Assembly: GCF_013315695.1 (NCBI RefSeq) | Contig: NZ_CP054353.1 | Length of the DNA: 64,000 bases | Reading direction: 5' to 3' (one strand) | Source: Escherichia coli | Lineage (GTDB): Bacteria; Pseudomonadota; Gammaproteobacteria; Enterobacterales; Enterobacteriaceae | Shown: one piece after another, positions 1 to 64,000 of the stretch | How the letters are laid out: each line of letters starts with the position of its first letter | Position numbering within the stretch: the first letter of the stretch is position 1 | Made by a program: the position numbers and the translations under genes | The notes under the pieces: model-generated | Databases searched by the model: none | Told to the model about the DNA's origin: nothing | Seen by the model: the letters and a program-made list of their open reading frames with translations, nothing else

Positions 1-1749
1 GTCTCATATTTCATGAGAGCATCTTTCATCGCATGCAGAATATCCATATTGTCGGTCAGAAGCTGACGCGCACGATTATAGTTACGCTCAATCAGTGCTT
101 TTACTTCCTGGTCGATGATACGTGCAGTTTCATCAGACATATGTTTCGCTTTCGCTACGCTACGGCCGAGGAACACTTCACCTTCTTCTTCCGCGTACAG
201 CAGTGGACCCAATTTCTCAGAGAAGCCCCACTGAGTCACCATGTTACGTGCCAGGTTGGTCGCAACTTTAATATCGTTGGACGCACCGGTAGAAACATGT
301 TCCGGCCCGTAGATGATCTCTTCTGCCAGACGACCACCGTACAGCGTAGAAATCTGGCTTTCCAGTTTCTGACGGCTGGCGCTGATTGCGTCGCCCTCAG
401 GCAAGAAGAAAGTCACACCCAGCGCACGACCGCGTGGGATAATCGTCACTTTGTGCACCGGATCGTGTTCCGGCACCAGGCGACCGATAATCGCGTGACC
501 CGCTTCGTGGTAAGCCGTCGATTCTTTCTGCGCTTCCGTCATCACCATGGAGCGACGTTCCGCACCCATCATGATTTTGTCTTTCGCTTTCTCGAACTCA
601 ACCATCGACACAACGCGTTTGTTGCCACGAGCAGCGAACAGTGCCGCTTCGTTTACCAGGTTCGCCAGGTCAGCACCGGAGAAACCAGGAGTACCACGGG
701 CAATGATTGCCGCGTCGATATCGGGTGCCAAAGGTACGCGACGCATGTGAACTTTCAGGATCTGCTCACGACCACGAACATCTGGCAAGCCAACCACAAC
801 CTGACGGTCGAAACGGCCAGGACGCAGCAGGGCTGGGTCGAGAACGTCCGGACGGTTAGTCGCAGCGATAACGATGATACCTTCGTTACCTTCAAAACCA
901 TCCATCTCAACCAGCATCTGGTTCAGAGTCTGTTCACGTTCATCGTGACCACCGCCCAAGCCTGCGCCGCGCTGGCGGCCTACGGCGTCGATTTCATCGA
1001 TAAAGATGATGCACGGCGCCGCTTTCTTCGCCTGTTCGAACATGTCACGAACACGGGATGCACCCACACCGACGAACATTTCTACGAAGTCAGAACCGGA
1101 GATAGTAAAGAACGGAACTTTCGCTTCGCCTGCAATTGCTTTCGCCAGCAACGTTTTACCGGTACCCGGAGGACCTACCATCAGGACGCCTTTCGGGATC
1201 TTACCGCCGAGTTTCTGGAAGCGGCTCGGCTCGCGCAGATACTCAACCAGTTCAGCAACTTCTTCTTTTGCTTCGTCGCAGCCCGCAACGTCAGCAAAGG
1301 TGGTTTTGATCTGATCTTCCGTCAGCATGCGCGCTTTGCTCTTACCAAACGACATGGCACCTTTGCCACCGCCGCCCTGCATTTGACGCATGAAGAAGAT
1401 CCAGACACCAATCAGCAACAGCATCGGGAACCAGGAGATGAAGATAGAAGCCAGCAGGCTTGGTTCTTCAGGCGGTTCACCGACAACCTTGACGTTCTTG
1501 GTCAACAGGTTATCCAGTAATTTCGGATCCTGAACCGGAATGTAAGTGGTATAACGGTTACTATCTTTCTTGGTAACGTTGATTTCACGTCCGTTGATAC
1601 GCGCTTCACGAACCTGGTCGTTATTGACCTCTTGTAGGAAGGTAGAGTAATCCACCTTACGGCCATTAGACTCGCTGGGCCCAAAGCTCTGGAATACTGA
1701 CATCAGCACAACGGCAATGACCAGCCAGAGTATTAGGTTTTTCGCCATG
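1..1749 (-). CDS. ftsH: ATP-dependent zinc metalloprotease FtsH (partial, C-terminal end beyond window start)
   Basis: Minus-strand translation from ATG at 1749 gives [22 protein letters not shown]..., the FtsH N-terminus; runs off window at position 1. The 33..1520 plus-strand ORF in the track is antisense to it. Confidence 0.95.
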
Positions 1750-1847
1750 TCACTCAAGGGATTAACCTCTTATTACAACTGTGTTAAAAACAGCGTCAGG
1801 ATACTCTATATCCAGCATCTTTCAAACTTTCGTCTGAAATCTCCCGG

Positions 1848-2477
1848 TTAGGGTTTACGCCCGGTCGCTACAATATACACTTCCCGCGAACGTGCACGAG
1901 AAGAGTCCGGCTTACGAACTTTGACCTTCGTAAACAGGGAGCGAATTTCCCTTAGATACTCATCGAAACCTTCGCCCTGGAACACCTTCACAACAAAACT
2001 GCCACCTGGCGCCAATACATCACGACACATTTCTAGCGCCAGTTCCACCAGATACATGGCACGGGGGATATCCACCGCCGGTGTTCCGCTCATGTTTGGT
2101 GCCATATCGGACATGACAACCTGGACTTTGCTGTCGCCAACGCGCTCCAGCAGTGCTTTCATCACCAGTTCATCACGAAAATCGCCCTGAAGAAAGTCCA
2201 CACCAACGATAGGATCCATAGGTAAAAGATCGCAAGCGATGATGCGGCCTTTGCCGCCAATTTGGGTGACCACATATTGTGACCAACCACCCGGAGCAGC
2301 ACCAAGGTCGACAACCGTCATTCCCGGTTTAAAGAGTTTGTCACTTTGCTGTATTTCATCAAGTTTAAACCAGGCACGGGAACGTAACCCCTTTTTCTGT
2401 GCCTGTTGAACATATTTATCGCTAAAGTGTTCCTGAAGCCAGCGGCTGGAGCTGGCAGAACGCTTCTTACCTGTCAT
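1848..2477 (-). CDS. rlmE: 23S rRNA 2'-O-ribose U2552 methyltransferase RlmE (FtsJ)
   Basis: 209-aa [46 protein letters not shown]...; SAM-binding motif [13 protein letters not shown]; immediately upstream of ftsH as in the ftsJ-ftsH operon. Confidence 0.95.
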
Positions 2478-2602
2478 TTAACTTTCCCATTGGGATAACT
2501 CATCGTAACCAATTGCGTAAATTTTTACGCGCCTATTTGGTGATATATGGGAGATGGCGGTAGAATGACCCGTTTTCAATCCCAACGTAAGCAAAAAATA
2601 CG

Positions 2603-2896
2603 ATGAATCTGAGTACTAAACAAAAACAGCACCTGAAAGGTCTGGCACATCCGCTCAAGCCAGTTGTTCTGCTTGGCAGTAATGGTTTGACCGAAGGGGT
2701 GCTGGCCGAGATTGAACAAGCGTTAGAGCACCATGAACTCATCAAGGTGAAAATCGCCACCGAAGATCGCGAAACTAAAACCTTGATCGTGGAAGCTATC
2801 GTGCGCGAAACCGGCGCCTGTAATGTACAGGTCATCGGTAAAACGCTGGTGCTTTATCGCCCAACTAAAGAACGTAAAATCTCGCTGCCACGCTAA
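2603..2896 (+). CDS. yhbY: CRM-domain RNA-binding protein YhbY
   Basis: 97-aa ORF MNLSTKQKQHLKGLAHPLKPVVLLGSNGLTEGVLAEIEQALEHHELIKVKI...; divergent from rlmE as in K-12. Confidence 0.92.
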   Translation: MNLSTKQKQHLKGLAHPLKPVVLLGSNGLTEGVLAEIEQALEHHELIKVKIATEDRETKTLIVEAIVRETGACNVQVIGKTLVLYRPTKERKISLPR

Positions 2897-2973
2897 GATT
2901 ATCCTAAAGTTACACACATTTGCTGTGTAAAACGAGGGGTTTTCCGCAGGCAGGAGAGCAAAATGCCACGCTC

Positions 2974-2997
2974 TGTTCGTTGATAAAAGGCCGCATA
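2974..2997. terminator. Bidirectional intrinsic terminator between convergent yhbY and greA
   Basis: AAAA-GGCCGC-ata-GCGGCC-TTTTT: 6-bp GC stem flanked by A-run and T-run. Confidence 0.7.
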
Positions 2998-3051
2998 GCG
3001 GCCTTTTTCCTTTCTTTACAATACATCAACATCTTGAGTATTGGGTAATTC

Positions 3052-3528
<477 letters not shown>

Positions 3529-3622
3529 TTGTTATACCTCTTGAATATTCCTGATGGGGCAAGTCTTCACCCACCCCGGCTGTTCGGCCTGCCCGGCATA
3601 ACTCCTCACCGGGACCAGAAGC

Positions 3623-3656
3623 AAAAAAATACCGACCCGGGTACAGGTCCCAGGTC
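3623..3656 (-). terminator. Intrinsic terminator within the greA leader (GraL-type attenuator)
   Basis: Minus-strand RNA GACCUGGG-ACCUGUA-CCCGGGUC (8-bp stem with one G.U) followed by GGUAUUUUUUU; lies between the greA promoter region and the greA start codon. Confidence 0.6.
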
Positions 3657-3775
3657 AGCTACAATTCACATTTTGATAGTCATTTTACCCTGAAGTTCCC
3701 GAAGGGTCATCGTTTACTTTATAGGGCGTTGCGCCGTAGTATGACGGCTCGATTCCAGGTTGTTAGCGCGAGATT

Positions 3776-5209
3776 ATGCGATTTTCCAGATTTATCATCG
3801 GATTGACCAGCTGTATAGCGTTCAGTGTTCAGGCCGCAAATGTTGATGAGTACATTACTCAACTCCCCGCTGGTGCCAACCTTGCCCTGATGGTGCAAAA
3901 AGTCGGCGCGTCGGCCCCCGCTATTGATTACCACAGTCAGCAGATGGCGCTGCCCGCCAGCACGCAGAAAGTGATTACTGCGCTGGCGGCGTTGATTCAA
4001 CTCGGCCCCGATTTTCGTTTTACCACGACGCTTGAAACCAAAGGTAATGTGGAAAACGGTGTACTTAAGGGTGACTTAGTAGCGCGATTTGGTGCCGATC
4101 CGACGTTAAAACGTCAGGATATTCGCAATATGGTCGCGACTTTGAAAAAATCTGGCGTCAACCAAATCGATGGCAATGTGTTGATAGATACCTCCATTTT
4201 CGCCAGCCACGATAAAGCCCCCGGCTGGCCATGGAATGACATGACACAATGCTTTAGCGCTCCGCCTGCCGCCGCCATAGTTGACCGCAACTGTTTCTCC
4301 GTCTCGCTCTATAGTGCCCCAAAACCTGGTGATATGGCTTTTATACGCGTGGCATCTTATTACCCCGTTACGATGTTCAGCCAGGTACGCACCCTCCCCC
4401 GTGGTTCTGCCGAAGCGCAATACTGCGAGCTGGATGTGGTGCCAGGCGACCTGAACCGCTTTACGCTGACCGGATGCCTGCCACAACGTTCTGAGCCGCT
4501 CCCGTTGGCTTTTGCCGTGCAGGATGGTGCCAGCTATGCCGGGGCAATTCTGAAAGATGAGTTAAAACAGGCGGGTATCACCTGGAGTGGAACACTGCTG
4601 CGCCAGACTCAGGTTAACGAACCTGGAACGGTAGTTGCCAGTAAACAGTCGGCCCCGCTGCACGATCTGCTTAAGATTATGCTGAAAAAGTCAGACAACA
4701 TGATCGCCGATACGGTTTTCCGCATGATAGGCCATGCGCGCTTCAATGTGCCTGGAACATGGCGGGCCGGGTCGGACGCCGTGCGTCAGATCCTGCGCCA
4801 GCAAGCCGGTGTCGATATTGGAAATACCATTATTGCCGATGGTTCAGGGCTTTCGCGGCATAACCTGATTGCCCCCGCCACCATGATGCAGGTGCTGCAA
4901 TACATTGCCCAACACGACAATGAACTTAACTTTATCTCTATGCTGCCGCTGGCGGGCTATGACGGCTCTTTGCAGTACCGTGCAGGTCTGCATCAGGCGG
5001 GCGTGGATGGCAAAGTCTCAGCGAAAACCGGCTCGTTGCAGGGGGTATATAACCTGGCGGGATTCATTACCACGGCGAGCGGGCAACGAATGGCGTTTGT
5101 GCAATATCTTTCTGGCTATGCAGTAGAACCGGCGGATCAGCGTAATCGCCGTATTCCGTTGGTACGTTTTGAAAGCCGTTTGTATAAAGATATTTACCAG
5201 AACAATTAG
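3776..5209 (+). CDS. dacB: D-alanyl-D-alanine carboxypeptidase/endopeptidase PBP4
   Basis: 477-aa ORF MRFSRFIIGLTSCIAFSVQAANVDEYITQLPAGANLALMVQKVGASAPAIDYHSQQMALPASTQKVIT... (signal peptide plus active-site STQK). Confidence 0.95.
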   Translation: MRFSRFIIGLTSCIAFSVQAANVDEYITQLPAGANLALMVQKVGASAPAIDYHSQQMALPASTQKVITALAALIQLGPDFRFTTTLETKGNVENGVLKGDLVARFGADPTLKRQDIRNMVATLKKSGVNQIDGNVLIDTSIFASHDKAPGWPWNDMTQCFSAPPAAAIVDRNCFSVSLYSAPKPGDMAFIRVASYYPVTMFSQVRTLPRGSAEAQYCELDVVPGDLNRFTLTGCLPQRSEPLPLAFAVQDGASYAGAILKDELKQAGITWSGTLLRQTQVNEPGTVVASKQSAPLHDLLKIMLKKSDNMIADTVFRMIGHARFNVPGTWRAGSDAVRQILRQQAGVDIGNTIIADGSGLSRHNLIAPATMMQVLQYIAQHDNELNFISMLPLAGYDGSLQYRAGLHQAGVDGKVSAKTGSLQGVYNLAGFITTASGQRMAFVQYLSGYAVEPADQRNRRIPLVRFESRLYKDIYQNN

Positions 5210-5217
5210 TCTAAAGA

Positions 5218-5244
5218 GAAACCCCGGCGCATGGCCGGGGTTTT
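5218..5244. terminator. Intrinsic terminator between convergent dacB and obgE
   Basis: ACCCCGGC-gcat-GGCCGGGG followed by TTTT. Confidence 0.65.
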
Positions 5245-5249
5245 GCTGA

Positions 5250-6437
<1,188 letters not shown>

Positions 6438-7403
6438 TCATTCGCCTGCGCGGGGTTGCGATACCACCGTTGTATGCTTACGTAATCCGCCCCAAATACG
6501 ATGACCAATGGCGGAATACATCGCGCCCGCAACCACGACAAACGCACCGAGATAACCTAAAAGGTTTAACATCGGTCTGGCGAAGAAATCGGGCCAGGCC
6601 AGTGATAAAAGATCTGAAAAAAACAGCGTAAACAGTGGGGTGAGCGTGATGATCGCGCTCACCTGCGCTGCCTGCCAGCGAGCCATCGCTTCCGCCAGGG
6701 CGCCATATCCTACCAATGTATTCAGTCCGCAAAAAATTAAACATGCGAGCTGCCAGTGGCTAAGCTGCGCTATCACTCCAGGATTTGCCAGAGGGAAGAG
6801 CGCAATTGTACATAAAGTGTACAGCAAAAACAGGATCTGCGGTGAGGCCAGCCGACGCAATAAAACCTTTTGCGCCACGCCATAACTCACCCAAACCGTC
6901 GCCGCACCGACCCCAAAGATAACTCCCCAGGTGTAATCGGTGAGCTTTGTAAATATCTCGACCAAACTGGTGTTAAAAAACATCACCAGGCCGCTCAGGA
7001 GCATCAATGCCCCTACAACCTGAGTACTGCGCATTTTCTCTTTCAGGATAAATACGCTGGCAACCATCATGCCAACTGGCGAGAGTTGCCCAATCACCTG
7101 CGAAGCGGTCGGACTCAGGTATTGCAAGGATGAGCTGAACAGGATGAAGTTCCCAAACAGCCCGGCGGTCGCCACTGCCAACAAAATCAACCAGCGTGGC
7201 TTACGAAACACGCGTAATGGCGGCAACCGCTTCTTCACCGCAAGAATGGCACCAAGGCCAATACTCGCCATCAAGAAACGGTAAAACACGATTGTCGGAG
7301 GTTCCATCACCTCCAGCACCTGCTTCATTGCGATTGGCAACGCCCCCCAGCAAATTGCTGTGGTGAGCGCCAAAAGAATGCCAATGCCTGCCTGCTGCTT
7401 CAT
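6438..7403 (-). CDS. yhbE: EamA-family inner membrane transporter YhbE
   Basis: 321-aa hydrophobic ORF MKQQAGIGILLALTTAICWGALPIAMKQVLEVMEPPTIVFYRF...; sits between rpmA and obgE as in K-12. Confidence 0.9.
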   Translation of the reverse strand: MKQQAGIGILLALTTAICWGALPIAMKQVLEVMEPPTIVFYRFLMASIGLGAILAVKKRLPPLRVFRKPRWLILLAVATAGLFGNFILFSSSLQYLSPTASQVIGQLSPVGMMVASVFILKEKMRSTQVVGALMLLSGLVMFFNTSLVEIFTKLTDYTWGVIFGVGAATVWVSYGVAQKVLLRRLASPQILFLLYTLCTIALFPLANPGVIAQLSHWQLACLIFCGLNTLVGYGALAEAMARWQAAQVSAIITLTPLFTLFFSDLLSLAWPDFFARPMLNLLGYLGAFVVVAGAMYSAIGHRIWGGLRKHTTVVSQPRAGE

Positions 7404-7475
7404 ACCGTATTCCCTGCAAAGCGCATTTGCGGATTAACGTCGCACCATGCGCATTTTTACCGGTTATCGAATGTA

Positions 7476-7503
7476 AAAAGCCCCGCAACGTGTTGCGGGG
7501 CTT
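7476..7503 (-). terminator. Intrinsic terminator/attenuator downstream of rpmA
   Basis: Minus-strand RNA AAAGCCCCGCAAC-acg-GUUGCGGGGCUUUUU. Confidence 0.7.
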
Positions 7504-7529
7504 TCATCCGTTACCGGGACGCGAAAAAC

Positions 7530-8155
<626 letters not shown>

Positions 8156-8191
8156 TCAGAGTGCGCTATAAATATTCACAATAGGGCGCGA

Positions 8192-8220
8192 ATATTACGC
8201 AAAACGCACGCCTTTGACAA
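8192..8220 (-). promoter_or_regulatory. Candidate sigma70 promoter of the rplU-rpmA operon
   Basis: On minus strand TTGTCA (-35; plus 8215..8220), 17-nt spacer, TAATAT (-10; plus 8192..8197), about 70 nt upstream of rplU start. Confidence 0.5.
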
Positions 8221-8377
8221 GTGCTACAGTCAATACACGAAGAAAAAAAACACAACTTGTACGGTAACGTTTATCTGTGCCATTTTTTCAGTACAATCAC
8301 CCTATATTCCTAACCATAAACCCTAAGTTGCCTTTGTTCACAGTAAGGTAATCGGGGCGAAAAGCCCGGCTTTTGCG

Positions 8378-9349
8378 ATGAATTTAGAAAAAATCAATGA
8401 GTTAACCGCGCAAGATATGGCGGGTGTTAATGCGGCAATCCTTGAGCAGCTTAATTCCGACGTCCAACTGATCAATCAGTTAGGCTATTACATCGTCAGC
8501 GGCGGCGGTAAACGTATTCGTCCGATGATTGCTGTACTGGCTGCACGAGCTGTTGGCTATGAGGGAAATGCGCATGTCACCATTGCTGCCCTGATCGAGT
8601 TTATCCACACGGCGACTCTGCTGCACGACGACGTTGTGGATGAATCAGATATGCGCAGGGGTAAAGCTACCGCCAACGCCGCATTTGGCAATGCCGCCAG
8701 CGTGCTGGTAGGCGATTTTATTTATACCCGCGCGTTCCAGATGATGACCAGCCTCGGTTCGCTCAAAGTGCTGGAAGTCATGTCAGAAGCCGTAAACGTC
8801 ATCGCAGAAGGTGAAGTTCTGCAACTGATGAACGTTAACGATCCGGACATCACTGAAGAAAACTACATGCGCGTTATCTATAGCAAAACCGCGCGTCTGT
8901 TTGAGGCTGCCGCGCAGTGTTCCGGGATTCTGGCTGGCTGTACGCCGGAGGAGGAGAAAGGCCTGCAGGATTATGGGCGCTATCTCGGCACTGCTTTCCA
9001 GTTGATCGACGATTTACTCGATTACAATGCCGATGGCGAACAGTTAGGTAAAAACGTCGGCGACGATCTGAACGAAGGTAAACCGACGCTGCCGCTGCTG
9101 CATGCAATGCATCATGGCACACCAGAACAGGCACAGATGATTCGTACCGCCATCGAACAGGGTAACGGTCGCCATCTTCTGGAACCGGTTCTGGAAGCAA
9201 TGAACGCTTGTGGATCTCTTGAATGGACGCGTCAGCGTGCTGAGGAAGAAGCAGACAAAGCCATCGCAGCGTTACAGGTGCTCCCGGACACCCCTTGGCG
9301 AGAAGCACTCATCGGCCTCGCGCACATCGCTGTTCAACGCGATCGTTAA
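8378..9349 (+). CDS. ispB: Octaprenyl diphosphate synthase
   Basis: 323-aa ORF MNLEKINELTAQDMAGVNAAILEQLNSDVQLINQLGYYIVSGGGKRIRPMIAVLAARAVGY...; polyprenyl synthase DDxxD motifs (LLHDDVVDESDMRRG, IDDLLDYNADGEQLGK). Confidence 0.95.
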   Translation: MNLEKINELTAQDMAGVNAAILEQLNSDVQLINQLGYYIVSGGGKRIRPMIAVLAARAVGYEGNAHVTIAALIEFIHTATLLHDDVVDESDMRRGKATANAAFGNAASVLVGDFIYTRAFQMMTSLGSLKVLEVMSEAVNVIAEGEVLQLMNVNDPDITEENYMRVIYSKTARLFEAAAQCSGILAGCTPEEEKGLQDYGRYLGTAFQLIDDLLDYNADGEQLGKNVGDDLNEGKPTLPLLHAMHHGTPEQAQMIRTAIEQGNGRHLLEPVLEAMNACGSLEWTRQRAEEEADKAIAALQVLPDTPWREALIGLAHIAVQRDR

Positions 9350-9576
9350 TCCCCTCCCCTCATCCCGCGCAGCGCGCGGGATGAGTCCAGTAAATTCCAT
9401 AAAAACACTTATTCAGCTCTATAACACCTGAAAAATAGGGCTGTACATCTTTATATATTCTGAATATTCACACTCTTTACAGGAACTTTTTAGAGCAATA
9501 GGCCATCAGGAGTATAGTGATGCTCGACAGAAGAAGTGTTCTGAATGAAAGCGACTAACTTAAGGAGTGAGGAAAG

Positions 9577-9855
9577 ATGGAAAGTAATTTCATTGACTGG
9601 CATCCCGCTGACATCATTGCGGGTTTGCGCAAGAAGGGAACGTCAATGGCGGCGGAATCTCGCAGAAATGGTTTGAGTTCCTCAACGCTGGCGAACGCAT
9701 TATCGCGCCCCTGGCCGAAAGGAGAGATGATTATTGCGAAAGCCCTGGGAACTGACCCCTGGATTATCTGGCCATCTCGCTACCATGATCCGCAGACCCA
9801 TGAGTTTATCGATAGAACGCAGTTGATGCGTAGCTACACTAAACCGAAAAAATGA
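9577..9855 (+). CDS. sfsB: Ner-like DNA-binding regulator SfsB/Nlp
   Basis: 92-aa ORF MESNFIDWHPADIIAGLRKKGTSMAAESRRNGLSSSTLANALSRPWPKGEMIIAKALG... Confidence 0.9.
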   Translation: MESNFIDWHPADIIAGLRKKGTSMAAESRRNGLSSSTLANALSRPWPKGEMIIAKALGTDPWIIWPSRYHDPQTHEFIDRTQLMRSYTKPKK

Positions 9856-9902
9856 GTGGTCTGGCGGTAGCCCCGCGAACGGGGCTGCCAGCTCTCAGAC
9901 AA

Positions 9903-11162
<1,260 letters not shown>

Positions 11163-11216
11163 TTAGTTTGTTCTCAGTTAACAATTCATATCCGCTACCG
11201 ACGAATCGCCCATAGC

Positions 11217-11471
11217 TCAAAAGCCGTTCAGTTTGCGATCGCGCGCCCACTCCGCAGGGGTATACGCTTTGATCGACACAGCATGAATGCGGTTATCCGC
11301 AATATATTCCATCAGCGGGCCATAGACCGTCTGCTGTTTTTTAACCCGACTCATGCCGTCAAACAACTCACCCACGGCAATAACCTGAAAGTGGCTGCCA
11401 TCGCCGGAAACGTGGACTTCCTGGAGGGAGAGAGCGTTCATCAACACGCTCTGAATTTCATTATTTTCCAT
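11217..11471 (-). CDS. ibaG: BolA-family acid-stress protein IbaG (YrbA)
   Basis: Track ORF trimmed to [47 protein letters not shown]... (84 aa; cat at 11469..11471). Confidence 0.88.
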
Positions 11472-11630
11472 GGGATCTTCAATCATCAGTTAATAAATCA
11501 GCGAAACATCTTAGAGCAAAGTTGCGCTGGCATAAATAAGCAAAAAGCCTCGCTGATAAATCAGACAAGGCTCGACTTGCAGGCAGGTTTGCCGGACAGG
11601 CGGTTAACGCCATATCCGGCCTGAAAAAAT

Positions 11631-11923
11631 TTAACGAGGCAGAACATCAGCAGGCAAATTATACAATTTCGCCAGGGTATACACTTTGTCGTTTACCCCC
11701 TGAAGCGTCACATTGTTGCCCTGCTTTTTCGCCAGATCGATAAGATGGAGCAGCAGTGCCAGTCCACCCGTATCCACGCGAGACACACGGCTAAGATCGA
11801 TGCTGGTAATCCCCTTCACCGCTTCCTCACGTATTTCCCAAAGCGGTAGCAGAACGTCCTGATCCAGCTCTCCGGATAACGCCAGCGTGTCACCCGTCTG
11901 CATCCAGCTCAGTGACTCGCTCA

Positions 11924-11924
<1 letters not shown>
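11631..11924 (-). CDS. mlaB: Phospholipid transport STAS-domain protein MlaB
   Basis: Trimmed to MSESLSWMQTGDTLALSGELDQDVLLPLWEIREEAVKG... (97 aa); start ATG overlaps the mlaC stop as TAATG. Confidence 0.9.
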
Positions 11925-12577
<653 letters not shown>

Positions 12578-13129
12578 TTATTTCGTTGTACCCACAGGTT
12601 CAGTGGTTTCATTATTACCTGGCGCAGCAGCTGGCGCATCGCCACTATTCTTATTGTCATCGCCTTTACTACCGTAAAGGAACTGACCAATGAGATCTTC
12701 CAGCACCATCGCAGACTTGGTGTCCTGAATTGTATCGCCATCCTTCAGGATAGCAGTCCCCAGTTCCGGGTCTTCAAAACCGACGTTTAATGCCAGATAT
12801 TGTTCCCCCAGCAGGCCGGAAGTACGAATGCTCAGCGAACTGGTATCAGGAATGTGGTTATAACGTTGTTCAATTTCCAGCGTTACGCGCGGCAGATAGG
12901 TTTTCGGGTCCAGCGTAATATCCGCCACCCGGCCCACAACAACGCCACCAATGCTGACCGGAGAGCGCGCTTTCAGGCCGCCAATGTTATCGAACGTCGC
13001 ATAAAGCGTATAGGTCGGTTCAGTACGTATGGACGTCACGTTCGCCGCCTTCAGGCAAACAAACAGCGCCGCCAGTAGTGCTGCTAATAAAAAGATACCC
13101 ACCCAAATTTCATTTTTTTTCGTTTGCAT
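12578..13129 (-). CDS. mlaD: MCE-domain phospholipid transport protein MlaD
   Basis: Trimmed to MQTKKNEIWVGIFLLAALLAALFVCLKAANVTSIRTEPTYTLYATFDNIGGLKARSPV... (183 aa). Confidence 0.93.
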   Translation of the reverse strand: MQTKKNEIWVGIFLLAALLAALFVCLKAANVTSIRTEPTYTLYATFDNIGGLKARSPVSIGGVVVGRVADITLDPKTYLPRVTLEIEQRYNHIPDTSSLSIRTSGLLGEQYLALNVGFEDPELGTAILKDGDTIQDTKSAMVLEDLIGQFLYGSKGDDNKNSGDAPAAAPGNNETTEPVGTTK

Positions 13130-13133
13130 GAAC

Positions 13134-14733
<1,600 letters not shown>

Positions 14734-14942
14734 AATTCACCCTTCGTCTTGCGTTGATTTTCTAAGCATGGCGCTCAATTTAACCTTGAACCCAACATAT
14801 TTACAGAATATTACCCGCCGTGGTTAGCGAAAGCTGGCATTTGTTTTACTTTTTAGCCGCATAAAGTCAAAATTAAGAATCCGTTACGGCTTTCTGAAAA
14901 TCTTCAGCGGACCGGCGAGTATACCTGAAGAAAGGACGTTAG

Positions 14943-15920
14943 ATGCTTTTAGCTACGGCACTGTTAATTGTTGGTTTACTTTTGGTCGTTTACAGTGCCG
15001 ACCGCCTGGTTTTTGCCGCGTCTATTCTTTGCCGAACCTTTGGCATCCCGCCGCTAATCATCGGCATGACGGTGGTCAGTATTGGTACATCGTTACCAGA
15101 AATCATCGTCTCGCTTGCCGCGTCTCTGCACGAACAACGCGATTTAGCCGTTGGTACAGCCCTCGGCTCAAACATTATCAATATATTGCTGATCCTCGGT
15201 CTGGCTGCGCTGGTTCGTCCTTTTACCGTCCATTCTGATGTTCTACGCCGTGAATTACCCTTAATGTTGTTGGTCAGCGTGGTGGCCGGTTCCGTACTCT
15301 ATGACGGACAACTTAGTCGAAGCGATGGTATCTTTCTCCTCTTTCTGGCTGTGCTATGGCTGCTGTTCATTGTTAAACTTGCACGTCAGGCTGAACGTCA
15401 GGGGACTGACAGCCTGACCAGAGAGCAGCTTGCAGAGCTGCCGCGTGACGGCGGATTGCCCGTCGCGTTTTTATGGCTCGGCATTGCGCTTATCATCATG
15501 CCAGTGGCCACGCGGATGGTGGTTGATAACGCCACGGTGCTGGCGAATTACTTTGCCATCAGCGAGTTGACGATGGGTCTGACGGCAATTGCTATCGGAA
15601 CCAGCCTGCCGGAACTGGCAACCGCAATAGCGGGGGTTCGCAAAGGTGAAAACGACATTGCGGTCGGAAATATTATTGGCGCAAACATCTTTAATATTGT
15701 CATCGTGTTGGGTTTACCCGCGCTGATAACGCCAGGAGAGATTGATCCACTGGCGTACAGTCGTGACTACAGCGTGATGTTGCTGGTGAGCATTATTTTT
15801 GCGTTGCTGTGCTGGCGGCGCTCCCCGCAATCGGGCCGTGGTGTAGGGGTATTATTAACTGGCGGATTTATCGTATGGCTGGCGATGTTGTACTGGTTAT
15901 CGCCAATACTCGTTGAATAA
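14943..15920 (+). CDS. yrbG: CaCA-family Na+/Ca2+ exchanger-like inner membrane protein YrbG
   Basis: 325-aa ORF with two GTSLPE alpha-repeat motifs (SIGTSLPEIIVSLAAS and AIGTSLPELATAIAG). Confidence 0.92.
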   Translation: MLLATALLIVGLLLVVYSADRLVFAASILCRTFGIPPLIIGMTVVSIGTSLPEIIVSLAASLHEQRDLAVGTALGSNIINILLILGLAALVRPFTVHSDVLRRELPLMLLVSVVAGSVLYDGQLSRSDGIFLLFLAVLWLLFIVKLARQAERQGTDSLTREQLAELPRDGGLPVAFLWLGIALIIMPVATRMVVDNATVLANYFAISELTMGLTAIAIGTSLPELATAIAGVRKGENDIAVGNIIGANIFNIVIVLGLPALITPGEIDPLAYSRDYSVMLLVSIIFALLCWRRSPQSGRGVGVLLTGGFIVWLAMLYWLSPILVE

Positions 15921-15933
15921 CTGGAAACGCATT

Positions 15934-16920
15934 ATGTCGCACGTAGAGTTACAACCGGGTTTTGACTTTCAGCAAGCAGGTAAAGAAGTCCTGGCGATTG
16001 AACGTGAATGCCTGGCGGAGCTTGATCAATACATCAATCAGAATTTCACGCTTGCCTGTGAAAAGATGTTCTGGTGTAAAGGGAAAGTTGTCGTCATGGG
16101 GATGGGGAAATCGGGGCACATCGGGCGTAAAATGGCAGCAACGTTTGCCAGCACCGGTACACCTTCATTTTTCGTCCATCCTGGTGAAGCCGCGCATGGT
16201 GATTTAGGCATGGTCACCCCACAGGATGTGGTGATTGCTATCTCTAACTCAGGTGAATCCAGCGAAATCACGGCCTTAATTCCAGTGCTTAAGCGTCTTC
16301 ACGTACCGTTAATCTGCATCACCGGTCGCCCGGAGAGCAGCATGGCGCGCGCCGCAGATGTGCATCTGTGTGTTAAAGTAGCGAAAGAAGCCTGTCCGTT
16401 AGGGCTGGCACCGACCAGCAGCACCACCGCCACGCTGGTTATGGGCGATGCCCTCGCTGTCGCGCTGTTAAAAGCACGCGGCTTTACTGCTGAAGATTTT
16501 GCGCTCTCACACCCAGGCGGCGCACTGGGTCGTAAACTTCTGCTGCGCGTAAACGATATTATGCATACGGGCGATGAGATCCCGCATGTTAAGAAAACGG
16601 CCAGTCTGCGTGACGCATTGCTGGAAGTTACCCGCAAAAATCTTGGTATGACTGTCATTTGCGATGACAATATGATGATTGAAGGCATCTTTACCGACGG
16701 TGATTTACGCCGTGTCTTCGATATGGGCGTGGATGTTCGTCAGTTAAGTATTGCCGATGTGATGACGCCGGGGGGAATACGCGTGCGCCCTGGCATCCTG
16801 GCCGTTGAGGCACTGAACTTAATGCAGTCCCGTCATATCACCTCCGTGATGGTTGCCGATGGCGACCATTTACTCGGTGTGTTACATATGCATGATTTAC
16901 TGCGTGCAGGCGTAGTGTAA
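15934..16920 (+). CDS. kdsD: D-arabinose 5-phosphate isomerase KdsD
   Basis: Trimmed to MSHVELQPGFDFQQAGKEVLAIERECLAELDQYINQNF...; SIS domain followed by tandem CBS domains (328 aa). Confidence 0.94.
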   Translation: MSHVELQPGFDFQQAGKEVLAIERECLAELDQYINQNFTLACEKMFWCKGKVVVMGMGKSGHIGRKMAATFASTGTPSFFVHPGEAAHGDLGMVTPQDVVIAISNSGESSEITALIPVLKRLHVPLICITGRPESSMARAADVHLCVKVAKEACPLGLAPTSSTTATLVMGDALAVALLKARGFTAEDFALSHPGGALGRKLLLRVNDIMHTGDEIPHVKKTASLRDALLEVTRKNLGMTVICDDNMMIEGIFTDGDLRRVFDMGVDVRQLSIADVMTPGGIRVRPGILAVEALNLMQSRHITSVMVADGDHLLGVLHMHDLLRAGVV

Positions 16921-16940
16921 AGATTCAAGGATAAACAACA

Positions 16941-17507
16941 ATGAGCAAAGCAGGTGCGTCGCTTGCGACCTGTTACGGCCCTGTCAGCGCCGACGTTATG
17001 GCAAAAGCAGAGAACATTCGTCTGCTGATCCTCGATGTCGATGGCGTACTGTCAGATGGCCTGATTTATATGGGCAATAATGGCGAAGAGCTGAAAGCGT
17101 TCAATGTTCGTGACGGTTATGGCATTCGTTGTGCGCTCACCTCTGATATTGAAGTCGCTATCATTACCGGGCGAAAGGCTAAACTGGTAGAAGATCGTTG
17201 TGCCACATTGGGGATCACTCACTTGTATCAGGGGCAGTCAAACAAACTGATCGCCTTTAGCGATCTGCTGGAAAAACTGGCGATTGCCCCGGAAAATGTG
17301 GCTTATGTCGGCGATGATCTCATCGACTGGCCGGTAATGGAAAAAGTGGGTTTAAGCGTCGCCGTGGCCGATGCGCATCCACTGTTGATCCCGCGCGCCG
17401 ATTACGTGACGCGCATTGCTGGCGGTCGTGGCGCAGTGCGAGAAGTTTGCGACTTATTACTCCTGGCGCAGGGCAAACTGGATGAAGCCAAAGGGCAATC
17501 GATATGA
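16941..17507 (+). CDS. kdsC: KDO 8-phosphate phosphatase KdsC
   Basis: 188-aa ORF with HAD motif LLILDVDGVLSDG. Confidence 0.94.
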   Translation: MSKAGASLATCYGPVSADVMAKAENIRLLILDVDGVLSDGLIYMGNNGEELKAFNVRDGYGIRCALTSDIEVAIITGRKAKLVEDRCATLGITHLYQGQSNKLIAFSDLLEKLAIAPENVAYVGDDLIDWPVMEKVGLSVAVADAHPLLIPRADYVTRIAGGRGAVREVCDLLLLAQGKLDEAKGQSI

Positions 17508-18079
17508 GTAAAGCCAGACGTTGGGTTATCATTGTGCTATCACTGGCGGTTCTGGTGATGATCGGCATTAATATGGCCGAAAAAGACGATACCGCCCAGG
17601 TGGTCGTCAACAACAATGATCCCACCTATAAAAGCGAGCATACGGACACGCTCGTCTATAACCCAGAAGGGGCACTAAGCTATCGATTGATTGCTCAACA
17701 CGTTGAATATTATTCCGATCAGGCCGTTTCGTGGTTTACGCAGCCGGTACTTACCACGTTTGATAAGGATAAAATCCCGACATGGTCCGTAAAAGCAGAT
17801 AAAGCCAAGCTGACCAATGACCGGATGCTCTATTTATATGGACACGTTGAAGTCAACGCACTCGTGCCGGACTCTCAACTTCGCAGAATCACGACGGATA
17901 ACGCGCAGATCAATCTGGTGACGCAGGATGTTACCTCTGAAGACCTCGTCACGTTATACGGAACAACATTTAACTCCAGCGGTCTGAAAATGCGCGGCAA
18001 CTTACGCAGCAAGAACGCCGAGCTGATTGAAAAGGTTAGAACATCCTATGAAATTCAAAACAAACAAACTCAGCCTTAA
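17504..18079 (+). CDS. lptC: LPS export protein LptC
   Basis: 191-aa ORF MSKARRWVIIVLSLAVLVMIGINMAEKDDTAQVVVNNNDPTYKSEHTDTLVYNPEG...; start overlaps kdsC stop (ATGA). Confidence 0.94.
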   Translation: MSKARRWVIIVLSLAVLVMIGINMAEKDDTAQVVVNNNDPTYKSEHTDTLVYNPEGALSYRLIAQHVEYYSDQAVSWFTQPVLTTFDKDKIPTWSVKADKAKLTNDRMLYLYGHVEVNALVPDSQLRRITTDNAQINLVTQDVTSEDLVTLYGTTFNSSGLKMRGNLRSKNAELIEKVRTSYEIQNKQTQP

Positions 18080-18605
18080 TCTTGTGCTTGCCAGCTCACT
18101 TCTGGCCGCCAGCATTCCGGCATTTGCCGTAACCGGAGACACTGATCAGCCGATCCACATTGAATCGGACCAGCAATCTCTTGATATGCAAGGCAACGTG
18201 GTTACCTTTACCGGTAATGTCATCGTCACCCAGGGCACCATCAAAATTAATGCCGACAAAGTGGTCGTTACCCGTCCGGGCGGCGAACAAGGTAAAGAAG
18301 TGATTGACGGCTACGGTAAACCGGCAACGTTCTACCAGATGCAGGACAATGGTAAACCCGTTGAAGGTCACGCTTCCCAGATGCACTACGAACTGGCAAA
18401 AGATTTTGTCGTTCTGACGGGTAATGCTTATCTGCAGCAGGTCGATAGCAACATTAAGGGCGATAAGATCACTTACCTGGTGAAAGAGCAGAAAATGCAG
18501 GCTTTCAGCGACAAAGGTAAGCGCGTAACCACCGTTCTGGTGCCGTCGCAGCTGCAGGACAAAAACAACAAAGGCCAGACCCCGGCACAGAAGAAGGGTA
18601 ATTAA
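18048..18605 (+). CDS. lptA: Periplasmic LPS transport protein LptA
   Basis: Trimmed to MKFKTNKLSLNLVLASSLLAASIPAFAVTGDTDQPIHIESDQQSLDMQGN... (185 aa); overlaps lptC 3' end. Confidence 0.94.
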   Translation: MKFKTNKLSLNLVLASSLLAASIPAFAVTGDTDQPIHIESDQQSLDMQGNVVTFTGNVIVTQGTIKINADKVVVTRPGGEQGKEVIDGYGKPATFYQMQDNGKPVEGHASQMHYELAKDFVVLTGNAYLQQVDSNIKGDKITYLVKEQKMQAFSDKGKRVTTVLVPSQLQDKNNKGQTPAQKKGN

Positions 18606-18611
18606 TTCGTT

Positions 18612-19337
18612 ATGGCAACATTAACTGCAAAGAACCTTGCAAAAGCCTATAAAGGCCGTCGCGTGGTAGAAGACGTCAGCCTGACCGTCAACTCCGGGGA
18701 AATTGTCGGTCTGCTGGGGCCAAACGGTGCCGGTAAGACCACCACTTTCTACATGGTTGTAGGCATTGTGCCGCGCGATGCGGGCAACATCATTATTGAT
18801 GATGACGATATCAGTCTGCTGCCTCTGCATGCACGCGCGCGCCGCGGTATCGGCTATCTGCCACAGGAAGCCTCCATTTTCCGTCGCCTCAGCGTTTACG
18901 ATAACCTGATGGCGGTACTGCAAATTCGTGACGACTTGTCTGCTGAACAACGTGAAGACCGCGCGAACGAGCTGATGGAAGAGTTTCACATTGAGCACCT
19001 GCGTGACAGCATGGGGCAGTCACTCTCCGGGGGTGAACGTCGCCGTGTAGAAATTGCCCGCGCACTGGCTGCGAATCCGAAATTTATTCTGCTCGACGAA
19101 CCGTTTGCCGGGGTTGACCCGATCTCGGTTATCGACATTAAACGCATCATTGAACACCTGCGCGACAGCGGCCTGGGCGTACTGATCACTGACCACAACG
19201 TGCGTGAAACACTGGCGGTTTGTGAACGCGCTTATATCGTCAGTCAGGGGCATTTGATCGCCCACGGCACGCCTACAGAAATCTTACAAGACGAACACGT
19301 TAAGCGTGTATACCTTGGGGAAGACTTCAGACTCTGA
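18612..19337 (+). CDS. lptB: LPS export ABC transporter ATPase LptB
   Basis: 241-aa ORF with Walker [10 protein letters not shown], signature LSGGERRR, Walker B ILLDEP. Confidence 0.95.
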
Positions 19338-19384
19338 TAGGGTAGAAGTTTGCGACGTTTTAGCAGGAGAGTACGATTCTGAAC

Positions 19385-20818
19385 ATGAAGCAAGGTTTGC
19401 AACTCAGGCTTAGCCAACAACTGGCGATGACGCCACAGCTCCAACAGGCAATTCGTCTGTTGCAGTTGTCGACGCTGGAACTTCAGCAGGAGCTACAGCA
19501 GGCGCTGGAGAGTAATCCGCTGCTTGAGCAAATCGACACTCATGAAGAAATCGACACCCGCGAAACGCAAGACAGTGAAACGCTGGACACCGCCGACGCG
19601 CTCGAACAAAAAGAGATGCCGGAAGAGCTGCCGCTCGATGCCAGTTGGGACACCATTTACACCGCTGGTACACCCTCCGGCACCAGCGGTGACTACATTG
19701 ACGACGAGCTGCCGGTCTATCAGGGCGAAACGACGCAGACCTTGCAGGATTACCTGATGTGGCAGGTCGAGCTGACACCGTTTTCCGACACTGACCGCGC
19801 TATTGCTACCTCTATCGTCGATGCCGTTGATGACACCGGTTATCTGACTGTCCCGCTGGAAGATATTCTCGAAAGTATGGGCGATGAAGAGATCGACATC
19901 GACGAGGTTGAAGCCGTCCTTAAGCGGATCCAACGGTTTGATCCGGTCGGTGTGGCGGCAAAAGATCTGCGTGACTGCCTGCTGATCCAACTCTCCCAAT
20001 TCGATAAAACCACGCCGTGGCTGGAAGAGGCCAGACTGATTATTAGCGATCATCTCGATCTGTTAGCCAATCACGACTTCCGCACTTTAATGCGCGTCAC
20101 GCGTCTGAAAGAAGATGTGCTGAAAGAAGCCGTCAATCTGATCCAGTCGCTCGATCCGCGCCCCGGGCAGTCGATCCAGACTGGCGAACCTGAGTATGTC
20201 ATTCCAGATGTGCTGGTGCGTAAGCATAACGGTCACTGGACGGTAGAACTCAACAGTGACAGCATTCCGCGTCTGCAAATCAACCAGCACTACGCCTCGA
20301 TGTGCAATAACGCGCGCAACGATGGTGACAGCCAGTTTATCCGCAGCAATCTGCAGGATGCCAAATGGTTGATCAAGAGTCTGGAAAGCCGTAACGATAC
20401 GCTACTGCGCGTGAGTCGCTGTATCGTTGAACAGCAGCAAGCCTTCTTTGAGCAAGGTGAAGAATATATGAAACCGATGGTACTGGCCGATATCGCCCAG
20501 GCTGTCGAAATGCATGAATCGACGATATCTCGCGTGACCACGCAAAAATACCTGCATAGTCCACGAGGCATTTTTGAACTGAAGTATTTCTTTTCCAGTC
20601 ACGTCAATACCGAGGGCGGCGGCGAAGCTTCCTCCACGGCGATTCGTGCGCTGGTGAAGAAATTAATCGCGGCGGAAAACCCAGCGAAACCGTTGAGCGA
20701 CAGCAAGTTAACCTCTTTGCTGTCGGAACAAGGTATCATGGTGGCACGCCGCACTGTTGCGAAGTACCGAGAGTCTTTATCCATTCCGCCGTCAAACCAG
20801 CGTAAACAGCTCGTTTGA
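19385..20818 (+). CDS. rpoN: RNA polymerase sigma-54 factor RpoN
   Basis: 477-aa [52 protein letters not shown]...; C-terminal RpoN box [10 protein letters not shown]. Confidence 0.97.
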
Positions 20819-20840
20819 CCCAACCGATAAGGAAGACACT

Positions 20841-21128
20841 ATGCAGCTCAACATTACCGGAAATAACGTCGAGATCACCGAGGCACTGCGCGAATTTGTT
20901 ACAGCCAAATTTGCCAAACTTGAGCAATATTTTGACCGAATCAACCAGGTCTATGTTGTTCTGAAAGTGGAGAAAGTCACCCACACCTCAGATGCAACAC
21001 TGCATGTAAACGGTGGTGAAATTCATGCCAGCGCGGAAGGTCAGGACATGTACGCTGCCATTGATGGCTTAATTGATAAGCTGGCACGCCAGTTGACCAA
21101 ACATAAAGATAAACTGAAACAACACTAA
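20841..21128 (+). CDS. hpf: Ribosome hibernation promoting factor
   Basis: Trimmed to MQLNITGNNVEITEALREFVTAKFAKLEQYFDRINQVYVVLKVEK... (95 aa). Confidence 0.93.
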   Translation: MQLNITGNNVEITEALREFVTAKFAKLEQYFDRINQVYVVLKVEKVTHTSDATLHVNGGEIHASAEGQDMYAAIDGLIDKLARQLTKHKDKLKQH

Positions 21129-21245
21129 TTGTCCGGGCAATTAGCATGTGCATGGCGGCCTGTTGTGCGGCACAACGGGCCATTTGTACGGTTAATGCTC
21201 CGAGCCTGTTCCACTGTTTGAGTGGGCAGGTTCTTAGGTGAAATT

Positions 21246-21737
21246 ATGACAAATAATAATACAACTCTACAGCTTAGCAGTGTTCTTAACAGGGAATGTA
21301 CGCGAAGCCGCGTCCACTGTCAGAGCAAAAAACGCGCCCTGGAAATCATCAGCGAGCTGGCGGCGAAACAACTTAGCCTGCCGCCTCAGGTGGTTTTTGA
21401 AGCTATCCTGACGCGGGAAAAAATGGGCAGTACCGGTATCGGCAATGGTATTGCCATTCCGCATGGCAAACTGGAAGAAGATACTCTGCGCGCCGTTGGC
21501 GTTTTCGTTCAGCTCGAAACGCCTATAGCTTTCGATGCCATCGACAACCAACCGGTGGATTTACTTTTTGCCCTGCTGGTGCCGGCAGACCAAACTAAAA
21601 CGCACCTGCATACTCTGTCACTGGTGGCGAAACGTCTGGCGGACAAAACCATCTGCCGCCGTTTACGCGCAGCCCAGAGCGATGAAGAGCTGTATCAAAT
21701 CATTACGGATACCGAAGGTACTCCGGATGAAGCGTAG
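21246..21737 (+). CDS. ptsN: Nitrogen-related PTS EIIA(Ntr) PtsN
   Basis: Trimmed to MTNNNTTLQLSSVLNRECTRSRVHCQSKKRALEIISELAAKQL...; phosphorylatable His in GNGIAIPHGK. Confidence 0.94.
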   Translation: MTNNNTTLQLSSVLNRECTRSRVHCQSKKRALEIISELAAKQLSLPPQVVFEAILTREKMGSTGIGNGIAIPHGKLEEDTLRAVGVFVQLETPIAFDAIDNQPVDLLFALLVPADQTKTHLHTLSLVAKRLADKTICRRLRAAQSDEELYQIITDTEGTPDEA

Positions 21738-21782
21738 TTATTCGGTAATGTCTCTTTTAGACGTTGTGAGGAGAAACAGTAC

Positions 21783-22637
21783 ATGGTACTGATGATCGTC
21801 AGCGGACGTTCAGGTTCAGGTAAATCTGTCGCCCTGCGTGCGCTGGAAGATATGGGTTTTTACTGCGTGGATAACCTTCCCGTAGTGTTGTTACCCGATC
21901 TGGCTCGAACTCTGGCCGATCGCGAGATTTCTGCCGCCGTCAGCATTGATGTTCGTAATATGCCGGAGTCACCAGAAATATTCGAACAGGCGATGAGTAA
22001 CCTACCTGACGCTTTCTCACCGCAACTACTGTTCCTGGATGCCGACCGTAATACCTTAATTCGTCGTTACAGTGACACGCGCCGACTGCATCCGCTTTCC
22101 AGCAAAAACCTGTCGCTGGAAAGTGCTATCGACAAAGAAAGCGATTTGCTGGAGCCTCTGCGTTCGCGAGCGGATCTGATTGTCGATACCTCAGAAATGT
22201 CCGTTCACGAGCTGGCTGAAATGCTGCGTACCCGTCTGCTGGGTAAACGTGAACGCGAACTGACCATGGTCTTTGAGTCTTTTGGCTTCAAACACGGTAT
22301 CCCTATCGATGCAGATTACGTCTTTGACGTGCGCTTCTTGCCGAACCCGCACTGGGATCCGAAACTGCGTCCAATGACAGGTCTGGATAAGCCTGTCGCC
22401 GCATTCCTCGACCGCCACACAGAAGTACACAATTTTATCTACCAGACGCGAAGCTATCTTGAGCTATGGTTACCTATGCTGGAAACCAACAACCGTAGCT
22501 ACCTGACGGTCGCCATTGGTTGTACCGGCGGGAAGCACCGTTCGGTGTATATTGCAGAGCAACTGGCAGACTACTTCCGCTCGCGCGGTAAAAACGTCCA
22601 GTCACGCCATCGTACGCTGGAAAAACGTAAACCATGA
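21783..22637 (+). CDS. rapZ: RNase adapter protein RapZ (YhbJ)
   Basis: 284-aa [43 protein letters not shown]...; P-loop GRSGSGKS. Confidence 0.94.
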
Positions 22638-22906
22638 CCGTCAAGCAAACTGTTGAAATCACAAACAAGCTGGGCATGCATGCCCGGCCTGCAATGAAGC
22701 TGTTTGAATTAATGCAGGGTTTTGACGCTGAAGTGCTGTTACGTAATGACGAAGGCACCGAGGCTGAAGCCAACAGCGTTATTGCGCTGCTGATGTTGGA
22801 TTCTGCCAAAGGACGGCAGATTGAAGTTGAAGCGACCGGTCCGCAGGAAGAGGAAGCACTGGCCGCCGTTATCGCCCTTTTTAACTCTGGTTTTGATGAA
22901 GATTAA
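22634..22906 (+). CDS. npr: HPr-like phosphocarrier NPr (PtsO)
   Basis: 90-aa [58 protein letters not shown]...; HPr fold with active His in GMHARPA. Confidence 0.93.
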
Positions 22907-23051
22907 TCTTCATCACTTTGACATTCAAATCCCTTCAAGCTCCCCCGGCAATAAGAAAAGCGCGTACTGAAATCGTTATCAATCAACGTCAATTGTACAT
23001 TTCGTGCGCTTTTTACTTTCAGAAGAACCTTAAGAAAACCTTAAGAAGCAT

Positions 23052-23068
23052 TGTTTAGATTTCGTTTA
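23052..23068 (+). promoter_or_regulatory. Candidate PhoP box upstream of yrbL
   Basis: Direct hexamer repeat TGTTTA-gattt-CGTTTA (5-nt spacer) about 50 bp upstream of the yrbL ATG; fits the (T/G)GTTTA-N5-(T/G)GTTTA PhoP consensus. yrbL as a PhoP-regulated gene is from prior knowledge. Confidence 0.5.
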
Positions 23069-23118
23069 AGTTAATCGACCATACTGGAGATCGTCAGAAA
23101 ATATTTCCAGGAGATGGC

Positions 23119-23751
23119 ATGATTCGCTTATCTGAACAAAGTCCCCTGGGCACCGGAAGACATCGGAAATGTTATGCGCATCCGGAAGATGCCCAACGCT
23201 GTATCAAGATTGTCTACCATCGTGGCGATGGTGGCGATAAAGAGATCCGCCGTGAGTTAAAGTACTACGCGCATCTTGGTCGTCGGTTAAAAGACTGGAG
23301 TGGAATACCGCGCTATCACGGTACCGTTGAGACGGATTGCGGAACCGGTTATGTCTACGATGTGATTGCAGATTTTGACGGCAAACCCTCCATTACGCTG
23401 ACCGAATTTGCTGAACAATGCCGTTACGAAGAAGACATTGCACAACTGCGCCAGATACTGAAACAGCTGAAGCGTTATTTGCAGGATAACCGTATCGTGA
23501 CGATGTCGCTGAAGCCGCAGAATATCCTCTGTCACCGCATCAGTGAGTCAGAGGTTATCCCCGTCGTCTGCGACAACATTGGTGAAAGCATATTGATTCC
23601 ACTGGCGACCTGGTCGAAGTGGTGTTGTCTGCGTAAGCAAGAGCGGTTATGGAAACGATTTATCGCCCAACCGGCGCTGACTATTGCCCTGCAGAAAGAT
23701 CTGCAACCTCGTGAAAGCAAAACGCTGACCCTCACTTCGCGCGAAGCTTAA
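23119..23751 (+). CDS. yrbL: PhoP-regulated protein YrbL (function unknown)
   Basis: 210-aa [63 protein letters not shown]... Confidence 0.9.
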
Positions 23752-24476
23752 TCCAGCTGGTGTTGTTGCATAAACGACTCACCGCCTAACTGATACATCT
23801 GCCGTAAAATCCACGCCTGACGGCTACGCACGTAGCCCGATGGCGCGGAGACTTTGAAACGAAGTGGATTAGGTAATACAGCTGCCAGTAATGCAGCTTC
23901 CGACCGGGTAAGCTTGCTCGCGGGTTTGTGGAAATAACGTTGTGCCGCAGCTTCGACGCCAAACACACCGTCGCCAAATTCGGCGATATTCAGGTAAACC
24001 GTCAGGATACGCTTTTTGCTCCAGACCGTTTCTATCCCCAGTGTTAATCCAGCTTCCAGCCCTTTTCGAACCCAGCTACGCCCATCCCATAAAAAGAGAT
24101 TTTTGGCAGTCTGCTGAGAAATCGTTGAAGCACCGCGAATACGGTTTTCATTGCGCTCGTTGTGCGCCAGGGCTTTCTCAATGGAAGCGACATCAAAGCC
24201 CCAGTGCTCAGGAAATGTCTGATCTTCTGCGGCAATCACCGCCAGTCCCATCCACGGCGAGATTTGATCCATACTGACCCAGTCAGAATGTGCCACGTAA
24301 CGAAAATTGCCATGCAGCCAGGCGCTGACTTGCCGCTCAACCATTACCGCTGAGAAGGGAACAGGCGCAACGCTAAACAACGCGATGCTCCCGCCCCAGA
24401 AAACAGCGAGGACAACCATTAACCGCAGAAGAAAACGGCGAACGAAACTAAACACCGTTAAGCGGCTTTTACTCAT
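23748..24476 (-). CDS. mtgA: Monofunctional peptidoglycan glycosyltransferase MtgA
   Basis: 242-aa [39 protein letters not shown]...; transglycosylase motifs [15 protein letters not shown] and [10 protein letters not shown]; its 3' end overlaps yrbL convergently by 4 bp. Confidence 0.94.
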
Positions 24477-25126
24477 TCAGCCAGTACCAGCACGCGGGAA
24501 ACCAGCTTATCAATGCCGCTCGCCGCTTCTGCAATGTTCTGCGCCAGCATATATGCCGGGGTGGTGACAATCTTATTGTCTTCATCAACCACGATATCAT
24601 CGACAGGACACGGCACATGCTCCGCGCCCATCTCTTCCAGCACTTCTGCGGTATCGATATCAGTACCGATGGTCAAACGCAGCGGGAAATCGAAAATTTT
24701 CGGCAGCATCGCCGGGGCAATACACATAAAACCAAGCGGTTTTCCGGCCTGATGCATCGCTTGTGCCAGCGCCTTTAATTCACGGTCAACGGTGCATTCG
24801 CGACCAAGACTGGCAAAATTGCTTAAATTCTTCGCCGCGCCAAACCCCCCCGGCACAATCAACGCATCCAGTTCAGCGGCATCGGCCTGAGCCAGAGGAC
24901 GGATTTCACCGCGCATTATTCGTGCCGCTTCAATCAGCACATTGCGCGTTTCCGTCATCGCTTCGCCCGTTAAATGGTTGATAACATCAACCTGCTGCTT
25001 ATCCGGTGCAAAGCAGACCGCCTGCGCACCGCTGCGTGAAATAGCTAACAACGTCAACACCGCTTCATGAATTTCAGAACCGTCATAGACGCCGCATCCG
25101 CTCAGAATTACGCCAATTTTCTTCAT
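24473..25126 (-). CDS. elbB: DJ-1/PfpI-family glyoxalase-like protein ElbB (YhbL)
   Basis: Trimmed to [55 protein letters not shown]... (217 aa). Confidence 0.92.
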
Positions 25127-25243
25127 TGTGATCATCCTTTCGCAATTGACTGAAACACATTAATTTTTTTAATAAAAATGCTACGCATCACACATTTAAC
25201 TGATTCATGTAACAAATCATTTAAGTTTTGCTATCTTAACTGC

Positions 25244-25364
25244 GTGCGGCCTGAAAAACAGTGCTGTGCCCTTGTAACTCATCATAATAATTTACGGCGC
25301 AGCCAAGATTTCCCTGGTGTTGGCGCAGTATTCGCGCACCCCGGTATAGCCGGGGTCATTTTTT
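25244..25364 (+). ncRNA. arcZ: ArcZ small RNA (SraH/RyhA)
   Basis: Sequence GTGCGGCCTGAAAAACAGTGCTGTGCCCTTGTAACTCATCATAATAATTTACGGCGCAGCCAAGATTTCCCTGGTGTTGGCGCAGTATTCGCGCACCCCGGT.TAGCCGGGGTCATTTTTT recognised as ArcZ; ends in CCCCGG/CCGGGG hairpin plus U-tract; 3' end overlaps the arcB stop region convergently. Confidence 0.9.
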
Positions 25365-27692
25365 AGTGGCTTTTGCCACCCACGCTTTCAGTACTTCTAC
25401 GTCGTGACGCCACTCTTCTTTCATCTCTTCAATCCATTCACCGACGTTATCTTCCCAGGCGGGAAGGTCAGGAGACTGAATTTGCTGACCCAACTGTTGC
25501 AGATGGCGTAACCCCACTGACCCCGCCGCACCTTTAATTTTATGTCCTTCCTCAACAATGCCTTTTTTATCCTGCGCCGTCAGATTCGACTCCAGCACGC
25601 TAACATATCCCGGCATCATCTTCTCAAATACCGCTAACCCGTCGGTGATCAGCTTCGGTCCTACAAGTTCGAGATACTGTTCCAGCATGGGAATATCGAG
25701 CAATGCTTCTGATTTACTGTTCTCTTCTGTCGTCACCGTACTCTCCTCATCATCCTGGGTATCCCAGAATTTCTTGATCATCGCGGTTAGCGCCGGAACA
25801 GAAAGCGGCTTACTCAGCACATCATCCATTCCAGCATTGAGGTACTCTTGTTTGTCTTTCAGCACGTTAGCGGTTAAGGCCACCAGCGGTGGTAAATCCT
25901 CGCGCGGATAACGCTTCGTCAGTTCACGAGAGATATCCAGCCCGGTCATATCTGGCAACTGAATATCCAGCAACACTAGGTCGTATTCGCCCGGTTTAAA
26001 CATCTCCAGCGCCGCCTTGCCGGTCATGGCGACATCAACGCTGTTACCTAACTTTTCCAGCACAGAGCGCGCGACAATCACGTTCAGTTCAATGTCTTCC
26101 ACCAGCAGCACATTCAGCGCCGGTAAAGGCATATCGTCTTCATCAAACGCATCATCAACCTCTTCTGCTACCGACGGTGCGTGGATCGTCAACGTAAAGG
26201 TTGAACCTTTGCCCTGTTCGCTGGTAACCGTAATATCGCCGCCCATATTTTTCGCCAGACGACGAGAAACGGCCAGACCAATACCGGTACCGGTGGCAGG
26301 TTTACCACCATGACTGTCTTTCACCTGGTAATACATGGCGAAGATTTTATCCAGCTCATCCTGCGGAATGCCGATACCAGAGTCTTCCACTTCAAAATGC
26401 AGCATATCGCCTTCATCGTAGCGCACGCGCACGGTAACCTGGCCTTGCTGAGTGAATTTGACGGCGTTACTGATGAGGTTCCACAGGATCTGCCGTAAAC
26501 GCGTCCCGTCGGTAATGACCTGATGCGGTAATGGCAGCGTCGGCTCCAGATTAAAGCGCAATCCTTTTTGTTGCGCCTGCAAGGCGGAGAGATTTTCCAG
26601 ATCGGCAAGGAAACTGGTGAAATCAACCGGCTGATTATCAAGCTGGACCTTGCGCCGTTCCATCTTATCCATGTCGATAATATCGTTGAAGATATTCCCC
26701 AGCGTGACAGCCGATACATGGATGGTTTTGAGATATTTTTCCTGCTCGGCGGTGAGTTCAGTATCCAGCAGAATGCGGCTCAGGCCGACGATACCGTTCA
26801 GCGGTGTACGCAATTCGTGACTGATGGTGGAGATAAACGTCGTTTTGTCGCGGCTGGCGCGTTCAAGCGCATCCTGATACCGCTTACGCTCGGTAATGTC
26901 GCGACCAAAGCCCATCAAACCGTGACGTTTACCCACGCGGTCGTAGTACGGCACTTTACGAATTTCAAAGCAGGCTTTGCGTCCGTCGGGATAATCCAGC
27001 CACTGCTCATAGGTCAGTGACACATTATGACGGAACACTTTTTCATCGGTTTCAATGACTTTCGCAGCGGCTTCCGGTGAGTAAACATCAGCAGGTTTCA
27101 GGTGAACCAGTTGTTTTTCGCTTTTTCCGGTCAGCAGCTCCATCGCGCGGTTACAGCCGGAAAACTCTTTATCTTCGTTACGATAAAAAACCAGGTCGGG
27201 TGAAGCGTCAAGGAAGGAACGTAAGAATGAGGATTGCTGCTCGAGCTGAATTTGTGTCTCTTCGCGCTCTTTGATTTCAATTTTCAGTTGGCCGAAGGTT
27301 TCCTGCAGTTCTGCTTCCGCTTTTTCACGAACGGCGATTTCCTGATTTAGCTGGGCAATATTATCTTTTAACTGAACGTTGAGGCTCAAATCGCGCTCGC
27401 GCATCTCCTCCAGTTTTTGCACCAGTCGTGACAGACGTTGTCGTGACTCCTCCAGTTGCTCGACGACCACCGATAGAAAGTAGACCGCCCACGGCGTAAT
27501 CAGCAAACCAAAGAAGATAGAACGAATAACATCAATGCTTTCGACCTGGCCATGCAGCACCATGGTTACCGCCATTTGTACCACAATGGCAAGAACGACG
27601 AGGGCCAGCGCCAGCAACATTGAGAAGCGCACCAGACCTAACTTCATCATCAGGTCAACATAATACTGCGCCAGCAGACGAATTTGCTTCAT
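25356..27692 (-). CDS. arcB: Aerobic respiration control sensor kinase ArcB
   Basis: 778-aa ORF MKQIRLLAQYYVDLMMKLGLVRFSMLLALALVVLAIVVQMAV...; PAS, HisKA (ISHELRTPLNGI), receiver and HPt domains. Confidence 0.97.
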   Translation of the reverse strand: MKQIRLLAQYYVDLMMKLGLVRFSMLLALALVVLAIVVQMAVTMVLHGQVESIDVIRSIFFGLLITPWAVYFLSVVVEQLEESRQRLSRLVQKLEEMRERDLSLNVQLKDNIAQLNQEIAVREKAEAELQETFGQLKIEIKEREETQIQLEQQSSFLRSFLDASPDLVFYRNEDKEFSGCNRAMELLTGKSEKQLVHLKPADVYSPEAAAKVIETDEKVFRHNVSLTYEQWLDYPDGRKACFEIRKVPYYDRVGKRHGLMGFGRDITERKRYQDALERASRDKTTFISTISHELRTPLNGIVGLSRILLDTELTAEQEKYLKTIHVSAVTLGNIFNDIIDMDKMERRKVQLDNQPVDFTSFLADLENLSALQAQQKGLRFNLEPTLPLPHQVITDGTRLRQILWNLISNAVKFTQQGQVTVRVRYDEGDMLHFEVEDSGIGIPQDELDKIFAMYYQVKDSHGGKPATGTGIGLAVSRRLAKNMGGDITVTSEQGKGSTFTLTIHAPSVAEEVDDAFDEDDMPLPALNVLLVEDIELNVIVARSVLEKLGNSVDVAMTGKAALEMFKPGEYDLVLLDIQLPDMTGLDISRELTKRYPREDLPPLVALTANVLKDKQEYLNAGMDDVLSKPLSVPALTAMIKKFWDTQDDEESTVTTEENSKSEALLDIPMLEQYLELVGPKLITDGLAVFEKMMPGYVSVLESNLTAQDKKGIVEEGHKIKGAAGSVGLRHLQQLGQQIQSPDLPAWEDNVGEWIEEMKEEWRHDVEVLKAWVAKATKK

Positions 27693-27787
27693 TAGGGAAT
27701 TCCTTCACGACAACCTGCCCCAATAATACCCAATTCTGACAGTTACGTTATAAATTGTGTGAGAAATGCGGAATTCCCCTCAACGAC

Positions 27788-28717
27788 CTACTCCGTTGGA
27801 GGTAGCCACGGACGTCCCAGCGCCGATCCCTGTACGCCATGTTCATTCAGATAACGATCCAGCTCGACCATTCCCGTCCATCGATTTTCGCACCACAGCG
27901 GAGCAAGCAGCGTCGGGCGACGGGCGCTGGCGGAAATGCGGTGGTAGATCACTTCCGGTGGCGTATGGCGAATCATTTCTCCGGCAGTGAGCGTGTAATC
28001 CTCCAGTTCAATTCCGTTCAAACGCCCCGCTTCCCAGGCTTTCGCCATAATGCTGCCTTTCACAATATGCAGCGGATGCAGCTTTATGCCGTCCACGCCA
28101 GTTTCAACCACTCGCTCCAGCGTTTGCAAACATTCAGCCTGCCCTTCACCAGGCAGGCCGACAATTAAGTGAGAACACACCTTCAGCCCACGCTCACGCG
28201 CCAGCTGCGTCGTGCGCTGATAACAGGCAAAATCATGACCGCGATTGATGCGATGCAGCGTTTTGTCGTGGGCGGTTTGTAGCCCCAGCTCCAGCCACAC
28301 TTCGTAACCCTGGTCCTTATATTCGCAAAGCAGATCCAGCACCGCATCCGGCACGCAGTCCGGGCGGGTACCAACACACAAACCGACAATATTGGCCTGG
28401 CTCACCGCCTGCTGATACATAGAACGCAGCACCTGAACTTCCGCAAAGGTGCTGGTATACGCCTGAAAGTAGGCCAGATAGCGTTTAGCGCGGTTAACTA
28501 AATTCGCCTGGTGCGCCAGTTGCTCGGCAATGGAACGATGCTGCTGCGCTTCATCGGCAAACGAGGCCACATTACAGAATGTGCAGCCACCACGCCCGAT
28601 GGTACCGTCACGGTTAGGGCAGCTAAAACCGCCGTGCAGCGTCAGCTTATGCACCTTTTGCCCATAACGACGGGTGAGATCACCACCAAACATATTGACT
28701 AATTTCTGTAACTGCAT
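27788..28717 (-). CDS. yhcC: Radical SAM family protein YhcC
   Basis: Trimmed to MQLQKLVNMFGGDLTRRYGQKVHKLTLHGGFSCPNRDGTIGRGGCTFCN... (309 aa); Cys-rich radical-SAM-like motif. Confidence 0.9.
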   Translation of the reverse strand: MQLQKLVNMFGGDLTRRYGQKVHKLTLHGGFSCPNRDGTIGRGGCTFCNVASFADEAQQHRSIAEQLAHQANLVNRAKRYLAYFQAYTSTFAEVQVLRSMYQQAVSQANIVGLCVGTRPDCVPDAVLDLLCEYKDQGYEVWLELGLQTAHDKTLHRINRGHDFACYQRTTQLARERGLKVCSHLIVGLPGEGQAECLQTLERVVETGVDGIKLHPLHIVKGSIMAKAWEAGRLNGIELEDYTLTAGEMIRHTPPEVIYHRISASARRPTLLAPLWCENRWTGMVELDRYLNEHGVQGSALGRPWLPPTE

Positions 28718-29298
28718 AATCTGATAGACCGCGCCTTGAAAAGAGGCCAAAGCCTGCCATTTTTAGCCCAATTCGGCGATGACCTGGATCAATCGTCCCG
28801 GCCTGCTTTTATCAACTGCATAATCAATCAAAATTACCGAAATTTCATGCATAATCACATAAATCACTTTTGCTTATCTTGTGTCAGATTTTTTTATCTC
28901 CTTATGGATTTTAGGCAAAAACAGTAGCATGAAACGTCATTACCGATTAAGGCAGTATAAAATGCTGGCTTTCTCGTCAGTTCAAGGCAGGATAAGGGTT
29001 AACACGCCTTTATGACAGTCAGGAATTGGCTGTTTCTCTAACGACACCCCTTTTAGCCTTAATTAGAAAATCCATTTTAATTTCAGTCAATTAATAAAGA
29101 ATTTTGCGCTAAAGCACATTTCTGTACCAATAAGCTTGCCATTTGACCTGTATCAGCTTTCCCGATAAGTTGGAAATCCGCTGGAAGCTTTCTGGATGAG
29201 CAGCCTGCTCATCATATTTATGCAGTAATTGAGATCCCCTCTTCACCGTATTAACCGATGCGAAAAGGACAACAAGGGGGCGAATGCGAGGCGCGCGT

Positions 29299-32200
29299 AT
29301 GACACGCAAACCCCGTCGCCACGCTCTTTCTGTGCCCGTGCGCAGCGGTTCGGAAGTGGGGTTCCCGCAGAGCCTGGGGGAGGTTCACGATATGTTGTAC
29401 GATAATTCCCTTGAGAGGGATAACTGTGGTTTCGGCCTGATCGCCCACATAGAAGGCGAACCTAGCCACAAGGTAGTGCGTACTGCAATACACGCACTGG
29501 CCCGCATGCAGCACCGTGGCGCGATTCTCGCCGATGGTAAAACCGGTGACGGTTGCGGCTTGCTGTTACAAAAACCGGATCGCTTTTTTCGCATCGTTGC
29601 GCAGGAGCGCGGCTGGCGTTTAGCGAAAAACTACGCCGTCGGGATGCTATTCCTGAATAAAGATCCTGAACTCGCCGCTGCCGCACGCCGCATCGTTGAA
29701 GAAGAACTGCAACGCGAAACCTTGTCGATTGTGGGCTGGCGTGATGTCCCCACTAACGAAGGCGTGTTGGGTGAAATCGCCCTCTCCTCTCTGCCACGCA
29801 TTGAGCAAATTTTTGTGAACGCCCCGGCAGGCTGGCGTCCGCGCGATATGGAGCGCCGTCTGTTTATCGCCCGCCGCCGCATTGAAAAGCGTCTCGAAGC
29901 CGACAAAGACTTCTACGTCTGTAGCCTGTCGAATCTGGTGAACATCTATAAAGGTCTGTGTATGCCGGCGGATCTGCCGCGCTTTTATCTGGATCTTGCG
30001 GACCTGCGTCTGGAATCGGCCATTTGCCTGTTCCACCAGCGCTTTTCCACTAACACCGTACCGCGCTGGCCGCTGGCACAGCCGTTCCGCTACCTCGCGC
30101 ATAACGGTGAAATCAACACCATCACTGGTAACCGCCAATGGGCGCGTGCGCGTACCTATAAATTCCAGACGCCGCTGATCCCTGACCTGCACGACGCCGC
30201 ACCGTTCGTCAACGAAACCGGCTCTGACTCCAGTTCCATGGATAACATGCTGGAACTCCTGCTGGCAGGCGGGATGGATATCATCCGCGCCATGCGTCTG
30301 TTAGTACCACCCGCCTGGCAGAACAACCCGGATATGGACCCGGAACTGCGTGCCTTCTTTGACTTTAACTCCATGCATATGGAGCCGTGGGATGGCCCGG
30401 CGGGCATCGTGATGTCCGATGGTCGCTTCGCTGCCTGTAACCTCGACCGTAACGGTCTGCGTCCGGCACGCTACGTCATTACCAAAGATAAGCTCATCAC
30501 CTGCGCCTCTGAAGTCGGCATCTGGGATTATCAGCCTGACGAAGTGGTCGAAAAAGGCCGCGTCGGGCCAGGCGAACTGATGGTGATCGACACTCGCAGT
30601 GGGCGCATTCTGCACTCGGCAGAAACTGATGACGATCTGAAAAGCCGCCATCCATATAAAGAGTGGATGGAGAAAAACGTCCGCCGACTGGTACCGTTTG
30701 AAGATCTGCCCGATGAAGAAGTGGGTAGCCGCGAACTGGACGACGACACACTTGCCAGCTACCAGAAACAGTTTAACTACAGCGCGGAAGAGCTGGACTC
30801 CGTAATTCGCGTACTGGGTGAAAACGGTCAGGAAGCCGTCGGTTCGATGGGCGATGATACCCCATTCGCCGTGCTCTCCAGTCAGCCGCGCATTATTTAC
30901 GACTACTTCCGCCAGCAGTTTGCTCAGGTAACCAACCCGCCAATCGACCCGCTGCGTGAAGCGCATGTTATGTCGCTCGCCACCAGCATTGGCCGCGAAA
31001 TGAACGTCTTCTGCGAAGCTGAAGGCCAGGCGCACCGTTTAAGCTTTAAATCGCCGATTCTGCTCTATTCCGATTTCAAACAGCTCACGACGATGAAAGA
31101 GGAGCACTACCGCGCAGATACGCTGGATATCACCTTTGACGTCACTAAAACCACGCTCGAAGCGACGGTGAAAGAGCTGTGCGACAAAGCCGAAAAAATG
31201 GTACGTAGCGGCACCGTGCTGCTGGTGCTCTCCGACCGGAATATCGCTAAAGATCGCCTGCCGGTTCCGGCTCCGATGGCGGTTGGCGCGATCCAGACCC
31301 GTCTGGTCGATCAAAGCCTGCGTTGCGATGCCAACATCATCGTCGAAACCGCCAGCGCCCGCGATCCGCACCATTTCGCCGTGTTGCTGGGTTTCGGCGC
31401 GACGGCTATTTATCCGTACCTTGCCTATGAAACGCTGGGCCGCCTGGTAGACACCCACGCGATTGCCAAAGATTATCGTACCGTGATGCTCAACTACCGT
31501 AACGGCATCAACAAAGGCTTGTACAAAATCATGTCCAAAATGGGCATCTCCACCATCGCCTCTTACCGCTGCTCGAAACTGTTTGAAGCGGTCGGTCTGC
31601 ACGATGATGTCGTGGGCCTGTGCTTCCAGGGGGCGGTTAGCCGCATTGGTGGGGCAAGCTTTGAAGACTTCCAGCAGGATCTGCTGAATCTGTCGAAACG
31701 TGCCTGGCTGGCGCGTAAGCCCATCAGCCAGGGCGGCTTGCTGAAATACGTGCACGGTGGCGAATACCACGCCTACAACCCGGACGTTGTGCGCACACTG
31801 CAACAGGCGGTACAAAGCGGCGAGTACAGCGACTATCAGGAATACGCGAAGCTGGTTAATGAGCGCCCGGCAACCACGCTGCGCGATCTGCTGGCAATTA
31901 CGCCGGGTGAAAACGCAGTCAACATTGCCGATGTTGAACCGGCAAGCGAACTGTTTAAACGCTTCGATACCGCTGCGATGTCTATCGGCGCGTTAAGCCC
32001 GGAAGCCCACGAGGCGCTGGCGGAAGCGATGAACAGCATCGGCGGTAACTCAAACTCCGGCGAAGGCGGTGAAGACCCGGCGCGCTATGGCACTAACAAA
32101 GTGTCGCGCATCAAGCAGGTGGCGTCCGGTCGCTTCGGCGTTACTCCGGCGTACCTGGTCAATGCCGACGTCATTCAGATAAAAGTCGCCCAGGGCGCGA

Positions 32201-33852
32201 AGCCGGGTGAAGGTGGTCAGTTACCGGGTGATAAAGTCACTCCTTACATTGCCAAACTGCGCTATTCGGTGCCGGGCGTGACGCTGATCTCCCCGCCGCC
32301 GCACCACGATATCTACTCTATTGAGGATTTAGCGCAGCTGATTTTCGACCTCAAGCAGGTCAATCCAAAAGCGATGATCTCCGTGAAGCTGGTTTCCGAA
32401 CCGGGCGTAGGCACCATCGCGACTGGCGTGGCAAAAGCTTATGCCGATTTAATCACCATCGCAGGCTATGACGGCGGCACCGGCGCAAGTCCGCTTTCAT
32501 CGGTGAAATACGCAGGCTGTCCGTGGGAGCTGGGGCTTGTTGAAACCCAACAGGCGCTGGTTGCCAACGGCTTGCGTCACAAGATCCGTTTGCAGGTTGA
32601 TGGCGGCCTGAAAACCGGCGTTGATATCATCAAAGCGGCGATTCTCGGCGCAGAAAGCTTCGGCTTCGGCACTGGCCCGATGGTGGCGCTCGGCTGTAAA
32701 TATCTGCGTATTTGCCATCTGAACAACTGCGCGACGGGTGTTGCAACTCAGGATGACAAACTGCGTAAGAATCACTATCACGGCCTGCCGTTCAAGGTGA
32801 CTAATTACTTTGAGTTTATCGCACGTGAAACCCGCGAGCTGATGGCACAGCTGGGGGTAACGCGTCTGGTGGATCTGATTGGTCGCACCGACCTGCTGAA
32901 AGAGCTGGACGGTTTCACCGCCAAACAGCAGAAACTGGCGCTGTCGAAGCTGCTGGAAACTGCCGAGCCACATGCAGGTAAGGCACTCTACTGCACCGAA
33001 AACAACCCGCCGTTTGATAACGGCCTACTGAACGCGCAGTTGCTGCAACAGGCAAAACCGTTTGTCGATGAACGCCAGAGCAAAACCTTCTGGTTCGATA
33101 TCCGCAACACCGATCGTTCTGTCGGCGCGTCGCTTTCAGGCTATATCGCCCAGACGCACGGCGATCAGGGGCTGGCTGCCGATCCGATCAAAGCATACTT
33201 CAACGGCACCGCAGGCCAGAGCTTCGGTGTGTGGAACGCGGGCGGCGTGGAACTGTATCTGACCGGCGATGCTAACGACTATGTCGGTAAAGGCATGGCG
33301 GGCGGCTTAATTGCCATTCGTCCTCCGGTTGGCTCAGCCTTCCGCAGCCATGAAGCAAGCATTATCGGCAACACCTGCCTGTATGGCGCGACCGGAGGTC
33401 GTCTGTATGCCGCAGGCCGCGCGGGTGAACGTTTCGGCGTACGTAACTCCGGTGCTATCACCGTGGTAGAAGGCATTGGCGACAACGGCTGTGAATATAT
33501 GACGGGCGGTATTGTCTGTATTCTGGGTAAAACCGGCGTTAACTTCGGCGCGGGCATGACCGGCGGCTTCGCTTACGTTCTCGATGAAAGCGGCGATTTC
33601 CGCAAACGCGTTAACCCGGAACTGGTCGAGGTCTTAAGCGTTGACGATTTGGCGATCCATGAAGAGCATCTGCGTGGTCTTATCACCGAGCATGTGCAGC
33701 ATACCGGTTCCCAGCGCGGTGAAGAGATTCTGGCGAACTGGTCAACCTTCGCCACGAAATTCGCGCTGGTTAAACCGAAGTCCAGTGATGTAAAAGCACT
33801 GCTGGGTCACCGTAGTCGTAGCGCAGCAGAGTTGCGCGTGCAGGCGCAGTAA
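29299..33852 (+). CDS. gltB: Glutamate synthase (NADPH) large subunit
   Basis: 1517-codon ORF from second in-frame ATG ([20 protein letters not shown]...); Ntn amidotransferase start ...[14 protein letters not shown] and Fe-S domains. Track ORF begins 5 codons upstream at 29284; exact start uncertain. Confidence 0.95.
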
Positions 33853-35283
<1,431 letters not shown>

Positions 35284-35466
35284 GCTCTGCCTCAGCGCCG
35301 CCTTCTCAGAAAAGAGTCGGCGCTGAAATTCTCCTTTCGTTCTGGAAAGCGCCTCGCATAATCTGAAGAAAACCAATGTAATACGCACATCTGGATTGTT
35401 ACCGGCAGATGCCCGGCGTATAGCTGATTCCATTATTCAACACTGCGCCATATGAAGGGACAGATA

Positions 35467-36566
35467 ATGGAATCGCTCTCAGAAGGAACCACAGCAGGCT
35501 ACCAGCAAATCCACGACGGCATTATTCATCTGGTCGATAGCGCCCGGACGGAAACGGTACGTAGTGTTAACGCGTTAATGACCGCCACATACTGGGAAAT
35601 TGGCCGACGAATTGTCGAATTTGAACAAGGTGGCGAGGCCAGGGCTGCGTATGGTGCGCAGCTAATCAAGCGACTATCAAAGGATTTACGTCTAAGGTAT
35701 AAGCGTGGGTTTTCCACCAGGAATTTATGGCAGTTTAAGAATTTTTATATTTGTTTTCAACGAATTGAAATTGTGCAGACACTGTCTGCACAATTCGCCA
35801 GACACTATCTGGCGAATCTTGCCATTTAGCGCAACTGGCCAAATCCTTCCCCCTGCCCTGGTCCACTTACGTCCGTTTGCTTTCTGTTAAAAACGCTGAC
35901 GCTCGTAGCTTTTATGAGAAAGAGACACTCCGCTGTGGCTGGTCTGCTCGTCAGCTCGAACGGCAAATTGCGACCCAATTTTATGAGCGGACACTACTGT
36001 CACATGACAAATCAGCCATGCTGCAACAACACGCTCCTGCCGAGACGCATATTCTTCCGCAACGGGCGATACGCGATCCCTTTGTGCTCGAATTTCTGGA
36101 ATTGAAAGATGAATATTCAGAATCCGATTTTGAGGAGGCGCTGATCAACCACCTGATGGATTTCATGCTGGAACTTGGGGATGATTTTGCCTTTGTTAGT
36201 CGACAGCGAAGGTTACGCATTGATGACAACTGGTTTCGTGTCGATCTGCTGTTTTTCCACCGCCGTTTACGCTGCCTGCTAATCGTCGATCTAAAAGTGG
36301 GCAAATTCAGCTATAGCGATGCCGGACAGATGAATATGTATCTCAACTACGCCAAAGAGCACTGGACGCTACCGGATGAAAATCCGCCCATCGGTCTGAT
36401 TCTCTGTGCAGAGAAAGGAGTCGGAGAAGCGCATTATGCACTGGCTGGTTTGCCTAACACCGTTCTGGCGAGTGAATATAAGATGCAACTACCTGATGAA
36501 AAACGACTCGCGGATGAACTCGTTCGAACACAGGCGGTGTTAGAGGAAGGCTATAGACGCCGTTAA
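35467..36566 (+). pseudogene. yhcG: yhcG (DUF1016 / PDDEXK-nuclease-like), apparently frameshifted into two ORFs
   Basis: N-terminal ORF (MESLSEGTTAGYQQIHDGIIHLVDSARTETVRS...) stops at TAG 35827..35829; C-terminal homologous frame (...WSTYVRLLSVKNADARSFYEKETLRCGWSARQLERQ...) is open from 35769 to TAA 36564..36566 in a different phase. The phase change falls inside tandem palindromes at 35770..35817. It may be a genuine strain pseudogene or a sequencing error. Confidence 0.6.
35770..35817. repeat. Tandem pair of 25-bp palindromes inside yhcG (copy A 35770..35794, copy B 35793..35817)
   Basis: A = ATTGTGCAGACA-C-TGTCTGCACAAT (perfect); B = ATTCGCCAGACA-C-TATCTGGCGAAT (one mismatch); copies overlap by 2 nt, period 23 bp. 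Confidence 0.85.
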
Positions 36567-36581
36567 TTTCAGCAGTTTCGA

Positions 36582-36606
36582 ATTCTCCAGACACTGTCTG
36601 GAGAAT
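36582..36606. repeat. Third member of the same palindrome family, between convergent yhcG and yhcH
   Basis: C = ATTCTCCAGACA-C-TGTCTGGAGAAT (perfect 12+1+12); same CAGACA-C-TGTCTG core and ATT/AAT ends as A and B, with complementary substitutions in the variable triplet. May double as a terminator hairpin but lacks a strong U-tract. Confidence 0.85.
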
Positions 36607-36625
36607 CTTTAAAACGAACTAAGTT

Positions 36626-37958
<1,333 letters not shown>

Positions 37959-37962
<4 letters not shown>

Positions 37963-38648
37963 AGCACCGCCTTTTTCATCGCTGTGTTGTACCACTGACA
38001 AATGTGTTCAAGACGCGTAATGGCAGAACCGACCGTCACCGCCCACGCGCCGTGGCGCATCGCATCCGCCGCCTGAGCAGGCGTGTTGTAACGCCCTTCG
38101 GCAATCACTCGACATCCGGCGTCGCTCAACGTTTTCACCAGCGCCAGATCCGGCTCTTCTGGCGTTTCAGGCGTGGTATAGCCAGAAAGCGTAGTGCCAA
38201 TAATTTCGGCTCCCAGCTTTTGGCATGCCAGGCCGTCTTCCGGCGTGGAACAGTCGGTCATCGCCAGTAAACCGTGATGGTGAATACGTGCCAGCAACGT
38301 TTCAACAGGCACCGGACGCGGGCGGTCGGTGCCGTCAATGGCGATAATGTCCGCGCCCGCCTGCGCCAGCGCATCAACATCTTCAATATAGGCCGTGATG
38401 CGTACCGGAGAATCCTCCAGATCTCGTTTCACAATCCCGATAATTGGCACGCTCACTACCGCACGCGTGGCTTGCAGATTTGCCACACCTTCGATGCGAA
38501 TGGCAACCGCGCCCGCCTGCTCTGCCGCTAATGCCATGGCTGCGACGATTTCGGGTTTATCGAGCGGGCTGTCAGGAACCGGCTGGCAGGAGACAATCAG
38601 GCCACCGTTAGCAGCGATTTTTTGATCCAGTTGTGCAAGTAACGACAT
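37959..38648 (-). CDS. nanE: N-acetylmannosamine-6-phosphate 2-epimerase
   Basis: Trimmed to [54 protein letters not shown]... (229 aa). Confidence 0.94.
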
Positions 38649-38695
38649 ACATCTTCCCTTAGCGAAAGGCCCGGTACAGAGACCGGGCAACAGGA

Positions 38696-40186
38696 TTAAC
38701 TTTTGGTTTTGACTAAATCGTTTTTGGCGCTGCCAAACGGCACGGCACCGCTAAATGGTTTGCCGTCGATAGCGTCATGAGTACGCAATGCTTCCGGGCG
38801 CAGCCAACGCTGAACGCGAGAAGGCATATCCAGACCAATCAGCAGGATCACCACAAACGTCAAACTGAACGAGAGCGATGCCAGCGCAGTACCCAGATCC
38901 AGACGTTGAGCGATCAACGCGCCGATGATTGGGGCCAGTGCGCCGCCCAATGCGCCAACGTTGTAGGTAAAGCCCAGGCCCGCTGCACGCTGGTCGGTAT
39001 CGAAATAACCGCCAATCAGTTTCGGTAAGATCCCGGCGATCCCTTGTCCAAGCATTTGCTGGAAGAACAGTAACAGACCGAGCACCCAGACGTTTGCGCC
39101 GCCAATCGCAAATACCGGAATAATCAGCAGCTGCGAGGCCAGCAGACTACAAACGTACGCTTTGCGGGTTCCCAGCCAGTCACCGAGGAAGCCACCGACG
39201 CAGCACCCCACCGCCGCGCCAAAGCCACTAAAGAACAGCACATTGGCGACAGTATGCGGGTCATAAGCCAGATCGGTTTTCAGATACGTTGGCAGCAGCG
39301 CCTGAATCGGCCATGAGTAGAGGAAAGCAAACAACACGACCACCATCAGCATTACGCCCGTTGGCCAGCGTTTGCCCGTACTCTGCACCATAAAGCTGAT
39401 AAAGATTGCGGCGCATAACAGCCCAAGAACAGCGACGATCGCGGCATTTTGCAGGTTACCGGCGAAGCAGAACCACAGCGCAGTAGCCGCCGCCAGTGTC
39501 ATTACGATATTGGCAATGCGATGTTCACCACGGTAGAGAATATCCACCATTGTGCGTACCGGTGCTTTACCCCCGTGTTTCTCTTTCCAGTCTTCCGCTT
39601 CCGGGATGTTTTTACGCAGCCAGAGAGCAAAGATGATTGGCAAAATGCCGATAAAGAACAGCGCGCGCCAGCCCCAGACCGGAACCACCAGACTATAGAC
39701 CTGAGCGGCAACGACGGCCCCCACTGAGAAGCCTGAAATCAGAAAACCACTGGCTTTGTTACGCAGATGCTTTGGCCAGCTTTCAATGACATAGGTGGCG
39801 CTGGAACCGTATTCACCCGCCATCCCCATGCCGATGACCAGACGAGCGATAAACATGGTGATGTAGCCTGGCGCAAAGCCGCAGGCCAGCGTCCCGGCCG
39901 AGAAGAGAACGATGCTGGTGACCATTGCCAGACGACGCCCGTAGCGGTCACCCATAGCGCCGAGCATCAGGCCGCCGAACCAGCGAGAGATAAAGGCTGC
40001 GGAGATCAGACTTGCCGCCTGCACCGTCGTGAGCCCGAATTCACCCTGTACTTCGGTGAGTACCAGGGCGATTAAAACGAAATCAAAACCGTCAAGCAGA
40101 TATCCCAACCAGGCAGCGGAAAATGCCCGCCATTGTGCGCGGTTAAGATGGCGATACCACGGGATATTCTGGGTTGTAGTACTCAT
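38696..40186 (-). CDS. nanT: Sialic acid (Neu5Ac) MFS transporter
   Basis: Trimmed to [50 protein letters not shown]... (496 aa). Confidence 0.95.
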
Positions 40187-40294
40187 TGTGAGTCTCCCGC
40201 GGTGGGCGATGCCCACACGCTTTGGTATGAAAATTGTAGGGTACAGATGCGTTTATTTCCCCTCACCCGGTAGGGGCGAGCGAGGGGAAAAAAC

Positions 40295-41188
40295 TCACCC
40301 GCGCTCTTGCATCAACTGCTGGGCCAGCGCCTTCAGTTCTGGCAGATATTTTTCATCTACCGGACCAAACGGTTTGCGGCACAGCGGCACAGAAACGACA
40401 TCCATATAATGGAGGACAGTTTTCAGGCCGCGGAATACGCCCGTTTTGATCAGTAAATCAATGACTTTATTGCACTCAGTTTGCAGTTTCTGCGCGGTCT
40501 GGATATCGCCTTCTTTCAGCGCCTTAACAATGCCCTGATAACGCCAGCCCATGATGTTGTAGGTACTACCGATACCACCATCAGCGCCCGCCAGAAGACC
40601 AGAGGCGAAGATTTCGTCGTAACCGTTGTAGAGCACCAGATCCGGATGTTCACGACGGATCTGCTCCATCTGATAGAGATCGCCAGAGGTCTGTTTCAGC
40701 GCGCCAACACCTGGCAACGTAACCAGAGTGTTGATCTGATCCAGGCTCAGTTTAACGCCACTTAACGCCGGAATGTTGTACACCACCATCGGCAAACCAT
40801 CCGCTGAATCAATAATTGCCCGATAGTGATCGCAGTGTTCTTCAAAGCTGAAAGGATAGTAGAACGGCGTAACGGCAGAGACGGCATCGAAGCCATAACG
40901 TTTAGCCGATGCCGCAAGTTGTTGGCTTTCAGCAGTGCTGACGCAACCTACGTGAGCGATGAGTTTAATCTTGCCTTTCGCCTCTTCGGCGACGATTTCC
41001 AGTACCTGTTCACGCTCGGAAAGGCTTTGTACAAAGGCTTCGCCGGTAGAACCACCCACGTATAAACCGTCGATGCCCTGCTGAATATTGAACTGAACCA
41101 GGCGACGCAGACTCGCTTTATCCAGTGCTTGTTGTTGATCAAAAGGAGTCAGGAGTGCGGCCATTACGCCACGTAAATTCGTTGCCAT
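40295..41188 (-). CDS. nanA: N-acetylneuraminate lyase
   Basis: 297-aa [58 protein letters not shown]... Confidence 0.96.
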
Positions 41189-41223
41189 AAATACCTCTGA
41201 AGTGATGCTTGTCTGATAAACGA

Positions 41224-41246
41224 TATACCTTTATACCTGTTATACC
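41224..41246 (-). promoter_or_regulatory. NanR operator (three GGTATA repeats) in the nanA promoter
   Basis: Plus-strand TATACC at 41224, 41232 and 41241 (GGTATA x3 on the nanA strand), 36-60 bp upstream of nanA start; matches the known NanR-binding GGTATA repeats. Confidence 0.65.
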
Positions 41247-41309
41247 AGATCAATTAAGCAACACCCCATACAGAAAGCTTATAATGCGATCTGCTTCACT
41301 AAAGTGGCA

Positions 41310-42101
41310 TTATTTCTTTTTGTTGGTGGTCTGACCGAAGGCGTGCCAGGTAGCAGAGACGCTGTTGAGATGCGATTGCAACGCGCGATCGGCTTCATCG
41401 GGATCGTGGCGGCGGATCGCGTCAACGATCGCAATATGCTGTTGATAGCTAACGTTGTTATGCTCGTGCAGAGCCTGATCAGCCACGGTTGGACGTGCGG
41501 CGATCAGCCAGTCGAGCAGGGCAACGTGGATCGCCATGAAGATTGGGTTACCGGGGATCTCCGCCAGCACGCGGTGGAAATCAACGTCTGAACGAATGAA
41601 TGCCGCGTTGTTATCCAGCGACTGACTGTTGATTTCCAGTGCTTTTGCCAGCAAATCGATTTGCTCATCGGTGGCGTGTTCAGCCGCATAGCGCACCAGG
41701 CTGGATTCAAAGAACAGACGTAATTGTTCGAAATGGGCAATCCCGCCAGGATGAGAAAGGAAATCTTTCGCCATGCCGGAAAGCTCGCCGATGATGGTGT
41801 CCGCAGAAGGACGTGAGACGCGAGCGCGTTCGCCGTTGTTTATCTGCACCAGACCTTTGCGTTTTAACGCTGCCAGCGCTTCACGCACCGAAGGACGCCC
41901 GACGTTAAAGAACGCCATCAGTTCGCGTTCAGACGGTAATTGTTCACCTTCGCCAAATTCACGACGGCGGATCATCTGTTCCAGCTCTTCTTCCACCATT
42001 TCGGAGAGTTTTTTACGCGCCAGCGGGCGGCTGCGTAAGTTGCGGCCAATTGCAGGTGAAGAATCTTCGGTTTGCGAATCAAATGCGTTCATAAGGCCCA
42101 T
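41310..42101 (-). CDS. nanR: GntR/FadR-family repressor of sialic acid catabolism NanR
   Basis: 263-aa [78 protein letters not shown]... Confidence 0.95.
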
Positions 42102-43648
42102 TCTGTAAGGTCAGTGTGATTAACATCATCAGTGACATCCTATCACAGGATTGAAAGTAGGGGGAAATGGCGGGGTTTTCTCTTTGTGCCTCATCATTAC
42201 TATAATTAACTGAATAATTAACTATTGCGAAAAATTAATGTAACGCAGATAAAAACATCCCGACTGAATTATTCATAAGACTATTAACAAGTATTATGAA
42301 TATTATGAATGTGTTCTTACAAAATAATCATAAGCGCATATTTTTTAATGAAAAATCACCTCATCTACAATTAAAAACACGACATCCGCACCATAAATAG
42401 CCTTGCAAAAAATATAACATCATTGTTTTCAATCTGCCGTTTATGGGATTGACCGTTTTCTTTTGACACGGAGTTCAACAATGTTCGGCATAATTATATC
42501 TGTCATCGTATTAATTACGATGGGCTATTTGATCCTGAAAAACTACAAACCTCAGGTGGTGCTGGCTGCCGCAGGTATCTTCCTGATGATGTGCGGTGTC
42601 TGGTTAGGGTTCGGTGGTGTGCTCGATCCCGCCAAAAGCAGCGGCTACTTGATCGTCGATATTTATAATGAAATCCTGCGCATGCTGTCCAACCGCATTG
42701 CCGGATTGGGGCTGTCGATTATGGCAGTGGGTGGTTATGCCCGCTATATGGAGCGCATAGGGGCCAGTCGCGCGATGGTGAGCTTGTTAAGCCGCCCGTT
42801 AAAACTCATTCGCTCGCCGTATATTATTCTGTCGGCAACTTACGTCATCGGCCAAATCATGGCGCAGTTTATTACCAGCGCCTCCGGTCTGGGTATGTTG
42901 CTGATGGTCACCTTATTTCCGACGCTGGTGAGTCTGGGAGTAAGTCGCCTCTCTGCGGTGGCGGTTATCGCAACCACGATGTCCATTGAGTGGGGGATTC
43001 TGGAAACGAACTCCATTTTTGCTGCCCAGGTCGCAGGAATGAAAATTGCCACTTACTTCTTCCACTACCAGCTTCCGGTCGCCTCTTGCGTCATTATCTC
43101 GGTGGCGATCTCCCACTTTTTCGTGCAACGCGCTTTCGACAAAAAAGATAAAAATATCAATCACGAACAGGCAGAGCAAAAAGCTCTCGATAATGTCCCG
43201 CCGCTCTATTACGCCATTTTACCGGTGATGCCGTTAATCCTGATGCTCGGCTCGCTGTTCCTTGCCCACGTCGGGCTGATGCAGTCAGAACTGCATCTGG
43301 TGGTGGTGATGTTACTGAGTTTGACGGTGACGATGTTTGTTGAGTTCTTCCACAAGCATAACTTGCGCGAAACAATGGACGATGTGCAGGCGTTTTTTGA
43401 CGGCATGGGTACGCAGTTTGCCAACGTGGTAACGCTGGTGGTCGCGGGTGAAATATTTGCGAAAGGCTTAACGACGATTGGCACTGTCGATGCGGTTATC
43501 AGGGGGGCGGAGCATTCTGGTCTGGGCGGTATTGGCGTGATGATTATTATGGCGCTGGTCATTGCCATTTGTGCCATTGTGATGGGCTCAGGCGGTGATG
43601 CTGCCAACTTACTGATTTAGTGTATGATGGTGTTTTTGAGGTGCTCCA

Positions 43649-43924
43649 GTGGCTTCTGTTTCTATCAGCTGTCCCTCCTGTTCAGCTACTGACGGGGTGG
43701 TGCGTAACGGCAAAAGCACCGCCGGACATCAGCGCTATCTCTGCTCTCACTGCCGTAAAACATGGCAACTGCAGTTCACTTACACCGCTTCTCAACCCGG
43801 TACGCACCAGAAAATCATTGATATGGCCATGAATGGCGTTGGATGCCGGGCAACAGCCCGCATTATGGGCGTTGGCCTCAACACGATTTTACGTCACTTA
43901 AAAAACTCAGGCCGCAGTCGGTAA
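43649..43924 (+). CDS. insA: IS1 InsA
   Basis: 91-aa [94 protein letters not shown]. Confidence 0.96.
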
Positions 43925-44346
43925 CCTCGCGCATACAGCCGGGCAGTGACGTCATCGTCTGCGCGGAAATGGACGAACAGTGGGGCTATGTCGGGGCTAA
44001 ATCGCGCCAGCGCTGGCTGTTTTACGCGTATGACAGGCTCCGGAAGACGGTTGTTGCGCACGTATTCGGTGAACGCACTATGGCGACGCTGGGGCGTCTT
44101 ATGAGCCTGCTGTCACCCTTTGACGTGGTGATATGGATGACGGATGGCTGGCCGCTGTATGAATCCCGCCTGAAGGGAAAGCTGCACGTAATCAGCAAGC
44201 GATATACGCAGCGAATTGAGCGGCATAACCTGAATCTGAGGCAGCACCTGGCACGGCTGGGACGGAAGTCGCTGTCGTTCTCAAAATCGGTGGAGCTGCA
44301 TGACAAAGTCATCGGGCATTATCTGAACATAAAACACTATCAATAA
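43843..44346 (+). CDS. insB: IS1 InsB (transposase made as InsAB' by -1 frameshift)
   Basis: 167-aa [67 protein letters not shown]...; overlaps insA in the -1 frame. Confidence 0.93.
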
Positions 44347-44637
44347 GTTGGAGTCATTACCCGCTCAGGCAATGCGCCGTTTATGTCATTTGCCAGTCTT
44401 ATTCCGAATATCGCAGCCGGACTACATGTACCAGCGGTTGTAATGATTATGCCGATGCATTTTGCCACGACGCTAGCGCGCGCTGTTTCGCCGATTACTG
44501 CGGTGGTGGTCGTTACGTCAGGAATTGCAGGCGTTTCGCCTTTTGCGGTAGTGAAGCGGACAGCGATCCCCATGGCAGTCGGTTTCGTGGTGAATATGAT
44601 TGCCACTATCACGCTATTTTATTAAGCGATTAAAAAG

Positions 44638-44664
44638 ACAAAACAGGCCGCCAGGGCCTGTTTT
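44638..44664. terminator. Bidirectional intrinsic terminator between convergent dcuD and sspB
   Basis: AAAA-CAGGCC-gccag-GGCCTG-TTTT. Confidence 0.7.
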
Positions 44665-44668
44665 AGTA

Positions 44669-45166
44669 TTACTTCACAACGCGTAATGCTGGTCGACCAC
44701 CGCGTGGTGGCTGCGGTGGTTCATCGTCAGGATGAGTGTCATCATCGTGATCTGGCTTGTCGCCATCAATAACCGACATAACGGTTTCGTTGTCTGCCGA
44801 TGCCTCTTCATCATTCATGATGCTGGCATCTTCATCGTAGGCAGCTTCAGGTTCAAACATCGTGCCTGCGCCATTTTCACGGGCGTAGATAGCCAGCACG
44901 GCAGCCAGCGGCACAGAAACCTGACGCGGAATGCCACCAAAGCGCGCGTTAAAGCGCACCTCATCATTCGCCAGTTCCAGATTGCCGACAGCTCGCGGCG
45001 CAATGTTGAGTACGATTTGCCCGTCACGCGCATATTCCATAGGAACCTGCACGCCAGGGAGCGTCACATCCACCACCAAGTGCGGCGTGAGCTGGTTATC
45101 CAGCAACCACTCATAGAATGCACGCAGCAGATAGGGACGACGTGGTGTTAGCTGTGACAAATCCAT
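44669..45166 (-). CDS. sspB: ClpXP specificity-enhancing adaptor SspB
   Basis: 165-aa ORF MDLSQLTPRRPYLLRAFYEWLLDNQLTPHLVVDVTLPGVQVPMEYARDGQIVLNIAP...; C-terminal ...GGRPALRVVK. Confidence 0.95.
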   Translation of the reverse strand: MDLSQLTPRRPYLLRAFYEWLLDNQLTPHLVVDVTLPGVQVPMEYARDGQIVLNIAPRAVGNLELANDEVRFNARFGGIPRQVSVPLAAVLAIYARENGAGTMFEPEAAYDEDASIMNDEEASADNETVMSVIDGDKPDHDDDTHPDDEPPQPPRGGRPALRVVK

Positions 45167-45171
45167 ACAGA

Positions 45172-45810
45172 TTAACTCCGGCCCAGACGCATTTCACGTT
45201 CAGCTTCAGTTAAAGAAGCAAGGAAAGAGTCACGCTCAAAGACGCGGGTCATATAGCCTTTCAGCTCTTTCGCACCCGGGCCGCTGAACTCGATGCCCAG
45301 TTGCGGCAAACGCCACAGCAGCGGAGCAAGGTAGCAATCGACCAGGCTGAACTCATCGCTCAGGAAGTACGGCTTCTGACCGAAGACCGGTGCAATCGCC
45401 AGCAGTTCTTCGCGCAGTTGCTTACGTGCGGCATCTGCTTCAGAAGCTGAACCGTTGATGATGGTGTTCATCAGCGTGTACCAGTCTTTTTCGATGCGAT
45501 GCATGTACAGACGGCTTTCACCGCGAGCTACCGGGTAAACAGGCATCAGTGGCGGATGCGGGAAACGCTCATCCAGATATTCCATAATGATGCGAGATTC
45601 CCACAGGGTCAGCTCACGATCCACCAGGGTCGGAACGCTCTGATTCGGGTTGAGGTCAATCAGATCCTGAGGCGGATTGTCCTTTTCCACGTGTTCGATC
45701 TCGAAACTTACACCTTTCTCAGCCAGCACAATGCGGACCTGATGGCTATAGATGTCAGTAGGACCGGAAAACAGCGTCATTACCGAACGTTTGTTGGCAG
45801 CGACAGCCAT
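45172..45810 (-). CDS. sspA: Stringent starvation protein A
   Basis: 212-aa GST-like ORF MAVAANKRSVMTLFSGPTDIYSHQVRIVLAEKGVSFEIEHVEKDNPPQDLIDLNP... Confidence 0.96.
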   Translation of the reverse strand: MAVAANKRSVMTLFSGPTDIYSHQVRIVLAEKGVSFEIEHVEKDNPPQDLIDLNPNQSVPTLVDRELTLWESRIIMEYLDERFPHPPLMPVYPVARGESRLYMHRIEKDWYTLMNTIINGSASEADAARKQLREELLAIAPVFGQKPYFLSDEFSLVDCYLAPLLWRLPQLGIEFSGPGAKELKGYMTRVFERDSFLASLTEAEREMRLGRS

Positions 45811-46144
45811 GAAAACCTCCAGGTATAGTCAGAATTTTTACTGCTACCAGCCACCAGGTGGCCAGTCAGAAGTTGTGTTACCCAGTAAGGAACGACTCTC
45901 TTTGTTCGAAAATCAAACAAAAAATGAGCAATACCCGACATTTGGGCAGAAAATTGGATGATAGTTTACCAGATTTTGCGACCTTTGTGGTGAGTCGATG
46001 CCGGAAATGGGGAAAAAGAGATGCGCTTTAGTCTGAAATAGTTGACTTAGTCCCTTATTGGCGATGTGGTTTTTGTTTTGCCTGTTGTCAGACGGCAGCA
46101 AAAAGCAACTTTCCATTTTTTACGCTGATTCAGAATTTAGCCAT

Positions 46145-46171
46145 AAAAAAACCCGCCGAAGCGGGTTTTTT
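46145..46171 (-). terminator. Intrinsic terminator downstream of rpsI
   Basis: AAAAAA-ACCCGC-cgaa-GCGGGT-TTTTT; stem flanked by A- and T-runs. Confidence 0.75.
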
Positions 46172-46203
46172 CGCAAATTGTTTTCTGCCGGAGCAGAAGC
46201 CAA

Positions 46204-46599
<396 letters not shown>

Positions 46600-46611
46600 C
46601 TATAATCCCGA

Positions 46612-47127
<516 letters not shown>

Positions 47128-47258
47128 CTACCCCTTCGAATAGCCTATGCCAGCACACAAAAAGTTTTGGGAAAAAAACTTTCTTGTAACGTGGGGTCGC
47201 AGGATTATAGAGAAGTCGGGGTCAAAGATCGACCCCTTTTTGTGATTTGTGGCAGGTT

Positions 47259-48386
47259 TTAACCCGCTAAATGCTCGCGCTTCAGATACTCTTCGCTTTG
47301 CATCTCTTGCAGACGTGACAGGCAACGCTGGAACTCAAATTTCAGCCGCTCGCCCTGATAAATGTCATATAGCGGCACTTCTGCACTCACCACTAATTTG
47401 ACATGGCGCTCGTAAAACTCATCCACCAGCGCAATAAAGCGCCGCGCTTCGCTCTCCATCAACCGCGTCATAACTGGTACATCAAACAACATGACCGTGT
47501 GAAAGAGGCGTGAGAGCGCAATATAGTCATGCTGACTGCGGGCGTCGACGCACAGCGTAGTAAAAGAGACCGCCAGCGTCTGGTTCTCGACGCCCATTGT
47601 CGCCAATGGCCGATGGTTGATTTCTAATGTCGGTGAATTTTCTCGTTTCGCCCCCGCCAGCGCCAACCATAGTTTATCCATTTGCGCCCGAGTTTCATCG
47701 TTGAGGGGCGAAAGCCACAGATGCGCCTGAGTGAGTGTACGCAGTCGATAATCAACACCAGCGTCCACGTTCATTACATCACAATGCTGTTTAATGGCAT
47801 CGATTGCAGGCAAAAAACGCGCACGTTGTAGGCCATTTCGATAAAGTTCGTCCGGCGGAATATTTGACGTCGCTACCAGGGTAATACCGCGGGCGAACAG
47901 GGCTTTCATCAGACCGCCAAGTAGCATGGCATCGGTAATATCAGAAACAAAAAATTCGTCAAAACAGAGCACGTCAGTTTCTGCTTTAAAGCGATCAGCA
48001 ATAATTTCCAGCGGATCGGTCTGCCCCTGTAAGGCAGTTAGCTCTTCATGCACCCGCAGCATAAAACGGTGAAAGTGCAGGCGCTGTTTCCGCTCTCCCG
48101 GCAGGCTTTGATAGAAAAGGTCCATCAGCCAGGTTTTCCCGCGTCCTACACCGCCCCACATATATAAGCCACGCACTGGCGTATGCTTTGTGTCTTCGCG
48201 TTTACCCCACAGCTTACCGACCCGCGCCATTAGCCCACTCGTCGTGGGGGCTGGAGGCGTGCTATTGATGAGTTCCTGATAAATAATTTCCAGGCGGCTG
48301 ACGGCCTCTTTTTGAACGTCGTCGGGTTGATGGCTGCCTTCATTGAGCGCCTTCAGGTATTGCGATGTTGGGGTAACGCTTTGCAT
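47259..48386 (-). CDS. zapE: Cell division ATPase ZapE (YhcM)
   Basis: 375-aa ORF MQSVTPTSQYLKALNEGSHQPDDVQKEAVSRLEIIYQEL...; Walker A GGVGRGKT. Confidence 0.93.
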   Translation of the reverse strand: MQSVTPTSQYLKALNEGSHQPDDVQKEAVSRLEIIYQELINSTPPAPTTSGLMARVGKLWGKREDTKHTPVRGLYMWGGVGRGKTWLMDLFYQSLPGERKQRLHFHRFMLRVHEELTALQGQTDPLEIIADRFKAETDVLCFDEFFVSDITDAMLLGGLMKALFARGITLVATSNIPPDELYRNGLQRARFLPAIDAIKQHCDVMNVDAGVDYRLRTLTQAHLWLSPLNDETRAQMDKLWLALAGAKRENSPTLEINHRPLATMGVENQTLAVSFTTLCVDARSQHDYIALSRLFHTVMLFDVPVMTRLMESEARRFIALVDEFYERHVKLVVSAEVPLYDIYQGERLKFEFQRCLSRLQEMQSEEYLKREHLAG

Positions 48387-48578
48387 GATCTTATTGTTAT
48401 TCCTTGAATAATCGGTGCGCCGTTGTTCACGGTTGACGAAAAAAGGCCGTTCTACACTACGCGATATGCAGTCGGGATTCCACTTCTGTGGAATTAACGG
48501 TTATAGTGGCATAATCAGCCGCAGGCATGGAGCCTGAAGCCAACACCCTACGGAAACAAAAGACAACGGGAGATGTTC

Positions 48579-48977
48579 ATGACCTGGGAATATGCGCTAA
48601 TTGGGTTAGTCGTCGGCATCATTATTGGTGCTGTGGCCATGCGTTTTGGTAATCGTAAACTACGCCAGCAACAGGCGTTGCAGTACGAACTGGAAAAGAA
48701 TAAAGCTGAACTGGACGAGTATCGCGAAGAGCTGGTTAGCCACTTTGCCCGCAGCGCGGAATTACTGGATACCATGGCGCACGACTATCGCCAGCTGTAT
48801 CAGCACATGGCGAAAAGCTCCAGTAGCCTGCTGCCGGAACTGTCTGCGGAAGCAAACCCGTTCCGTAATCGTCTGGCAGAGTCTGAAGCCAGCAACGATC
48901 AGGCACCGGTGCAGATGCCTCGCGACTATTCTGAAGGCGCATCCGGCCTGCTGCGTACTGGCGCGAAGCGCGACTAA
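48579..48977 (+). CDS. zapG: Inner membrane protein ZapG (YhcB)
   Basis: MTWEYALIGLVVGIIIGAVAMRFGNRKLRQQQALQYELEKNKAELDEYREELVSHFA...; start taken at second ATG (track ORF starts 2 codons upstream). Confidence 0.9.
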   Translation: MTWEYALIGLVVGIIIGAVAMRFGNRKLRQQQALQYELEKNKAELDEYREELVSHFARSAELLDTMAHDYRQLYQHMAKSSSSLLPELSAEANPFRNRLAESEASNDQAPVQMPRDYSEGASGLLRTGAKRD

Positions 48978-49130
48978 TTTATTTTTCGGGCGCAGCCATT
49001 GCGCCCTCCTCTTCTCTCCCTCCCCGACTATCATTTAATCTGGTGTCTCATTGTTAGCCGTCTGAAAATTCAATAACATCAAACTGTTTTGAATCTCTTT
49101 TCTTATCATTCAGGTACGAGAGCAGGAATA

Positions 49131-50498
49131 ATGAAAAAACAAACCCAGCTGTTGAGTGCATTAGCGTTAAGTGTCGGGTTAACTCTCTCGGCGTCATTTC
49201 AGGCCGTCGCGTCGATTCCAGGCCAGGTTGCCGATCAGGCCCCCCTCCCCAGTCTGGCTCCAATGCTGGAAAAAGTGCTTCCGGCAGTGGTGAGCGTACG
49301 GGTGGAAGGAACGGCCAGTCAGGGACAGAAAATCCCGGAAGAATTCAAAAAGTTTTTTGGTGATGATTTACCGGATCAACCTGCACAACCCTTCGAAGGT
49401 TTAGGCTCCGGTGTCATCATCAACGCCAGTAAAGGCTATGTACTGACCAACAACCATGTGATTAATCAGGCACAGAAAATCAGTATTCAGCTCAATGATG
49501 GGCGCGAGTTTGATGCAAAACTGATTGGTAGCGATGACCAGAGCGATATCGCCCTGTTACAAATTCAAAACCCGAGCAAATTAACGCAAATCGCTATTGC
49601 CGACTCCGATAAATTGCGCGTCGGTGATTTTGCCGTGGCGGTCGGTAACCCATTTGGCCTTGGGCAAACCGCCACCTCTGGCATTGTTTCCGCATTAGGC
49701 CGCAGCGGGTTGAATCTTGAAGGTCTGGAAAACTTTATCCAGACAGATGCTTCCATTAACCGCGGTAACTCCGGCGGAGCACTGTTAAACCTTAACGGTG
49801 AGTTAATTGGCATCAACACGGCAATCCTTGCGCCTGGCGGTGGGAGCGTCGGGATTGGATTTGCCATCCCCAGTAATATGGCGCGAACACTGGCGCAGCA
49901 GCTTATCGACTTCGGTGAAATCAAACGCGGTCTGTTAGGCATCAAAGGCACCGAGATGAGTGCCGATATCGCCAAAGCCTTCAACCTTGACGTGCAGCGT
50001 GGCGCGTTTGTCAGCGAAGTGTTGCCAGGTTCTGGCTCGGCAAAAGCGGGCATCAAAGCGGGCGATATTATTACCAGCCTCAACGGCAAACCGCTGAATA
50101 GCTTTGCTGAGTTGCGCTCTCGTATCGCGACCACCGAGCCGGGCACAAAAGTGAAACTTGGCCTGCTGCGTAACGGCAAACCACTGGAAGTAGAAGTGAC
50201 GCTCGATACCAGCACCTCTTCGTCGGCCAGCGCTGAAATGATCACGCCAGCGCTGGAAGGTGCAACGTTGAGCGATGGTCAGCTAAAAGATGGCGGCAAA
50301 GGTATTAAGATCGATGAGGTTGTCAAAGGAAGCCCAGCTGCTCAGGCTGGCTTGCAAAAAGACGATGTGATCATTGGCGTCAACCGCGATCGGGTGAACT
50401 CGATTGCTGAAATGCGTAAAGTGCTGGCGGCAAAACCGGCCATCATCGCCCTGCAAATTGTACGCGGCAATGAAAGCATCTATCTGCTGATGCGTTAA
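49131..50498 (+). CDS. degQ: Periplasmic serine endoprotease DegQ
   Basis: Trimmed to MKKQTQLLSALALSVGLTLSASFQAVA...; catalytic GNSGGAL motif and two PDZ domains (455 aa). Confidence 0.95.
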   Translation: MKKQTQLLSALALSVGLTLSASFQAVASIPGQVADQAPLPSLAPMLEKVLPAVVSVRVEGTASQGQKIPEEFKKFFGDDLPDQPAQPFEGLGSGVIINASKGYVLTNNHVINQAQKISIQLNDGREFDAKLIGSDDQSDIALLQIQNPSKLTQIAIADSDKLRVGDFAVAVGNPFGLGQTATSGIVSALGRSGLNLEGLENFIQTDASINRGNSGGALLNLNGELIGINTAILAPGGGSVGIGFAIPSNMARTLAQQLIDFGEIKRGLLGIKGTEMSADIAKAFNLDVQRGAFVSEVLPGSGSAKAGIKAGDIITSLNGKPLNSFAELRSRIATTEPGTKVKLGLLRNGKPLEVEVTLDTSTSSSASAEMITPALEGATLSDGQLKDGGKGIKIDEVVKGSPAAQAGLQKDDVIIGVNRDRVNSIAEMRKVLAAKPAIIALQIVRGNESIYLLMR

Positions 50499-50587
50499 TG
50501 TCGTAAACCGGGCATCAGGCTGACGTGTGATGTCCGGTTAACTCGTGGTATGCTGCTGCCGTTCCCTTTTTTAATGACGCCTCCATC

Positions 50588-51655
50588 ATGTTTGTGAAGC
50601 TCTTACGTTCCGTTGCGATTGGATTAATTGTCGGCGCTATTCTGCTGGTTGCCATGCCTTCGCTGCGCAGCCTTAACCCGCTTTCCACTCCGCAATTTGA
50701 CAGTACCGATGAGACGCCTGCCAGCTATAATCTGGCGGTTCGCCGCGCCGCACCAGCGGTGGTTAACGTTTACAACCGTGGTTTGAACACCAACTCTCAC
50801 AACCAGCTTGAGATCCGCACCCTGGGATCCGGTGTAATCATGGATCAACGCGGTTATATCATCACCAATAAACACGTCATCAACGACGCCGATCAGATCA
50901 TCGTCGCCTTACAAGATGGACGTGTATTTGAAGCATTGCTGGTGGGATCTGACTCTCTAACCGATCTGGCGGTACTTAAAATTAATGCCACTGGCGGTTT
51001 ACCTACCATTCCAATTAATGCACGTCGCGTACCGCACATTGGTGACGTGGTACTGGCGATCGGTAACCCGTACAACCTCGGGCAGACCATTACCCAGGGG
51101 ATTATTAGTGCCACGGGTCGAATTGGTCTGAACCCAACCGGGCGGCAAAACTTCCTGCAAACTGATGCTTCCATTAATCACGGTAACTCTGGCGGCGCGC
51201 TGGTGAACTCGCTGGGCGAACTGATGGGCATTAACACGCTATCGTTTGATAAGAGTAACGATGGCGAAACGCCGGAAGGTATCGGCTTTGCGATTCCTTT
51301 CCAGTTAGCAACCAAAATTATGGATAAACTGATCCGCGATGGTCGCGTGATCCGCGGCTACATTGGCATTGGTGGACGTGAGATCGCACCACTGCACGCG
51401 CAAGGCGGTGGTATAGATCAACTGCAAGGGATCGTGGTTAATGAAGTGTCACCTGACGGCCCGGCGGCGAATGCGGGTATTCAGGTCAATGATTTGATTA
51501 TTTCGGTGGATAACAAACCGGCCATCTCTGCTCTGGAGACGATGGATCAGGTGGCGGAAATTCGCCCTGGCTCGGTGATCCCGGTTGTAGTGATGCGTGA
51601 TGATAAGCAGTTAACGCTGCAGGTCACCATTCAGGAATATCCGGCAACCAATTAA
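50588..51655 (+). CDS. degS: Periplasmic serine endoprotease DegS
   Basis: 355-aa ORF MFVKLLRSVAIGLIVGAILLVAMPSLRSLNPL...; GNSGGAL motif and single PDZ domain. Confidence 0.95.
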   Translation: MFVKLLRSVAIGLIVGAILLVAMPSLRSLNPLSTPQFDSTDETPASYNLAVRRAAPAVVNVYNRGLNTNSHNQLEIRTLGSGVIMDQRGYIITNKHVINDADQIIVALQDGRVFEALLVGSDSLTDLAVLKINATGGLPTIPINARRVPHIGDVVLAIGNPYNLGQTITQGIISATGRIGLNPTGRQNFLQTDASINHGNSGGALVNSLGELMGINTLSFDKSNDGETPEGIGFAIPFQLATKIMDKLIRDGRVIRGYIGIGGREIAPLHAQGGGIDQLQGIVVNEVSPDGPAANAGIQVNDLIISVDNKPAISALETMDQVAEIRPGSVIPVVVMRDDKQLTLQVTIQEYPATN

Positions 51656-51670
51656 GTCGTGCGCTCAAAA

Positions 51671-51700
51671 CAAAAAACCGGAGTCTGTGCTCCGGTTTTT
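51671..51700. terminator. Bidirectional intrinsic terminator between convergent degS and mdh
   Basis: AAAAAA-CCGGAG-tctgtg-CTCCGG-TTTTTT. Confidence 0.75.
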
Positions 51701-51717
51701 TATTATCCGCTAATCAA

Positions 51718-52731
<1,014 letters not shown>

Positions 52732-53087
52732 TTACAATGACCACATCTCAAGAATGTGTAGTCACGCAAGTTTAGCGTTTATGCATTTAATTGCCGTAAT
52801 CAGGAACCTAACTTACGTAATTAACAGTCGCTTATGCATTAGCGCAACATTCCAACAGGTGGTGACAATATACCCTACCGTTCAGCCAAAACAACATCAA
52901 TTTGATAACAATTAATTTACTTTTAAGCAGAATTTGCATGCCGTGACGCAGGCATGTTTCTCAATAACGAAATTTGATAAAATCCCGCTCTTTCATAACA
53001 TTATTTCAGCCTTCTTCAGGGCTGACTGTTTGCATAAAAATTCATCTGTATGCACAATAATGTTGTATCAACCACCATATCGGGTGA

Positions 53088-53561
<474 letters not shown>

Positions 53562-53924
53562 TCTCTGCCCCGTCGCTTCTGGCGGCGGGGAAAATGTTGC
53601 TTATCCCTCTCAAACCCCTGCTTTCCCCTGCGATTAATTTAACGAATAGTGCGTTTTACTGCGACATATCATTCACACAATGAATGCATATAGTAAAAAA
53701 GCACATTATGCAAAATTCATTATCTAATTGAAAACACGATAATTAACAATAAATTATCGTGTTTTTAATTCTTTTTTGTTATTAAAATTCACATTTTTAA
53801 CACTTAGTATCAACTGAAACAGTTAGCGTGGTATTAATTAGTTCAATAATTAGTGTATACTTGATTTTGTGATATGGGTCACGAAACAAAGGCCCAGCTA
53901 AAAGATTATGTCGAGGTAAAAATC

Positions 53925-54188
53925 ATGAAAATCAAAACCACTGTTGCTGCATTAAGCGTACTTTCTGTTCTCTCTTTCGGTGCATTCGCTGCCGACTCCA
54001 TTGATGCTGCACAAGCACAAAATCGTGAAGCAATCGGGACCGTATCCGTAAGTGGTGTGGCGTCTTCGCCAATGGATATGCGTGAAATGCTGAACAAAAA
54101 AGCAGAAGAGAAAGGCGCAACGGCCTACCAGATTACTGAAGCTCGTAGCGGTGACACCTGGCACGCTACGGCTGAACTGTACAAATAA
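53925..54188 (+). CDS. yhcN: Periplasmic stress-induced protein YhcN (YdgH/BhsA/McbA family)
   Basis: Trimmed to MKIKTTVAALSVLSVLSFGAFAADSIDAAQAQNREAIGTVSVSGVASSPMDMREMLNKKAEEKGATAYQITEARSGDTWHATAELYK (87 aa; signal peptide). Confidence 0.9.
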   Translation: MKIKTTVAALSVLSVLSFGAFAADSIDAAQAQNREAIGTVSVSGVASSPMDMREMLNKKAEEKGATAYQITEARSGDTWHATAELYK

Positions 54189-54215
54189 ACCCTCATCATC
54201 TTGTCCGACGATATT

Positions 54216-54240
54216 GCCCCCGGTTCGGGGGCTTTTTTTT
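54216..54240. terminator. Intrinsic terminator between convergent yhcN and yhcO
   Basis: GCCCCCGG-ttcg-GGGGGC followed by TTTTTTTT. Confidence 0.75.
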
Positions 54241-54243
54241 GCG

Positions 54244-54516
54244 CTAATGACGAACATTAAAACGCAAATGCCCTTCCAGCTCTTCCTCTGCCTCATCAAA
54301 CAGCAATATTAACGCGCCAAAACGGCGACGCGTTTTCTCTCCCAGATGAACAAATTCAATCTCAAGTGGTAGCGGCAGGACATCGTTCATTAACACATCC
54401 CATAGAGAGTCGAGATCGCGTACTTTATCTTTTGCCAGACCAAAGGTTTGGCTGAAGTCGCGGTAAAAATCCTCCTGACTCTCAATCTCATCAAAATCAA
54501 AGGTATAAATATTCAT
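54244..54516 (-). CDS. yhcO: Barstar-like protein YhcO
   Basis: 90-aa [93 protein letters not shown]; barstar similarity is from prior knowledge of YhcO. Confidence 0.88.
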
Positions 54517-54607
54517 CTGTTGCCACCGTCACGTTTCGCGGCGAGTTCTGCCGTTCATTGCTAAGTATAGCCATGAAAAAACCGACGCTTTTGGCGTCGG
54601 TTTTGAC

Positions 54608-56575
54608 TTAACTATCGGTCAACGCATGTTGATACTTATGGAGCATACCCGTAAGCCGATGTACTGGTTCCGTCACCTGCGGTGGCGCTTGCCAGATGCG
54701 TAGCTTTTCCTGGTAGATTTCCAGTTCTTCCAGCAACTGGCCAAAGTACCGACGACGTTTATCATCGCTACGGGCAGATATCACATGGTCTGCTGTGCGG
54801 CGCATTTGCCGGTGAAATGCCGATAAATCCTCGTTAACCGGGATCGGCGCATCACGCAGGCGCTGGTGCGCGATAATCATCGTCAGTGCCAGGCGAAATT
54901 TCGGCAAATCCCCTGGGAACTTATTCATCAGCAAAAACAGCTGCTGATAAAGTGCCGGGAGGTGATTCTCTTTACGACGTGCCACATTGGTAGTCATCGC
55001 GGAAACAGCGGCAGAAACAAACTGATTAAGCAGTACACGTCCAGTCCTGTCGCGCGATTTATCCCGCACCAGCAAAATAACGGTGAACGCGAGCACACAG
55101 CCGACGATTTGCCCTAATGCGCTGTCGAGAAACTGACTGAAATGGAAAGTCATCGGGTTATCCAGCACGATAATATTTATGGTGCTGGCCAGCGCCCCCA
55201 TCGAGCCCAGTCGCCGTTTCTGTACTTCTATACCGAGGAAAAATCCCAGCACTGCCAGGCTAATACACAGCAATAACATGCTTTGTTGGGTATTAGGGAT
55301 AATCACCAAAAAGTAGAGCAGCCCTAACGGCAGCGCCGCCAGCGTCCCATAGATAAAGTCGATCGCCACCATGCGTGGATTCGGCAAACGCATTGCCAGT
55401 GACGTCACGACCGCAATCATCACCATTGCACCACTGCCGGAAGTCCAGCCCGTCCACAGCCAGAAAAGCGTGCCCAGAATGCAAGAAAGTGTGGTTCGCC
55501 AGAAGTTAACCATTGCATGATGACGTTCGGCTGACTCTACTTTTACTTCCGGTTCGCCTTGCAGGATCTCTTCTTCGGTGGCGTTAATTTTTGTGTTACT
55601 GATAACGCCGCGCTTGAGAAGCTGATAACGCGTTGCCGCCGCGACCCAGCTATAAATGGTAACAGGCGTTTCCCGTTCCCCGGTCCAGGCGATCACTCTC
55701 CGCAGGCGTTTGAGCTGCTTGTGGACGTCCTGCGCGGTTTCTACCGGCGTGTCAAAAAATTCGCGGAAAGTATCAGTGATCAATTCCGGGCGCGTATTCT
55801 GAATAAGATAAGTTTCGCAGGATTGTGTAATCAGCGTCAGCGATAGCGTATTGATCGCTTTTAAACGTCGATTGGCCCGCGCCCAGCGGGAAGATTCCAT
55901 ATTCAGGTTGCTGCGCATACCTTGTAACGCCGTAGTACGTCGCACCAGATCGCCCCAGGCTTTATCGACAACTTCACCATCGCCATGCTTGATACAGAGT
56001 TGCATTAATTGATATTGCGCGACCAGCAAACTTTCCAGCTCTCGATCCACTTCTTGTTTGATCGATCGCGGAGAAAAGAGCAAATCCGCCATAATTGCAC
56101 ACACAATACCGATAACGATCTCGCTACAACGTTCGACGGCAAACTGCGGCGTAAGCAATGGTTCCGGCTGAATGGTGATCACAATGATCAGCGCGGTATA
56201 ACCGGCCAGCCCCCACGCATACGAGTTTTCTATTCGTACCAGCGAGGATATCCAGGTACAAAAACCGGCCCAGATACAGCACACCAGAATCATCAATAAT
56301 GGTGCGCGGATCATCGCAATGATGATTACCAGTCCGGCAATACAGCCAATAAATGTGCCGATGATGCGCAAAAAGCCACGATAGCGAATGGCGCCAGAAT
56401 ACGGTTCACCTCCCGCAGCAAAGGCCGGACCGGCGGCAACAATCGCCGCTGTCAGTACCGCCCAGCGTGGCGTTTCCAGCTGGAAGTGAAAGCCAACAAA
56501 CAGCGCCAGTACAATGGCGGTCGCCAGTTTTACCGCAAAGCGAATATGTTGATTAGCAATGGACAAAATACCCAT
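54608..56575 (-). CDS. aaeB: p-Hydroxybenzoic acid efflux pump subunit AaeB
   Basis: 655-aa polytopic [52 protein letters not shown]... Confidence 0.94.
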
Positions 56576-56580
56576 CGTGA

Positions 56581-57513
56581 TTAACCAAACTCACGCAGGC
56601 GATGGGCCATTTTACGGAAGAACGAATCCTGGCTTTCGTCGCGATCTTGTTTGCCAGTGACCACCACTGTAGCAGTGGTGCCCGCAGGCCAGATGTTCTC
56701 TTGCTGGTTGTCGAGACGAATGCGTACCGGAACACGTTGCGCCAAACGTACCCATTCAAGGTTAGAGTCGATGGTCGCCATCCCTTTGTCGTCACGCGTG
56801 CTGCTGGCGTTGGTGACCCCTGCGGCAACACTATCAACAGTCCCTTTCAGCACTTTGTTACTGCCAAGCGGCGTGATCTCTGCACGATACCCAGGGCGCA
56901 CTCCTTCCAGCTTGGTTTCTTCCATATAGGCCAGTACATAGAAAGAGTTCTGTTTCACCAGCGCAACCGCCGTTGATCCACGGGTAATAAACTCACCGGT
57001 ATAGACGTTGAGGTTGGTCACCCAGCCATCTGCTGGCGCGCGGATCACCGTGCGTTCAAGATCCAGTTTTGCCAGATCGCGGGTCGCCTGCGCTTTCGCT
57101 AACTGATGCAGAACCGTTTGTAGTACGTTGTTGGCCTGATCGATCTCTTCGCGAGACATCGCCTGCACACCGAGACGGTTACGACGTCCGGCCTCCTGGC
57201 GTTTCTCCTGTGCCAGTACCTGATAATAAGCAACATCGGCTTGCGCTTCCTCAAGCGCCTTTTGATAGCGCGGCTGGTCGATGGTGAACAGTACCTGTCC
57301 TTTTTTCACCAGCTGGTTATCATGAACATTCACCTGGGTAATGAGTCCAGAAACGTCCGGCGCGATCGCAACGACGTCAGCGCTAAAGCGCGCGTCACGC
57401 GTCCACGGGGATTCGGTGTAATAGACCCAGGCATTAAAAATTGCGATGAAGGCCAGAATGACTAATACGACCGTGATGGCCGTACGGGAGAATTTTCTTA
57501 TTAGTGTTTTCAC
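56581..57513 (-). CDS. aaeA: p-Hydroxybenzoic acid efflux pump membrane-fusion subunit AaeA
   Basis: 310-aa [59 protein letters not shown]... Confidence 0.94.
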
Positions 57514-57520
57514 TTCAACC

Positions 57521-57724
57521 TCAAACGAACAGTCGCGATATCAAATAAAACAAGCAGCAATAGAGCGCGGTGTTGAACAACGCCGGATGCCAGACAAAGT
57601 CGTAGATACCTGTTGGCACAAGTACCCGGCGCACCAGCCAGAAAATCGCCAGTGATAAAAGCAATTCAAAAAATATCGGTGGAAAGGACAGCCCAAACAC
57701 CACGATAACGGGAAACAGACTCAT
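57521..57724 (-). CDS. aaeX: Small membrane protein AaeX
   Basis: Trimmed to [67 protein letters not shown] (67 aa). Confidence 0.9.
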
Positions 57725-57906
57725 GTTGACCTTGGTTGTATAGAGAGAGCAGGCGTTATTATTTTCAGCATCTGTCGCCGCAGAGAAGGGCATGGAAAGC
57801 CGGGCGAGAGCAACATTGCTGTAGATTGATATTTAATATATTAGCGTAACTGTTATGCTGTTATCTATATTATGTGATCTAAATCACTTTTAAGTCAGAG
57901 TGAATA

Positions 57907-58836
57907 ATGGAACGACTAAAACGCATGTCGGTGTTTGCCAAAGTAGTTGAATTTGGCTCTTTTACCGCCGCCGCCAGACAGCTACAGATGAGCGTTTCGT
58001 CCATCAGTCAGACGGTGTCAAAACTGGAAGATGAGTTACAGGTAAAGCTGTTAAACCGTAGTACACGCAGCATTGGCCTGACCGAAGCCGGTAGAATTTA
58101 CTACCAGGGCTGCCGTCGGATGCTCCATGAAGTGCAGGATGTTCATGAGCAACTGTATGCCTTCAATAACACCCCCATCGGGACGCTGCGCATTGGCTGT
58201 TCTTCAACTATGGCACAAAATGTTCTCGCCGGGCTGACAGCAAAAATGCTGAAAGAATACCCAGGTTTGAGCGTCAATCTGGTTACCGGAATTCCTGCCC
58301 CCGACCTGATTGCCGACGGTCTGGATGTGGTGATCCGCGTCGGCGCGTTGCAGGATTCCAGCCTGTTTTCCCGCCGTCTGGGCGCGATGCCAATGGTGGT
58401 GTGCGCCGCGAAAAGCTATCTCACACAATACGGCATACCGGAAAAACCCGCCGATTTAAGTAGTCATTCATGGCTTGAATACAGCGTGCGACCCGACAAT
58501 GAATTTGAACTGATCGCACCGGAAGGGATCTCGACTCGCCTGATCCCGCAAGGGAGATTTGTGACTAATGATCCGATGACGCTGGTGCGCTGGCTGACTG
58601 CAGGCGCTGGGATCGCCTACGTGCCGCTGATGTGGGTGATCAACGAGATTAATCGCGGGGAGCTGGAGATCCTGCTGCCACGTTACCAGTCAGATCCACG
58701 CCCGGTTTATGCGTTATATACCGAAAAAGATAAGCTGCCGCTGAAGGTACAAGTCGTGATCAACTCGCTAACGGATTATTTTGTTGAGGTCGGTAAATTG
58801 TTTCAGGAGATGCACGGGCGCGGGAAAGAGAAGTAA
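57907..58836 (+). CDS. aaeR: LysR-family activator of aaeXAB
   Basis: 309-aa ORF MERLKRMSVFAKVVEFGSFTAAARQLQMSVSSISQTVSKLEDELQVKLLNRSTRSIGLTEAG...; divergent from aaeX. Confidence 0.94.
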   Translation: MERLKRMSVFAKVVEFGSFTAAARQLQMSVSSISQTVSKLEDELQVKLLNRSTRSIGLTEAGRIYYQGCRRMLHEVQDVHEQLYAFNNTPIGTLRIGCSSTMAQNVLAGLTAKMLKEYPGLSVNLVTGIPAPDLIADGLDVVIRVGALQDSSLFSRRLGAMPMVVCAAKSYLTQYGIPEKPADLSSHSWLEYSVRPDNEFELIAPEGISTRLIPQGRFVTNDPMTLVRWLTAGAGIAYVPLMWVINEINRGELEILLPRYQSDPRPVYALYTEKDKLPLKVQVVINSLTDYFVEVGKLFQEMHGRGKEK

Positions 58837-58962
58837 TTAATATTGTACTGTTACGTTGTACAAACCTGTGCCAATGGGGTCCCCTCACCCTAATCCCAGA
58901 GGGCGAGGGGACCGTTCGTGCACGTAAAAGGATTAATTATCCTTCTGAAAATACTGAAATTA

Positions 58963-60423
<1,461 letters not shown>

Positions 60424-60455
60424 TTAGTTACTGCAGTAGAGGATTTTTTACGGCT

Positions 60456-60488
60456 GCCGGATGCGGCGTGAACGCCCTGTCCGGCCTA
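60456..60488. repeat. REP (repetitive extragenic palindrome) element between tldD and yhdP
   Basis: GCCGGATGCGGCGTGAACGCCCTGTCCGGCCTAC matches the E. coli REP consensus. Confidence 0.7.
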
Positions 60489-60563
60489 CGGTTATGTTCC
60501 GGCTCGTTGGCCTTTGGCAACGATTATCATATGAGATTGGGGCAATTACGCGCCCTCGTCAAA

Positions 60564-63500
60564 TCATTGCGCTTTTTCTTTACGCGGTTGGCGCAACACT
60601 TCGTTGATTTGCGGATCGTCCAGCGGACCCGAAATGTGATAGCGCAAAATGGAGACTTTGCTCCACAGCGGCCCCAGCACTTTACTGGCTGCAAACACTG
60701 CCGCGCCAACAATGGGGTTAACCGCAAAAGCCGCAGCCACGCCCACCGTCGCAGAAATCTCTGGTGCGACAACCGCTTCCATATTCAGGTCGCGACGCAC
60801 CAGATTTACCGACCCTTTCATGGCAATGTCCGCTTCCAGGCCATCCACCAGCGTGTCGTCGGTGTGCATAACGCCGTCTTTAATCCACGCGGTGCTGCGA
60901 ATGGAGTCAAAATAGAACCCTTCACCAAAGGTGTCTCTGAAATCAAAACGCAGCTTACGCATCAGGGCATCAACGCTCAATAAGCGCAGCAATTGCCCGG
61001 CATGTCCGGTATTGATTTCGGTAATTTCGCCTTTGCCCAGTTGAGTATGAATGATGCCATTCAACGTCGCCTCATCTGGTTGCCAGGGTGCTTTGCGCCA
61101 GTGTAAATCGTAATCCACATTAAATGACGACTGGCGTATGGGCGTCGTGACACCAAAAAATTCTGCGGCGGCATCAATTTTCTGCCCACGCAGTTTTCCT
61201 TTCAGCGAGGTGCGTTCATTTCCCGGATTGTTAACCCATTCACCATCGGCAGTAAGCCGCGAGAAACCAGTATCAATCAGTCCATTGGTCAGCGTTAATG
61301 TATTGCCAGAAATGGTGATATCACTGTCAATGCGCCCGAATTTTTGCCCCCAGAACCAGCACTCTGCGCATCGTATTTGGGCGTCCGGCCAGCCACGGAA
61401 GTTAATGCGCTCCGTTGTCGGGAAAGATGATGACTGTGTTGAATCACCACGAGTTTTCGCCACGCTCGGGTTGTAATAAAGATATTTGATATTCGCCAGC
61501 CACGGCGCGTTATTACGCATCGCCAGCGTGGCGTTGATTTCACGCCCTTGCGCCTCAACCAGGGTGCCATTTGCCGTCGGTTGCGAAACAATACTCAGGT
61601 TATTCCATTGCTGATTTCCCAGCGACAACATAGGCGTACGTAACGTTATGTGTTGTGGGAAACTCGCTGCACCACCGACACTCTCCGCCGCGCCTTTCTG
61701 GAACAGGGCCAGCCACTCGGCACCATTCATCGGCGGCATATTGAGTTCAACGCCACTTTGTTCCGGCAACGGCGGGAGCGTTTTACTGTCTGCCGCCCAA
61801 ATAGCACGATCGAGCGTCAGCTTTTGACCGAGCAACCAGCGGCTATTGAAATGGTTATCCGCACCTGCCTGTCCGGTTAATTCAAAGCTGTTGAGATTGC
61901 CATCAACCTTAACGTTTACCGGTAGTGGTTCACCCGCAGGTTTGGCTAACGGTGAAGGTAAGTGACTGCTCACATTCTTCAGATCGCCGTTCAGCTCTAC
62001 GTTATAGGTCGCGCCAGCATGATAAGGCAACTCAATGCCCACTTTACCATCCCACGCCACGCTGCCATTTAATGCTTCGTTCACCGCTTCAGGCAGAACG
62101 CCGGTTTTCGCTGGTTGCCAGTTACCGTTGAGATTCACCGCGACCTGGTAGGCTTTTGCCCCTTCTTTGGTGGAAAAATCCACGTTCAACGGCTGATTAA
62201 ACCAGCTTGCTGTCAGTGGTTCACTTTGCAGATCGCCATTAATAAAGCTGAATTTCCCGCTCAAATTTTTCAGGGTGCTGTCGAGTGGTTTGATAAACAG
62301 ACTGTTATTACGCAGCGTCACTTCACCTTTCGCGGTTACCAGTTCGCCGTTCAGCGGGATATCAAGATGTAAGCGAGCATTCACATCGCCGTCGAGCTGG
62401 AGTTCTTGCAGGGTCGCACCCAGAGAATCTTTCAGCGGTGTCTCATCAAAGTAAGGGCCGACGGCTTTACCCGGGCCTTTAATGTCAGCGTCAATCAGCA
62501 GTTTTTCTTTTGAGTAGTCAGGGATCACTGCGGTGAGATTACTCGCACGCACGCCGCCCAGATTAACGCCATCGGTTTTCATCCATAAACCGTCGTTAAT
62601 AAAGTCCAGTTCAATATCAAGGTTAGTTAATGCAGGCCAGTCCGGCTGGAAGGCAAACTTCGCGTTGCGCAGCGGCACCAGCACTTCAAACTGACCTTCA
62701 TTGTGTTTATAGGGGAAGAGTTGCGGATTGCCACCATAAACCAGCGTCGCGTTATCCGCTTCACCGCCCTGAATCGCGCCACTTAAGTAATCAACCAGGT
62801 CTTTACCCATCAAGTTTTCCGGGAAATAGCGCCAGGCTTGTGAACCATCATCGGTACTGATGCCAGCCAGAATACCCAGCCAGGGTTCATCGTTAGCAGG
62901 TTGCAGGTAACGAAAATCGCCGCGCGCATGGACGGCTTTGGCTTTAACGTCAATATTACGTCCATCCAGCTGGAAACCTTTGTCATTGTTCAGCCAGCTT
63001 ATCGTTGCCTGGCCGTCGGCGATTTCCAGTGGCGCGCGGAATACCGTTTCGTAAGGCATCTTTGCCTGCTTCATCGACGCAGTAAGCAAACCATTTTCTA
63101 CGCTGCCGGAAAGCGTCCCGGAGAAGTGTTCCGCACCCGGTAATAATTTCCATTGCTTCCAGGCCAGATCGCTCCACGATGCCTGAAAACGGGTCTTGTC
63201 TGCCGCCTGAAGCGGGATATCCAGCGCCAGAGTGTTAATCTTGCCGCTCGGTTGTGTGGAGCGCCAAACATCACCCAGTGCAGGTGAAAGTTTCGCGACC
63301 AGCGGGCGTACGCCCTCCAGGCCTGCCAGCTCCAGATTACTGGCGCGAATCCGGAGTTCGTCACTGCGTTTATTGTCTTTGCCTCTAACGTCCTGTTCCG
63401 GTATCCAGGCCAGCGTCAATGCTCCGCTCGGCCAGGGTTTGCCGTCCATCGTGATCCGTGTATCGGGAATAGAGAACTGCCATCCCGGATTTTCACGCGT

Positions 63501-64000
63501 AATATGCGCAGTCAGATTATCCACCGACAGCGTATGTGTTTCCTTCTCGCCCAACCAGCTGGCACCGCCCTGTTTCAGCCAGACGTCACCGCCGGTTACA
63601 TCGCCTTTGTCGATCGTCATCCAGCCTTCAAGGGAGAACTGTGCCGTTTCCAGCGCAATATTGTCCTGCATCCATTTACCGAGCCACGGCTTCAGGTCGA
63701 TGTCATCCGCCTGGAGCCAGACGCGACCATTGCTTAACAACCCCTCATCATCGCGCAAATCCATGCGCACCTGCATCACGCCGTGCTGTCCGGTAAGGCT
63801 GGAGAGGCTTACCAGGCCTTCCGCACGGTGTCGACGTGGATCGTTCAGCCAGGTGAGCTGTGGGATCGCCAGCTCGGCGCGCTGACCGGATAGCGTCAGG
63901 AAACTGACTTCACTGTCGCGGAGATCGAAATGGTCAAATTGACGAAGAAAAAGATCGCTGATGTGACTGGCTTCCAGGCTATCATTACCACCACCGCTGG
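60564..64000 (-). CDS. yhdP: AsmA-like bridge-type outer membrane biogenesis protein YhdP (partial, N-terminus beyond window end)
   Basis: Very long minus-strand frame ending ...VLGPLWSKVSILRYHISGPLDDPQINEVLRQPRKEKAQ at 60564; track ORF begins at an internal Met (63779) but the frame stays open to the window edge. Confidence 0.92.
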   Translation of the reverse strand, partial: SGGGNDSLEASHISDLFLRQFDHFDLRDSEVSFLTLSGQRAELAIPQLTWLNDPRRHRAEGLVSLSSLTGQHGVMQVRMDLRDDEGLLSNGRVWLQADDIDLKPWLGKWMQDNIALETAQFSLEGWMTIDKGDVTGGDVWLKQGGASWLGEKETHTLSVDNLTAHITRENPGWQFSIPDTRITMDGKPWPSGALTLAWIPEQDVRGKDNKRSDELRIRASNLELAGLEGVRPLVAKLSPALGDVWRSTQPSGKINTLALDIPLQAADKTRFQASWSDLAWKQWKLLPGAEHFSGTLSGSVENGLLTASMKQAKMPYETVFRAPLEIADGQATISWLNNDKGFQLDGRNIDVKAKAVHARGDFRYLQPANDEPWLGILAGISTDDGSQAWRYFPENLMGKDLVDYLSGAIQGGEADNATLVYGGNPQLFPYKHNEGQFEVLVPLRNAKFAFQPDWPALTNLDIELDFINDGLWMKTDGVNLGGVRASNLTAVIPDYSKEKLLIDADIKGPGKAVGPYFDETPLKDSLGATLQELQLDGDVNARLHLDIPLNGELVTAKGEVTLRNNSLFIKPLDSTLKNLSGKFSFINGDLQSEPLTASWFNQPLNVDFSTKEGAKAYQVAVNLNGNWQPAKTGVLPEAVNEALNGSVAWDGKVGIELPYHAGATYNVELNGDLKNVSSHLPSPLAKPAGEPLPVNVKVDGNLNSFELTGQAGADNHFNSRWLLGQKLTLDRAIWAADSKTLPPLPEQSGVELNMPPMNGAEWLALFQKGAAESVGGAASFPQHITLRTPMLSLGNQQWNNLSIVSQPTANGTLVEAQGREINATLAMRNNAPWLANIKYLYYNPSVAKTRGDSTQSSSFPTTERINFRGWPDAQIRCAECWFWGQKFGRIDSDITISGNTLTLTNGLIDTGFSRLTADGEWVNNPGNERTSLKGKLRGQKIDAAAEFFGVTTPIRQSSFNVDYDLHWRKAPWQPDEATLNGIIHTQLGKGEITEINTGHAGQLLRLLSVDALMRKLRFDFRDTFGEGFYFDSIRSTAWIKDGVMHTDDTLVDGLEADIAMKGSVNLVRRDLNMEAVVAPEISATVGVAAAFAVNPIVGAAVFAASKVLGPLWSKVSILRYHISGPLDDPQINEVLRQPRKEKAQ

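Follow-up and report, generated by a model that had tools for sequence, protein, structure and literature searches.

yrbL of Escherichia coli: a PhoP-activated gene with a predicted BasR box, a protein-kinase-like product and a 3' end that overlaps convergent mtgA

The yrbL promoter has been described in several enterobacteria, and PhoP activation of the gene and the layout of its promoter are already published for E. coli, Shigella and Salmonella. In Salmonella, yrbL has a single S1-mapped start that depends on PhoP and on low Mg2+ and gives a 32-nt leader, and the promoter was classed as architecture I, with one footprinted direct box at a distance of 11 nt from a CATACT -10 hexamer (PMC3335776). 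In Shigella flexneri, whose box is of the K-12 type, the yrbL promoter is shifted by phosphorylated PhoP in EMSA, and by microarray the deletion of phoPQ leaves yrbL expression at 0.02-fold, i.e. a 50-fold drop (PMC5775216). An E. coli yrbL reporter responds to optogenetically controlled PhoP with low sensitivity and high noise, and among the reporters tested in that 2026 study it was the least PhoP-sensitive and the noisiest (PMC13215669). Thus, since yrbL is the reporter of lowest sensitivity, inputs other than PhoP matter. For two decades, yrbL has served to report on the PhoP regulon (Minagawa 2003 and Zwir 2005, both as cited in later work; Zwir 2012; Lin 2018; the 2026 single-cell study).

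One such input is PmrA (BasR). Direct repression of the yrbL promoter by PmrA was shown for E. coli in Zwir 2005, according to the account of Zwir et al. 2012 (PMC3335776), and Harari et al. (2009) described the PhoP and PmrA sites of E. coli and Salmonella yrbL as a 'bi-fan' motif, in which the box-to-box distance is ~24 bp in Salmonella yrbL and ~38 bp in pmrD (PMC2681069). In iron-adapted E. coli B, increases of basR, eptA, arn and pmrR were always accompanied by a down-regulation of yrbL that ranked with the strongest (PMC13405929), and repression by Fur has been reported as well (PMC4676285). The 3' end of the gene has also been listed: yrbL-mtgA is one of the 165 convergent excludons that ExcludonFinder detected in half or more of 58 MG1655 transcriptomes (PMC12288877), so that the overlap of the two transcripts is already catalogued. 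The YrbL protein is termed uncharacterised in papers of 2024-2026 (PMC11842939; PMC13215669).

We analyzed the yrbL locus in a 64-kb stretch of E. coli DNA (64,000 nt; hereafter the window). The coordinates of the features are collected in the table. The 2-kb stretch around yrbL had a match in 5425 of 5426 complete E. coli genomes and was 100% identical to that of several clinical isolates. The yrbL product matched the YrbL family over its full length and above the curated cut-offs, both with Pfam PF10707 'PhoP regulatory network protein YrbL' (E=3e-66, 223 bits, cut-off 31.5) and with the NCBIfam equivalog NF007671 (E=3e-118, 393 bits, cut-off 227, residues 1-210 of 210 covered). It shares 98% protein identity with K-12 YrbL (b3207), from which it differs by four amino-acid substitutions. 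A sequence-only reading of this DNA had named yrbL and mtgA and called the former a poorly characterised PhoPQ-responsive gene; the names agree with the profile matches and the RefSeq annotation, and the description holds, as PhoP control is published and the protein is still termed uncharacterised. Its further statement that yrbL is wedged between the nitrogen-PTS operon and peptidoglycan genes is right as to mtgA and loose as to the plural, since elbB is a glyoxalase-like gene.

Features of the yrbL locus, with positions numbered from the first letter of the window
Feature	Position	Strand	Description	Basis
Gene order			rpoN-hpf-ptsN-rapZ-npr, then yrbL, then convergent mtgA-elbB, then arcZ/arcB	RefSeq annotation
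npr (ptsO)	22634..22906	+	last gene of the rpoN-hpf-ptsN-rapZ-npr operon, 5' of yrbL	ORF; PF00381 PTS-HPr E=4e-25; RefSeq
Long hairpin (GAAAAGCGCG ... CGCGCUUUUU) followed by a U run	22955..23014	+	terminator-like structure at which npr transcripts would end in this strain	
Conserved block TTGTACATTTyGTGCkCTTT	22993..23012	.	5' of the BasR box	
PmrA/BasR box CTTAAG-aaaac-CTTAAG (CTTAAGaaaacCTTAAG)	23029..23045	+	predicted repressor site, 6 nt 5' of the PhoP box	
PhoP box TGTTTA-gattt-CGTTTA (TGTTTAgatttCGTTTA)	23052..23068	+	direct repeat overlapping the -35 region; predicted site	
-10 hexamer CATACT	23080..23085	+	11 nt past the PhoP box; invariant in 12/12 loci	
Transcription start region, inferred	23088..23093	+	5' leader of ~26-31 nt	position of the -10 and the 32-nt Salmonella leader (PMC3335776)
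Shine-Dalgarno AGGAG	23109..23113	+	5 nt 5' of the ATG	sequence reading; conserved in Escherichia loci
yrbL CDS	23119..23751	+	210 aa, minimal protein-kinase-like protein (predicted)	
TTAA common to the yrbL stop (TAA, +) and the mtgA stop (TAA, -)	23748..23751	.	4 nt	
mtgA CDS	23748..24476	-	242 aa, monofunctional peptidoglycan glycosyltransferase, convergent with yrbL	PF00912 E=9e-54; RefSeq
elbB	24473..25126	-	upstream gene of the elbB-mtgA unit; elbB stop overlaps mtgA start (ATGA)	RefSeq mapping; ORF list

The PhoP box consists of the half-sites TGTTTA (23052..23057) and CGTTTA (23063..23068), separated by the spacer gattt. It had been placed about 50 bp upstream of yrbL, and exactly 50 nt lie between the box and the ATG at 23119, the promoter reading ...cat TGTTTA gattt CGTTTA agttaatcgac CATACT ggagatcgtcagaaaatatttcc AGGAG atggc ATG. 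The window was scanned with a strict definition of the half-site, (T/G)GTTTA, and with a wider one taken from the published submotifs (PMC3335776). With the strict definition (KGTTTA-N5-KGTTTA) the box has one mismatch, and the two such sites found in 64 kb, against 0.67 expected, are not above chance. With the wider definition, (C/T/G)GTTTA-N5-(C/T/G)GTTTA, it alone matches in the 64 kb, for an expectation of 0.06. Twelve loci were compared, drawn from E. coli, E. albertii, E. whittamii, cryptic clades of Escherichia, Citrobacter and Salmonella arizonae, and the box, the CATACT hexamer and the 11 nt that separate them are conserved among these. Thus, since the box is placed as expected relative to the -10 and is conserved between genera, it stands well above chance. 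A second PhoP-like site at 14962..14978, also with one mismatch, lies within a coding sequence just past the start codon and was rejected as a chance match.

The repeat lies in direct orientation on the strand of yrbL and overlaps the -35 region, and its 11 nt to the -10 agree with the distance of about one helical turn (11-12 nt) that is characteristic of architecture I (Zwir et al. 2012). A consensus scan found no sigma-70 -35/-10 pair at the yrbL promoter, as expected, because the promoter is activator-dependent. In the proposed mechanism, low Mg2+, antimicrobial peptides or acid would cause PhoQ to phosphorylate PhoP, which would then bind the repeat at 23052..23068. The PhoP site would take the place of a -35 element, 11 nt 5' of CATACT, and RNA polymerase would be recruited in a class II manner as in architecture I (Zwir et al. 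2012). The PhoP control of yrbL that had been proposed from the box is borne out by the published Shigella EMSA and expression data and by the start-site mapping in Salmonella (PMC5775216; PMC3335776).

The box of this strain (TGTTTAgatttCGTTTA) differs from that of K-12 (TGTTTAggtttTGTTTA). There are three differences between the window and K-12 in the 71 nt that span both boxes, two of them within the 17-nt PhoP box and one between the boxes. The changes within the PhoP box, from K-12 to the window, are G to A in the spacer and, in the second half-site, T to C at its first base (TGTTTA to CGTTTA). A rival reading would be that these two changes leave the box weakened or non-functional in this strain and that yrbL has drifted out of the PhoP regulon. 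The mismatch to the strict pattern, with which the site is not above chance, fits such a loss, as does an Escherichia lineage (L007) in which the first half-site is further degraded, to CGTTGA. Against it, the window's promoter allele is found exactly in 1190 of 5425 complete E. coli genomes (22%), i.e. it is a common standing variant, and neither the GTTTA cores nor the spacing nor the -10 is disrupted. The half-site (C/T/G)GTTTA also falls within the published submotifs. Moreover, CGTTTA half-sites are present in the footprinted yrbL box of Salmonella (PMC3335776) and in the EMSA-positive yoaE box of Shigella (PMC5775216), and by analogy with these boxes the CGTTTA-type allele is expected to work. 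We therefore consider loss of PhoP control in this strain very improbable. The natural variation of the box, with the CGTTTA allele in 22% of the genomes, offers a ready-made test of half-site tuning of the regulon output.

The scan for PmrA/BasR sites gave one zero-mismatch match to YTTAAK-N5-YTTAAK in the window, located just upstream of the PhoP box, and 0 of 100 shuffles gave a match. Its core TTAAGAAAACCTTAA is conserved across genera in the 12 loci, and the distance between the two boxes is 23 bp from start to start. This box is absent from the sequence-only reading. Through the box at 23029..23045, BasS-BasR, which senses Fe3+/Al3+, would repress the yrbL promoter, most simply by exclusion or mis-positioning of PhoP, and yrbL would accordingly be expressed at low Mg2+ and damped at high iron. 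The coupling of PhoP to PmrA by PmrD is weak in E. coli. The BasR input at yrbL should therefore report mostly Fe3+ and not feedback from PhoP. With respect to Fur, the site near the yrbL promoter that comes closest to the 19-mer consensus agrees with it at 11/19 positions, a score that 340 other sites in the window equal or exceed. The sole hit of an Rfam scan (21000..27000, E<=1) was ArcZ, with no known sRNA or leader at yrbL.

Upstream of the two boxes, the hairpin 3' of npr has a predicted RNA fold of -22 kcal/mol (z=-2.2) and was missed by a simple terminator scan, its loop being too long. Within it lies a block in which 18 of 20 positions are invariant in the 12 loci of Escherichia, Citrobacter and Salmonella, whereas the sequence 5' of it is unalignable. 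The hairpin was rejected as the cause of this conservation, as its 5' arm is not conserved in K-12 or in other genera and there is no covariation. The block may be a further protein-binding site.

At the 3' end of yrbL, the stop codon TAA at 23749..23751 (+) and the stop codon TAA of mtgA, read from 23750 down to 23748 (-), share the four nucleotides TTAA. The 4-bp overlap had been noted from the letters; the sequence and the open reading frames confirm it, and it is the same in the RefSeq annotations of K-12 and of a genome identical to this one. A consensus terminator scan of 22600..24600 found no terminator downstream of either stop codon; its two hits lie inside rapZ/npr and inside mtgA, the latter on the sense strand of mtgA itself. 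Since there is no intrinsic terminator 3' of either stop, the termination of both transcripts is probably Rho-dependent or unstructured. With four shared nucleotides and no intrinsic terminator on either side, each transcript runs antisense into the other gene. The earlier claim that the two transcripts must read into one another is thus a geometrical necessity, and it fits the listing of the pair in the MG1655 excludon set (PMC12288877).

The overlap is a feature of Escherichia. The shared TTAA occurs in each of the eight Escherichia sequences that we compared, which range from E. coli to E. albertii, and in neither Citrobacter nor Salmonella. In Citrobacter and Salmonella arizonae, yrbL and mtgA are separated by gaps of 7-108 nt, some with REP-like sequence or an extra gene, and the gap in S. 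Typhimurium is 37+28 nt, i.e. 65 nt (PMC3261920). The C-terminal lengths of YrbL and MtgA are kept across the genera compared, and therefore the spacer alone differs between them. In our judgement, the overlap is most probably a by-product of the loss of the intergenic spacer in the Escherichia lineage and not a designed device.

The alternative is that the overlap is a functional excludon, in which PhoP-induced transcription of yrbL would proceed antisense through mtgA and lower MtgA, by collision of polymerases or by cleavage of the RNA duplex by RNase III, with the reverse effect of mtgA transcription on yrbL. If this were the case, the sensing of low Mg2+ and antimicrobial peptides would be coupled to the synthesis of peptidoglycan glycan chains. 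The shared coding nucleotides, the lack of a predicted intrinsic terminator on either side, the place of yrbL-mtgA in the core excludome of MG1655 (PMC12288877) and the retention of the exact TTAA in 8/8 Escherichia sequences are what such a device would show, and the RNA fold predicted for the + strand immediately 3' of the yrbL stop is unusually stable (z=-3.5). However, Salmonella and Citrobacter keep the PhoP control of yrbL despite their gaps of 7-108 nt. As PhoP control predates the overlap and persists without it, the overlap is not part of the ancestral design. In addition, most of the 165 such pairs in E. coli have no demonstrated function, and our literature search found neither reciprocal-expression data for yrbL and mtgA nor a report linking mtgA to PhoP. 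Thus, since PhoP control is older than the overlap and no report connecting mtgA with PhoP was found, a functional excludon is unlikely. The loss of the spacer as a neutral event is the reading that we prefer, and the Escherichia-specific fusion of the stop codons and the 65-nt spacer of Salmonella together provide a clean comparison for the regulatory effect of convergent overlaps.

We then turn to the product. A phmmer search against 1.84 billion representatives gave ~1000 clusters, mostly of stand-alone proteins of ~200 aa. The AlphaFold2 model of YrbL, built with 123 sequences, had a pLDDT of 95.1 and a pTM of 0.88, and in this model the protein adopts a bilobal kinase fold. Foldseek with the model gave 978 PDB hits at E<=1e-3, the top ones being CASK, CaMKII, STK17B and PknB; the first of these, CASK, is a pseudokinase. 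There was no solved structure for the YrbL family among the PDB matches at the sequence level, which were weak kinase matches only.

The residues by which protein kinases hold nucleotide and metal are all found in YrbL: the Gly-rich loop (G11xG13), K30 (the VAIK Lys), E46 (the aC Glu), N135 (the catalytic-loop Asn) and D152 (the DFG Asp). Among 111 diverse family members, K30 is conserved in 109, E46 in 105, N135 in 110 and D152 in 97, and the conservation of G13, K30, E46, N135, D152 and G155 is 87-99%. The catalytic Asp of the HRD motif is missing from E. coli YrbL, which has S130 at this position, aligned with the Asp of the HxD motif in STK17B (VTMSLKPQN vs VHLDLKPQN). Asp occupies the position in 44 of the 111 family members, and in the enterobacterial YrbL clade it is taken by Ser, Thr, Asn or Ala. 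YrbL would thus be a minimal protein-kinase-like protein of the cytoplasm, in which the nucleotide- and metal-binding residues are kept and the catalytic Asp is lacking. The model and the conserved residues suggest that it most likely binds ATP and Mg2+.

It may be asked whether YrbL is nevertheless a catalytically active kinase, of proteins or of small molecules, in which another residue or the substrate serves as the base in place of the HRD Asp. The near invariance of K30, E46, N135, D152 and the Gly-rich loop throughout the family would agree with such activity, as would the presence of Asp at the HRD position in 40% of family members and the occurrence of active minimal kinases (Rio1/2, NleH1, Bud32 and HopBF1) among the closest folds. 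Selection for resistance to the antimicrobial peptide TAT-RasGAP317-326 yielded the YrbL mutations E42G and V149L (PMC11842939). In the model, E42 sits one turn ahead of E46 on the aC helix, and V149 belongs to the strand that leads up to D152, so that both mutations adjoin the predicted active site. On the other side, the enterobacterial proteins carry S, T, N or A at the position of the catalytic base, CASK, the top structural match, is a pseudokinase, and no report of an activity, substrate or phenotype was found in the literature. An active kinase is possible, and we put its chances somewhat below even. We prefer the reading that YrbL, being likely to bind ATP and Mg2+ but having no canonical catalytic base, is most probably an atypical kinase or a pseudokinase that binds ATP; its inferred function is related to the envelope.

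The hints at function are envelope-related and consist of the peptide-selected mutations and of an effect on cephalothin, in that multicopy yrbL gives higher cephalothin resistance (PMC8579933). Deletion of yrbL had no effect on PhoP signalling, and none on Shigella invasion (PMC5775216). The distant homologues of YrbL are encoded by stand-alone genes in unrelated neighbourhoods, and no consistent partner was found in their genomic context; therefore, no functional inference was drawn from it. One of these homologues adjoins a gene of the Kdo/LPS-kinase family, one is fused to a methyltransferase, and there are several tandem duplications. YrbL is one of the few core products of the PhoP regulon without an assigned function, and narrowing it to a kinase-like protein gives concrete mutants.

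Taken together, these data make us highly confident that yrbL forms a transcription unit of its own within the ancestral PhoP regulon of enterobacteria, and this degree of confidence applies to the whole explanation at once, i.e. PhoP activation, BasR repression, a kinase-like product and a probably neutral 3' overlap. The feature is real and was correctly interpreted in the sequence-only reading, and both claims made for it, PhoP control and convergent transcript overlap, are already in the literature. The results support the view that this reading was incomplete and not wrong, as it missed the BasR box, the kinase-like protein and the restriction of the overlap to Escherichia. Our analysis adds the BasR box, the frequency of the promoter allele, the Escherichia-specific overlap, the active-site anatomy of YrbL and the conserved 20-nt block upstream of the promoter. 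A more far-reaching joint reading would be that the loss of the spacer in Escherichia brought PhoP/BasR antisense input into mtgA, and that YrbL is an ATP-binding kinase-like protein without the catalytic Asp whose action is on the envelope. If the antisense input were real, low Mg2+ or antimicrobial-peptide stress would tune glycan-chain polymerisation through convergent transcription, and if both parts were true, the locus would act as a small module that adapts the envelope in two layers. We regard this combination as quite improbable.

In comparison with known systems, the locus is closest to K-12 yrbL (b3207), with which it shares the synteny, the single direct PhoP box over the -35 region, the 11 nt to CATACT and the PmrA box upstream, and the promoter fits the architecture I group of Zwir et al. 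2012, which comprises mgtA, phoP, slyB, pmrD and yrbL. It also resembles the Salmonella pmrD promoter, a 'bi-fan' in which transcription is driven from a PhoP box and repressed through a PmrA box immediately 5' of it, whereas the yrbL product, unlike that of pmrD, is no connector protein. With respect to its 3' end, yrbL-mtgA resembles the convergent excludons of the ExcludonFinder E. coli core set and of the Listeria excludon concept, in that converging neighbours have overlapping transcripts (PMC12288877 for the transcripts), but here the overlap reaches the coding sequences, and the intergenic distance is zero compared with a mean of 95 nt. The modelled protein resembles Rio1/Rio2, Bud32, NleH1/OspG and HopBF1, all with a small kinase-like fold of ~200 aa and a truncated C-lobe and with the Gly-rich loop, VAIK Lys, aC Glu, catalytic-loop Asn and DFG-type Asp; YrbL differs from these minimal kinases in its identity of 10-18%, in the Ser that replaces the HRD Asp, and in its family-specific C-terminal helices.

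Upstream of the yrbL promoter, a 20-nt block was found to be invariant at 18 of its 20 positions among the Escherichia, Citrobacter and Salmonella loci compared, and the sequence 5' of it could not be aligned among them. In the window strain, this block constitutes the 3' arm of the terminator-like npr hairpin. The possibility that the hairpin is the reason for the conservation was considered and rejected, since conservation does not extend to its 5' arm and, in C. amalonaticus, a separate terminator is present further upstream. The block may be a binding site for another regulator.

Coordinates of the sequence features, in the window unless another locus is named
Feature	Coordinates	Strand	Sequence	Position or assignment
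Conserved block, 20 nt	22993..23012		TTGTACATTTyGTGCkCTTT	Lies ~18 nt before the BasR box
Perfect palindrome, 22 bp	22894..22915		TGATGAAGATT|AATCTTCATCA	Centred on the npr stop codon
Near-perfect palindrome, 34 nt	L013:2460-2493		CCATACTAAATTTATGTGCATAAATTTAGTATGG	yrbL promoter and leader of Salmonella enterica subsp. arizonae
Imperfect inverted repeat, 19 nt	23810..23849	+		Within the mtgA 3' region
Second PhoP-like site, 1 mismatch	14962..14978		TGTTAATTGTTGGTTTA	Just within the CDS starting at 14943
PmrA-like site, 1 mismatch	14861..14877			~100 nt upstream of the second PhoP-like site
ArcZ sRNA gene	25244..25351			Rfam RF00081, 118.6 bits

Two palindromes were also observed, one in the window and one in S. 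arizonae. The one at the npr stop codon reads GACGAAGATTAATCTTCGTC in three Escherichia lineages (L004-L006), where a compensatory double change preserves the palindrome; neither Citrobacter nor Salmonella has it. It may be either a hairpin in the RNA at the 3' end of npr or a protein-binding site. The palindrome of S. arizonae takes in the -10 hexamer, extends almost to the yrbL start codon and is found at none of the Escherichia or Citrobacter loci, and it could be either a leader hairpin or an operator.

Past the other end of yrbL, the plus strand of 23740..23900 showed unusually strong folding (z=-3.5), and the minus strand beyond the stop of mtgA did not (z=-0.4). The inverted repeat, which lies 60-100 nt downstream of the yrbL stop, has a perfect GGCUAC/GUAGCC core (23822..23837) and is not followed by a U tract. 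Its role could be to stabilise the 3' end of yrbL or to define it.

Within the YrbL family, some proteins of ~400 aa (P0121, P0125, P0242 and P0263) are tandem duplications with two YrbL domains, and a further member (P0143) has a SAM methyltransferase fused to its N-terminus. One metagenomic context has the YrbL-family gene divergent from a Kdo/LPS-kinase-family gene (PF06293). A 420-bp contig (L014, NZ_JUET01000135.1) from the publicly available assembly labelled 'Tannerella forsythia ATCC 43037' codes for YrbL residues 1-129 with 98% identity to E. coli, and is almost certainly E. coli contamination.

Elsewhere in the window, the PmrA-like site is intergenic, between the divergent ORFs 13924..14733 (-) and 14943..15920 (+), and both this match and the second PhoP-like one are probably due to chance. 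The ArcZ gene is ordinary, its position between elbB and arcB being the same as in K-12.

Follow-up and report, generated by a model that had tools for sequence, protein, structure and literature searches.

An intact arcZ small RNA gene convergent with arcB and overlapping its 3' end in Escherichia coli

The arcZ locus and its agreement with K-12

In the window examined here, the whole 64-kb stretch of E. coli DNA that was analysed, the genes elbB and arcB are separated by a gap of 229 bp (25127-25355), the right-hand 112 bp of which belong to the gene for the small RNA ArcZ, earlier named SraH or RyhA (Table 1). The elbB gene is transcribed away from arcZ, arcZ and arcB stand tail-to-tail, and the RefSeq annotation of identical loci concurs on arcB. 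The remaining ~117 bp of the gap are AT-rich and must hold the divergent promoters of elbB and arcZ. Within the short stretch shared by the two convergent genes, the arcB stop and the two codons before it are complementary to the ArcZ tail UCAUUUUUU, the Lys-Lys codons lying opposite its U-tract, and in K-12 the overlap is likewise 9 bp (3350689-3350697). A position convergent with and downstream of arcB, with the usual overlap of ~10 bases, is the synteny found for ArcZ, and the overlap of the gene with the arcB 3' end is an arrangement already described (PMC11331407).

Table 1. Features of the elbB-arcZ-arcB region, in positions of the window.
Feature	Position	Strand	Basis or remark
elbB, glyoxalase ElbB, 217 aa	24473..25126	-	NCBIfam NF008747, 355 bits; RefSeq concurs
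Putative sigma-70 promoter of arcZ: GTAACA (25209-25214), 17-bp spacer, TATCTT (25232-25237)	25209..25237	+	Read by hand; same as K-12
arcZ gene, full-length sRNA, 121 nt	25244..25364	+	RF00081 match and K-12 b4450 alignment
RNase E site GA|UUU, cut 25308/25309	25307..25311	+	Fits RN|WUU consensus
Processed active form, 56 nt	25309..25364	+	Length computed; equals the length in PMC11331407
Conserved seed block CCCUGGUGUUGGCGCA	25312..25327	+	Directly after the RNase E site; block given in PMC11331407
Rho-independent terminator: stem-loop 25338-25356, loop AUA, then CA and U6 (25359-25364)	25338..25364	+	Terminator scan and MFE fold
A in place of K-12 C, first terminator-loop base, ArcZ nt 103	25346	+	Alignment; on the arcB side the position is 3' UTR
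arcZ/arcB overlap, 9 bp	25356..25364		arcB TGA (25356-25358) and AAA AAA Lys-Lys codons (25359-25364)
arcB, sensor histidine kinase, 778 aa	25356..27692	-	ORF; NCBIfam NF008302 equivalog, 1483 bits against a cutoff of 838, full length

Assignment of the RNA rests on two comparisons. A run of Rfam 15 over all 64 kb at the gathering threshold returned two matches, one of which places the ArcZ family, RF00081, at 25244-25351 on the plus strand with 118.6 bits against a gathering score of 66 (E 1.6e-26) and with complete coverage of the model (positions 1-106 of 106). The match stops at 25351 because the Rfam model ends inside the terminator, and the 3' end at 25364 was taken from the K-12 annotation. 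The K-12 arcZ gene itself (b4450, 121 nt, NC_000913.3 3350577-3350697) aligns to 25244-25364, which begins GTGCGGCCTGAAAAACAGTGCTGTGCCC and ends CACCCCGGTATAGCCGGGGTCATTTTTT, with 120 of 121 nt identical. The other Rfam match in the window is the Enterobacteria greA leader (RF01769) at 3624-3745 on the minus strand, with 125.8 bits against a gathering score of 60.

These comparisons bear out most of what the initial annotation had read from the sequence. It had offered a covariance-model search as the test that could refute ArcZ, which the interval passed by a wide margin when the search was run, and alignment to K-12 arcZ as a further check, in which all 121 nt aligned with a single mismatch at 25346. 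Its statement that the ArcZ sequence and terminator hairpin are intact is borne out by the agreement of the K-12 alignment, the terminator scan and the MFE fold. The convergent placement of arcZ and its overlap with the arcB 3' end likewise hold, as does the claim that arcB ends at 25356 with the last bases of ArcZ in its stop region: ArcZ runs to 25364 on the plus strand, and the TGA of the minus-strand arcB gene is the complement of 25356-25358.

An ATG-initiated open reading frame of 62 codons (25178-25366, plus strand) in the mechanical ORF list spans ArcZ, and the region could on that ground be taken to code for a small protein. We ruled this out as an exceedingly improbable reading, given that the 62-aa product has no NCBIfam family match, that the frame starts 66 bp ahead of the position to which the 5' end of ArcZ is mapped and is thus not on the sRNA transcript, and that conservation of the ArcZ 3' half extends to third-codon positions and to paired stems, a pattern of the RNA type rather than the coding type.

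The locus shares with K-12 the 121-nt length of ArcZ, elbB on its left, convergent arcB on its right, the extent of the overlap, the RNase E site, the seed and the terminator stem, and differs from it within the RNA only in the terminator loop, which has C in K-12 and A here (25346). Three SNPs separate the two strains over 271 aligned bp, at 25181, 25346 and 25392. The last of these lies in arcB and is synonymous (GTA/GTG, a Val codon). The first, a C/G difference in the promoter region that elbB and arcZ share, 63 bp before the arcZ +1, is the sole difference from K-12 in the upstream 113 bp, leaving the arcZ promoter the same as in K-12 except at -63.

More broadly, the 321 bp around arcZ recur with 100% identity in several complete E. 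coli chromosomes and have a match in 5416 of 5426 complete genomes, where the locus is chromosomal. Few E. coli carry the allele at 25346: of 5414 complete genomes of the species, only 26 match the window exactly over 25305-25364, the others showing 95-99% identity, which over this 60-nt query amounts to 1-3 mismatches. Among the matches listed, the exact hairpin of the window is also found in E. albertii, Enterobacter cloacae, E. quasihormaechei and Atlantibacter. Since the loop sequence is free to vary among species, and other genera have this very loop, A25346 is probably neutral, a lineage marker, with an effect on ArcZ termination or stability as the lesser possibility.

Processing site, terminator and putative promoter of ArcZ

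Cleavage of ArcZ by RNase E gives a 56-nt 3' product, and it has been proposed that this processing frees the seed (PMC11331407). At the level of sequence, the window has the RNase E site, the seed and the 56-nt segment by which a member of the ArcZ family would be recognized. The MFE fold of full-length ArcZ (-42.3 kcal/mol, z = -2.4) locks the seed into a long helix formed with the 5' portion of the molecule, which agrees with the published idea that processing frees it.

The terminator stem has 8 base pairs, 6 of them G-C, and is followed by CAUUUUUU; the terminator scan gives CATTTTTT downstream of the hairpin at 25338-25356, with the T-run at 25359-25364. ArcZ thus ends in a Rho-independent terminator and U-tract, which in class I and class II sRNAs form the module that binds Hfq. 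The hairpin is variable in sequence and stable in form across the order: 40 variants occur in at least 121 Enterobacterales loci, all of which fold with stems of 5-7 bp and with compensatory changes, including the stem pairs CCCGG/CCGGG, CCCAAC/GTTGGG and CCCAGT/ACTGGG in the Enterobacterales hairpin comparison.

Upstream, the putative arcZ promoter ends 6 bp before the +1 G at 25244 and is weak, agreeing with the consensus at 8 of 12 positions. A sigma-70 scan requiring at least 9 of 12 positions listed no promoter in 25050-25500, since a score of 8 falls just below that threshold; the assignment of GTAACA and TATCTT as the arcZ promoter is our own and is suggested by the position of the K-12 5' end. 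Binding of ArcA at the arcZ promoter has been reported (PMC11331407), and a search of 25127-25243 with the simple consensus GTTAATTAAATGTTA, allowing up to 3 mismatches, gave no ArcA box.

The overlap and the ArcB C terminus across Enterobacterales

To place the overlap in a wider setting, one genome per species was scanned for exact matches to a 23-nt ArcZ core, GTGTTGGCGCAGTATTCGCGCAC, giving at least 120 loci that span Enterobacteriaceae, Erwiniaceae, Yersiniaceae, Morganellaceae and others, a sample limited to exact matches of the core. Across these genera the 5' half of ArcZ varies freely and the 3' half is kept at the nucleotide level. Orthologous loci in Salmonella, Citrobacter, Klebsiella, Yersinia and Photorhabdus resemble the window in the 3' 56-nt part, the terminator and the convergent arcB, and in Salmonella and other Enterobacterales orthologues the ArcB Lys-Lys-stop is complementary to the U-tract. 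ArcZ of other Enterobacterales differs from that of the window in its 5' half, in its loops, in T-runs of 5-9 T and in an overlap of 9-11 bp as against 9 here, and ArcZ of Pantoea and Mixta differs in having no overlap with arcB.

The arcB 3' end could be called at 115 loci, the window included, and among the matches listed 97 of these, from several families, have an arcZ/arcB overlap of 9-11 bp. The overlap is reduced to 0-2 bp at 8 of the 115 (Pluralibacter, Morganella and some Pantoea) and replaced by a gap of 4-10 bp at 8 others (Pantoea and Mixta), again among the matches listed. With ~15% of the sampled species having little or no overlap, the overlap is not required for the existence of ArcZ.

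Three loci in this sample are unusual in other ways. Pantoea sp. 1.19 has an overlap of 23 bp, the largest in the sample of matches listed, its arcB frame passing through the T-run into the ArcZ terminator hairpin to give an ArcB C terminus of ...EKNDPGL. In Kluyvera genomosp. 3 (CP022114.1) the arcB frame is broken in the last ~150 codons and the Lys-Lys-stop and the ArcZ terminator are kept; the break could be a pseudogene or a sequencing error. A contig labelled Chryseobacterium sp. 18061, Bacteroidota (CACSKA010000008.1), carries an arcZ-arcB locus of Enterobacterales type, Pluralibacter-like and with an ArcB end of ...AWVASR, and is probably contamination or a mislabelled assembly.

The overlap and the end of the ArcB protein go together. 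Among the matches listed, ArcB ends in Lys-Lys-stop (AAA AAA TGA/TAA) at 96 of the 97 loci with an overlap of 9-11 bp and in something other than Lys-Lys at 17 of the 18 loci outside that range, and the lineages that have lost the overlap (Pantoea, Mixta, Pluralibacter, Morganella) have lost the Lys-Lys tail too. The match between the Lys-Lys codons and the U-tract suggests an RNA-imposed constraint on the last two residues of ArcB, or the reverse. That the Lys-Lys-stop is imposed by the ArcZ U-tract and not by a need of the ArcB protein, with a dual-use segment of 9-11 bp locking arcZ to arcB across Enterobacterales, is a plausible proposal that falls somewhat short of being probable.

Regulation between ArcZ and arcB

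Five secondary sources report that ArcA-P represses arcZ at low oxygen and that ArcZ lowers arcB mRNA, a loop with an input to RpoS control (PMC11331407, PMC4152358, PMC3937726, PMC3634460, PMC4281340), all five citing Mandin & Gottesman 2010 for this regulation. According to the initial annotation, it is the antisense arrangement that allows ArcZ and arcB mRNA to influence one another; mutual regulation is indeed published, and on the antisense mechanism the statement was firmer than the sources. Any genetic work on the locus has to reckon with the shared bases: deletion of arcZ would clip the arcB stop codon, which is why Bak et al. worked with a mutant in the -10 element of the promoter (PMC3937726).

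How arcB transcripts end bears both on the mechanism and on what the interval is. With a hairpin at 25338-25356 directly after the arcB stop on the opposite strand, the interval could be mainly the arcB 3' UTR and terminator, its likeness to ArcZ being incidental. Read on the minus strand, however, that hairpin is preceded by an A-run and followed by GCGCGAAUAC, without a U-tract, and the minus-strand scan of 25050-25500 found no intrinsic terminator between the arcB stop and elbB. The full-length covariance-model match is moreover on the plus strand, and K-12 annotates an ncRNA here, which according to the literature has been detected experimentally (PMC11331407). With the strand wrong for the U-tract and RF00081 matching on the plus strand, we ruled out an interval that is only arcB 3' UTR and terminator, a reading to which we give almost no credence. 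What the minus-strand fold (z = -1.8) shows is limited to the ArcZ hairpins in antisense, the first of which lack a following U-tract. An imperfect and weak minus-strand stem followed by UUUUU, opposite ArcZ nt 11-15, was considered as an arcB terminator and is not convincing.

Taking the interval as arcZ, the negative result for an intrinsic terminator on the minus strand suggests that arcB transcription very probably runs on, in antisense, across some or all of arcZ. This matters for the overlap, as an A/U gene overlap of 9 bp is too short and would not form a stable duplex, so that meaningful pairing needs an arcB transcript running through arcZ; the overlap cannot be the whole story of regulation. 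A literature search on a role for RNase III gave nothing specific to the ArcZ/arcB duplex.

It could be argued from the same shortness that the overlap has no regulatory role, being a by-product of compact convergent genes that share an A/T run, with ArcZ acting on arcB in trans or indirectly, if at all. Nine A-U-rich base pairs are too few for stability, ArcZ is kept in Pantoea, Mixta, Pluralibacter and Morganella with an overlap of at most 2 bp, and Pectobacterium carotovorum has no arcZ/arcB overlap (PMC11331407). The published wording is also cautious, the role of arcB asRNA being "speculated" (PMC11331407) and the mechanism one that "remains to be determined" (PMC4281340). Against this stand the frequency of the 9-11 bp overlap among the matches listed (97 of 115 loci, in several families), the antisense transcripts that are likely where no arcB terminator is detectable before arcZ, and the report that ArcZ destabilises arcB mRNA via its 3' end (PMC4152358, PMC3937726, PMC4281340). 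We consider an overlap without any role unlikely, while giving it real weight.

A regulatory overlap would have a parallel in GadY/gadX, where an sRNA gene likewise converges on a protein gene, to whose 3' end it is complementary, and where effects on mRNA stability are reported (PMC4152358, PMC4281340). The difference is that ArcZ acts chiefly in trans, as an Hfq sRNA with a large regulon, and that any cis effect on arcB is secondary. In E. coli K-12 and Salmonella, ArcZ is known to bind Hfq, to be processed by RNase E and to regulate rpoS and other targets (PMC11331407), and from the identity of 120 of 121 nt we infer that Hfq binding, processing and target regulation hold in this strain as well.

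The course of events at this locus would then be as follows. Transcription would run from G25244 to the intrinsic terminator at 25338-25364, and a Hfq-guided RNase E cut of the 121-nt transcript at 25308/25309 would leave a stable 56-nt 3' fragment whose 5' seed would pair in trans with targets such as rpoS, flhDC, mutS, sdaC and tpx. At low oxygen ArcB would phosphorylate ArcA, and ArcA-P would repress arcZ; ArcZ in turn would lower arcB mRNA, closing a mutual-inhibition loop that sets oxygen sensing against the RpoS stress response. Any arcB transcripts reading through the arcZ terminator may add cis-antisense pairing much longer than 9 bp. Taken jointly, that 25244-25364 is the Hfq-dependent sRNA ArcZ, convergent with arcB and part of a mutual-inhibition loop, is an explanation in which we have very high confidence; no observation speaks against the identification of the RNA.

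In conclusion, the ArcZ gene and its placement are already known, and this is an ordinary locus with 99% identity to the reference. Two side results are of mild note, the coupling of the ArcB Lys-Lys-stop to the U-tract and the absence of arcZ from the RefSeq annotation of an identical locus: at NZ_CP042896.1 572926-576246, RefSeq/PGAP lists elbB and arcB and the arcZ ncRNA is missing. The curated K-12 record does list arcZ, and flagging the gene here fills a real gap in automated annotation. It is useful to know that arcZ is intact in this strain; apart from getting the annotation right, the result is of minor importance. Three sRNAs activate RpoS translation. ArcZ, one of them, ties oxygen and redox sensing by ArcB/ArcA to motility, biofilm formation, mutagenesis and the general stress response.

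Follow-up and report, generated by a model that had tools for sequence, protein, structure and literature searches.

The short gltD–yhcG junction of Escherichia coli is probably older than the gltF-yhcADEF island of K-12

Chromosomal hotspots with variable contents between conserved core genes exist in E. coli. In K-12 MG1655 the genes downstream of the glutamate synthase small subunit gene are arranged in the order gltD, gltF, yhcA, yhcD, yhcE::IS5, yhcF, yhcG and nanQ, and 7,210 bp lie between the gltD stop codon and the yhcG start codon. Of the island genes, gltF encodes a DUF1120 subunit, yhcA a chaperone and yhcD an usher. Klebsiella aerogenes was reported by Goss and colleagues in 2001 to have no gltF, and the gene was reported to be unnecessary for nitrogen regulation. 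The Yhc chaperone-usher locus has been described as 'sporadic' and under-represented, with the choice between an ancient remnant and a recent acquisition left open (Wurpel et al. 2013, PMC3559732), and yhc loci have been reported in phylogroup A only (Del Canto et al. 2017, PMC5216030); BL21(DE3) is reported to be without gltF beside its gltBD genes (Kim et al. 2018, PMC6150544). That gltF and the yhc genes are missing from most E. coli is thus already published, and what is added here is the direction of change alone. The locus is considered here in the window, by which we mean the whole 64-kb stretch of E. coli DNA that was analyzed, where 183 bp, and not 7,210 bp, lie between the gltD stop and the yhcG start.

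The gltD–nanQ locus in the window

The gltD gene (33865..35283, + strand; from the ORF list) is intact, encodes a glutamate synthase small subunit of 472 aa with 99% identity to K-12 GltD, and ends in a TAA stop codon at 35281-35283. The ATG of yhcG is at 35467, and the ORF coordinates define between the two an intergenic region of 183 bp (35284..35466), which we refer to as the short junction. It contains two parts. The first is a 54 bp segment specific to the short-junction allele (35286..35339, + strand) that has no counterpart in the K-12 locus and includes a conserved GC-rich stem-loop (35292..35326, + strand) 9 nt past the gltD stop. The second is the conserved yhcG 5′ region (35340..35466, + strand), recognized by its identity among Escherichia copies and presumed to supply a promoter and RBS. 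The yhcG pseudogene itself (35467..36566, + strand) corresponds, by its translation, Pfam and RefSeq, to a nuclease with DUF1016_N and YhcG_C PDDEXK domains, and repeat comparison and folding reveal two in-frame palindromic repeat units within it (35769..35818) with the core CAGACnnTGTCTG. Between yhcG and the convergent nanQ there is a 28 bp palindrome (36580..36607), GAATTCTCCAGACACTGTCTGGAGAATC, which presumably forms a bidirectional terminator hairpin; nanQ (yhcH; 36626..37090, - strand; identified from the ORF list, RefSeq and tblastn) is the right-hand conserved flank of the variable locus.

There is no gene in the 183 bp interval, and the sole overlapping entries in the ORF list are out of frame and run into gltD. 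Neither an IS copy nor an IS remnant is present in the interval, and gltD and the 5′ end of yhcG are both complete. Searches by tblastn with K-12 proteins match GltD, YhcG, NanQ and NanK in the expected order within the window, and homologues of GltF, YhcA, YhcD, YhcE and YhcF are found nowhere in its 64 kb. The initial annotation, made from the sequence alone, had placed yhcG directly after gltD at a distance of 183 bp with no ORF, no IS remnant and no obvious repeat scar, had noted the absence of gltF and yhcA/D/E/F, and had set this against a K-12 gene order with gltF and the yhc genes between gltD and yhcG; the ORF coordinates and the tblastn searches with the five K-12 proteins bear out the first two observations, the 183 bp are indeed free of a repeat scar, and that order agrees with MG1655, in which gltD is not beside yhcG.

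The genome of E. coli isolate AF3 (NZ_OZ547117.1) differs from the window at 2 of 16,801 positions, and its RefSeq annotation gives the order gltB, gltD, a frameshifted PDDEXK-nuclease gene, nanQ, nanK, nanE, nanT, nanA and nanR. On the 3′ side of nanR the window contains a dcuC-family C4-dicarboxylate transporter gene (42481-43593) that is cut off by IS1, whose terminal inverted repeat begins at 43594; RefSeq marks this gene as partial in the near-identical genome.

Comparison with the K-12 locus places the breakpoints precisely. Homology between the window and K-12 ends at 35285 (TAAGC), 2 bp past the gltD stop, and restarts at 35340, which corresponds to position 9200 of the K-12 locus. The best matches of the intervening 54 bp (35286-35339) in the K-12 locus are merely 7–16 nt long, as expected by chance, and K-12-type genomes match positions 57–183 of the intergenic region only. 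These 54 bp are absent from the K-12 locus, and the window junction therefore cannot be obtained by deleting K-12 sequence. The features that would mark a deletion scar (an IS remnant, truncated flanks, or microhomology at the endpoints without extra sequence) are not seen in the window; in particular, there is no microhomology between the K-12 endpoints, which the initial annotation had proposed as the place to look for it.

The sequence to the right of the breakpoint is itself unusual in K-12. Positions 35340..35466 of the window are only 73% identical to K-12, against 97% over the first 240 coding bases of yhcG. The 128 bp upstream of yhcG in K-12 (K-12 locus 9200-9327) have 71–77% identity to every short-junction Escherichia copy, whereas the window is 94–98% identical in the yhcG upstream region to the copies of BL21, O157, SCPM and E. 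albertii, and 70% identical to that of Pseudocitrobacter vendiensis. The K-12 version is thus roughly as distant as that of Pseudocitrobacter and looks as if it came in with the island, from a donor in which yhcF already stood beside yhcG; this pattern suggests that the K-12 yhcG upstream stretch was imported with the island from a divergent donor.

The arms of the stem-loop, CAGCGCCG...CGGCGCTG, lie in the 54 bp segment directly past the gltD stop, as is characteristic of the short-junction allele. A hairpin had initially been annotated at 35293..35320; it is present but slightly longer, with stems at 35292-35300 and 35318-35326 that form a GC-rich 9 bp helix (MFE -19.1 kcal/mol), and the folding z-score of 35292-35326 is an unremarkable -1.5. 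An 8 bp stem core does not vary among eight sequences, which represent six Escherichia lineages and P. vendiensis, save for one G-U pair in P. vendiensis, and RNAalifold identifies no compensatory pairs in this gltD-proximal hairpin among the same eight sequences. Covariation at an extra ninth pair, C-G in E69 and T-A in E. whittamii, was noticed by eye and set aside as a single event, too weak to count. The GC-rich stem is conserved, but it is not followed by a U-tract, nor was it called in the terminator consensus scan; by inference it is probably a 3′ stem-loop or terminator of gltBD. On the + strand of the 183 bp there are no matches to sigma-70 or terminator consensus sequences, and a search of Rfam at E <= 1 over 35150-36750 returns no match and hence no described RNA in the junction. 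The roles of the junction would seem to be limited to terminating gltBD transcription at the stem-loop and supplying the 5′ region of yhcG.

Junction types in E. coli and related genera

Among 5,426 complete E. coli genomes, a sample biased to clinical isolates and K-12 laboratory derivatives, the short junction (called where the intergenic region is matched at >=80% coverage) is present in 3,138 (58%), with matches at about 90–100% identity. Carriers include O157:H7, O103:H2 12009 and BL21(DE3). The short junction is therefore the commonest state, and K-12 represents a minority. At least 80% of the K-12 island segment is present in 1,120 of the 5,426 genomes and some part of it in 1,293, of which 1,288 match K-12 at >=99% identity; the K-12-type right junction is found in 1,147, so that the island occurs in 21–24% of genomes overall. 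In a further 947 genomes (17.5%), including ST131, 'Seattle 1946' and others, gltD adjoins nanQ without yhcG, and other gltD–nanQ contents account for a few per cent. Phylogroup assignments rest on strain names and on published work and were not obtained by typing.

The less common contents are varied. BL21-type genomes have a 5′ fragment of yhcG followed by a small transposase gene; in BL21(DE3) (locus 3468-4269) this is a 306-bp 'transposase' gene standing in place of the 3′ two-thirds of yhcG, and the same arrangement is seen in several unrelated-looking strains of the spread sample. In O158:H23 CFIAFB20140388 the gltD–nanQ interval (locus 12517-19957) carries a five-gene cluster encoding SWIM zinc finger, DUF5691, AAA ATPase, DUF5682 and VWA proteins, none of which is matched by PADLOC; two hypothetical genes and a short yhcG fragment are also present in this interval. 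IS1-mediated losses of the island can be recognized in the K-12-type strains L73, S163-2 and PSS-08-2, and in these IS1 copies and a 5′-truncated yhcG remain.

The flanks of the locus were compared using window positions 33186-35285 and 36626-38625 against K-12, BL21 and ST131. In many 200-bp bins the 3′ end of gltB-gltD and nanQ-nanK differ by 3–6% between lineages, which seems high for E. coli core genes, and this divergence would fit frequent recombination in the neighborhood of the variable interval.

Outgroups were drawn from one scan of species-representative genomes carrying the gltD 3′ end, which yielded 22 loci; E. fergusonii and Shigella are not among the genomes covered by the outgroup and E. 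coli samples. The window-type junction, with the 54 bp, the hairpin and the yhcG upstream region, is present in E. albertii NBRC 107761, E. whittamii and Escherichia sp. E1V33, and also in the E. coli-labelled representatives E69 and SCPM-O-B-8794. P. vendiensis has an alignable but diverged junction followed by a full yhcG, and Citrobacter amalonaticus has a decayed yhcG directly 3′ of gltD. The question posed initially, of which lineages share the short junction, is thus answered by the majority of the E. coli sample together with other Escherichia and P. vendiensis. In none of the 22 species representatives is gltF or a close homologue of yhcA, yhcD or yhcF located downstream of gltD. In Escherichia sp. 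MOD1-EC7003, Kluyvera, other Citrobacter, Enterobacter kpr-6, a Pseudocitrobacter MAG and others, gltD adjoins nanQ. With yhcG missing from the interval in many Enterobacteriaceae and in MOD1-EC7003, the term 'ancestral' holds for the short junction within Escherichia but not necessarily deeper.

The K-12-specific segment has several properties of an acquired island. Its GC content, with IS5 excluded, is 43.1%, compared with 56.7% for gltBD; its distribution is patchy; and it is missing from the outgroup loci. The annotation of the segment includes neither an integrase nor a tRNA gene, att-type direct repeats are not found, and the only repeat that flanks it is the 28 bp palindrome, copies of which lie past gltD and past yhcG. 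In the 2.1 kb of gltB-gltD that precede the stop codon, K-12 and BL21 are 98–100% identical, although they differ in junction state, and the replacement therefore appears to be recent and to have occurred in a shared background. The K-12 stretch following the palindrome copy past gltD (K-12 locus ~2159-2200) was considered as a remnant of the yhcG 3′ end and rejected (blastx E about 0.03, not significant); the same stretch is common to K-12 and a Pseudocitrobacter MAG.

The yhcG pseudogene and the 28 bp palindrome

Compared with the alleles of E7-1N7 and E69, the window yhcG is without 13 bp (ACCCCCACAATTC) at 35796/35797, a deletion that shifts the reading frame and leads to a stop codon at 35827-35829. 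The deleted bases lie between two copies of CACAATTC, at the boundary of the repeat units. Pfam places DUF1016_N (PF17761) and YhcG_C (PF06250) on two separate ORFs of the window and not in one intact frame, and RefSeq flags yhcG as 'frameshifted' in the near-identical NZ_OZ547117.1; this frameshift had been overlooked when the junction was initially annotated. The K-12 YhcG (K-12 locus 9328-10455) is intact and is matched by PADLOC to the candidate single-gene defense family PDC-S02 (E = 2e-131). The O157 allele, which encodes 349 aa, is intact as well. Across lineages yhcG has often been inactivated independently, by frameshifts, IS1, the transposase gene or palindrome deletions.

The 28 bp palindrome has the consensus GAATTCnCCAGACnnTGTCTGGnGAATy. 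The repeat stretch at 35769-35818 folds at -30.2 kcal/mol (z = -6.2), and the 28 bp palindrome at 36580-36607 has z-scores of -3.2 on the + strand and -5.2 on the - strand. Within yhcG the in-frame units encode repeats of the type ..EIxQTxSxEF.., and the number of units differs between alleles, with a single unit in O157, two each in SCPM, E69 and the window, three in K-12 and four in P. vendiensis. There are only two palindrome sites in the 64-kb window. Membership in a genome-wide family of REP/RPE-like elements was considered and rejected, as the palindrome occurs at a median of two and a maximum of six places per genome. Copies in the K-12 locus are at 2131-2158, ~9637-9731 and 10468-10495, and in K-12 and ST131-type strains a palindrome copy is found past gltD instead of the hairpin of the window. 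The K-12 segment that comprises the island and yhcG therefore has a copy on either side.

Two other arrangements bear on how yhcG may have been lost. The ST131-type palindrome is identical at 27 of 27 positions to internal repeat 1 of the O157 yhcG. The sequence to the right of this copy corresponds to that found downstream of yhcG, and the ST131-type hairpin may therefore be a remnant of yhcG. In E. albertii NBRC 107761, yhcG is cut after about 122 codons, ~500–600 nt past the gltD 3′-end match, and the cut point is a hybrid palindrome of which the left half is like an internal yhcG repeat and the right half is the downstream hairpin; to judge from these sequences, it looks like a palindrome-to-palindrome deletion caught halfway. 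Together, the identity of the ST131-type copy and the E. albertii hybrid suggest that recombination between palindromes erodes yhcG. A broader proposal, that the palindrome is a local recombination substrate and that yhcG, with or without the island, behaves as a cassette, is doubtful. If it were true, the changes in unit number, the 13 bp deletion, the E. albertii truncation and the ST131-type loss would all be palindrome-to-palindrome events, and the bidirectional gltD/nanQ hairpin of ST131-type strains would be an exapted piece of yhcG coding sequence. That the YhcG nuclease, as a candidate PDC-S02 defense protein, acts on the palindrome is speculation. Palindrome-driven decay of yhcG would be a small-scale evolutionary detail and does not represent a new kind of system.

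Direction of change and comparison with described loci

Synteny, breakpoints, distribution in the population and in outgroups, and base composition can all be read directly from the genomes compared. The window very probably carries the older and commonest gltD–nanQ allele, with gltF-yhcADEF absent since the island was never inserted in this lineage. This allele would read gltD, 183 bp with their own stem-loop, yhcG, the palindromic hairpin and nanQ. The junction sequences, the outgroups and the divergent K-12 yhcG upstream region favor acquisition of Yhc, and the direction of change that we infer is accordingly that of an older short junction and an acquired island. K-12 and its relatives would have gained about 7.1 kb of low-GC DNA in place of the resident sequence, with the left limit of the exchange 2 bp beyond the gltD stop and its right limit ~25 bp before the yhcG ATG. 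Import would most likely have proceeded by homologous replacement, the donor being a divergent genome in which the island already stood beside a yhcG gene.

The initial annotation offered an ancestral state and a clean deletion as alternatives, and only the ancestral state is upheld. A deletion would require that an ancestor with a K-12-type gltF-yhcADEF lost the island precisely and was left with 183 bp. The K-12 order from which such a loss would start had been given correctly, and the island can be lost, as the partial deletions in some K-12-type genomes demonstrate; however, those losses keep IS1 and a truncated yhcG, whereas the window junction holds 54 bp foreign to the K-12 locus, the K-12 endpoints are without microhomology, and the 127 bp preceding yhcG show 27% divergence from K-12. 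Since E. albertii, E. whittamii and P. vendiensis share this type of junction, as do 58% of the E. coli sample, a clean deletion is scarcely credible. The assumption that K-12 represents the norm, implicit in the initial annotation, is misplaced, for it is K-12 that bears an insertion, low in GC and nearly clonal, that has been reported from no phylogroup but A.

Two other histories concern the short junction itself. The window lineage could once have been ST131-type or K-12-type and have regained the short junction by homologous recombination with other E. coli, in which case the state, though old within E. coli, would not have come to this lineage by vertical descent. The locus is mosaic: the yhcG N-terminus exists as two allele types that ignore species lines, one shared by the window, E69 and P. 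vendiensis and the other by K-12, BL21, SCPM and O157. The flanks differ by 3–6% between lineages, the window yhcG upstream region is 98.4% identical to that of O157 and 97.6% to that of E. albertii, but over the whole intergenic region the window and the largest group of short-junction genomes are ~95% identical. Nonetheless, no recombination breakpoint confined to the window lineage is directly apparent, and the genomes nearest to the window are identical across the locus; we regard such a replacement as very unlikely, and under it, too, the window allele would never have contained the island. It is also unlikely, if less so, that a yhcG-less, ST131-like arrangement of gltD, hairpin and nanQ was ancestral in Escherichia and that the short junction is an inserted yhcG cassette that later spread. 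The juxtaposition of gltD and nanQ in Kluyvera, Citrobacter, Enterobacter kpr-6, the Pseudocitrobacter MAG and MOD1-EC7003 is in keeping with this history, as is the match of YhcG to PDC-S02, a candidate defense family, such genes often being mobile. Set against it are the yhcG junction in five of the six non-K-12 Escherichia species representatives, the ST131-type hairpin and right flank, which are as expected of a remnant left by yhcG deletion, and E. albertii, in which what looks like a palindrome-to-palindrome deletion is seen midway.

With the short junction as the older allele, K-12 is not the reference state at gltD–yhcG, and the gltBDF operon and cryptic Yhc cluster represent a minority condition with an acquired island. 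The absence of gltF-yhc should not be scored as a deletion by annotation pipelines or readers. The short junction is otherwise an ordinary majority allele, of little wider consequence.

The interval resembles the known hotspots in that at least five different contents are found between gltD and nanQ: yhcG; the island together with yhcG; nothing; a yhcG fragment with a transposase gene; and the SWIM/DUF5691/AAA/DUF5682/VWA cluster. Unlike hotspots, it has no integrase, tRNA gene or att-like site that can be seen, and a literature search for gltD–nanQ as a named hotspot found nothing relevant. The ST131-type locus shares the gltD and nanQ flanks of the window, and gltF and yhcADEF are missing from both; it differs in having no yhcG and only 67 bp, with one 28 bp palindrome, between gltD and nanQ. 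The K-12 gltBDF-yhcADEF locus (Yhc, a beta-class chaperone-usher system) has the same flanks as the window, namely gltB, gltD, yhcG, nanQ and nanK, but places gltF, yhcA, yhcD, yhcE::IS5 and yhcF between gltD and yhcG, so that the window contains no Yhc locus; the K-12 hairpin past gltD is the 28 bp palindrome, unlike the stem-loop of the window. E. coli B/BL21(DE3) is like the window in having the 54 bp segment, the hairpin and the yhcG upstream region directly past gltD, and differs in that the 3′ part of its yhcG is replaced by a small transposase gene, whereas the yhcG of the window is full length but frameshifted.

Follow-up and report, generated by a model that had tools for sequence, protein, structure and literature searches.

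The yhcG gene in the 64-kb stretch of Escherichia coli DNA analysed here (the window) is divided between two reading frames, and the change of frame falls inside tandem palindromes. An earlier note on this DNA had described this split of a gene encoding DUF1016_N and YhcG_C domains, and our analysis bears it out. The locus raises the question of whether the gene is still alive, what kind of event broke it and why palindromes are found at this point in a nuclease coding sequence. The reading that we favour, at a probability of about 0.6, is that the window carries a dead two-unit yhcG, broken by a 13-bp slippage deletion, within a family-wide palindrome array that may be self-maintained by template switching. 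The coordinates of the features are collected in Table 1.

Table 1. Features of the yhcG locus, in window coordinates.
Feature	Position	Strand	Description
yhcG pseudogene (DUF1016_N + YhcG_C PD-(D/E)XK nuclease)	35467..36566	+	1100 bp, frameshifted
Upstream frame, yhcG	35467..35829	+	120 codons, then TAG; leaves the family sequence past ...IVQTLSAQF
Downstream homologous frame, yhcG	35769..36566	+	-1 relative to the upstream frame; remaining DUF1016_N and entire nuclease domain
YhcG_C PD-(D/E)XK nuclease domain region (NucS/EndoMS-like fold)	36063..36518	+	Pfam residues 204-355 of the intact allele, mapped to the window
Palindrome A (unit 1)	35769-35795		AATTGTGCAGACA-C-TGTCTGCACAATT; 13-nt perfect arms, centre C35782; encodes I-V-Q-T-L-S-A-Q
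Deletion junction	35789..35796		Sole remaining 8-bp direct repeat CACAATTC; intact KOr019: CACAATTC-ACCCC-CACAATTC
Palindrome B (unit 2)	35793-35817		ATTCGCCAGA-CACTA-TCTGGCGAAT; 10-nt perfect arms (12/13 pairs around a single-base centre)
Relic segment with palindrome C	36567..36616		After the yhcG stop; in-frame reading of 20 residues

The upstream frame begins at ATG 35467, its translation running from MESLSEG to ...RIEIVQTLSAQFARHYLANLAI, and ends at TAG 35827-35829. TGA 35766-35768 closes the downstream frame on its upstream side; from 35769 this frame stays open until the stop at 36564-36566, with a translation that includes ...TIRQTLSGESCHLAQLAKSFPLPWSTYVRLLSVKN...; the TAG and the opening at 35769 are where the earlier note had placed them, and the overlap that it gave as about 60 nt is 61 nt. 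No single uninterrupted yhcG ORF is found: the frame changes at 35789-35796, the upstream stop follows at 35827 and PGAP calls a pseudogene. This call comes from E. coli AF3, whose sequence is identical to yhcG of the window and in which the gene is annotated, with exactly the same bounds, as a ‘frameshifted’ PDDEXK nuclease pseudogene. The first start codon available to the downstream frame is TTG 35877, no Shine-Dalgarno-like sequence was seen before it by eye, and stand-alone expression of the C-terminal part appears unlikely. Rescue by a programmed -1 frameshift was considered and rejected, as inspection of the 61-nt overlap by eye revealed no slippery heptamer.

Read together, the two frames give a protein of the YhcG/DUF1016 family (PF17761 + PF06250; COG4804). 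In the intact allele of KOr019, Pfam places DUF1016_N at residues 19-179 (E 1.6e-42) and YhcG_C at residues 204-355 (E 3.8e-56), and the PADLOC profile PDC-S02 is matched with an E value of 2.5e-133, which confers candidate phage-defence status only. The best Foldseek matches of the nuclease domain were NucS (2vld) and EndoMS (5gke); a sequence search of the PDB returned no relative with a solved structure. The PD-(D/E)XK motif is present, with E240, D264 and K281 invariant in a 53-sequence alignment and D279 nearly so, and the downstream frame of the window retains the motif residues (LELGDD, RVDLLF, IVDLK, AGQMNMY). The window gene is thus a family member by sequence with its motif residues in place, but this copy is frameshifted. 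It is a dead gene and a real pseudogene, and its death is in itself ordinary. Since yhcG is inactivated in the window, hypotheses on defence or DNA processing in this strain should not rely on it as a functioning nuclease.

In order to define the lesion, we compared the window with its nearest intact yhcG allele, KOr019 (370 aa, 1113 bp), which has 97.9% nucleotide identity to it, with 16 substitutions in 1367 nt. KOr019 carries palindromes A and B, both unchanged, 36 bp apart and in one frame, and reads ...IVQTLSAQFTPTIRQTLSGES... The alignment contains a clean 13-bp gap, with CACAATTCACCCC missing between two CACAATTC repeats, so that a segment bounded by direct repeats has been lost and one copy of the repeat is left in the window. 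Because the 13 missing base pairs lie between two 8-bp direct repeats, the lesion is a slippage deletion and not a duplication of 23 bp. One CACAATTC repeat forms the end of the right arm of palindrome A and the other lies just before palindrome B; slipped-strand mispairing between them removed 13 bp from a two-unit allele, reducing the A-to-B distance from 36 to 23 bp and shifting the frame.

The earlier note had instead proposed that a 23-bp tandem duplication, or a template switch at a quasi-palindrome, had disrupted a one-unit allele. Its arithmetic is right: A and B start 23 nt apart, which is 2 mod 3, and removal of 23 bp gives back one frame. The peptide restored in this way does resemble a natural one-unit allele of 358 aa, P0006 (...EILQTVSGGSCHLAQLAKSF...), but the origin by duplication that it was taken to imply does not hold, since the two-unit KOr019 is the closest relative. 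Palindromes A and B cannot be a recent duplication because they are only 66% identical over 29 nt, and both are identical to the units of the intact two-unit allele, which is also the nearest overall. A frameshift of the template-switch type is known at the same site in strain M8; the window deletion is not of this type, because it leaves the complementarity of the arms unimproved and lengthens neither palindrome. Both versions of the proposal are consequently very improbable. Intact alleles carrying the two palindromes in one ORF, which the earlier note had named as evidence that would speak against it, do exist, albeit with the different spacing of 36 bp.

That the gap might be a sequencing or assembly artefact, leaving yhcG intact, had also been raised, and some sequencing platforms are error-prone in hairpin regions. 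This is the least probable of all the explanations considered, because six complete assemblies, made by different projects in different countries (UK, USA, South Korea and one without a recorded origin), share the identical 13-bp deletion. Moreover, it occurs on two haplotype backgrounds: there are 29 differences between Z1322HEC0002 and the window, but only 16 between the intact KOr019 and the window. PGAP applies the label ‘frameshifted’ in all three of the carriers that were checked. The six carriers come from 5426 complete E. coli genomes, and the intact 370-aa form is present in about 470. As a population snapshot, array frameshifts were seen in 7 of the 479 genomes that have the allele type of the window. 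The 13-bp deletion is not readily reversible.

The deletion lies in a variable region of the gene. E. coli yhcG alleles contain a tandem array of one to three units of 36-39 nt, each with a perfect palindrome of about 25 nt at its heart, and intact proteins come in lengths of 349, 358, 370, 375 and 382 aa that are set apart by whole I-x-Q-T-x-S-x-x units; the K-12-type allele has three palindromes. The array is held in a loop of the N-terminal domain, residues 102-119, that is predicted to be disordered (pLDDT <50). Other changes also begin or end here: the breakpoint of a replacement in YA-1 is exactly at a palindrome edge, and the deletions in alleles P0064 and P0029 begin at the unit. In the M8 allele, a +7 bp frameshift extends the perfect arms from 13 to 28 nt, the hallmark of a template switch at a quasi-palindrome, although M8 is a single genome in which an assembly error is possible. 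From its sequence, the M8 change appears to be a genuine template-switch frameshift at the array site.

Within the window, palindrome B read in the downstream frame encodes I-R-Q-T-L-S-G-E, and the dyad centre of palindrome A is the first base of a codon, as it is in all homologues. The earlier note had described A and B correctly and overlooked a third copy, palindrome C (36582-36606; ATTCTCCAGACA-C-TGTCTGGAGAAT), which begins 16 nt past the yhcG stop codon. Over 29 nt, the relic segment that contains it matches unit B at 90% identity, and its left flank is like that of unit A. The middle bases of the stem differ among the three copies (GTG, CGC and CTC), each copy being self-complementary. 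The core CAGACACTRTCTG is found in the window only at A, B and C, against a chance expectation of 0.11, and none of 100 shuffles reached this count. There are 13 perfect hairpins with arms of at least 10 nt in the window, three of which are A, B and C; at least eight of the remaining 10 have the A-run and T-run flanks typical of terminators. A terminator and promoter scan found none of A, B and C to resemble an intrinsic terminator. A dispersed element of the REP type was rejected as an identity for the palindromes, all three copies in the 64 kb being at yhcG and E. coli genomes having a median of two palindrome places (maximum six).

The palindromes at the array are not a local accident. We retrieved 80 homologous loci by protein similarity alone, and 76 of these, from at least nine phyla, contain a perfect palindrome of 17-31 nt in the same codon phase; the 113 units that they hold have the dyad centre in codon phase 0 in every case. 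The linker zone is 115-fold richer in perfect dyads than the rest of the loci. Stem positions are paired in 91.9% of cases compared with 77.5% in shuffles and 24-44% in slid controls, the percentage paired being inflated by the selection of units with a dyad score of at least 10/13. Double-sided stem changes numbered 157, compared with 52.6 +/- 5.4 in shuffles, and 0 of 500 shuffles were as high, counts that are not probabilities, as the sequences are related by descent. When synonymous codons were shuffled, 164 of 21,800 shuffles (0.75%) reached the observed symmetry. Furthermore, lineages with the altered peptides ILESAIPES, ILQSAIGES, ICPTPSGK and ISAMALRN have kept the palindrome, and in a subfamily of about 34% identity (query L119) the corresponding position is occupied by AATTGTGCAAG-N5-CTTGCACAATT. 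Across the range from Proteobacteria to Bacteroidota, the CAGAC/GTCTG core hardly varies. These comparisons show that the feature preserved is the Watson-Crick self-complementarity of the DNA and not the peptide. A literature search found no paper linking DUF1016 or yhcG to a palindrome. The palindrome signal, situated in the coding sequence of a candidate phage-defence nuclease, has outlasted most of the protein sequence around it.

The kind of pairing bears on the level at which the symmetry matters. Among non-Watson-Crick stem pairs we counted 11 G:T and 13 A:C, with G:U amounting to about 1% of cells, and the finding that G:T is no commoner than A:C points to DNA rather than RNA. The innermost pair, formed by the third base of the Thr codon and the second base of the next codon, was considered as a way to tell duplex symmetry from a hairpin; the counts were A:T 36, G:C 22, G:T 16 and A:C 16, a weak association that is confounded by GC content and was given no weight. 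An Rfam scan of 35200-36900 at permissive E-values returned only two chance snoRNA matches; the palindromes thus showed neither G:U-tolerant covariation nor a match to a known RNA family. On this evidence it is quite unlikely that they act as mRNA hairpins in the coding region, adjusting how fast a potentially toxic nuclease is translated or how its mRNA decays or is processed. Such hairpins are predicted to be stable (A+B -19.8 kcal/mol, z -8.1, calculated with DNA parameters only), and the transcribed sense strand carries them in every homologue. However, the balance of G:U and A:C pairs is unlike that of real RNA helices, the site is not terminator-like, and the palindrome persists in relics that are not translated.

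The relic with palindrome C was present in every yhcG-carrying Escherichia locus examined, and in phylogroup B2 strains that have no yhcG at the locus a solo palindrome survives. Together with the relics of L131 and L127, these are decayed DUF1016 gene copies that keep the palindrome, and non-coding palindrome relics adjoin DUF1016 genes in four lineages. In a DNA-pattern scan of viral contigs, 14 of 38 palindrome matches had no DUF1016 gene nearby; a search of viral contigs for protein patterns taken from the YhcG alignment yielded no confirmed relative. We rejected a defined mobile cassette bounded by palindromes, because the segment between the in-gene and the orphan copy varies among lineages. 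In Escherichia it spans the C-terminal two thirds of the gene, in L131 it corresponds to the N-terminal third, and in L124 and L127 it is a cassette of two genes. The orphan palindromes are better accounted for by the decay and turnover of genes than by a single mobile unit.

Published models describe the maintenance of inverted repeats by template switching (PMC5941160; bioRxiv 10.1101/2021.04.15.439925), and we infer that arm-to-arm template switching is most likely what maintains the palindromes at yhcG. Templated correction of one arm against the other, by template switching at quasi-palindromes, would keep each unit perfect, and the permissive loop would tolerate the amino-acid changes that this correction produces. 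The array would thereby be a standing hotspot for the gain and loss of units, for small frameshifting indels and for larger rearrangements ending at palindrome edges, and the 13-bp deletion in the window would be one event of this hotspot. Some observations are harder to accommodate. That about 95% of loci have retained at least one unit through very deep divergence is not easily explained by neutral self-maintenance, which does not explain the near-invariance of the core across phyla or the persistence of palindromes in decayed gene copies. All of these would fit a cis-acting site under selection.

It is accordingly possible, if improbable, that selection preserves the palindromes as a cis-acting DNA element, putatively recognised by YhcG or a partner as a symmetric duplex or as an extruded cruciform or hairpin. 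Such an element might serve in autoregulation, provide a self-encoded target for cleavage or suicide, or mediate recombination in which gene modules are exchanged, and the lesion in the window would be collateral damage. Consistent with this are the conserved core, a symmetry that is strictly Watson-Crick with no tolerance of G:U, constrained codon choice, the survival of the palindrome when the peptide changes and in non-coding relics, the viral matches away from any DUF1016 gene and the breakpoints exactly at palindrome edges. The nuclease fold, closest to NucS/EndoMS, would also suit such a role, and the YhcG family has been related to Holliday-junction resolvases (PMC1189080). However, the bases in the middle of the stem vary between copies in one genome while each copy stays self-complementary, which intrastrand pairing or templated correction fits better; the palindrome is not scattered over the E. 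coli genome; and the B2 strains retain a solo copy where there is no yhcG. A single sequence-specific dimer site was rejected as the sole explanation because of this mid-stem variation. A more specific form, which on sequence comparison we regard as tentative and rather doubtful, is that the palindrome is a self-encoded symmetric or cruciform site, the putative target of the NucS-like nuclease or of a partner, and older than the split of subfamilies that now share about 34% identity; under this reading, the relics and solo copies would be active sites and not debris.

Self-maintenance by template switching, the explanation that we prefer, can be set beside known systems. REP elements with their RAYT transposases and the Rickettsia palindromic elements are short palindromic units that may sit in frame in genes and also occur as solo intergenic copies. 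The yhcG palindromes are likewise gene-associated, in frame and accompanied by solo copies; unlike REP/RAYT elements, they are not dispersed, they occupy a homologous position by descent and not by repeated insertion, and the partner protein is a PD-(D/E)XK nuclease where that of REP is an HUH transposase. Restriction and defence genes can vary in the length of intragenic tandem repeats, as with the 12-bp repeat in the middle of EcoR124I/II hsdS, and simple repeats in such genes can give phase variation. Units of yhcG are similarly gained and lost in frame, with occasional frameshifts and in a defence and restriction neighbourhood, but the unit is 36-39 nt long and palindromic, unlike hsdS or simple-sequence repeats.

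The quasi-palindrome template-switch hotspots of E. coli thyA and lacZ reporters, and the short inverted repeats that template switching conserves, resemble yhcG in that the arms are corrected against each other (PMC5941160; PMC7202029; bioRxiv 10.1101/2021.04.15.439925). Such hotspots yield perfect palindromes, paired ‘compensatory’ changes and local frameshifts, and the M8 +7 allele has exactly this signature. By comparison, the yhcG repeat is intragenic and tandem, has a conserved core and lies at one homologous position in a family spanning nine phyla, whereas the lesion of the window itself is a direct-repeat deletion that perfects no palindrome. The mitochondrial coding palindromes of Nematomorpha (PMC6649704) are, like those of yhcG, perfect inverted repeats in coding sequence whose two arms are both translated without loss of protein function; they reach 284 bp, are lineage-specific and affect many genes of one genome, whereas those of yhcG are about 25 bp long and are found across phyla in one family.

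If the palindromes of the YhcG/DUF1016 family do no more than maintain themselves, they would be an unusually clean natural case of an inverted repeat kept through deep time by template switching. They would also illustrate the local fragility that comes with it, in the form of gained and lost units, frameshifts, relics and the endpoints of rearrangements. If, on the other hand, the palindrome is truly a recognised site, it would provide the first concrete lead to the targets of YhcG proteins.

Translation of both reading frames, set against the palindrome coordinates, confirmed that yhcG is split by a frame change at tandem palindromes. The upstream frame runs from ATG 35467 for 120 codons to a TAG at 35827-35829; the downstream frame, which encodes the remainder of the protein, is blocked by a TGA at 35766-35768 and open over 35769-36566. 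The region is identical to that of E. coli AF3, where the PGAP label is "frameshifted". The closest intact allele, that of strain KOr019 (1113 bp, 370 aa), reads ...RIEIVQTLSAQFTPTIRQTLSGESCHLAQLAKSFPLPW... Alignment with it shows a gap of exactly 13 bp in the window: KOr019 CACAATTC-ACCCC-CACAATTC is reduced to a single CACAATTC at 35789-35796. The alignment thus points very strongly to a direct-repeat deletion (repeats of 8 bp) that cuts the distance between units A and B from 36 to 23 bp (23 nt start to start). The earlier note had proposed a 23-bp tandem duplication or a template switch. Neither fits, since the identity between A and B is only 66% and each equals its counterpart in the intact allele, and since neither palindrome gains length. 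Its "restored" protein proved to be essentially a natural 358-aa allele, P0006.

Features of the yhcG locus and of related loci (window coordinates unless a record is named)
Feature	Coordinates	Strand	Remarks
gltD	ends 35283	+	upstream neighbour of yhcG
yhcG region	35467-36566	+	between gltD and nanQ
Palindrome A	35769-35795		13-nt perfect arms
Palindrome B	35793-35817		10-nt perfect arms
Palindrome C	36582-36606		16 nt past yhcG stop codon; absent from the earlier note
nanQ	36626-37090	-	downstream neighbour of yhcG
YA-1 replacement segment	L086 1972-2440		also L088, L090; found in many E. coli
Solo palindrome, Nissle 1917	L089 1201-1226		in 67-bp gltD-nanQ spacer
Two-gene cassette	L124 4686-6186; L127 8200-10602		viral contigs; between palindrome-keeping DUF1016 relics

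A 111-nt probe against 5426 complete genomes found the deleted form in six and the +13 form in ~470, IAI39 and CE10 among them. The same 1100-bp "frameshifted" gene occurs in strains MS 21-1 (USA) and Z1322HEC0002 (South Korea). Over 1367 sites the window shows 29 differences from Z1322HEC0002 and only 16 from the intact KOr019, so the same deletion lies on two haplotypes; it has either had more than one origin or been transferred by recombination. Occurrence in six genomes and on two haplotypes makes an assembly artefact very unlikely. The nuclease motif residues are preserved in the downstream frame, whose first start codon is TTG 35877. Inspection by eye revealed no ribosome-binding site for this codon, and no slippery site was seen in the overlap of the two frames. 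Judging from the sequence, we conclude that yhcG is dead in the window lineage. At 36198 serine replaces a glycine that hardly varies among close homologues (FVGRQRRL to FVSRQRRL) and is kept in Z1322HEC0002, a carrier of the same deletion; relaxed constraint on the inactivated gene is a possible cause, and serine also occurs in one natural homologue, P0061.

In the window lineage gltD and yhcG adjoin directly across a 183-bp spacer (35283-35467). The gene upstream of yhcG in a K-12-type record (L005 1-356) is yhcF, so this lineage lacks the block that lies between gltD and yhcG. The interval from gltD to nanQ varies among strains and is only 67 bp long in B2 strains. Positions 35326-35349, 5' of yhcG, read GAAATTCTCC-tttcgtt-CTGGAAAGC; this may loosely resemble a decayed palindrome unit, a weak likeness that could be due to chance.

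The core CAGACACTRTCTG has three sites only in the 64 kb, namely A, B and C (chance expectation 0.11). These are three of the 13 perfect hairpins with arms of at least 10 nt in the window, and terminator-typical A-run/T-run flanks accompany at least eight of the other ten. The middle stem bases differ among the copies (GTG, CGC, CTC), each of which is self-complementary.

Intact YhcG proteins have lengths of 349, 358, 370, 375 or 382 aa, and the differences amount to whole I-x-Q-T-[LVP]-S-[GA]-[EQK]-x units. The earlier note had proposed counting copies in K-12: the K-12/O157-type gene (375 aa) is indeed a single ORF, but has three palindromes 39 nt apart, unlike the window arrangement. Strain M8 carries a frameshift allele with an additional 7 bp (TGGGGGT; L003 662-718), the sole effect of which on the DNA is to turn unit A into a perfect palindrome of 57 bp, CGAATTGTGGGGGTGAATTGTGCAGACA-C-TGTCTGCACAATTCACCCCCACAATTCG, whose arms are 28 nt long. 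Such a sequence is exactly what a quasi-palindrome template switch would leave behind; the allele is a singleton among 5426 genomes, and assembly error is possible. Rearrangement endpoints cluster at the palindromes. Deletions in alleles P0064 and P0029 begin at a palindrome unit, and in YA-1-type strains an unrelated ~470-bp segment replaces the C-terminal two thirds of yhcG and copy C, its left breakpoint coinciding exactly with the third palindrome's 3' edge. This segment encodes a 101-aa protein annotated 'transposase' (WP_000639208.1), for which PADLOC gave no match. Nissle 1917 and other strains without yhcG have one perfect palindrome, AAATTCGCCAGACA-G-TGTCTGGCGAATTT (14-nt arms), which has the same sequence as internal unit 1 of the K-12/O157-type allele and the same right flank as copy C. 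yhcG appears among the genes mutated in laboratory strain JM109 (revised genotype table, PMC11148124).

Read in frame past the yhcG stop, copy C gives FQQFRILQTLSGES, resembling the internal ...FQRIEILQTLSGES. We infer that it is what remains of a further yhcG copy or allele, a reading supported by clearer cases in other loci. In L131 (Ignavibacteria) the DUF1016 gene has an hsdM gene on either side, and the junction at which hsdM ends and DUF1016 starts (aggagaatttgaag.gaattggttATG) occurs twice (1-320); the first copy is an upstream 42-aa ORF, MDFNITLIINKDNNAIVQLPLAQLSWYNHN..., a collapsed DUF1016 copy that has kept its palindrome. Viral contig L127 has a second, internally deleted DUF1016 copy that keeps the palindrome, and in viral contig L124 a two-gene cassette lies between two relics of 179 nt. 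The cassette products (176-190 aa and 126 aa) are a suspected toxin-antitoxin pair; in L127 the cassette adjoins a full-length DUF1016 gene. Two Gemmataceae loci carry family-style palindromes 70-76 nt past the gene. A DNA-pattern scan of viral contigs returned 38 loci, almost all near-perfect palindromes; 24 fall within or next to a YhcG homologue, and the other 14 have none in the stretch examined.

To survey the family, 80 loci were found via peptide patterns in the nuclease domain, a selection blind to the palindrome. A perfect or near-perfect palindrome was present in 76, ~270-340 nt into the gene and often as two units, in Enterobacteriaceae, Burkholderiaceae, Coxiellaceae, Propionibacteriaceae and Bifidobacteriaceae as well as cyanobacteria, Chloroflexota, Planctomycetota, Acidobacteriota, Verrucomicrobiota and Bacteroidota. 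In every case the dyad is centred on the first base of a codon. Among 93 distinct units, positions at distances 2-8 and 12 from the centre form Watson-Crick pairs in 87-93, and the middle stem covaries (G:C 42 with C:G 46; T:A 60 with C:G 18 and G:C 10; T:A 31 with G:C 22 and C:G 19). Pairing was 91.9% compared with 77.5% in shuffles, the percentage being inflated by the choice of units on dyad score, and 24-44% in a slid-partner control. Double-sided changes numbered 157, a value reached in 0/500 shuffles (52.6 +/- 5.4), although such counts are not probabilities since the sequences are related. Perfect dyads are 115x more frequent in the linker zone than in the rest of the loci. Synonymous redraws using each gene's own codon usage gave a mean of 6.2 of 12 pairs compared with 10.9 observed, and only 164 of 21,800 reached the observed symmetry.

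In several lineages the palindrome is kept though the peptide has changed: Bifidobacteriaceae (ILESAIPES, arms CTGGAATC/GATTCCAG), Propionibacteriaceae (ILQSAIGES), Phycisphaerales (ICPTPSGK) and Prosthecobacter (ISAMALRN). At the same place a ~34%-identity subfamily with members in Bacteroidota and Ignavibacteriota (the figure is for query L119) carries AATTGTGCAAG-N5-CTTGCACAATT, which encodes I-V-Q-x-P-L-A-Q-L and has outer arms common to E. coli unit A. The literature searched contained no account of such a palindromic array as a family-wide, cross-phylum DNA feature of DUF1016 genes; the nearest parallels are inverted-repeat conservation by template switching (PMC5941160) and coding palindromes in Nematomorpha mitochondria (PMC6649704).

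Non-Watson-Crick pairs comprised 11 G:T and 13 A:C. An RNA helix would tolerate G:U, whereas G:T is no commoner here, so the constraint looks like DNA complementarity. The palindrome site had no Rfam match and no terminator character. In an AlphaFold model (mean pLDDT 75.8), residues 102-119, which are the two units, have pLDDT <50 and lie between helices; YhcG probably tolerates sequence change in this loop. The nearest matches to its C-terminal domain are NucS/EndoMS, Bax1 and Can2-type nuclease domains, in agreement with Kosinski et al. (PMC1189080), and PADLOC lists YhcG as defence candidate PDC-S02.

As to how each palindrome is kept perfect, we tentatively favour arm-to-arm templated correction (probability about 0.45). 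This process would give strictly Watson-Crick pairs and would explain why self-complementary copies differ within one genome (GTG, CGC, CTC). It is documented in E. coli and has been proposed as a conservation mechanism (PMC5941160; bioRxiv 10.1101/2021.04.15.439925), and the M8 allele would show it at the yhcG array itself. The main rival, in which selection keeps a DNA site that YhcG or a partner recognises, seems rather unlikely to us, although it better accounts for the near-universal retention of the palindrome, its conserved core and its survival in relics. The yhcG pseudogene itself is ordinary and already annotated. What has been demonstrated, together with its lesion, is variation in unit number and a palindrome held throughout the family under covariation and codon constraint, which templated correction may maintain.

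Follow-up and report, generated by a model that had tools for sequence, protein, structure and literature searches.

A palindrome in the linker codons of yhcG and related DUF1016 nuclease genes, with signs of a DNA-level dyad

The yhcG locus and its three palindromes

The window, i.e., the whole 64-kb stretch of Escherichia coli DNA that was analyzed, carries the nuclease gene yhcG between gltD and nanQ (yhcH), together with three 25-nt palindromes designated A, B and C (Table 1). The domains of the host gene, PF17761 (DUF1016_N) and PF06250 (YhcG_C), have been precomputed for all close homologs and also for orthologs, and YhcG falls into PADLOC class PDC-S02. With gltD and nanQ as its neighbors, yhcG has no linked recombinase or integrase in the window. 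RefSeq marks the gene as "frameshifted" (identical record). A large share of E. coli genomes have lost yhcG or carry it in truncated, frameshifted or length-variant form, with alleles of 349, 370 and 375 aa among the haplotypes.

Table 1. Features of the yhcG locus, with positions in the window.
Feature	Position	Strand	Description
gltD	33865..35283	+	Upstream neighbor of yhcG
yhcG	35467..36566	+	DUF1016_N + YhcG_C PD-(D/E)XK nuclease; frameshifted pseudogene in this strain
Mosaic tract	35700..35850	+	Hyper-divergent, centered on the palindromes; from alignment to other alleles
Copy A	35770..35794	+	ATTGTGCAGACACTGTCTGCACAAT; perfect 25-nt palindrome, first linker-palindrome unit of yhcG
Copy B	35793..35817	+	ATTCGCCAGACACTATCTGGCGAAT; second yhcG unit, 11/12 pairs
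13-bp deletion junction	35795..35800	+	Approximate; from alignment to the intact 370-aa allele (WP_001521407), placement ambiguous by a few bases
Possible extended linker-coding relic around C	36567..36609	+	TTTCAG...GAATCT, FQQFRILQTLSGES; inferred
Copy C	36582..36606	.	ATTCTCCAGACACTGTCTGGAGAAT; perfect non-coding 25-nt palindrome between convergent yhcG and nanQ
nanQ (yhcH)	36626..37090	-	Convergent neighbor; stop 19 nt from C

In a sequence-only reading of this DNA, the palindromes had been described as sharing the core CAGACA-C-TGTCTG. This is accurate for A and C, both of which are perfect, but in copy B the right core is TATCTG rather than TGTCTG, leaving a single C:A mismatch. The arm triplets, which had been noted to differ between copies with matching changes on the opposite arm, are indeed complementary in each case, i.e., GTG/CAC (A), CGC/GCG (B) and CTC/GAG (C). 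With up to two mismatches allowed, the 13-nt core occurs in the 64-kb window only at A, B and C (six matches on both strands versus 1.15 expected, a number reached in 0/100 shuffles). Six odd-centered 25-nt palindromes with at least 11/12 pairs were found in the window, as compared with a mean of 0.13 in mononucleotide shuffles; only A and C are perfect. The predicted DNA folds have energies of -19.8 kcal/mol for A+B (z -7.2) and -10.2 kcal/mol for C on either strand.

Copy A is in frame, encodes I-V-Q-T-L-S-A-Q and forms a unit identical to those of an intact allele (L002) and of Pseudocitrobacter (L128). Copy B starts 23 nt after A instead of the usual 36-39 nt and is consequently out of frame; its own frame would read I-R-Q-T-L-S-G-E. 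In the intact relative L002, ATTCTCCAGACTGTGTCTGGAGAAT is placed 36 nt after A. The 13-bp deletion between A and B, which sits between the L002 direct repeats CACAATTC...CACAATTC, shifts the yhcG reading frame, which then stops at TAG 35827-35829. The earlier placement of two copies inside coding sequence needs the correction that yhcG is a frameshifted pseudogene in this strain, with B out of frame. Identity of the mosaic tract to K-12-type alleles is 45-73%, versus 96-100% for the remainder of yhcG, and to Pseudocitrobacter 86-96%.

The linker that joins the N-terminal helical domain of YhcG to its nuclease part is disordered in the structure prediction, with residues 97-125 as coil and pLDDT values below 50 for residues 101-125. 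A PDB sequence search with YhcG returned no homolog. Foldseek gave weak matches to the nuclease domain only, resembling NucS/EndoMS and Cas4-like enzymes, and these matches therefore offer no structural clue to DNA recognition. The nuclease fold has been likened to that of archaeal Holliday-junction resolvases (PMC1189080).

Copy C begins 16 nt past the yhcG TAA stop (36564-36566), in agreement with its earlier placement just past the stop codon, between the convergent yhcG and yhcH. It does not encode protein and is a relic that originated in Escherichia, the only genus in which it is found; Salmonella, Citrobacter koseri, Pseudocitrobacter and Kluyvera lack it. Its arms were perfect in all E. 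coli variants sampled. The 40 nt around C are 75% identical to 35755-35794. When 36567-36609 (FQQFRILQTLSGES) was compared with the internal FQRIEIVQTLSAQ, ~15 nt upstream of C were alike at 9/15 nt; this is suggestive only of a likeness that may reach ~15 nt upstream, and weakly suggests that C may have originated as a duplicated linker fragment. Two further candidates were set aside: a recurrent flip of the central C/G in C was not established, because one change would suffice to explain the six alleles that were sampled, and a degenerate left-end copy upstream of yhcG (~35318-35347) was seen by eye only, with no tool backing it.

In E. coli, linker palindromes mark breakpoints at which yhcG is shortened, rebuilt or lost. 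The gene is absent, with a solo palindrome kept, from 946/5,426 E. coli genomes, and in 723 E. coli genomes it is truncated exactly at the P3 palindrome edge. O157 carries a 78-bp in-frame yhcG deletion. K-12-type genomes possess an additional palindrome copy after gltD, and in other E. coli haplotypes a family palindrome lies 13-16 nt past the gltD stop. The solo palindrome at yhcG-less loci, the truncation at a palindrome edge and the mosaic tract on the linker bear out the earlier suggestion of recombination or deletion endpoints. Since the flanks of the solo palindrome are only ~85% like those of C, these loci represent old haplotypes rather than active excision products. The median number of places matching the 40-mer of C was 3 per E. 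coli genome, a count in which both strands are perhaps scored separately, and every place sampled was the gltD-nanQ locus. On the right side of the post-gltD copy in K-12, the similarity was too weak for the sequence to be accepted as a remnant (CFLANAA versus CHLAQLAK; E of 0.06 in a tiny search; 44% nucleotide identity). A 101-aa ORF annotated as "transposase" in the truncated haplotype was also set aside; it has no NCBIfam match and lies in a single-copy segment.

Linker palindromes across the DUF1016 family

A palindrome with at least 9/12 pairs was present at the identical position and frame in ~74 of 80 DUF1016 loci, which were drawn without bias from many phyla by means of an unrelated peptide. 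An in-frame CAGAC-N3-GTCTG with no more than one mismatch was present in 59/80. The unit consensus, [G/A]ATT-nnn-CAGAC-RSY-GTCTG-n'n'n'-AAT[C/T], encodes I-x-Q-T-x-S-x-(K/E/Q) in one fixed frame; units are 25-33 bp long (11-13 codons) and variable in number, with 1-4 in tandem at a spacing of mostly 39 nt. Some lineages carry an alternative palindrome at the unchanged position, i.e., GAGAC/GTCTC, GAATC/GATTC or CGCGAC/GTCGCG, in which the peptide is altered and the dyad retained. These lineage-specific cores track protein subfamilies. Paralogs of the same genome have differing cores (Caballeronia L045 versus L085, L076 versus L097, and Marinifilum L114 versus L115), and between the close relatives L069 and L071 the core is switched in both units together. 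A skeleton-pattern search of viral contigs yielded 38 loci with free arm triplets mostly complementary at 2-3/3 positions, 24 of them inside DUF1016 genes 30-49% identical to YhcG. The linker palindrome is native to DUF1016 genes, ancient and present in nearly every gene of the family from archaea to E. coli. The sequence-only reading was to count as refuted if the motif turned out to be nothing more than coding sequence shared by all DUF1016 genes. This applies by half: it is conserved coding sequence, but it is conserved as a nucleotide-level palindrome.

We examined covariation between the arms in 74 independent DUF1016 loci. Arm changes were only of the Watson-Crick-compensated type, and two-sided compensatory changes were detected in 12/13 stem pairs, with 178 compensatory cells versus 55 in shuffles. 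Paired cells amounted to 89.9% versus 70.8% in shuffles, where the use of the best dyad per linker inflates the percentage paired but not the variety of pair types. Inner stem pairs were 94-100% paired, and slid controls 19-44%. Synonymous codons within the motif were frozen, and in a direction that runs against genomic GC: Ser was TCT in 65/66 cases (16% elsewhere in the same genes), Ile ATT in 42/45 (35%), Lys AAA in 32/32 (51%) and Glu GAA in 20/20 (56%). Furthermore, amino acid 2 varied with amino acids 7 and 8 as base pairing predicts, i.e., V..AQ, R..GE, W..AK, G..DQ and Q..VE.

At the inner 11 pairs of the 74 loci, G·U was found in only 5/814 cells, with no wobble enrichment, and among stem mismatches on the sense strand A:C (70) exceeded G:T (30), an excess to which little weight was given, since codon choice confounds it. 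The loop conforms to R-S-Y, with each loop sequence as well as its reverse complement frequently found; complementarity of the innermost loop pair, N1:N3, which would extend the dyad to full symmetry, showed no correlation. Because synonymous sites are frozen, G·T is unfavored and loops occur in both orientations, the signal suggests a dyad at the level of DNA, not a hairpin in the mRNA. The covariation favors intrastrand pairing over a linear binding site, which supports the earlier argument from preserved symmetry as far as pairing is concerned. Selection for structure does not follow, because templated arm correction could yield equal covariation.

Family-type palindromes occurred at 0.66 per kb within DUF1016 genes versus 0.031 per kb in 420 kb of flanks, and those counted in the flanks were mostly unrelated, with essentially no family copies among them. 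The proposal of a small dispersed repeat family is not compatible with this distribution. A copy within 600 nt past the stop was found at 0/80 DUF1016 loci, and no second copy was detected near promoters or in the flanks of these 80. In viral contigs, perfect copies outside recognizable DUF1016 genes were found near a portal gene (L028), at the junction of a split AAA+ gene (L039) and in L007/L029; several "orphan" copies are demonstrable DUF1016 remnants. Twin palindromes lie directly 5' of a large serine recombinase gene in L023, and in L040 and L043 a toxin-antitoxin cassette is situated between duplicated DUF1016 linker fragments.

A terminator consensus scan of A, B and C on both strands gave no call, and there is no T-run at C; the tails read CTTTAAAAC (+ strand) and TCGAAACTG (- strand). 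With the intragenic copy ancient and universal, the idea of a terminator-like element that had seeded itself into the gene was abandoned. Rather, because the intragenic copy is ancient and universal and the extragenic copy is absent from four sister genera, the direction was from gene to intergenic region. Rfam 15 gave no match for 35200-37200 of the window at E values up to 1, and nothing relevant for six viral loci. In literature searches on DUF1016 and palindrome, yhcG and the core sequences, no paper describing the element was found; a programmed-inversion paper lists DUF1016 only as a neighbor of targeted genes.

Upkeep of the dyad and alternative explanations

We consider it probable that A, B and C are copies of an ancient DNA-level dyad, capable of forming a hairpin or cruciform, which resides in the disordered-linker codons of YhcG/DUF1016 genes and is subject to template-switch upkeep and breakage. 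The arms would pair within a single strand at replication, and template switching, which has been described as conserving perfect inverted repeats (PMC5941160), would write one arm onto the other, such that the palindrome stays perfect while the loop flips. Such copying would tie each synonymous site to a non-synonymous partner. The hairpin would also give rise to slippage, breakage and short-patch recombination at the site and, through these, to repeated change or loss of unit number, of the linker patch or of the whole 3' module, with breakpoints at palindromes; the 13-bp deletion between A and B may be one such slippage event. Palindromes of 25-30 bp are usually held fairly stable in E. coli. 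Breakpoint clustering might come instead from homologous recombination between repeated units, or from some site-specific activity, and ATT/AAT and CAGAC/GTCTG could owe their conservation to selection at the protein level for I, Q, T, S and K/E, with the dyad as the coupling.

Family-wide persistence would probably also need purifying selection on the dyad, and our leading guess for its reader is the encoded structure-specific nuclease, or else control of nuclease expression. More tentatively, and as a possibility that we would not yet call likely, the dyad may be a functional DNA structure kept in the coding sequence of this defense-island nuclease family since before the family spread through bacteria and archaea. 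As a self-site, it would license, repress or trigger the encoded structure-specific nuclease when read by that enzyme or by a partner; alternatively, it would serve as a dedicated recombination hinge at which nuclease modules are swapped, with the cores CAGAC, GAGAC, GAATC and CGCGAC as orthogonal specificities.

A cis-acting DNA site under selection, formed by the dyad as hairpin/cruciform or symmetric duplex and recognized by YhcG or a partner, e.g., in autoregulation, self-licensing or cleavage by a nuclease domain of the Holliday-junction-resolvase or NucS type, seems to us rather unlikely. It would be in keeping with the strand symmetry of the dyad, the blocks ATT/AAT and CAGAC/GTCTG and the R-S-Y loop conserved on top of pairing, the different cores of paralogs within one genome, the joint change of both units in L069 versus L071, and the nuclease fold, which resembles NucS/EndoMS, Cas4-like enzymes and archaeal Holliday-junction resolvases (PMC1189080). 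However, a recognition site within the enzyme's own gene is counter-intuitive, the 80 loci have no further copy near promoters or in flanks, and a duplex-binding dimer would need no symmetry at non-contacted arm positions. An RNA hairpin, acting on mRNA translation, processing or stability, with C as a 3'-end stabilizer or terminator for the yhcG and nanQ transcripts, is improbable. Although compensatory change is the classic signal of RNA structure, the predicted hairpins are stable and C lies exactly between two convergent genes, G·U is nearly absent without wobble enrichment, sense-strand A:C mismatches outnumber G:T (70 versus 30), both loop orientations are equally frequent, C has neither a U-tract nor a terminator call, no Rfam family matches, and sister genera with the same gene pair lack C.

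We judge it quite improbable that the copies are site-specific recombination sites (attC-like cassette ends or an integrase attB), with the nuclease module between B and C as an exchangeable cassette. At all 80 unbiased loci the 600 nt past the stop are free of copies, the window has no yhcG-linked recombinase, the palindromes have neither the extrahelical bases nor the R/L boxes typical of attC, and the ~85% likeness of solo-site to C flanks indicates old haplotypes. These points outweigh the bracketing of the 3' module in E. coli, the resemblance of the solo palindrome to an empty site, the serine recombinase gene beside the twin palindromes of L023, and the linker fragments on both sides of the L040/L043 cassette. 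A mobile palindromic mini-element of the REP, RPE or MITE type, inserted in frame and having colonized DUF1016 genes and a few other sites, would account for variable unit number, near-identical nucleotide sequence across phyla and the perfect non-DUF1016 copies in viral contigs (L039, L028). It is very improbable in view of a position and frame that are constant in almost all family members, cores that follow protein subfamilies, flanks (420 kb) essentially devoid of extragenic copies, orphans that are in several cases DUF1016 remnants, and the absence of target-site duplications. Finally, the motif is in frame and widespread, as would be expected from protein-level conservation alone of an I-x-Q-T-x-S linker motif with incidental palindromy. 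This explanation, to which we give hardly any credence, is already contradicted by codons frozen against genomic GC, by other cores that alter the peptide and retain the dyad, and by the pairing-like covariation of amino acid 2 with 7 and 8; moreover, the linker is predicted to be disordered and non-coding copies are still perfect.

Non-coding RNA is the usual place to look for conserved secondary-structure signals, whereas the present signal lies within coding DNA and appears to belong to the DNA level instead of the RNA level. DUF1016 is a widespread, uncharacterized nuclease family neighboring restriction-modification and BREX systems. If selected, the dyad would be a rare DNA hairpin/cruciform cis-element inside a gene and a handle on recognition by YhcG-type nucleases. 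If template switching alone maintains it, this would probably be the deepest natural case, one that freezes synonymous sites and shapes a protein linker. Either reading would explain why yhcG ranks among the most polymorphic E. coli core-region loci, why odd palindromes follow gltD and precede nanQ, and why annotation pipelines may report "DUF1016 N-terminal domain" fragments.

Comparison with known systems

Rickettsia palindromic elements (RPEs) reportedly occur in frame within protein genes. They are 100-150 bp long, count as selfish insertions and, within a single genus, are scattered over intergenic sites and a large number of unrelated genes. The linker palindrome is likewise palindromic DNA that is translated and tolerated in surface or loop regions of proteins, but it measures 25-33 bp, belongs to a single gene family throughout the prokaryotes and shows no dispersal. 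In type I hsdS genes, the central repeats (TAEL in EcoR124I/II) are direct and set the spacer length of the target sequence. As in hsdS, where unequal exchange is responsible, the in-frame linker repeat number of a defense-related gene varies between strains; the hsdS repeats differ in being direct, with a known effect, rather than palindromic.

Integron attC sites, which function in the form of folded single strands, are imperfect, 57-141 bp long and IntI-dependent, with extrahelical bases and R/L boxes. Conservation of structure with variation of sequence is common to both, and attC bounds exchangeable ORFs, but a post-stop copy is not general in the DUF1016 family. With perfect palindromes, no bulges and no integrase among its neighbors, the element does not belong with attC. 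Nor are A, B and C intrinsic terminators, as none of them received a terminator-like call on either strand. Copy C alone resembles REP/BIME, as a short extragenic palindrome between convergent genes. The earlier statement that this is not the canonical REP sequence stands: the REP consensus and the hundreds of copies are absent, the origin is in coding sequence and, in E. coli, the gltD-nanQ locus accounts for every place sampled. A REP-like dispersed family is ruled out by counts in the window, in E. coli genomes and in the flanks of the 80 loci.

PARCELs consist of a 25-residue amphipathic repeat in long tandem arrays encoded by dyad-symmetric DNA (PMC2996958). Variable-number tandem intragenic repeats, dyad-symmetric coding DNA and horizontally mobile genes are shared features. 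PARCELs, however, are amphipathic structural repeats in membrane and surface proteins, whereas the linker palindrome has 1-4 units of 11-13 codons and a different sequence at a single fixed location in a disordered nuclease linker. Unit size, copy number and predicted disorder instead of an amphipathic helix place it outside that class.

Short perfect inverted repeats, or quasipalindromes, are kept by replication template switching (the Ripley model; Lavi et al., 2018, PMC5941160; the QP hotspots of the Lovett laboratory, PMC7202029) and are known mutational hotspots inside genes. The linker palindrome has their reverse-complementary short arms, a spacer of 1-3 nt and a flippable center, and its arms evolve in concert, staying perfect with few mismatched intermediates. 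Described quasipalindromes are mostly non-coding or incidental hotspots conserved among close relatives. The linker palindrome, in contrast, keeps to one position and one frame within a single protein family, is conserved from archaea to proteobacteria and has conserved blocks and tandem units.

Palindromes A, B and C and the yhcG alleles

The three 25-nt palindromes at yhcG (copies A, B and C), which encodes the YhcG/DUF1016 nuclease, carry complementary arm triplets (GTG/CAC, CGC/GCG and CTC/GAG), as the sequence-only reading had described; the exact core that it ascribed to all three does not hold for B. Within the 64-kb window the 13-nt core was confined to these sites, with six matches over both strands against 1.15 expected (0/100 shuffles reached six), and odd-centred 25-nt palindromes with at least 11/12 pairs likewise numbered six, versus 0.13 in shuffles. 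Folding energies as single-stranded DNA were -19.8 kcal/mol (z -7.2) for A+B and approximately -10.2 kcal/mol for C on either strand. A sigma-70-like match over copy A could represent a putative internal promoter.

Features of the window and of the retrieved loci (L-numbers)
Feature	Position	Strand	Remark
gltD	33865-35283	+	upstream neighbour of yhcG
yhcG	35467-36566	+	frameshifted pseudogene
nanQ/yhcH	36626-37090	-	convergent with yhcG
Copy A	35770-35794		perfect 25-nt palindrome
Copy B	35793-35817		single core mismatch (TATCTG)
Copy C	36582-36606		perfect 25-nt palindrome
Sigma-70-like match	35765-35794	+	TTGAAA, 18-nt spacer, CACAAT; consensus match only
Other 25-nt palindromes	6639-6663, 9360-9384, 21157-21181		near-perfect (11/12 pairs), GC-rich, sequence unrelated to yhcG family
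K-12 haplotype	L133:949-990		E. coli 6409
Empty haplotype	L130:3488-3554		GN03204
P3-cut haplotype	L132:1950-2450		MLI023K2
Duplicated linker fragment	L040:4700-6130		viral contig
Twin palindromes	L023:9938-9985		
Unit in AAA+ ORF	L039:3207-3231		
Unit pair	L028:3742-3805		
c-di-GMP-I riboswitch	L011:1651-1727		55 bits

E. coli isolate AF3 is identical in sequence to the window, and its yhcG is annotated as 'frameshifted'. In frame, an A/B-type palindrome reads I-x-Q-T-L-S-x-x, with Q-T-L-S specified by CAG ACA CTG TCT. Other E. coli alleles hold one to three such units, i.e., three spaced by 39 nt in the K-12 type (375 aa), two spaced by 36 nt in the 370-aa type and a single one in O157 (349 aa), which has a 78-bp in-frame deletion; one unit, 'EIxQTxSxES', is the usual state in enterobacterial orthologues. 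The window gene corresponds to the 370-aa type minus 13 bp, deleted between the direct repeats CACAATTC, so that B lies 23 nt after A and the frame is shifted. Only 5/5,426 complete E. coli genomes showed at least 99% identity to this yhcG stretch. The two main E. coli allele classes are 96-100% identical outside a linker-centred patch of ~150-200 nt (window ~35700-35850), within which identity drops to 45-73%, and the window-type patch is 86-96% identical to that of Pseudocitrobacter. A hyper-divergent patch of this kind points to local conversion or replacement of the tract.

Occurrence and covariation in the DUF1016 linker

A search of viral contigs with the skeleton pattern ATTNNNCAGACNNNGTCTGNNNAAT returned 38 loci, of which 24 lay within DUF1016 genes sharing only 30-49% identity with YhcG; the unconstrained arm triplets were mostly complementary at two or three of three positions, against a chance expectation of 0.75. 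We also examined an unbiased sample of 80 DUF1016 loci, fetched via an unrelated peptide from one-genome-per-species contigs and spanning proteobacteria, Acidobacteria, Verrucomicrobia, cyanobacteria, Bacteroidota, Nitrospira, Methanoperedens, and Nano- and Woesearchaeota. In-frame CAGAC-N3-GTCTG (at most one mismatch) was present in 59 of these in one to four copies, always spaced by a multiple of 3 (most commonly 39 nt), and a palindrome of at least 9/12 pairs occupied the same place and frame in 74, which makes it an ancient feature of the whole family. Lineages without the CAGAC core carry a different palindrome at the same spot, such as ATTTCC-GAGAC-AnT-GTCTC-GGAAAT, ATTTCC-GAATC-nnn-GATTC-GGAAAT, ACGCGAC-AnT-GTCGCGT or CAGAT-GAC-ATCTG, and further types exist. 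Strong palindromes occurred at 0.66 per kb within the genes, every one in the linker, and at 0.031 per kb, mostly unrelated, in 420 kb of flanks. The concern that the motif is simply conserved coding sequence of all DUF1016 genes was partly borne out: the coding sequence is conserved, but as a palindrome and down to its nucleotides.

Paralogues in one genome had different cores (CAGAC vs GAATC, or CAGAC vs TACCC) at L045 vs L085, L076 vs L097 (two Caballeronia species) and L114 vs L115 (Marinifilum). At L067, L072, L090 and L099 the DUF1016 frame is broken at or beside the palindromes, which may reflect frequent frameshifting or assembly error.

Covariation was computed on a 74-sequence alignment. 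Watson-Crick pairs filled 89.9% of cells versus 70.8% in shuffles and 19-44% in slid controls, the best dyad per linker having been chosen, which inflates the percentage paired but not pair-type diversity. Changes on both sides were found in 12/13 stem pairs, and compensatory cells numbered 178 versus 55 in shuffles, upholding the claim that symmetry is kept despite sequence change. Codon use in the motif was frozen relative to the rest of the same genes: Ser TCT in 65/66 cases (16% outside the motif), Ile ATT in 42/45 (35%), Lys AAA in 32/32 (51%) and Glu GAA in 20/20 (56%).

Copies outside the linker and E. coli haplotypes

Downstream of yhcG, copy C is missing from Salmonella, Citrobacter koseri, Pseudocitrobacter and Kluyvera, two of which have the gltD-yhcG-nanQ order, and a post-stop copy occurred in 0/80 DUF1016 loci. 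These comparisons indicate that C is an Escherichia novelty derived from yhcG; more weakly, ~15 nt of linker-coding sequence on its upstream side (FQQFRILQTLSGES) may belong to it as well. Sampled variants of C have CTG/CAG or CTC/GAG arms, always perfect, and a variable loop.

The window haplotype and Pseudocitrobacter have homologous gltD-yhcG spacers, which makes this gene order the ancestral one. The K-12 haplotype has an additional extragenic palindrome, GAATTCGCCAGACTGTGTCTGGCGAATC, between the gltD stop and gltF; its ATT...AAT core starts 16 nt past that stop and is followed by gltF-yhcADEF-yhcG-C. An 'empty' haplotype without yhcG (946/5,426 E. coli genomes) runs from gltD through a 13-nt spacer, the same as in the K-12 type, to a solo palindrome GAATTCGCCAGACAGTGTCTGGCGAATT and nanQ. 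The solo palindrome is identical to unit P1; on the left it shares an identical flank with GAATTCGCCAGACTGTGTCTGGCGAATC, and its right flank is ~85% like that of C. In a further 723/5,426 genomes, yhcG stops precisely where the third unit, P3, has its right edge (...TGTCTGCCAAAT, then TGAGAGG), and a single-copy ~470-bp segment replaces the yhcG 3' part and C. This segment holds a 101-aa ORF annotated as 'transposase', for which no NCBIfam match was found.

Units outside recognisable DUF1016 genes may be left over from DUF1016 genes since deleted, or the unit may have been put to use independently. On viral contig L040, a ~190-bp linker fragment (two palindromes plus 'EDINARNFYEIEA') occurs twice, 1,322 bp apart, and the two copies enclose a SocA-like antitoxin gene together with a second, small ORF; on viral contig L043 the same fragment precedes an intact DUF1016 gene by 1.35 kb. 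L023 carries two perfect palindromes 23 nt apart, overlapping as A and B do; a gene for a large serine recombinase (CcrB/XisF-like) follows directly downstream, with no recognisable DUF1016 gene nearby. A perfect unit ends a 223-aa AAA+ ORF in L039 ('...RIFQTLSGKLEGAC*'), and the following ORF overlaps this end, giving a split-gene appearance; L028 has perfect units, a pair 39 nt apart, near a phage portal gene start. Viral contig L011, which also bears an orphan palindrome, has a riboswitch upstream of an iron-containing alcohol dehydrogenase gene.

A probable DNA dyad, its rivals and known systems

The best-supported explanation is that A, B and C represent a palindrome at the DNA level that belongs natively to the linker of DUF1016 genes. 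A pure peptide motif would account for the in-frame position. Each synonymous site, however, pairs with a non-synonymous one, so that base pairing alone can explain the linked residue changes in the peptide (V..AQ, R..GE, W..AK, G..DQ, Q..VE; Q..[GA] to E..R). In the AlphaFold model the units lie in coil (residues 97-125; pLDDT <50 at 101-125) between the N-terminal helical domain and the remaining protein, so that a strong protein-level reason for such conservation is unlikely. Against an mRNA hairpin or terminator, G·U pairs filled only 5/814 cells of the inner 11 pairs, not above any other mismatch, no Rfam match was found and the palindromes have no terminator-like tail, so the proposed terminator-like element was discarded. 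The loop is R-S-Y, with both it and its reverse complement frequent (ACT 25/AGT 10, ACC 14/GGT 8, GCT 8/AGC 7, GCC 4/GGC 4), and N1:N3 complementarity in the innermost loop was tested and absent. Such strand symmetry is more readily expected of a DNA dyad than of an RNA hairpin in the sense strand, which favours the former without proving it. The remaining rivals are an attC-like or attB recombination site and a mobile mini-element.

For such a dyad, the arms would pair within one strand and be copied by templated correction, the quasipalindrome mechanism known to keep inverted repeats perfect in proteobacteria (PMC5941160). Templated correction would confine covariation to Watson-Crick pairs, freeze the synonymous sites and give loops in either orientation, and the intrastrand-paired structure would make the linker prone to slippage, deletion and short tracts of conversion. 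The near-universal retention of the dyad suggests that purifying selection probably acts on it in addition. The most attractive candidate reader is the encoded YhcG nuclease, which is similar in fold to NucS/EndoMS and Cas4-like enzymes and has also been likened to archaeal Holliday-junction resolvases (PMC1189080). In PADLOC, YhcG falls into the candidate defence family PDC-S02, and restriction-modification and BREX loci adjoin DUF1016 genes (PMC9881135).

The defining features of REP/BIME elements, intrinsic terminators, attC sites and Rfam families were each looked for and are lacking, in agreement with the earlier statement that this is not a canonical REP. We found no description of the DUF1016 linker palindrome in the literature; it is less likely than not to represent a truly novel class of DNA-structure element within genes. 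Among known systems it comes nearest to inverted repeats maintained by template switching, to PARCEL palindromic coding repeats (PMC2996958) and to the Rickettsia palindromic elements.

Follow-up and report, generated by a model that had tools for sequence, protein, structure and literature searches.

An IS1A-type insertion sequence interrupts dcuD in an Escherichia coli clone and is flanked by an imperfect target duplication

The closest described relative of the mobile element reported here is IS1A of Escherichia coli K-12 MG1655 (NC_000913.3 19796..20563). In elements of this kind, the InsAB' transposase is produced by a -1 frameshift (PMC12903888). The length of the target duplication left by IS1 is 9 bp in about 78% of events and 8 bp in about 22% (PMC10359306; also PMC12903888), and AT-rich targets are usually favoured, although GC-rich exceptions exist (PMC10359306). 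The gene which is interrupted, dcuD (yhcL), is found intact in strains MS 21-1, AF10 and AF14, where it encodes the DcuC-family C4-dicarboxylate carrier WP_000466987.1. It was reported to be silent in most of the conditions that were examined, and its role was described as unknown, while one study reported altered ATPase activity and higher H2 and ethanol yields for dcuD mutants in glycerol fermentation (PMC6414658).

We analysed a stretch of 64,000 nucleotides of E. coli DNA, referred to here as the window, whose numbering is used throughout, and identified a complete IS1 of the IS1A type within dcuD (Table 1). It shares with IS1A of K-12 MG1655 the length of 768 bp, the terminal repeats, the insA / A6C / insB' layout and 767 of 768 bases, the single difference being at IS position 444, with G here and T in K-12. 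It also differs from the K-12 copy in its chromosomal location and in its target duplication, which agrees at 8 of 9 positions here and is thus not perfect. The first bases of the element are GGTGATGCTGCCAACTTACTGAT and its last bases are the reverse complement of GGTAATGACTCCAACTTATTGAT. Both terminal inverted repeats matched the consensus exactly, with shuffled sequence, which served to set the chance level, giving no match at all, and the two arms match each other at 18 of 23 positions. The insB' frame overlaps insA in the -1 phase relative to it, and the slippery site lies within TTAAAAAAC at 43898..43906, which is IS position 305. The matches of the IS1 proteins to their Pfam families (PF03811, PF12759 and PF03400) were all far above the cut-offs.

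Table 1. Features of the interrupted dcuD locus, in window coordinates
Feature	Position	Strand	Evidence or remark
dcuD (yhcL) 5' fragment, codons 1-371	42481..43593	+	ORF; Pfam DcuC 1-379 of 461, E=2e-109
Left target copy GGCTCAGGC, ancestral	43585..43593	.	Read directly; codons 369-371
Complete IS1 (IS1A type), 768 bp	43594..44361	+	Same orientation as dcuD
IRL, left terminal inverted repeat	43594..43616	+	Exact consensus match, 0 expected by chance
Promoter-like site	43601..43628		Promoter-like match; overlaps IRL
insA, 91 aa	43649..43924	+	ORF; Pfam Zn_ribbon_InsA E=1.3e-21, HTH_Tnp_IS1 E=4.7e-31
insB' reading frame, DDE catalytic domain, 167 aa	43843..44346	+	ORF; Pfam DDE_Tnp_IS1 1-131 of 131, E=2.3e-78
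A6C slippery site (-1 frameshift to InsAB' transposase)	43900..43906	+	Within TTAAAAAAC
IRR, right terminal inverted repeat	44339..44361	-	Exact consensus match, 0 expected by chance
Right target copy CGCTCAGGC, C at 44362 derived (ancestral G)	44362..44370	.	Read directly
dcuD 3' fragment, codons 372-455 and stop	44371..44625	+	Pfam DcuC 378-460 of 461, E=2.5e-25
Bidirectional terminator-like hairpin, intact, between dcuD and sspB	44639..44665	both	Terminator-like matches

The length of about 768 bp, the imperfect inverted repeats of about 23 bp, the order of insA, A6C and insB' and the near-identity to the reference together place the element in the IS1 family, and the same sequence in strain AF3 bears the RefSeq (PGAP) name 'IS1-like element IS1A family transposase, programmed frameshift'. 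A complete 768-bp IS1 with insA, insB and the A6C motif inside dcuD had already been recognised in an earlier, sequence-only reading of this DNA, and it was confirmed by both repeats, by the Pfam domains and by the comparison with K-12 IS1A. Exact copies of the element (100% identity) were found in many E. coli genomes, E. coli B derivatives included. Judged by its sequence, the copy is complete and looks functional, with all the sequence requirements for transposition intact, and it may still be mobile.

With codons numbered from the ATG at 42481, base 43593 completes codon 371 of the 455, and the insertion splits dcuD exactly at this point. The sequence-only reading had located the break near codon 378, which is about 7 codons too high; apparently an upstream in-frame TTG was counted as the start, from which the break falls at codon ~377 to 378. 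When IS1 and one copy of the repeat are removed, the rejoined ORF encodes the intact 455-aa DcuD of MS 21-1 (WP_000466987.1) without a single difference; thus both halves of the gene are otherwise undamaged, as had been proposed. The two pieces together span positions 1-379 and 378-460 of the 461 in the DcuC profile (PF03606). The orthologous position of dcuD was confirmed by synteny: the gene order is nanR-dcuD-sspB-sspA, with sspB convergent to dcuD, and it is the same in MS 21-1, AF10 and AF14, whose DcuD is also the same protein as the rejoined one.

Reading through from the 5' fragment into IS1 adds eight codons (GDAANLLI) before the stop at 43618..43620, which gives a product of 379 aa. 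A simple hydropathy scan detected three hydrophobic segments after residue 371 (roughly 379-403, 406-433 and 435-455), in agreement with the earlier statement that the last three or so helices of DcuD are lost. In contrast to the intact dcuD of MS 21-1, AF10 and AF14, the last 84 residues are here cut off from the promoter and the start codon. The 3' fragment contains an 80-aa ORF starting from the ATG at 44383, and many assemblies annotate this ORF as a gene. An intact ORF for the full-length DcuD carrier is absent here, and RefSeq marks both pieces as pseudogene fragments; in case of AF3 and MSB1_4I, the 5' piece is given as a RefSeq pseudogene 'missing C-terminus'.

A reconstruction of the empty site, in which 43294..43593 is followed directly by 44371..44670 (600 bp, with the left copy of the target), was identical to four uninterrupted genomes over 600/600 bases. 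Of the 5,426 complete E. coli genomes, 4,382 had an uninterrupted dcuD site. The sequence of the empty site is ...ATGGGCTCAGGCAATG, and the ancestral sequence in its longer form is ...GTGATGGGCTCAGGCAATGCG...; this makes the left flank GGCTCAGGC ancestral and the C at 44362, within the right flank CGCTCAGGC, a derived base, and the alignment to uninterrupted relatives restarts at 44363. The 9-bp flanks agree at 8 of 9 positions, which falls short of the textbook signature, and the calculated probability of at least 8 of 9 flank matches arising by chance is about 1e-4. The 8-mers that abut the element differ, with GCTCAGGC at the left and CGCTCAGG at the right. That at least 8 bp were duplicated is proven by the empty site. 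As read from the sequence, the flanks would represent either a 9-bp duplication with one G-to-C change at the right IS end, or an 8-bp duplication accompanied by an orphan C. Of the 8-9 bp duplication suggested previously, the target-site duplication itself stood, whereas a clean abutting duplication of 8 bp is not present, the 8-bp option needing the orphan C. Seven of the nine target bases are G or C, which is at odds with the usual preference of IS1 for AT-rich targets (PMC10359306).

For a baseline, 10 other IS1 places were sampled from assorted public assemblies, and both ends of the element were found in 9 of them. In none of these nine copies could a target duplication of 8 or 9 bp be recognised, the flanks differing at 5 to 9 of 9 positions, and the sample thus provides no baseline for imperfect duplications. 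Several of the sampled copies were 766 or 737 bp long.

The left junction (sequence GTGATGGGCTCAGGCGGTGATGCTGCC) was detected in only 2 of the 5,426 complete E. coli genomes, AF3, from a blood culture in the UK, and MSB1_4I, from a rectal swab in Australia. On the other hand, the exact 379-aa truncated DcuD was found on 636 public contigs, including those of E. coli KTE69 and KTE143 (Broad), the NCTC-type UGAA01000001.1 and human gut metagenomes, and the 80-aa C-terminal ORF was found on 583. All carriers of the insertion whose junctions were read had identical junctions, the C included. Over a compared length of 5.1 kb, UGAA01000001.1 and the window were identical, and AF3 was separated from the window by 10 substitutions and 2 indels of one base each in 64 kb. 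Among the non-carriers, 12 mismatches to the window were counted for MS 21-1 in about 39 kb, and 19 for AF10 and AF14 in about 40 kb, so that carriers and non-carriers diverge by 3 to 5 per 10,000 bases.

As the distance per base between carriers (AF3 and the window) is roughly half of that between carriers and non-carriers, the insertion is not private or very recent; it is young on the species scale, yet fixed as a marker in a clone that has been sampled widely. The 'likely recent' insertion of the sequence-only reading is accordingly correct for the species scale, and does not hold in the sense of a private or very recent event, given its fixation in the clone, the number of contigs and the isolates from the UK and Australia. 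The closest named strains were the phylogroup F strains IAI39, CE10 and SMS-3-5, with 99.7 to 99.8% identity across the 600 bp of the site. Each of the two complete carrier chromosomes contained at least 40 pieces matching IS1, the median per genome being 10 to 11 places, which supports an IS1-rich lineage and in this sense the IS1-active lineage that had been proposed. A comparison with insertions of Shigella, E. coli B and K-12 had also been suggested, and an origin from any of these was rejected, as the B-strain records matched only the IS1 half of the junction query. The allele is already known in the databases, since RefSeq annotates the insertion and the protein fragments are publicly deposited; a literature search for dcuD together with IS1 and the names of the carrier strains found no publication on this dcuD::IS1 allele.

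Other differences were observed in the neighbourhood. Compared with strain GF131, the gene yhcG (PDDEXK nuclease, 35467..36566) lacks 13 bp after 35788, and it is annotated as 'frameshifted' in AF3, MS 21-1, AF10 and AF14. As this pseudogene is common to the non-carriers MS 21-1, AF10 and AF14, it is probably older than the IS1 insertion. At 48438, in the zapE-zapG intergenic region, the window and AF3 differ in a homopolymer (A7 vs A8), by either real slippage or a sequencing error. In the close non-carrier MS 21-1, an inserted IS4 lies between degS and mdh (27637..28983 of the MS 21-1 locus), at the equivalent of window ~51690, where the window has no IS4.

Loss of dcuD is not confined to this clone. 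The gene is wholly absent from 1,040 of the 5,426 complete E. coli genomes (19%), in which the gap between nanR and sspB is about 107 bp, and this count, obtained from the nanR-sspB spacing, agrees with the 1,041 genomes without a dcuD match in the empty-site search. E2348/69 is one example, with the interval corresponding to 42102..44668 of the window. Frameshifted dcuD alleles were detected in other E. coli lineages (e.g. GCA_047158925.1), with a shared 102-aa C-terminal fragment on at least 1,000 contigs. In Shigella dysenteriae CP061527.1, an IS1-type element in the opposite orientation (1648..2414 of the compared locus) replaces the dcuD promoter and about the first 324 codons, a lesion which corresponds to 42414..43453 of the window. 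All these natural lesions inactivate the same gene as the present insertion, and the one in S. dysenteriae likewise involves an IS1-type element; however, they are independent events at other positions, and that of S. dysenteriae is a replacement rather than a simple insertion.

The similarity of the flanks might not be a transposition footprint at all, if IS1 had been brought to dcuD by homologous recombination between IS1 copies or had been placed there by an assembly artefact. The nine sampled natural copies, none with a duplication, would fit frequent IS1-IS1 recombination, and short-read assemblies break at the IS1 repeat. Nevertheless, we consider this highly improbable, since recombination between IS copies would join unrelated flanks, whereas the halves of dcuD adjoin each other exactly in the intact gene, no base is missing and 8 of 9 bases are repeated. 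A second IS1 copy, sought in the 64-kb window as a test of such a recombination origin, was not found there, each terminal repeat occurring once. As for an artefact, the same junctions recur in independent complete assemblies, in Broad scaffolds and in metagenome contigs; mis-assembly, which the sequence-only reading had left as the sole escape from its claim, is thus ruled out. With transposition into dcuD as the preferred explanation, the origin of the mismatched base remains to be considered. The C was present at the equivalent of 44362 in the window and in 8 of 8 distinct public records in which the right junction was read (AF3, MSB1_4I, one NCTC-type assembly, four Broad KTE scaffolds and one gut-metagenome contig). 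The simplest model, which involves no unusual transposition chemistry, is a perfect 9-bp duplication of GGCTCAGGC at insertion, the majority class for IS1 (PMC10359306), followed by an unrelated G-to-C mutation that became fixed before the carriers diverged; the clone has indeed gained some SNPs, as in the 10 per 64 kb between two carriers. This is possible, but it appears the less probable course of events. The divergence between carriers and non-carriers bounds the branch available for a later mutation, and at this low level at most about 0.006 to 0.009 later substitutions are expected by calculation over all 18 bases of the duplication; for the two that abut the IS, the figure is about 0.001 or less. 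The change sits exactly on an IS-abutting base and is of the rare transversion type. Moreover, every carrier read has the C, and a scan of JGI metagenomes for the right junction with any base allowed at the variable position, intended to reveal a G form, gave 0 matches. The low number of expected later substitutions favours an origin at the time of insertion, and the G-to-C change at the right IS1 end is thus, by the sequence comparison, somewhat more probably a footprint of the transposition event itself. It may have been an error in gap repair at the last base, or a one-base carry-over from the donor flank combined with an 8-bp stagger.

With regard to the consequence for the cell, the inactivation of dcuD could be adaptive, with recurrent selected loss of the gene and the IS1 allele helping the clone to spread. 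The repeated absence or breakage of dcuD described above (absence from about a fifth of the complete genomes, the frameshift allele and the S. dysenteriae deletion), the presence of the IS1 allele on about 600 contigs and the reported phenotype of dcuD mutants on glycerol, with raised yields of H2 and ethanol and a changed ATPase activity (PMC6414658), could all be taken in this direction. We regard it as unlikely, since recurrent loss is equally expected for an unexpressed and dispensable gene (PMC6414658) and the close non-carriers MS 21-1, AF10 and AF14 continue to occupy the same niches. Repeated loss is in keeping with a dispensable gene, and thus the most likely effect of the insertion is none; that dcuD is reportedly silent under most tested conditions and is often missing in E. 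coli also makes a neutral loss the most probable one. The loss of dcuD by this insertion probably matters little.

Taken together, we are highly confident in the following overall account, in which the ancestor of a single E. coli clone acquired an IS1A-type element in dcuD by transposition, which left an imperfect duplication and a gene loss that was probably neutral and was inherited vertically. The target would have been the 9-bp GGCTCAGGC at codons 369-371, duplicated on both sides of the element through staggered cuts by the IS1 transposase and gap filling by the host. The G to C change at the base of the right copy touching the IS end probably arose during insertion. DcuD would thereby have been truncated after residue 371, gaining 8 IS-encoded residues and losing about three C-terminal hydrophobic segments. 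The event was most probably neutral, and the insertion would since have been passed on vertically as a marker of the clone.

The finding has little biological weight, as it concerns a very common mobile element in a gene that is rarely expressed in E. coli and often missing from it. In practice it is of use as a stable junction marker of one clone, recognisable by PCR across 43500..44450 or by a search with the junction sequences, and this clone occurs in samples from the bloodstream, from rectal swabs and from gut metagenomes in several collections. The imperfect duplication is also a small caution for pipelines which recognise IS1 insertions by perfect 8- or 9-bp repeats only. Surveys restricted to perfect repeats of 8 or 9 bp would miss a class of IS1 events, should near-perfect duplications of this kind be common.

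Follow-up and report, generated by a model that had tools for sequence, protein, structure and literature searches.

We have shown here that the AT-rich spacer between nanR and dcuD in Escherichia coli contains a genuine two-unit, 9-bp direct repeat that has repeatedly gained or lost whole units and whose two-unit state appears, from comparison with related genera, to be ancestral. We lean towards an explanation that combines a conserved cis-acting element with replication slippage, in which the repeat would form the distal edge of a conserved control region for dcuD and would be a candidate binding site for a DNA-binding protein. A purely neutral origin for the repeat is possible though doubtful, and the other readings that we considered, as a nanR promoter element, as part of a leader peptide or as the scar of an insertion sequence, are all improbable to differing degrees.

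The nanR-dcuD spacer

The repeat was analyzed within a 64,000-nucleotide stretch of genomic DNA (the window) in which the gene order is nanT, nanA, nanR (minus strand), a 379-bp spacer (42102-42480) and dcuD (Table 1). A reading of this DNA from the sequence alone had placed the repeat in an AT-rich leader of roughly 380 bp ahead of dcuD, and this description is borne out, with the spacer having a GC content of 0.26-0.33 and dcuD running from 42481. The spacer is 96.8% identical to that of K-12 and 100% identical to that of strain AR_0077, and the window is from an E. coli strain other than K-12. The MG1655 annotation contains no features inside the spacer. The block of the spacer next to nanR is likely to be where the nanR promoter sits. 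Within the gap between nanR and nanA, at 41224-41246, TRF reports an 8-9-bp repeat TATACCTGT in 2.7 copies; on the opposite strand this reads as GGTATA repeats, which we take to be the known NanR operator of the nanA promoter.

A complete 768-bp IS1 at 43594-44361, with GCTCAGGC on either side (8 bp, or 9 bp if one mismatch is allowed), interrupts dcuD, which is thereby a pseudogene in the strain from which the window derives. This IS1 junction is found in just 2 of 5,426 complete genomes, those of MSB1_4I and NZ_OZ547117.1. Strain WEM25 has an IS1 within the nanR-dcuD spacer itself, 58 bp upstream of dcuD (L003, 3247-4058); gltD adjoins the other side of this element, and a deletion has therefore removed the nan genes together with most of the spacer. 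In O157:H7 strain 3-5-1 the dcuD annotation is 1365 bp long, 3 bp below that of K-12, a difference that points to an in-frame codon indel close to the 5' end. Further afield, a 2762-bp contig binned as Negativicutes (a MAG) carries a DcuD homologue with 75% identity to that of E. coli, and homologues at 42-46% identity are found in Succiniclasticum and Acidaminococcaceae genomes, suggesting transfer or, for the 75% contig, a binning error.

Table 1. Positions of features in and around the nanR-dcuD spacer, in window coordinates.
Feature	Position	Strand	Basis or remark
nanR, divergent neighbor	41310..42101	-	gene context
nanR-proximal block	42102..42180	-	conserved in Citrobacter, loosely in genomes without dcuD
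Equivalent of the RegulonDB sigma-54 dcuD site (here TGGCGG...)	42168..42184	+	upstream of the repeat; absent from Citrobacter
Imperfect inverted repeat, left arm TATTCATAAGACT, holding ATTCATAA	42270..42282	.	pairs 12/13 with 42290-42302 (longest pairing)
Perfect tandem repeat, 9-bp unit	42292..42310	.	TRF: period 9, 2.1 copies, 100% match
Sigma-70-like TTGTAA-18 nt-CATAAT, -10 hexamer in repeat unit 1	42293..42322	-	promoter scan, 9/12 match
Conserved dcuD upstream region, with the repeat as distal edge; blocks include AATAATCATAAG and invariant AAAAATATAACAT	42293..42480	+	Escherichia-Citrobacter alignment
Small ORF in frame with the repeat (MNIMNVFLQNNHKRIFFNEKSPHLQLKTRHPHHK; MNIMNVFLQNNHK...)	42296..42400 (ATG to TAG)	+	open in 20/20 genomes
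Equivalent of the H-NS-bound segment	42387..42498	.	mapped from PMC8894471; begins 77 bp downstream of the repeat
Block AAAAAATATAACATC; central 13 columns AAAAATATAACAT invariant in 20 sequences	42407..42421	+	conservation
dcuD, cut by IS1 (43594-44361) after nucleotide 1113	42481..44625	+	gene context, IS1 junction

The tandem repeat and its inverted copy

The 64-kb window contains exactly two occurrences of the 9-mer TATTATGAA, at 42292-42300 and 42301-42309 in head-to-tail order, so that the exact occurrences and the TRF match both agree with the tandem as first described. The sequence around 42262-42310 reads GACTGAATTATTCATAAGACTATTAACAAG TATTATGAA TATTATGAA TGT. An alternative register, ATTATGAAT repeated twice at 42293-42310, is just as perfect and is the one that is still perfect in K-12, where the tract reads CATTATGAA TATTATGAA T. 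The equivalent of the repeat in MG1655 is 3374681-3374698, 188 bp upstream of the dcuD ATG. Since a perfect 9+9 tandem arises in only 0.3% of 20,000 dinucleotide-preserving shuffles of the 379-bp spacer, and the whole 64-kb window has 2 perfect 9-bp tandems against 0.21 expected, the repeat is real and not an effect of composition.

The sole other perfect 9-bp tandem in the window, TTAAAGCAT in 2.1 copies at 53122-53140, lies near the start of a 156-aa ORF which we take, from its N-terminus, to be ArgR, and encodes a KAFKAL stretch of that ORF. The spacer also has a second repeat, at 42202-42225, composed of ATAATTAACTGA and ATAATTAACTAT (10/12 identical, period 12). Escherichia sp. MOD1-EC7003 is without exactly one 12-bp unit of this repeat, and the 42202-42225 tract therefore also varies by whole units.

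An inverted copy of the repeat had been reported at 42268-42275. Such a copy exists, with a match of 8-9 nt, but it is located 3 bp away: ATTCATAA at 42271-42278 reverse-complements TTATGAAT, an 8-mer of the tract in a shifted register, and TATTCATAA (42270-42278) is the complement of TTATGAATA. In shuffled sequences an inverted 8-nt match within 60 bp has a chance rate of 8.9%. The C found at 42274 in the window is a T in K-12 and other strains, and the hairpin z-score is -3.5 on the window haplotype, -1.3 in K-12 and ~0 in E. whittamii and Citrobacter. We judge the inverted 8-mer to be incidental, haplotype-specific and outside the element, since the match is only 8-9 nt long, turns up in ~9% of shuffles, differs between E. 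coli strains and lacks conservation. It does not, then, belong to the arrayed half-sites among which it had been counted. An inverted repeat or cruciform as part of the element was rejected, with the hairpin significant on the window haplotype only and lost in K-12 and the outgroups.

Conservation of the repeat across genera

A search for DcuD loci identified three non-coli Escherichia lineages and 16 Citrobacter loci, with 15 Citrobacter loci coming from distinct species and retaining nanR divergent from dcuD. The cross-genus set comprises 20 sequences, from 5 Escherichia lineages and 15 Citrobacter species. Two perfect ATTATGAAT units are present in E. whittamii and in Escherichia sp. E1V33, the tract of Escherichia sp. 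MOD1-EC7003 is ATTATGATT ATTATGAAT, and Citrobacter has a degenerate pair in the homologous columns (for example TTCGTGAAA TTTATGAAT ATGAAC). Judged by these comparisons two units are the ancestral state, because the perfect pair is present in E. whittamii and E1V33 and the degenerate pair in 15 Citrobacter species.

The pattern T..TGAA...T..GAA..TG, in which TGAA and GAA are 9 bp apart, shows little or no variation among the 20 sequences, as aligned at the tract in one MAFFT run in which the conserved positions are few and the DNA is AT-rich. Similarity between Escherichia and Citrobacter begins exactly at the repeat and then continues to the dcuD ATG; the ~110 bp leading from the nanR-proximal block to the repeat are unalignable between the genera. 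Within the conserved region the AAAAAATATAACATC block contains a -10-like TATAAC at 42413-42418, and we infer that this block is a putative dcuD core promoter. The extent of this conservation, from the repeat as far as the dcuD start codon, favors a predicted protein-binding element. The suggestion of a regulator-binding array thus survives in part, as a putative array made up of the TGAA/GAA pair, 9 bp apart in 20/20 sequences at the edge of the conserved region, of which the inverted copy forms no part.

Copy-number variation within E. coli

We surveyed 5,426 complete E. coli genomes, about 4,340 of which have the nanR-dcuD spacer, querying them with tracts of 1, 3 and 4 copies that were either natural or synthetic. 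Three copies are present in 5 genomes (BS15R-A, G5, MEW, FDAARGOS_448 and Z1002) and one copy in 30, made up of 26 with identical O145:H28-type sequences together with 401651, an O39:H21 strain, 23CRST050 and TUM1886. All the remaining spacer-bearing genomes (about 99%) have two copies, and a 4-copy tract occurs in none of the about 4,340. Variant alleles, with one or three copies, thus account for about 0.8% of genomes. A motif that was both invariant and unbound had been expected to be probably incidental AT-rich sequence; across the strains compared, the copy number is 1, 2 or 3, and the tract is therefore not invariant.

On alignment, the alleles are separated by a single whole 9-bp unit, and their SNP haplotypes are distinct. 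The two-copy strains PapRG-06-5 and UTME-3 differ from the O145 one-copy allele over a 112-bp query by the 9-bp unit alone. The one-copy state is found on at least 5 SNP backgrounds and the three-copy state on at least 4, giving at least 9 in total as counted from the alignment; TUM1886 (one copy) and FDAARGOS_448 and Z1002 (three copies) have distinctive SNPs in common and represent one haplotype. That the variants lie on at least nine different haplotype backgrounds indicates at least nine independent gains or losses of a unit. Among 12 aligned E. coli sequences, variability in the tract is confined to the base before each unit and the base after it, and the E. coli alignment contains no substitutions inside the unit cores.

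Recurrent gain and loss of whole units indicates slippage or unequal pairing, and we infer slippage as the mechanism by which copy number changes. The description of the tract as slippage-prone therefore holds, at a low rate: whole 9-bp units have been gained or lost, in 30 one-copy and 5 three-copy genomes. The tract is mildly unstable and not hypermutable because about 99% of genomes have two copies, although this figure is not evidence of selection, as two-copy repeats mutate slowly anyway.

About 1,037 of the 5,426 genomes have neither dcuD nor the spacer. In such genomes, perhaps of phylogroup B2, a divergent nanR (~85% identical at its 5' end) is located 107 bp from sspB, as in Z247 (L014, 3101-3207).

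A proposed conserved element subject to slippage

Our favored explanation unites these two sets of observations. An old two-unit direct repeat would mark the distal edge of a conserved dcuD control region, ~188 bp ahead of the start codon. The two units are identical in Escherichia, each has a conserved TGAA/GAA core with the cores 9 bp apart, and their likeliest function would be as a candidate site at which a DNA-binding protein acts on the dcuD promoter, which is normally silent. Between units that are both identical and adjacent, slippage during replication or unequal pairing would occasionally drop or add exactly one of them, producing the rare one-copy and three-copy alleles, one of which is fixed in the O145:H28 lineage. 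Several considerations count against a cis-element. The published H-NS-bound segment leaves out the repeat, and dcuD mRNA is unchanged in an hns mutant. The element is dispensable, since a successful lineage has kept a one-copy allele and about 1,037 genomes are without the region, and the silence of dcuD leaves the putative regulatory role unobserved.

Some of these considerations lend weight to the alternative that the repeat is a neutral by-product, namely a slippage-born short tandem with a drifting copy number and no role in an unconstrained AT-rich spacer, the resemblance to Citrobacter then reflecting a shared AT-rich composition and general constraint on promoter regions and not a specific site. 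Copy number is variable and a single copy is fixed in a whole lineage, the region is missing from about 1,037 genomes, dcuD is silent, no regulator matches the tract (YpdB having been tested numerically), the H-NS call excludes it, and the window has perfect short tandems at other places, such as within argR. What makes this alternative doubtful in our view is that TGAA/GAA at a fixed 9-bp spacing is found in 20/20 sequences from Escherichia and Citrobacter while no alignment is possible immediately upstream, that every outgroup has two units, and that the E. coli alignment shows no substitutions in the unit cores.

A further reading, to which we give little credence, is that the 9-bp copy number is a heritable dial on the expression of dcuD (or nanR), acting through the number or phasing of putative activator or anti-silencer sites. 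If this were true, the one-copy allele of O145:H28 would represent a regulatory difference and not drift.

Other readings of the repeat

The repeat might instead provide the -10 hexamer of a distal, minus-strand promoter for nanR, such that copy number would set the level of NanR and the expression of the sialic-acid genes. A single unit would leave a 9 nt spacer and a dead promoter, and two or three units would place CATAAT 18 nt from the -35 hexamer. A promoter scan does find TTGTAA-18-CATAAT at 42322-42293. In addition, laboratory evolution recruiting the nan-operon kinase NanK selected an IS5 insertion in the nanR-dcuD spacer, alongside mutations that the authors of that work tie to nan regulation, and this selection fits a dependence of nanR on the sequence of the spacer. 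However, the 2 promoter-like sites in the scan compare with 2.2 in shuffles, which is the chance frequency, and the hexamers are not conserved in Citrobacter. Furthermore, genomes without dcuD keep just ~75 bp of nanR-proximal DNA before the sspB terminator, and because they retain this ~75 bp upstream of nanR the nanR promoter is probably proximal. The portion of the supplementary start-site data available to us contains no minus-strand start near 42286. We therefore regard a distal nanR promoter at the repeat as improbable.

A still less probable reading, and one that we find difficult to support, is that a small leader peptide is specified upstream of dcuD, with its N-terminus (MNI MNV...) encoded by the repeat. 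Each 9-bp unit corresponds to three codons, so that changes in copy number stay in frame, an ORF of 16-34 codons opens at a homologous ATG, GTG or TTG in 20/20 genomes, and the pattern N-[MV]-x-[LVF]-x-[NI]-[NY]-H-[KN]-x-[LI]-F recurs. Against this, variability by codon position is 0.68/0.49/0.54, with the third position not the most variable, pN/pS is 1.01 with the other frames no worse, the stop position shifts to give lengths of 16 to 34 codons, and the ORF is unannotated in MG1655; nor is the Shine-Dalgarno sequence conserved across the genomes compared. On the pN/pS value, the missing codon-position signal and the unconserved Shine-Dalgarno sequence we rejected the small ORF as coding, and the constraint appears from the aligned sequences to be on the DNA rather than on a peptide.

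It is scarcely credible that the 9-bp repeat is the scar of a departed insertion sequence of the kind that makes 9-bp target duplications (IS1, IS10, IS50 or IS903), even though IS1 is active at the locus, both in the dcuD of the window and in the WEM25 spacer. There is no insertion sequence remnant between the units, two units are already present in E. whittamii and, in degenerate form, in Citrobacter, and a target duplication cannot yield three-copy alleles. Moreover, precise loss of an insertion sequence normally takes away one copy of the target duplication.

We also considered whether the repeat coincides with a site for a characterized regulator or sigma factor. The ARG box, the DnaA box and the sites for Fur, Cra, KdgR, NagC, Fis, IHF, CRP, FNR and sigma-54 do not fit the tract by eye, comparisons that serve as leads only. 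The YpdB (LytTR) motif GGCATTTCAT, taken from the yhjX promoter, was rejected, as it does not match at the repeat and its score for paired sites falls inside the shuffle range. The published DcuR footprint at LEE1, TTATCTCACATAATTTAT, has CATAAT alone in common with the tract. A text search for the repeat sequence gave no occurrence in the papers that it covered, and an Rfam scan of 41000-45000 returned nothing relevant.

RegulonDB lists a sigma-54 dcuD promoter in K-12, TGGCAG-N7-CTCTT, and the portion of a sigma-54 ChIP-seq table available to us has one peak assigned to dcuD, which is antisense and 2253 bp away, and none in the spacer. A sigma-54 promoter at the repeat was rejected, as the listed site is elsewhere and weak, and the positions that call for GG and GC are occupied by AT in the repeat.

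Data for nucleoid proteins had been proposed as a check on the repeat. Forrest et al. 2022 include dcuD in their list of 'H-NS bound' genes (PMC8894471), with the bound segment at U00096.3 3374775-3374886 (their Supplementary Data 3 and Source Data). This segment covers the dcuD proximal promoter and start codon and excludes the repeat, so that the published H-NS calls, which were the only binding data found, place binding 77 bp downstream of it. The dcuD mRNA is unchanged in an hns mutant (logFC 0.08; PMC8894471). The repeat as an H-NS nucleation or silencing site was rejected on both counts, that it lies outside the bound segment and that dcuD does not respond in the mutant. Listed among the H-NS-bound sites is a Cappable-seq start at 3374874 (42486 in the window) that is ~8.7-fold stronger without H-NS (PMC8894471). 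It is five bases inside dcuD and is taken to be on the minus strand, directed toward nanR, in which case its transcript would cross the repeat. The literature describes dcuD as transcriptionally dormant, with no expression in most of the conditions tested.

Discussion

The gene dcuD has long stood as a 'silent' transporter gene with no known inducer or regulator. What is new here is that the distal edge of the conserved dcuD upstream region can be set at the repeat, together with the TGAA cores and the natural 1-, 2- and 3-copy alleles. The edge, cores and alleles are concrete targets for finding what turns dcuD on. Copy number is in addition a possible minor lineage marker, for example through the single copy in O145:H28.

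The closest likeness is to the slippage-generated VNTR and SSR polymorphisms of bacterial intergenic DNA, which similarly have identical head-to-tail units and whole-unit alleles (here 1, 2 and 3) on unrelated haplotypes. The dcuD tract has the marks of this class, with identical units, whole-unit alleles and independent recurrence. In contrast, the tracts used in MLVA or involved in phase variation are hypermutable and multi-copy, whereas the dcuD tract has two copies and about 0.8% variant genomes. Phase-variable promoter repeats, such as those of Haemophilus and Neisseria, are alike in being associated with a promoter and in that copy number could alter regulatory spacing, the dcuD repeat lying upstream of its promoter. 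Those repeats, however, are positioned between the -35 and -10 elements, while the dcuD tract is short and ~124 bp upstream of the inferred start. We rejected the dcuD tract as a phase-variable contingency locus, given that it has 2 units only and 0.8% variant genomes.

A second likeness is to direct-repeat operators, as bound by response regulators or formed by tandem MetJ boxes, which share with the dcuD tract adjacent units, a conserved core, a fixed spacing and a position upstream of a transporter gene. The core positions and spacing of the dcuD tract are conserved across two genera (20 sequences), as would be appropriate for an operator. Operator periods are ~10-11 bp in the OmpR and PhoB types, 21 bp in the LytTR types and 8 bp for MetJ, and the 9-bp period of the dcuD tract fits none of these arrangements. 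AT-rich promoters silenced by H-NS provide a third comparison, with the spacer GC of 0.26-0.33, the silent gene and the listing of dcuD as H-NS bound all in keeping with this class, but the H-NS segment begins 77 bp beyond the repeat on its dcuD side, and loss of H-NS does not derepress dcuD. Seen against these systems, the dcuD tract belongs to a familiar type, that of small repeat polymorphisms changing at a low rate, and is a modest feature of the locus.
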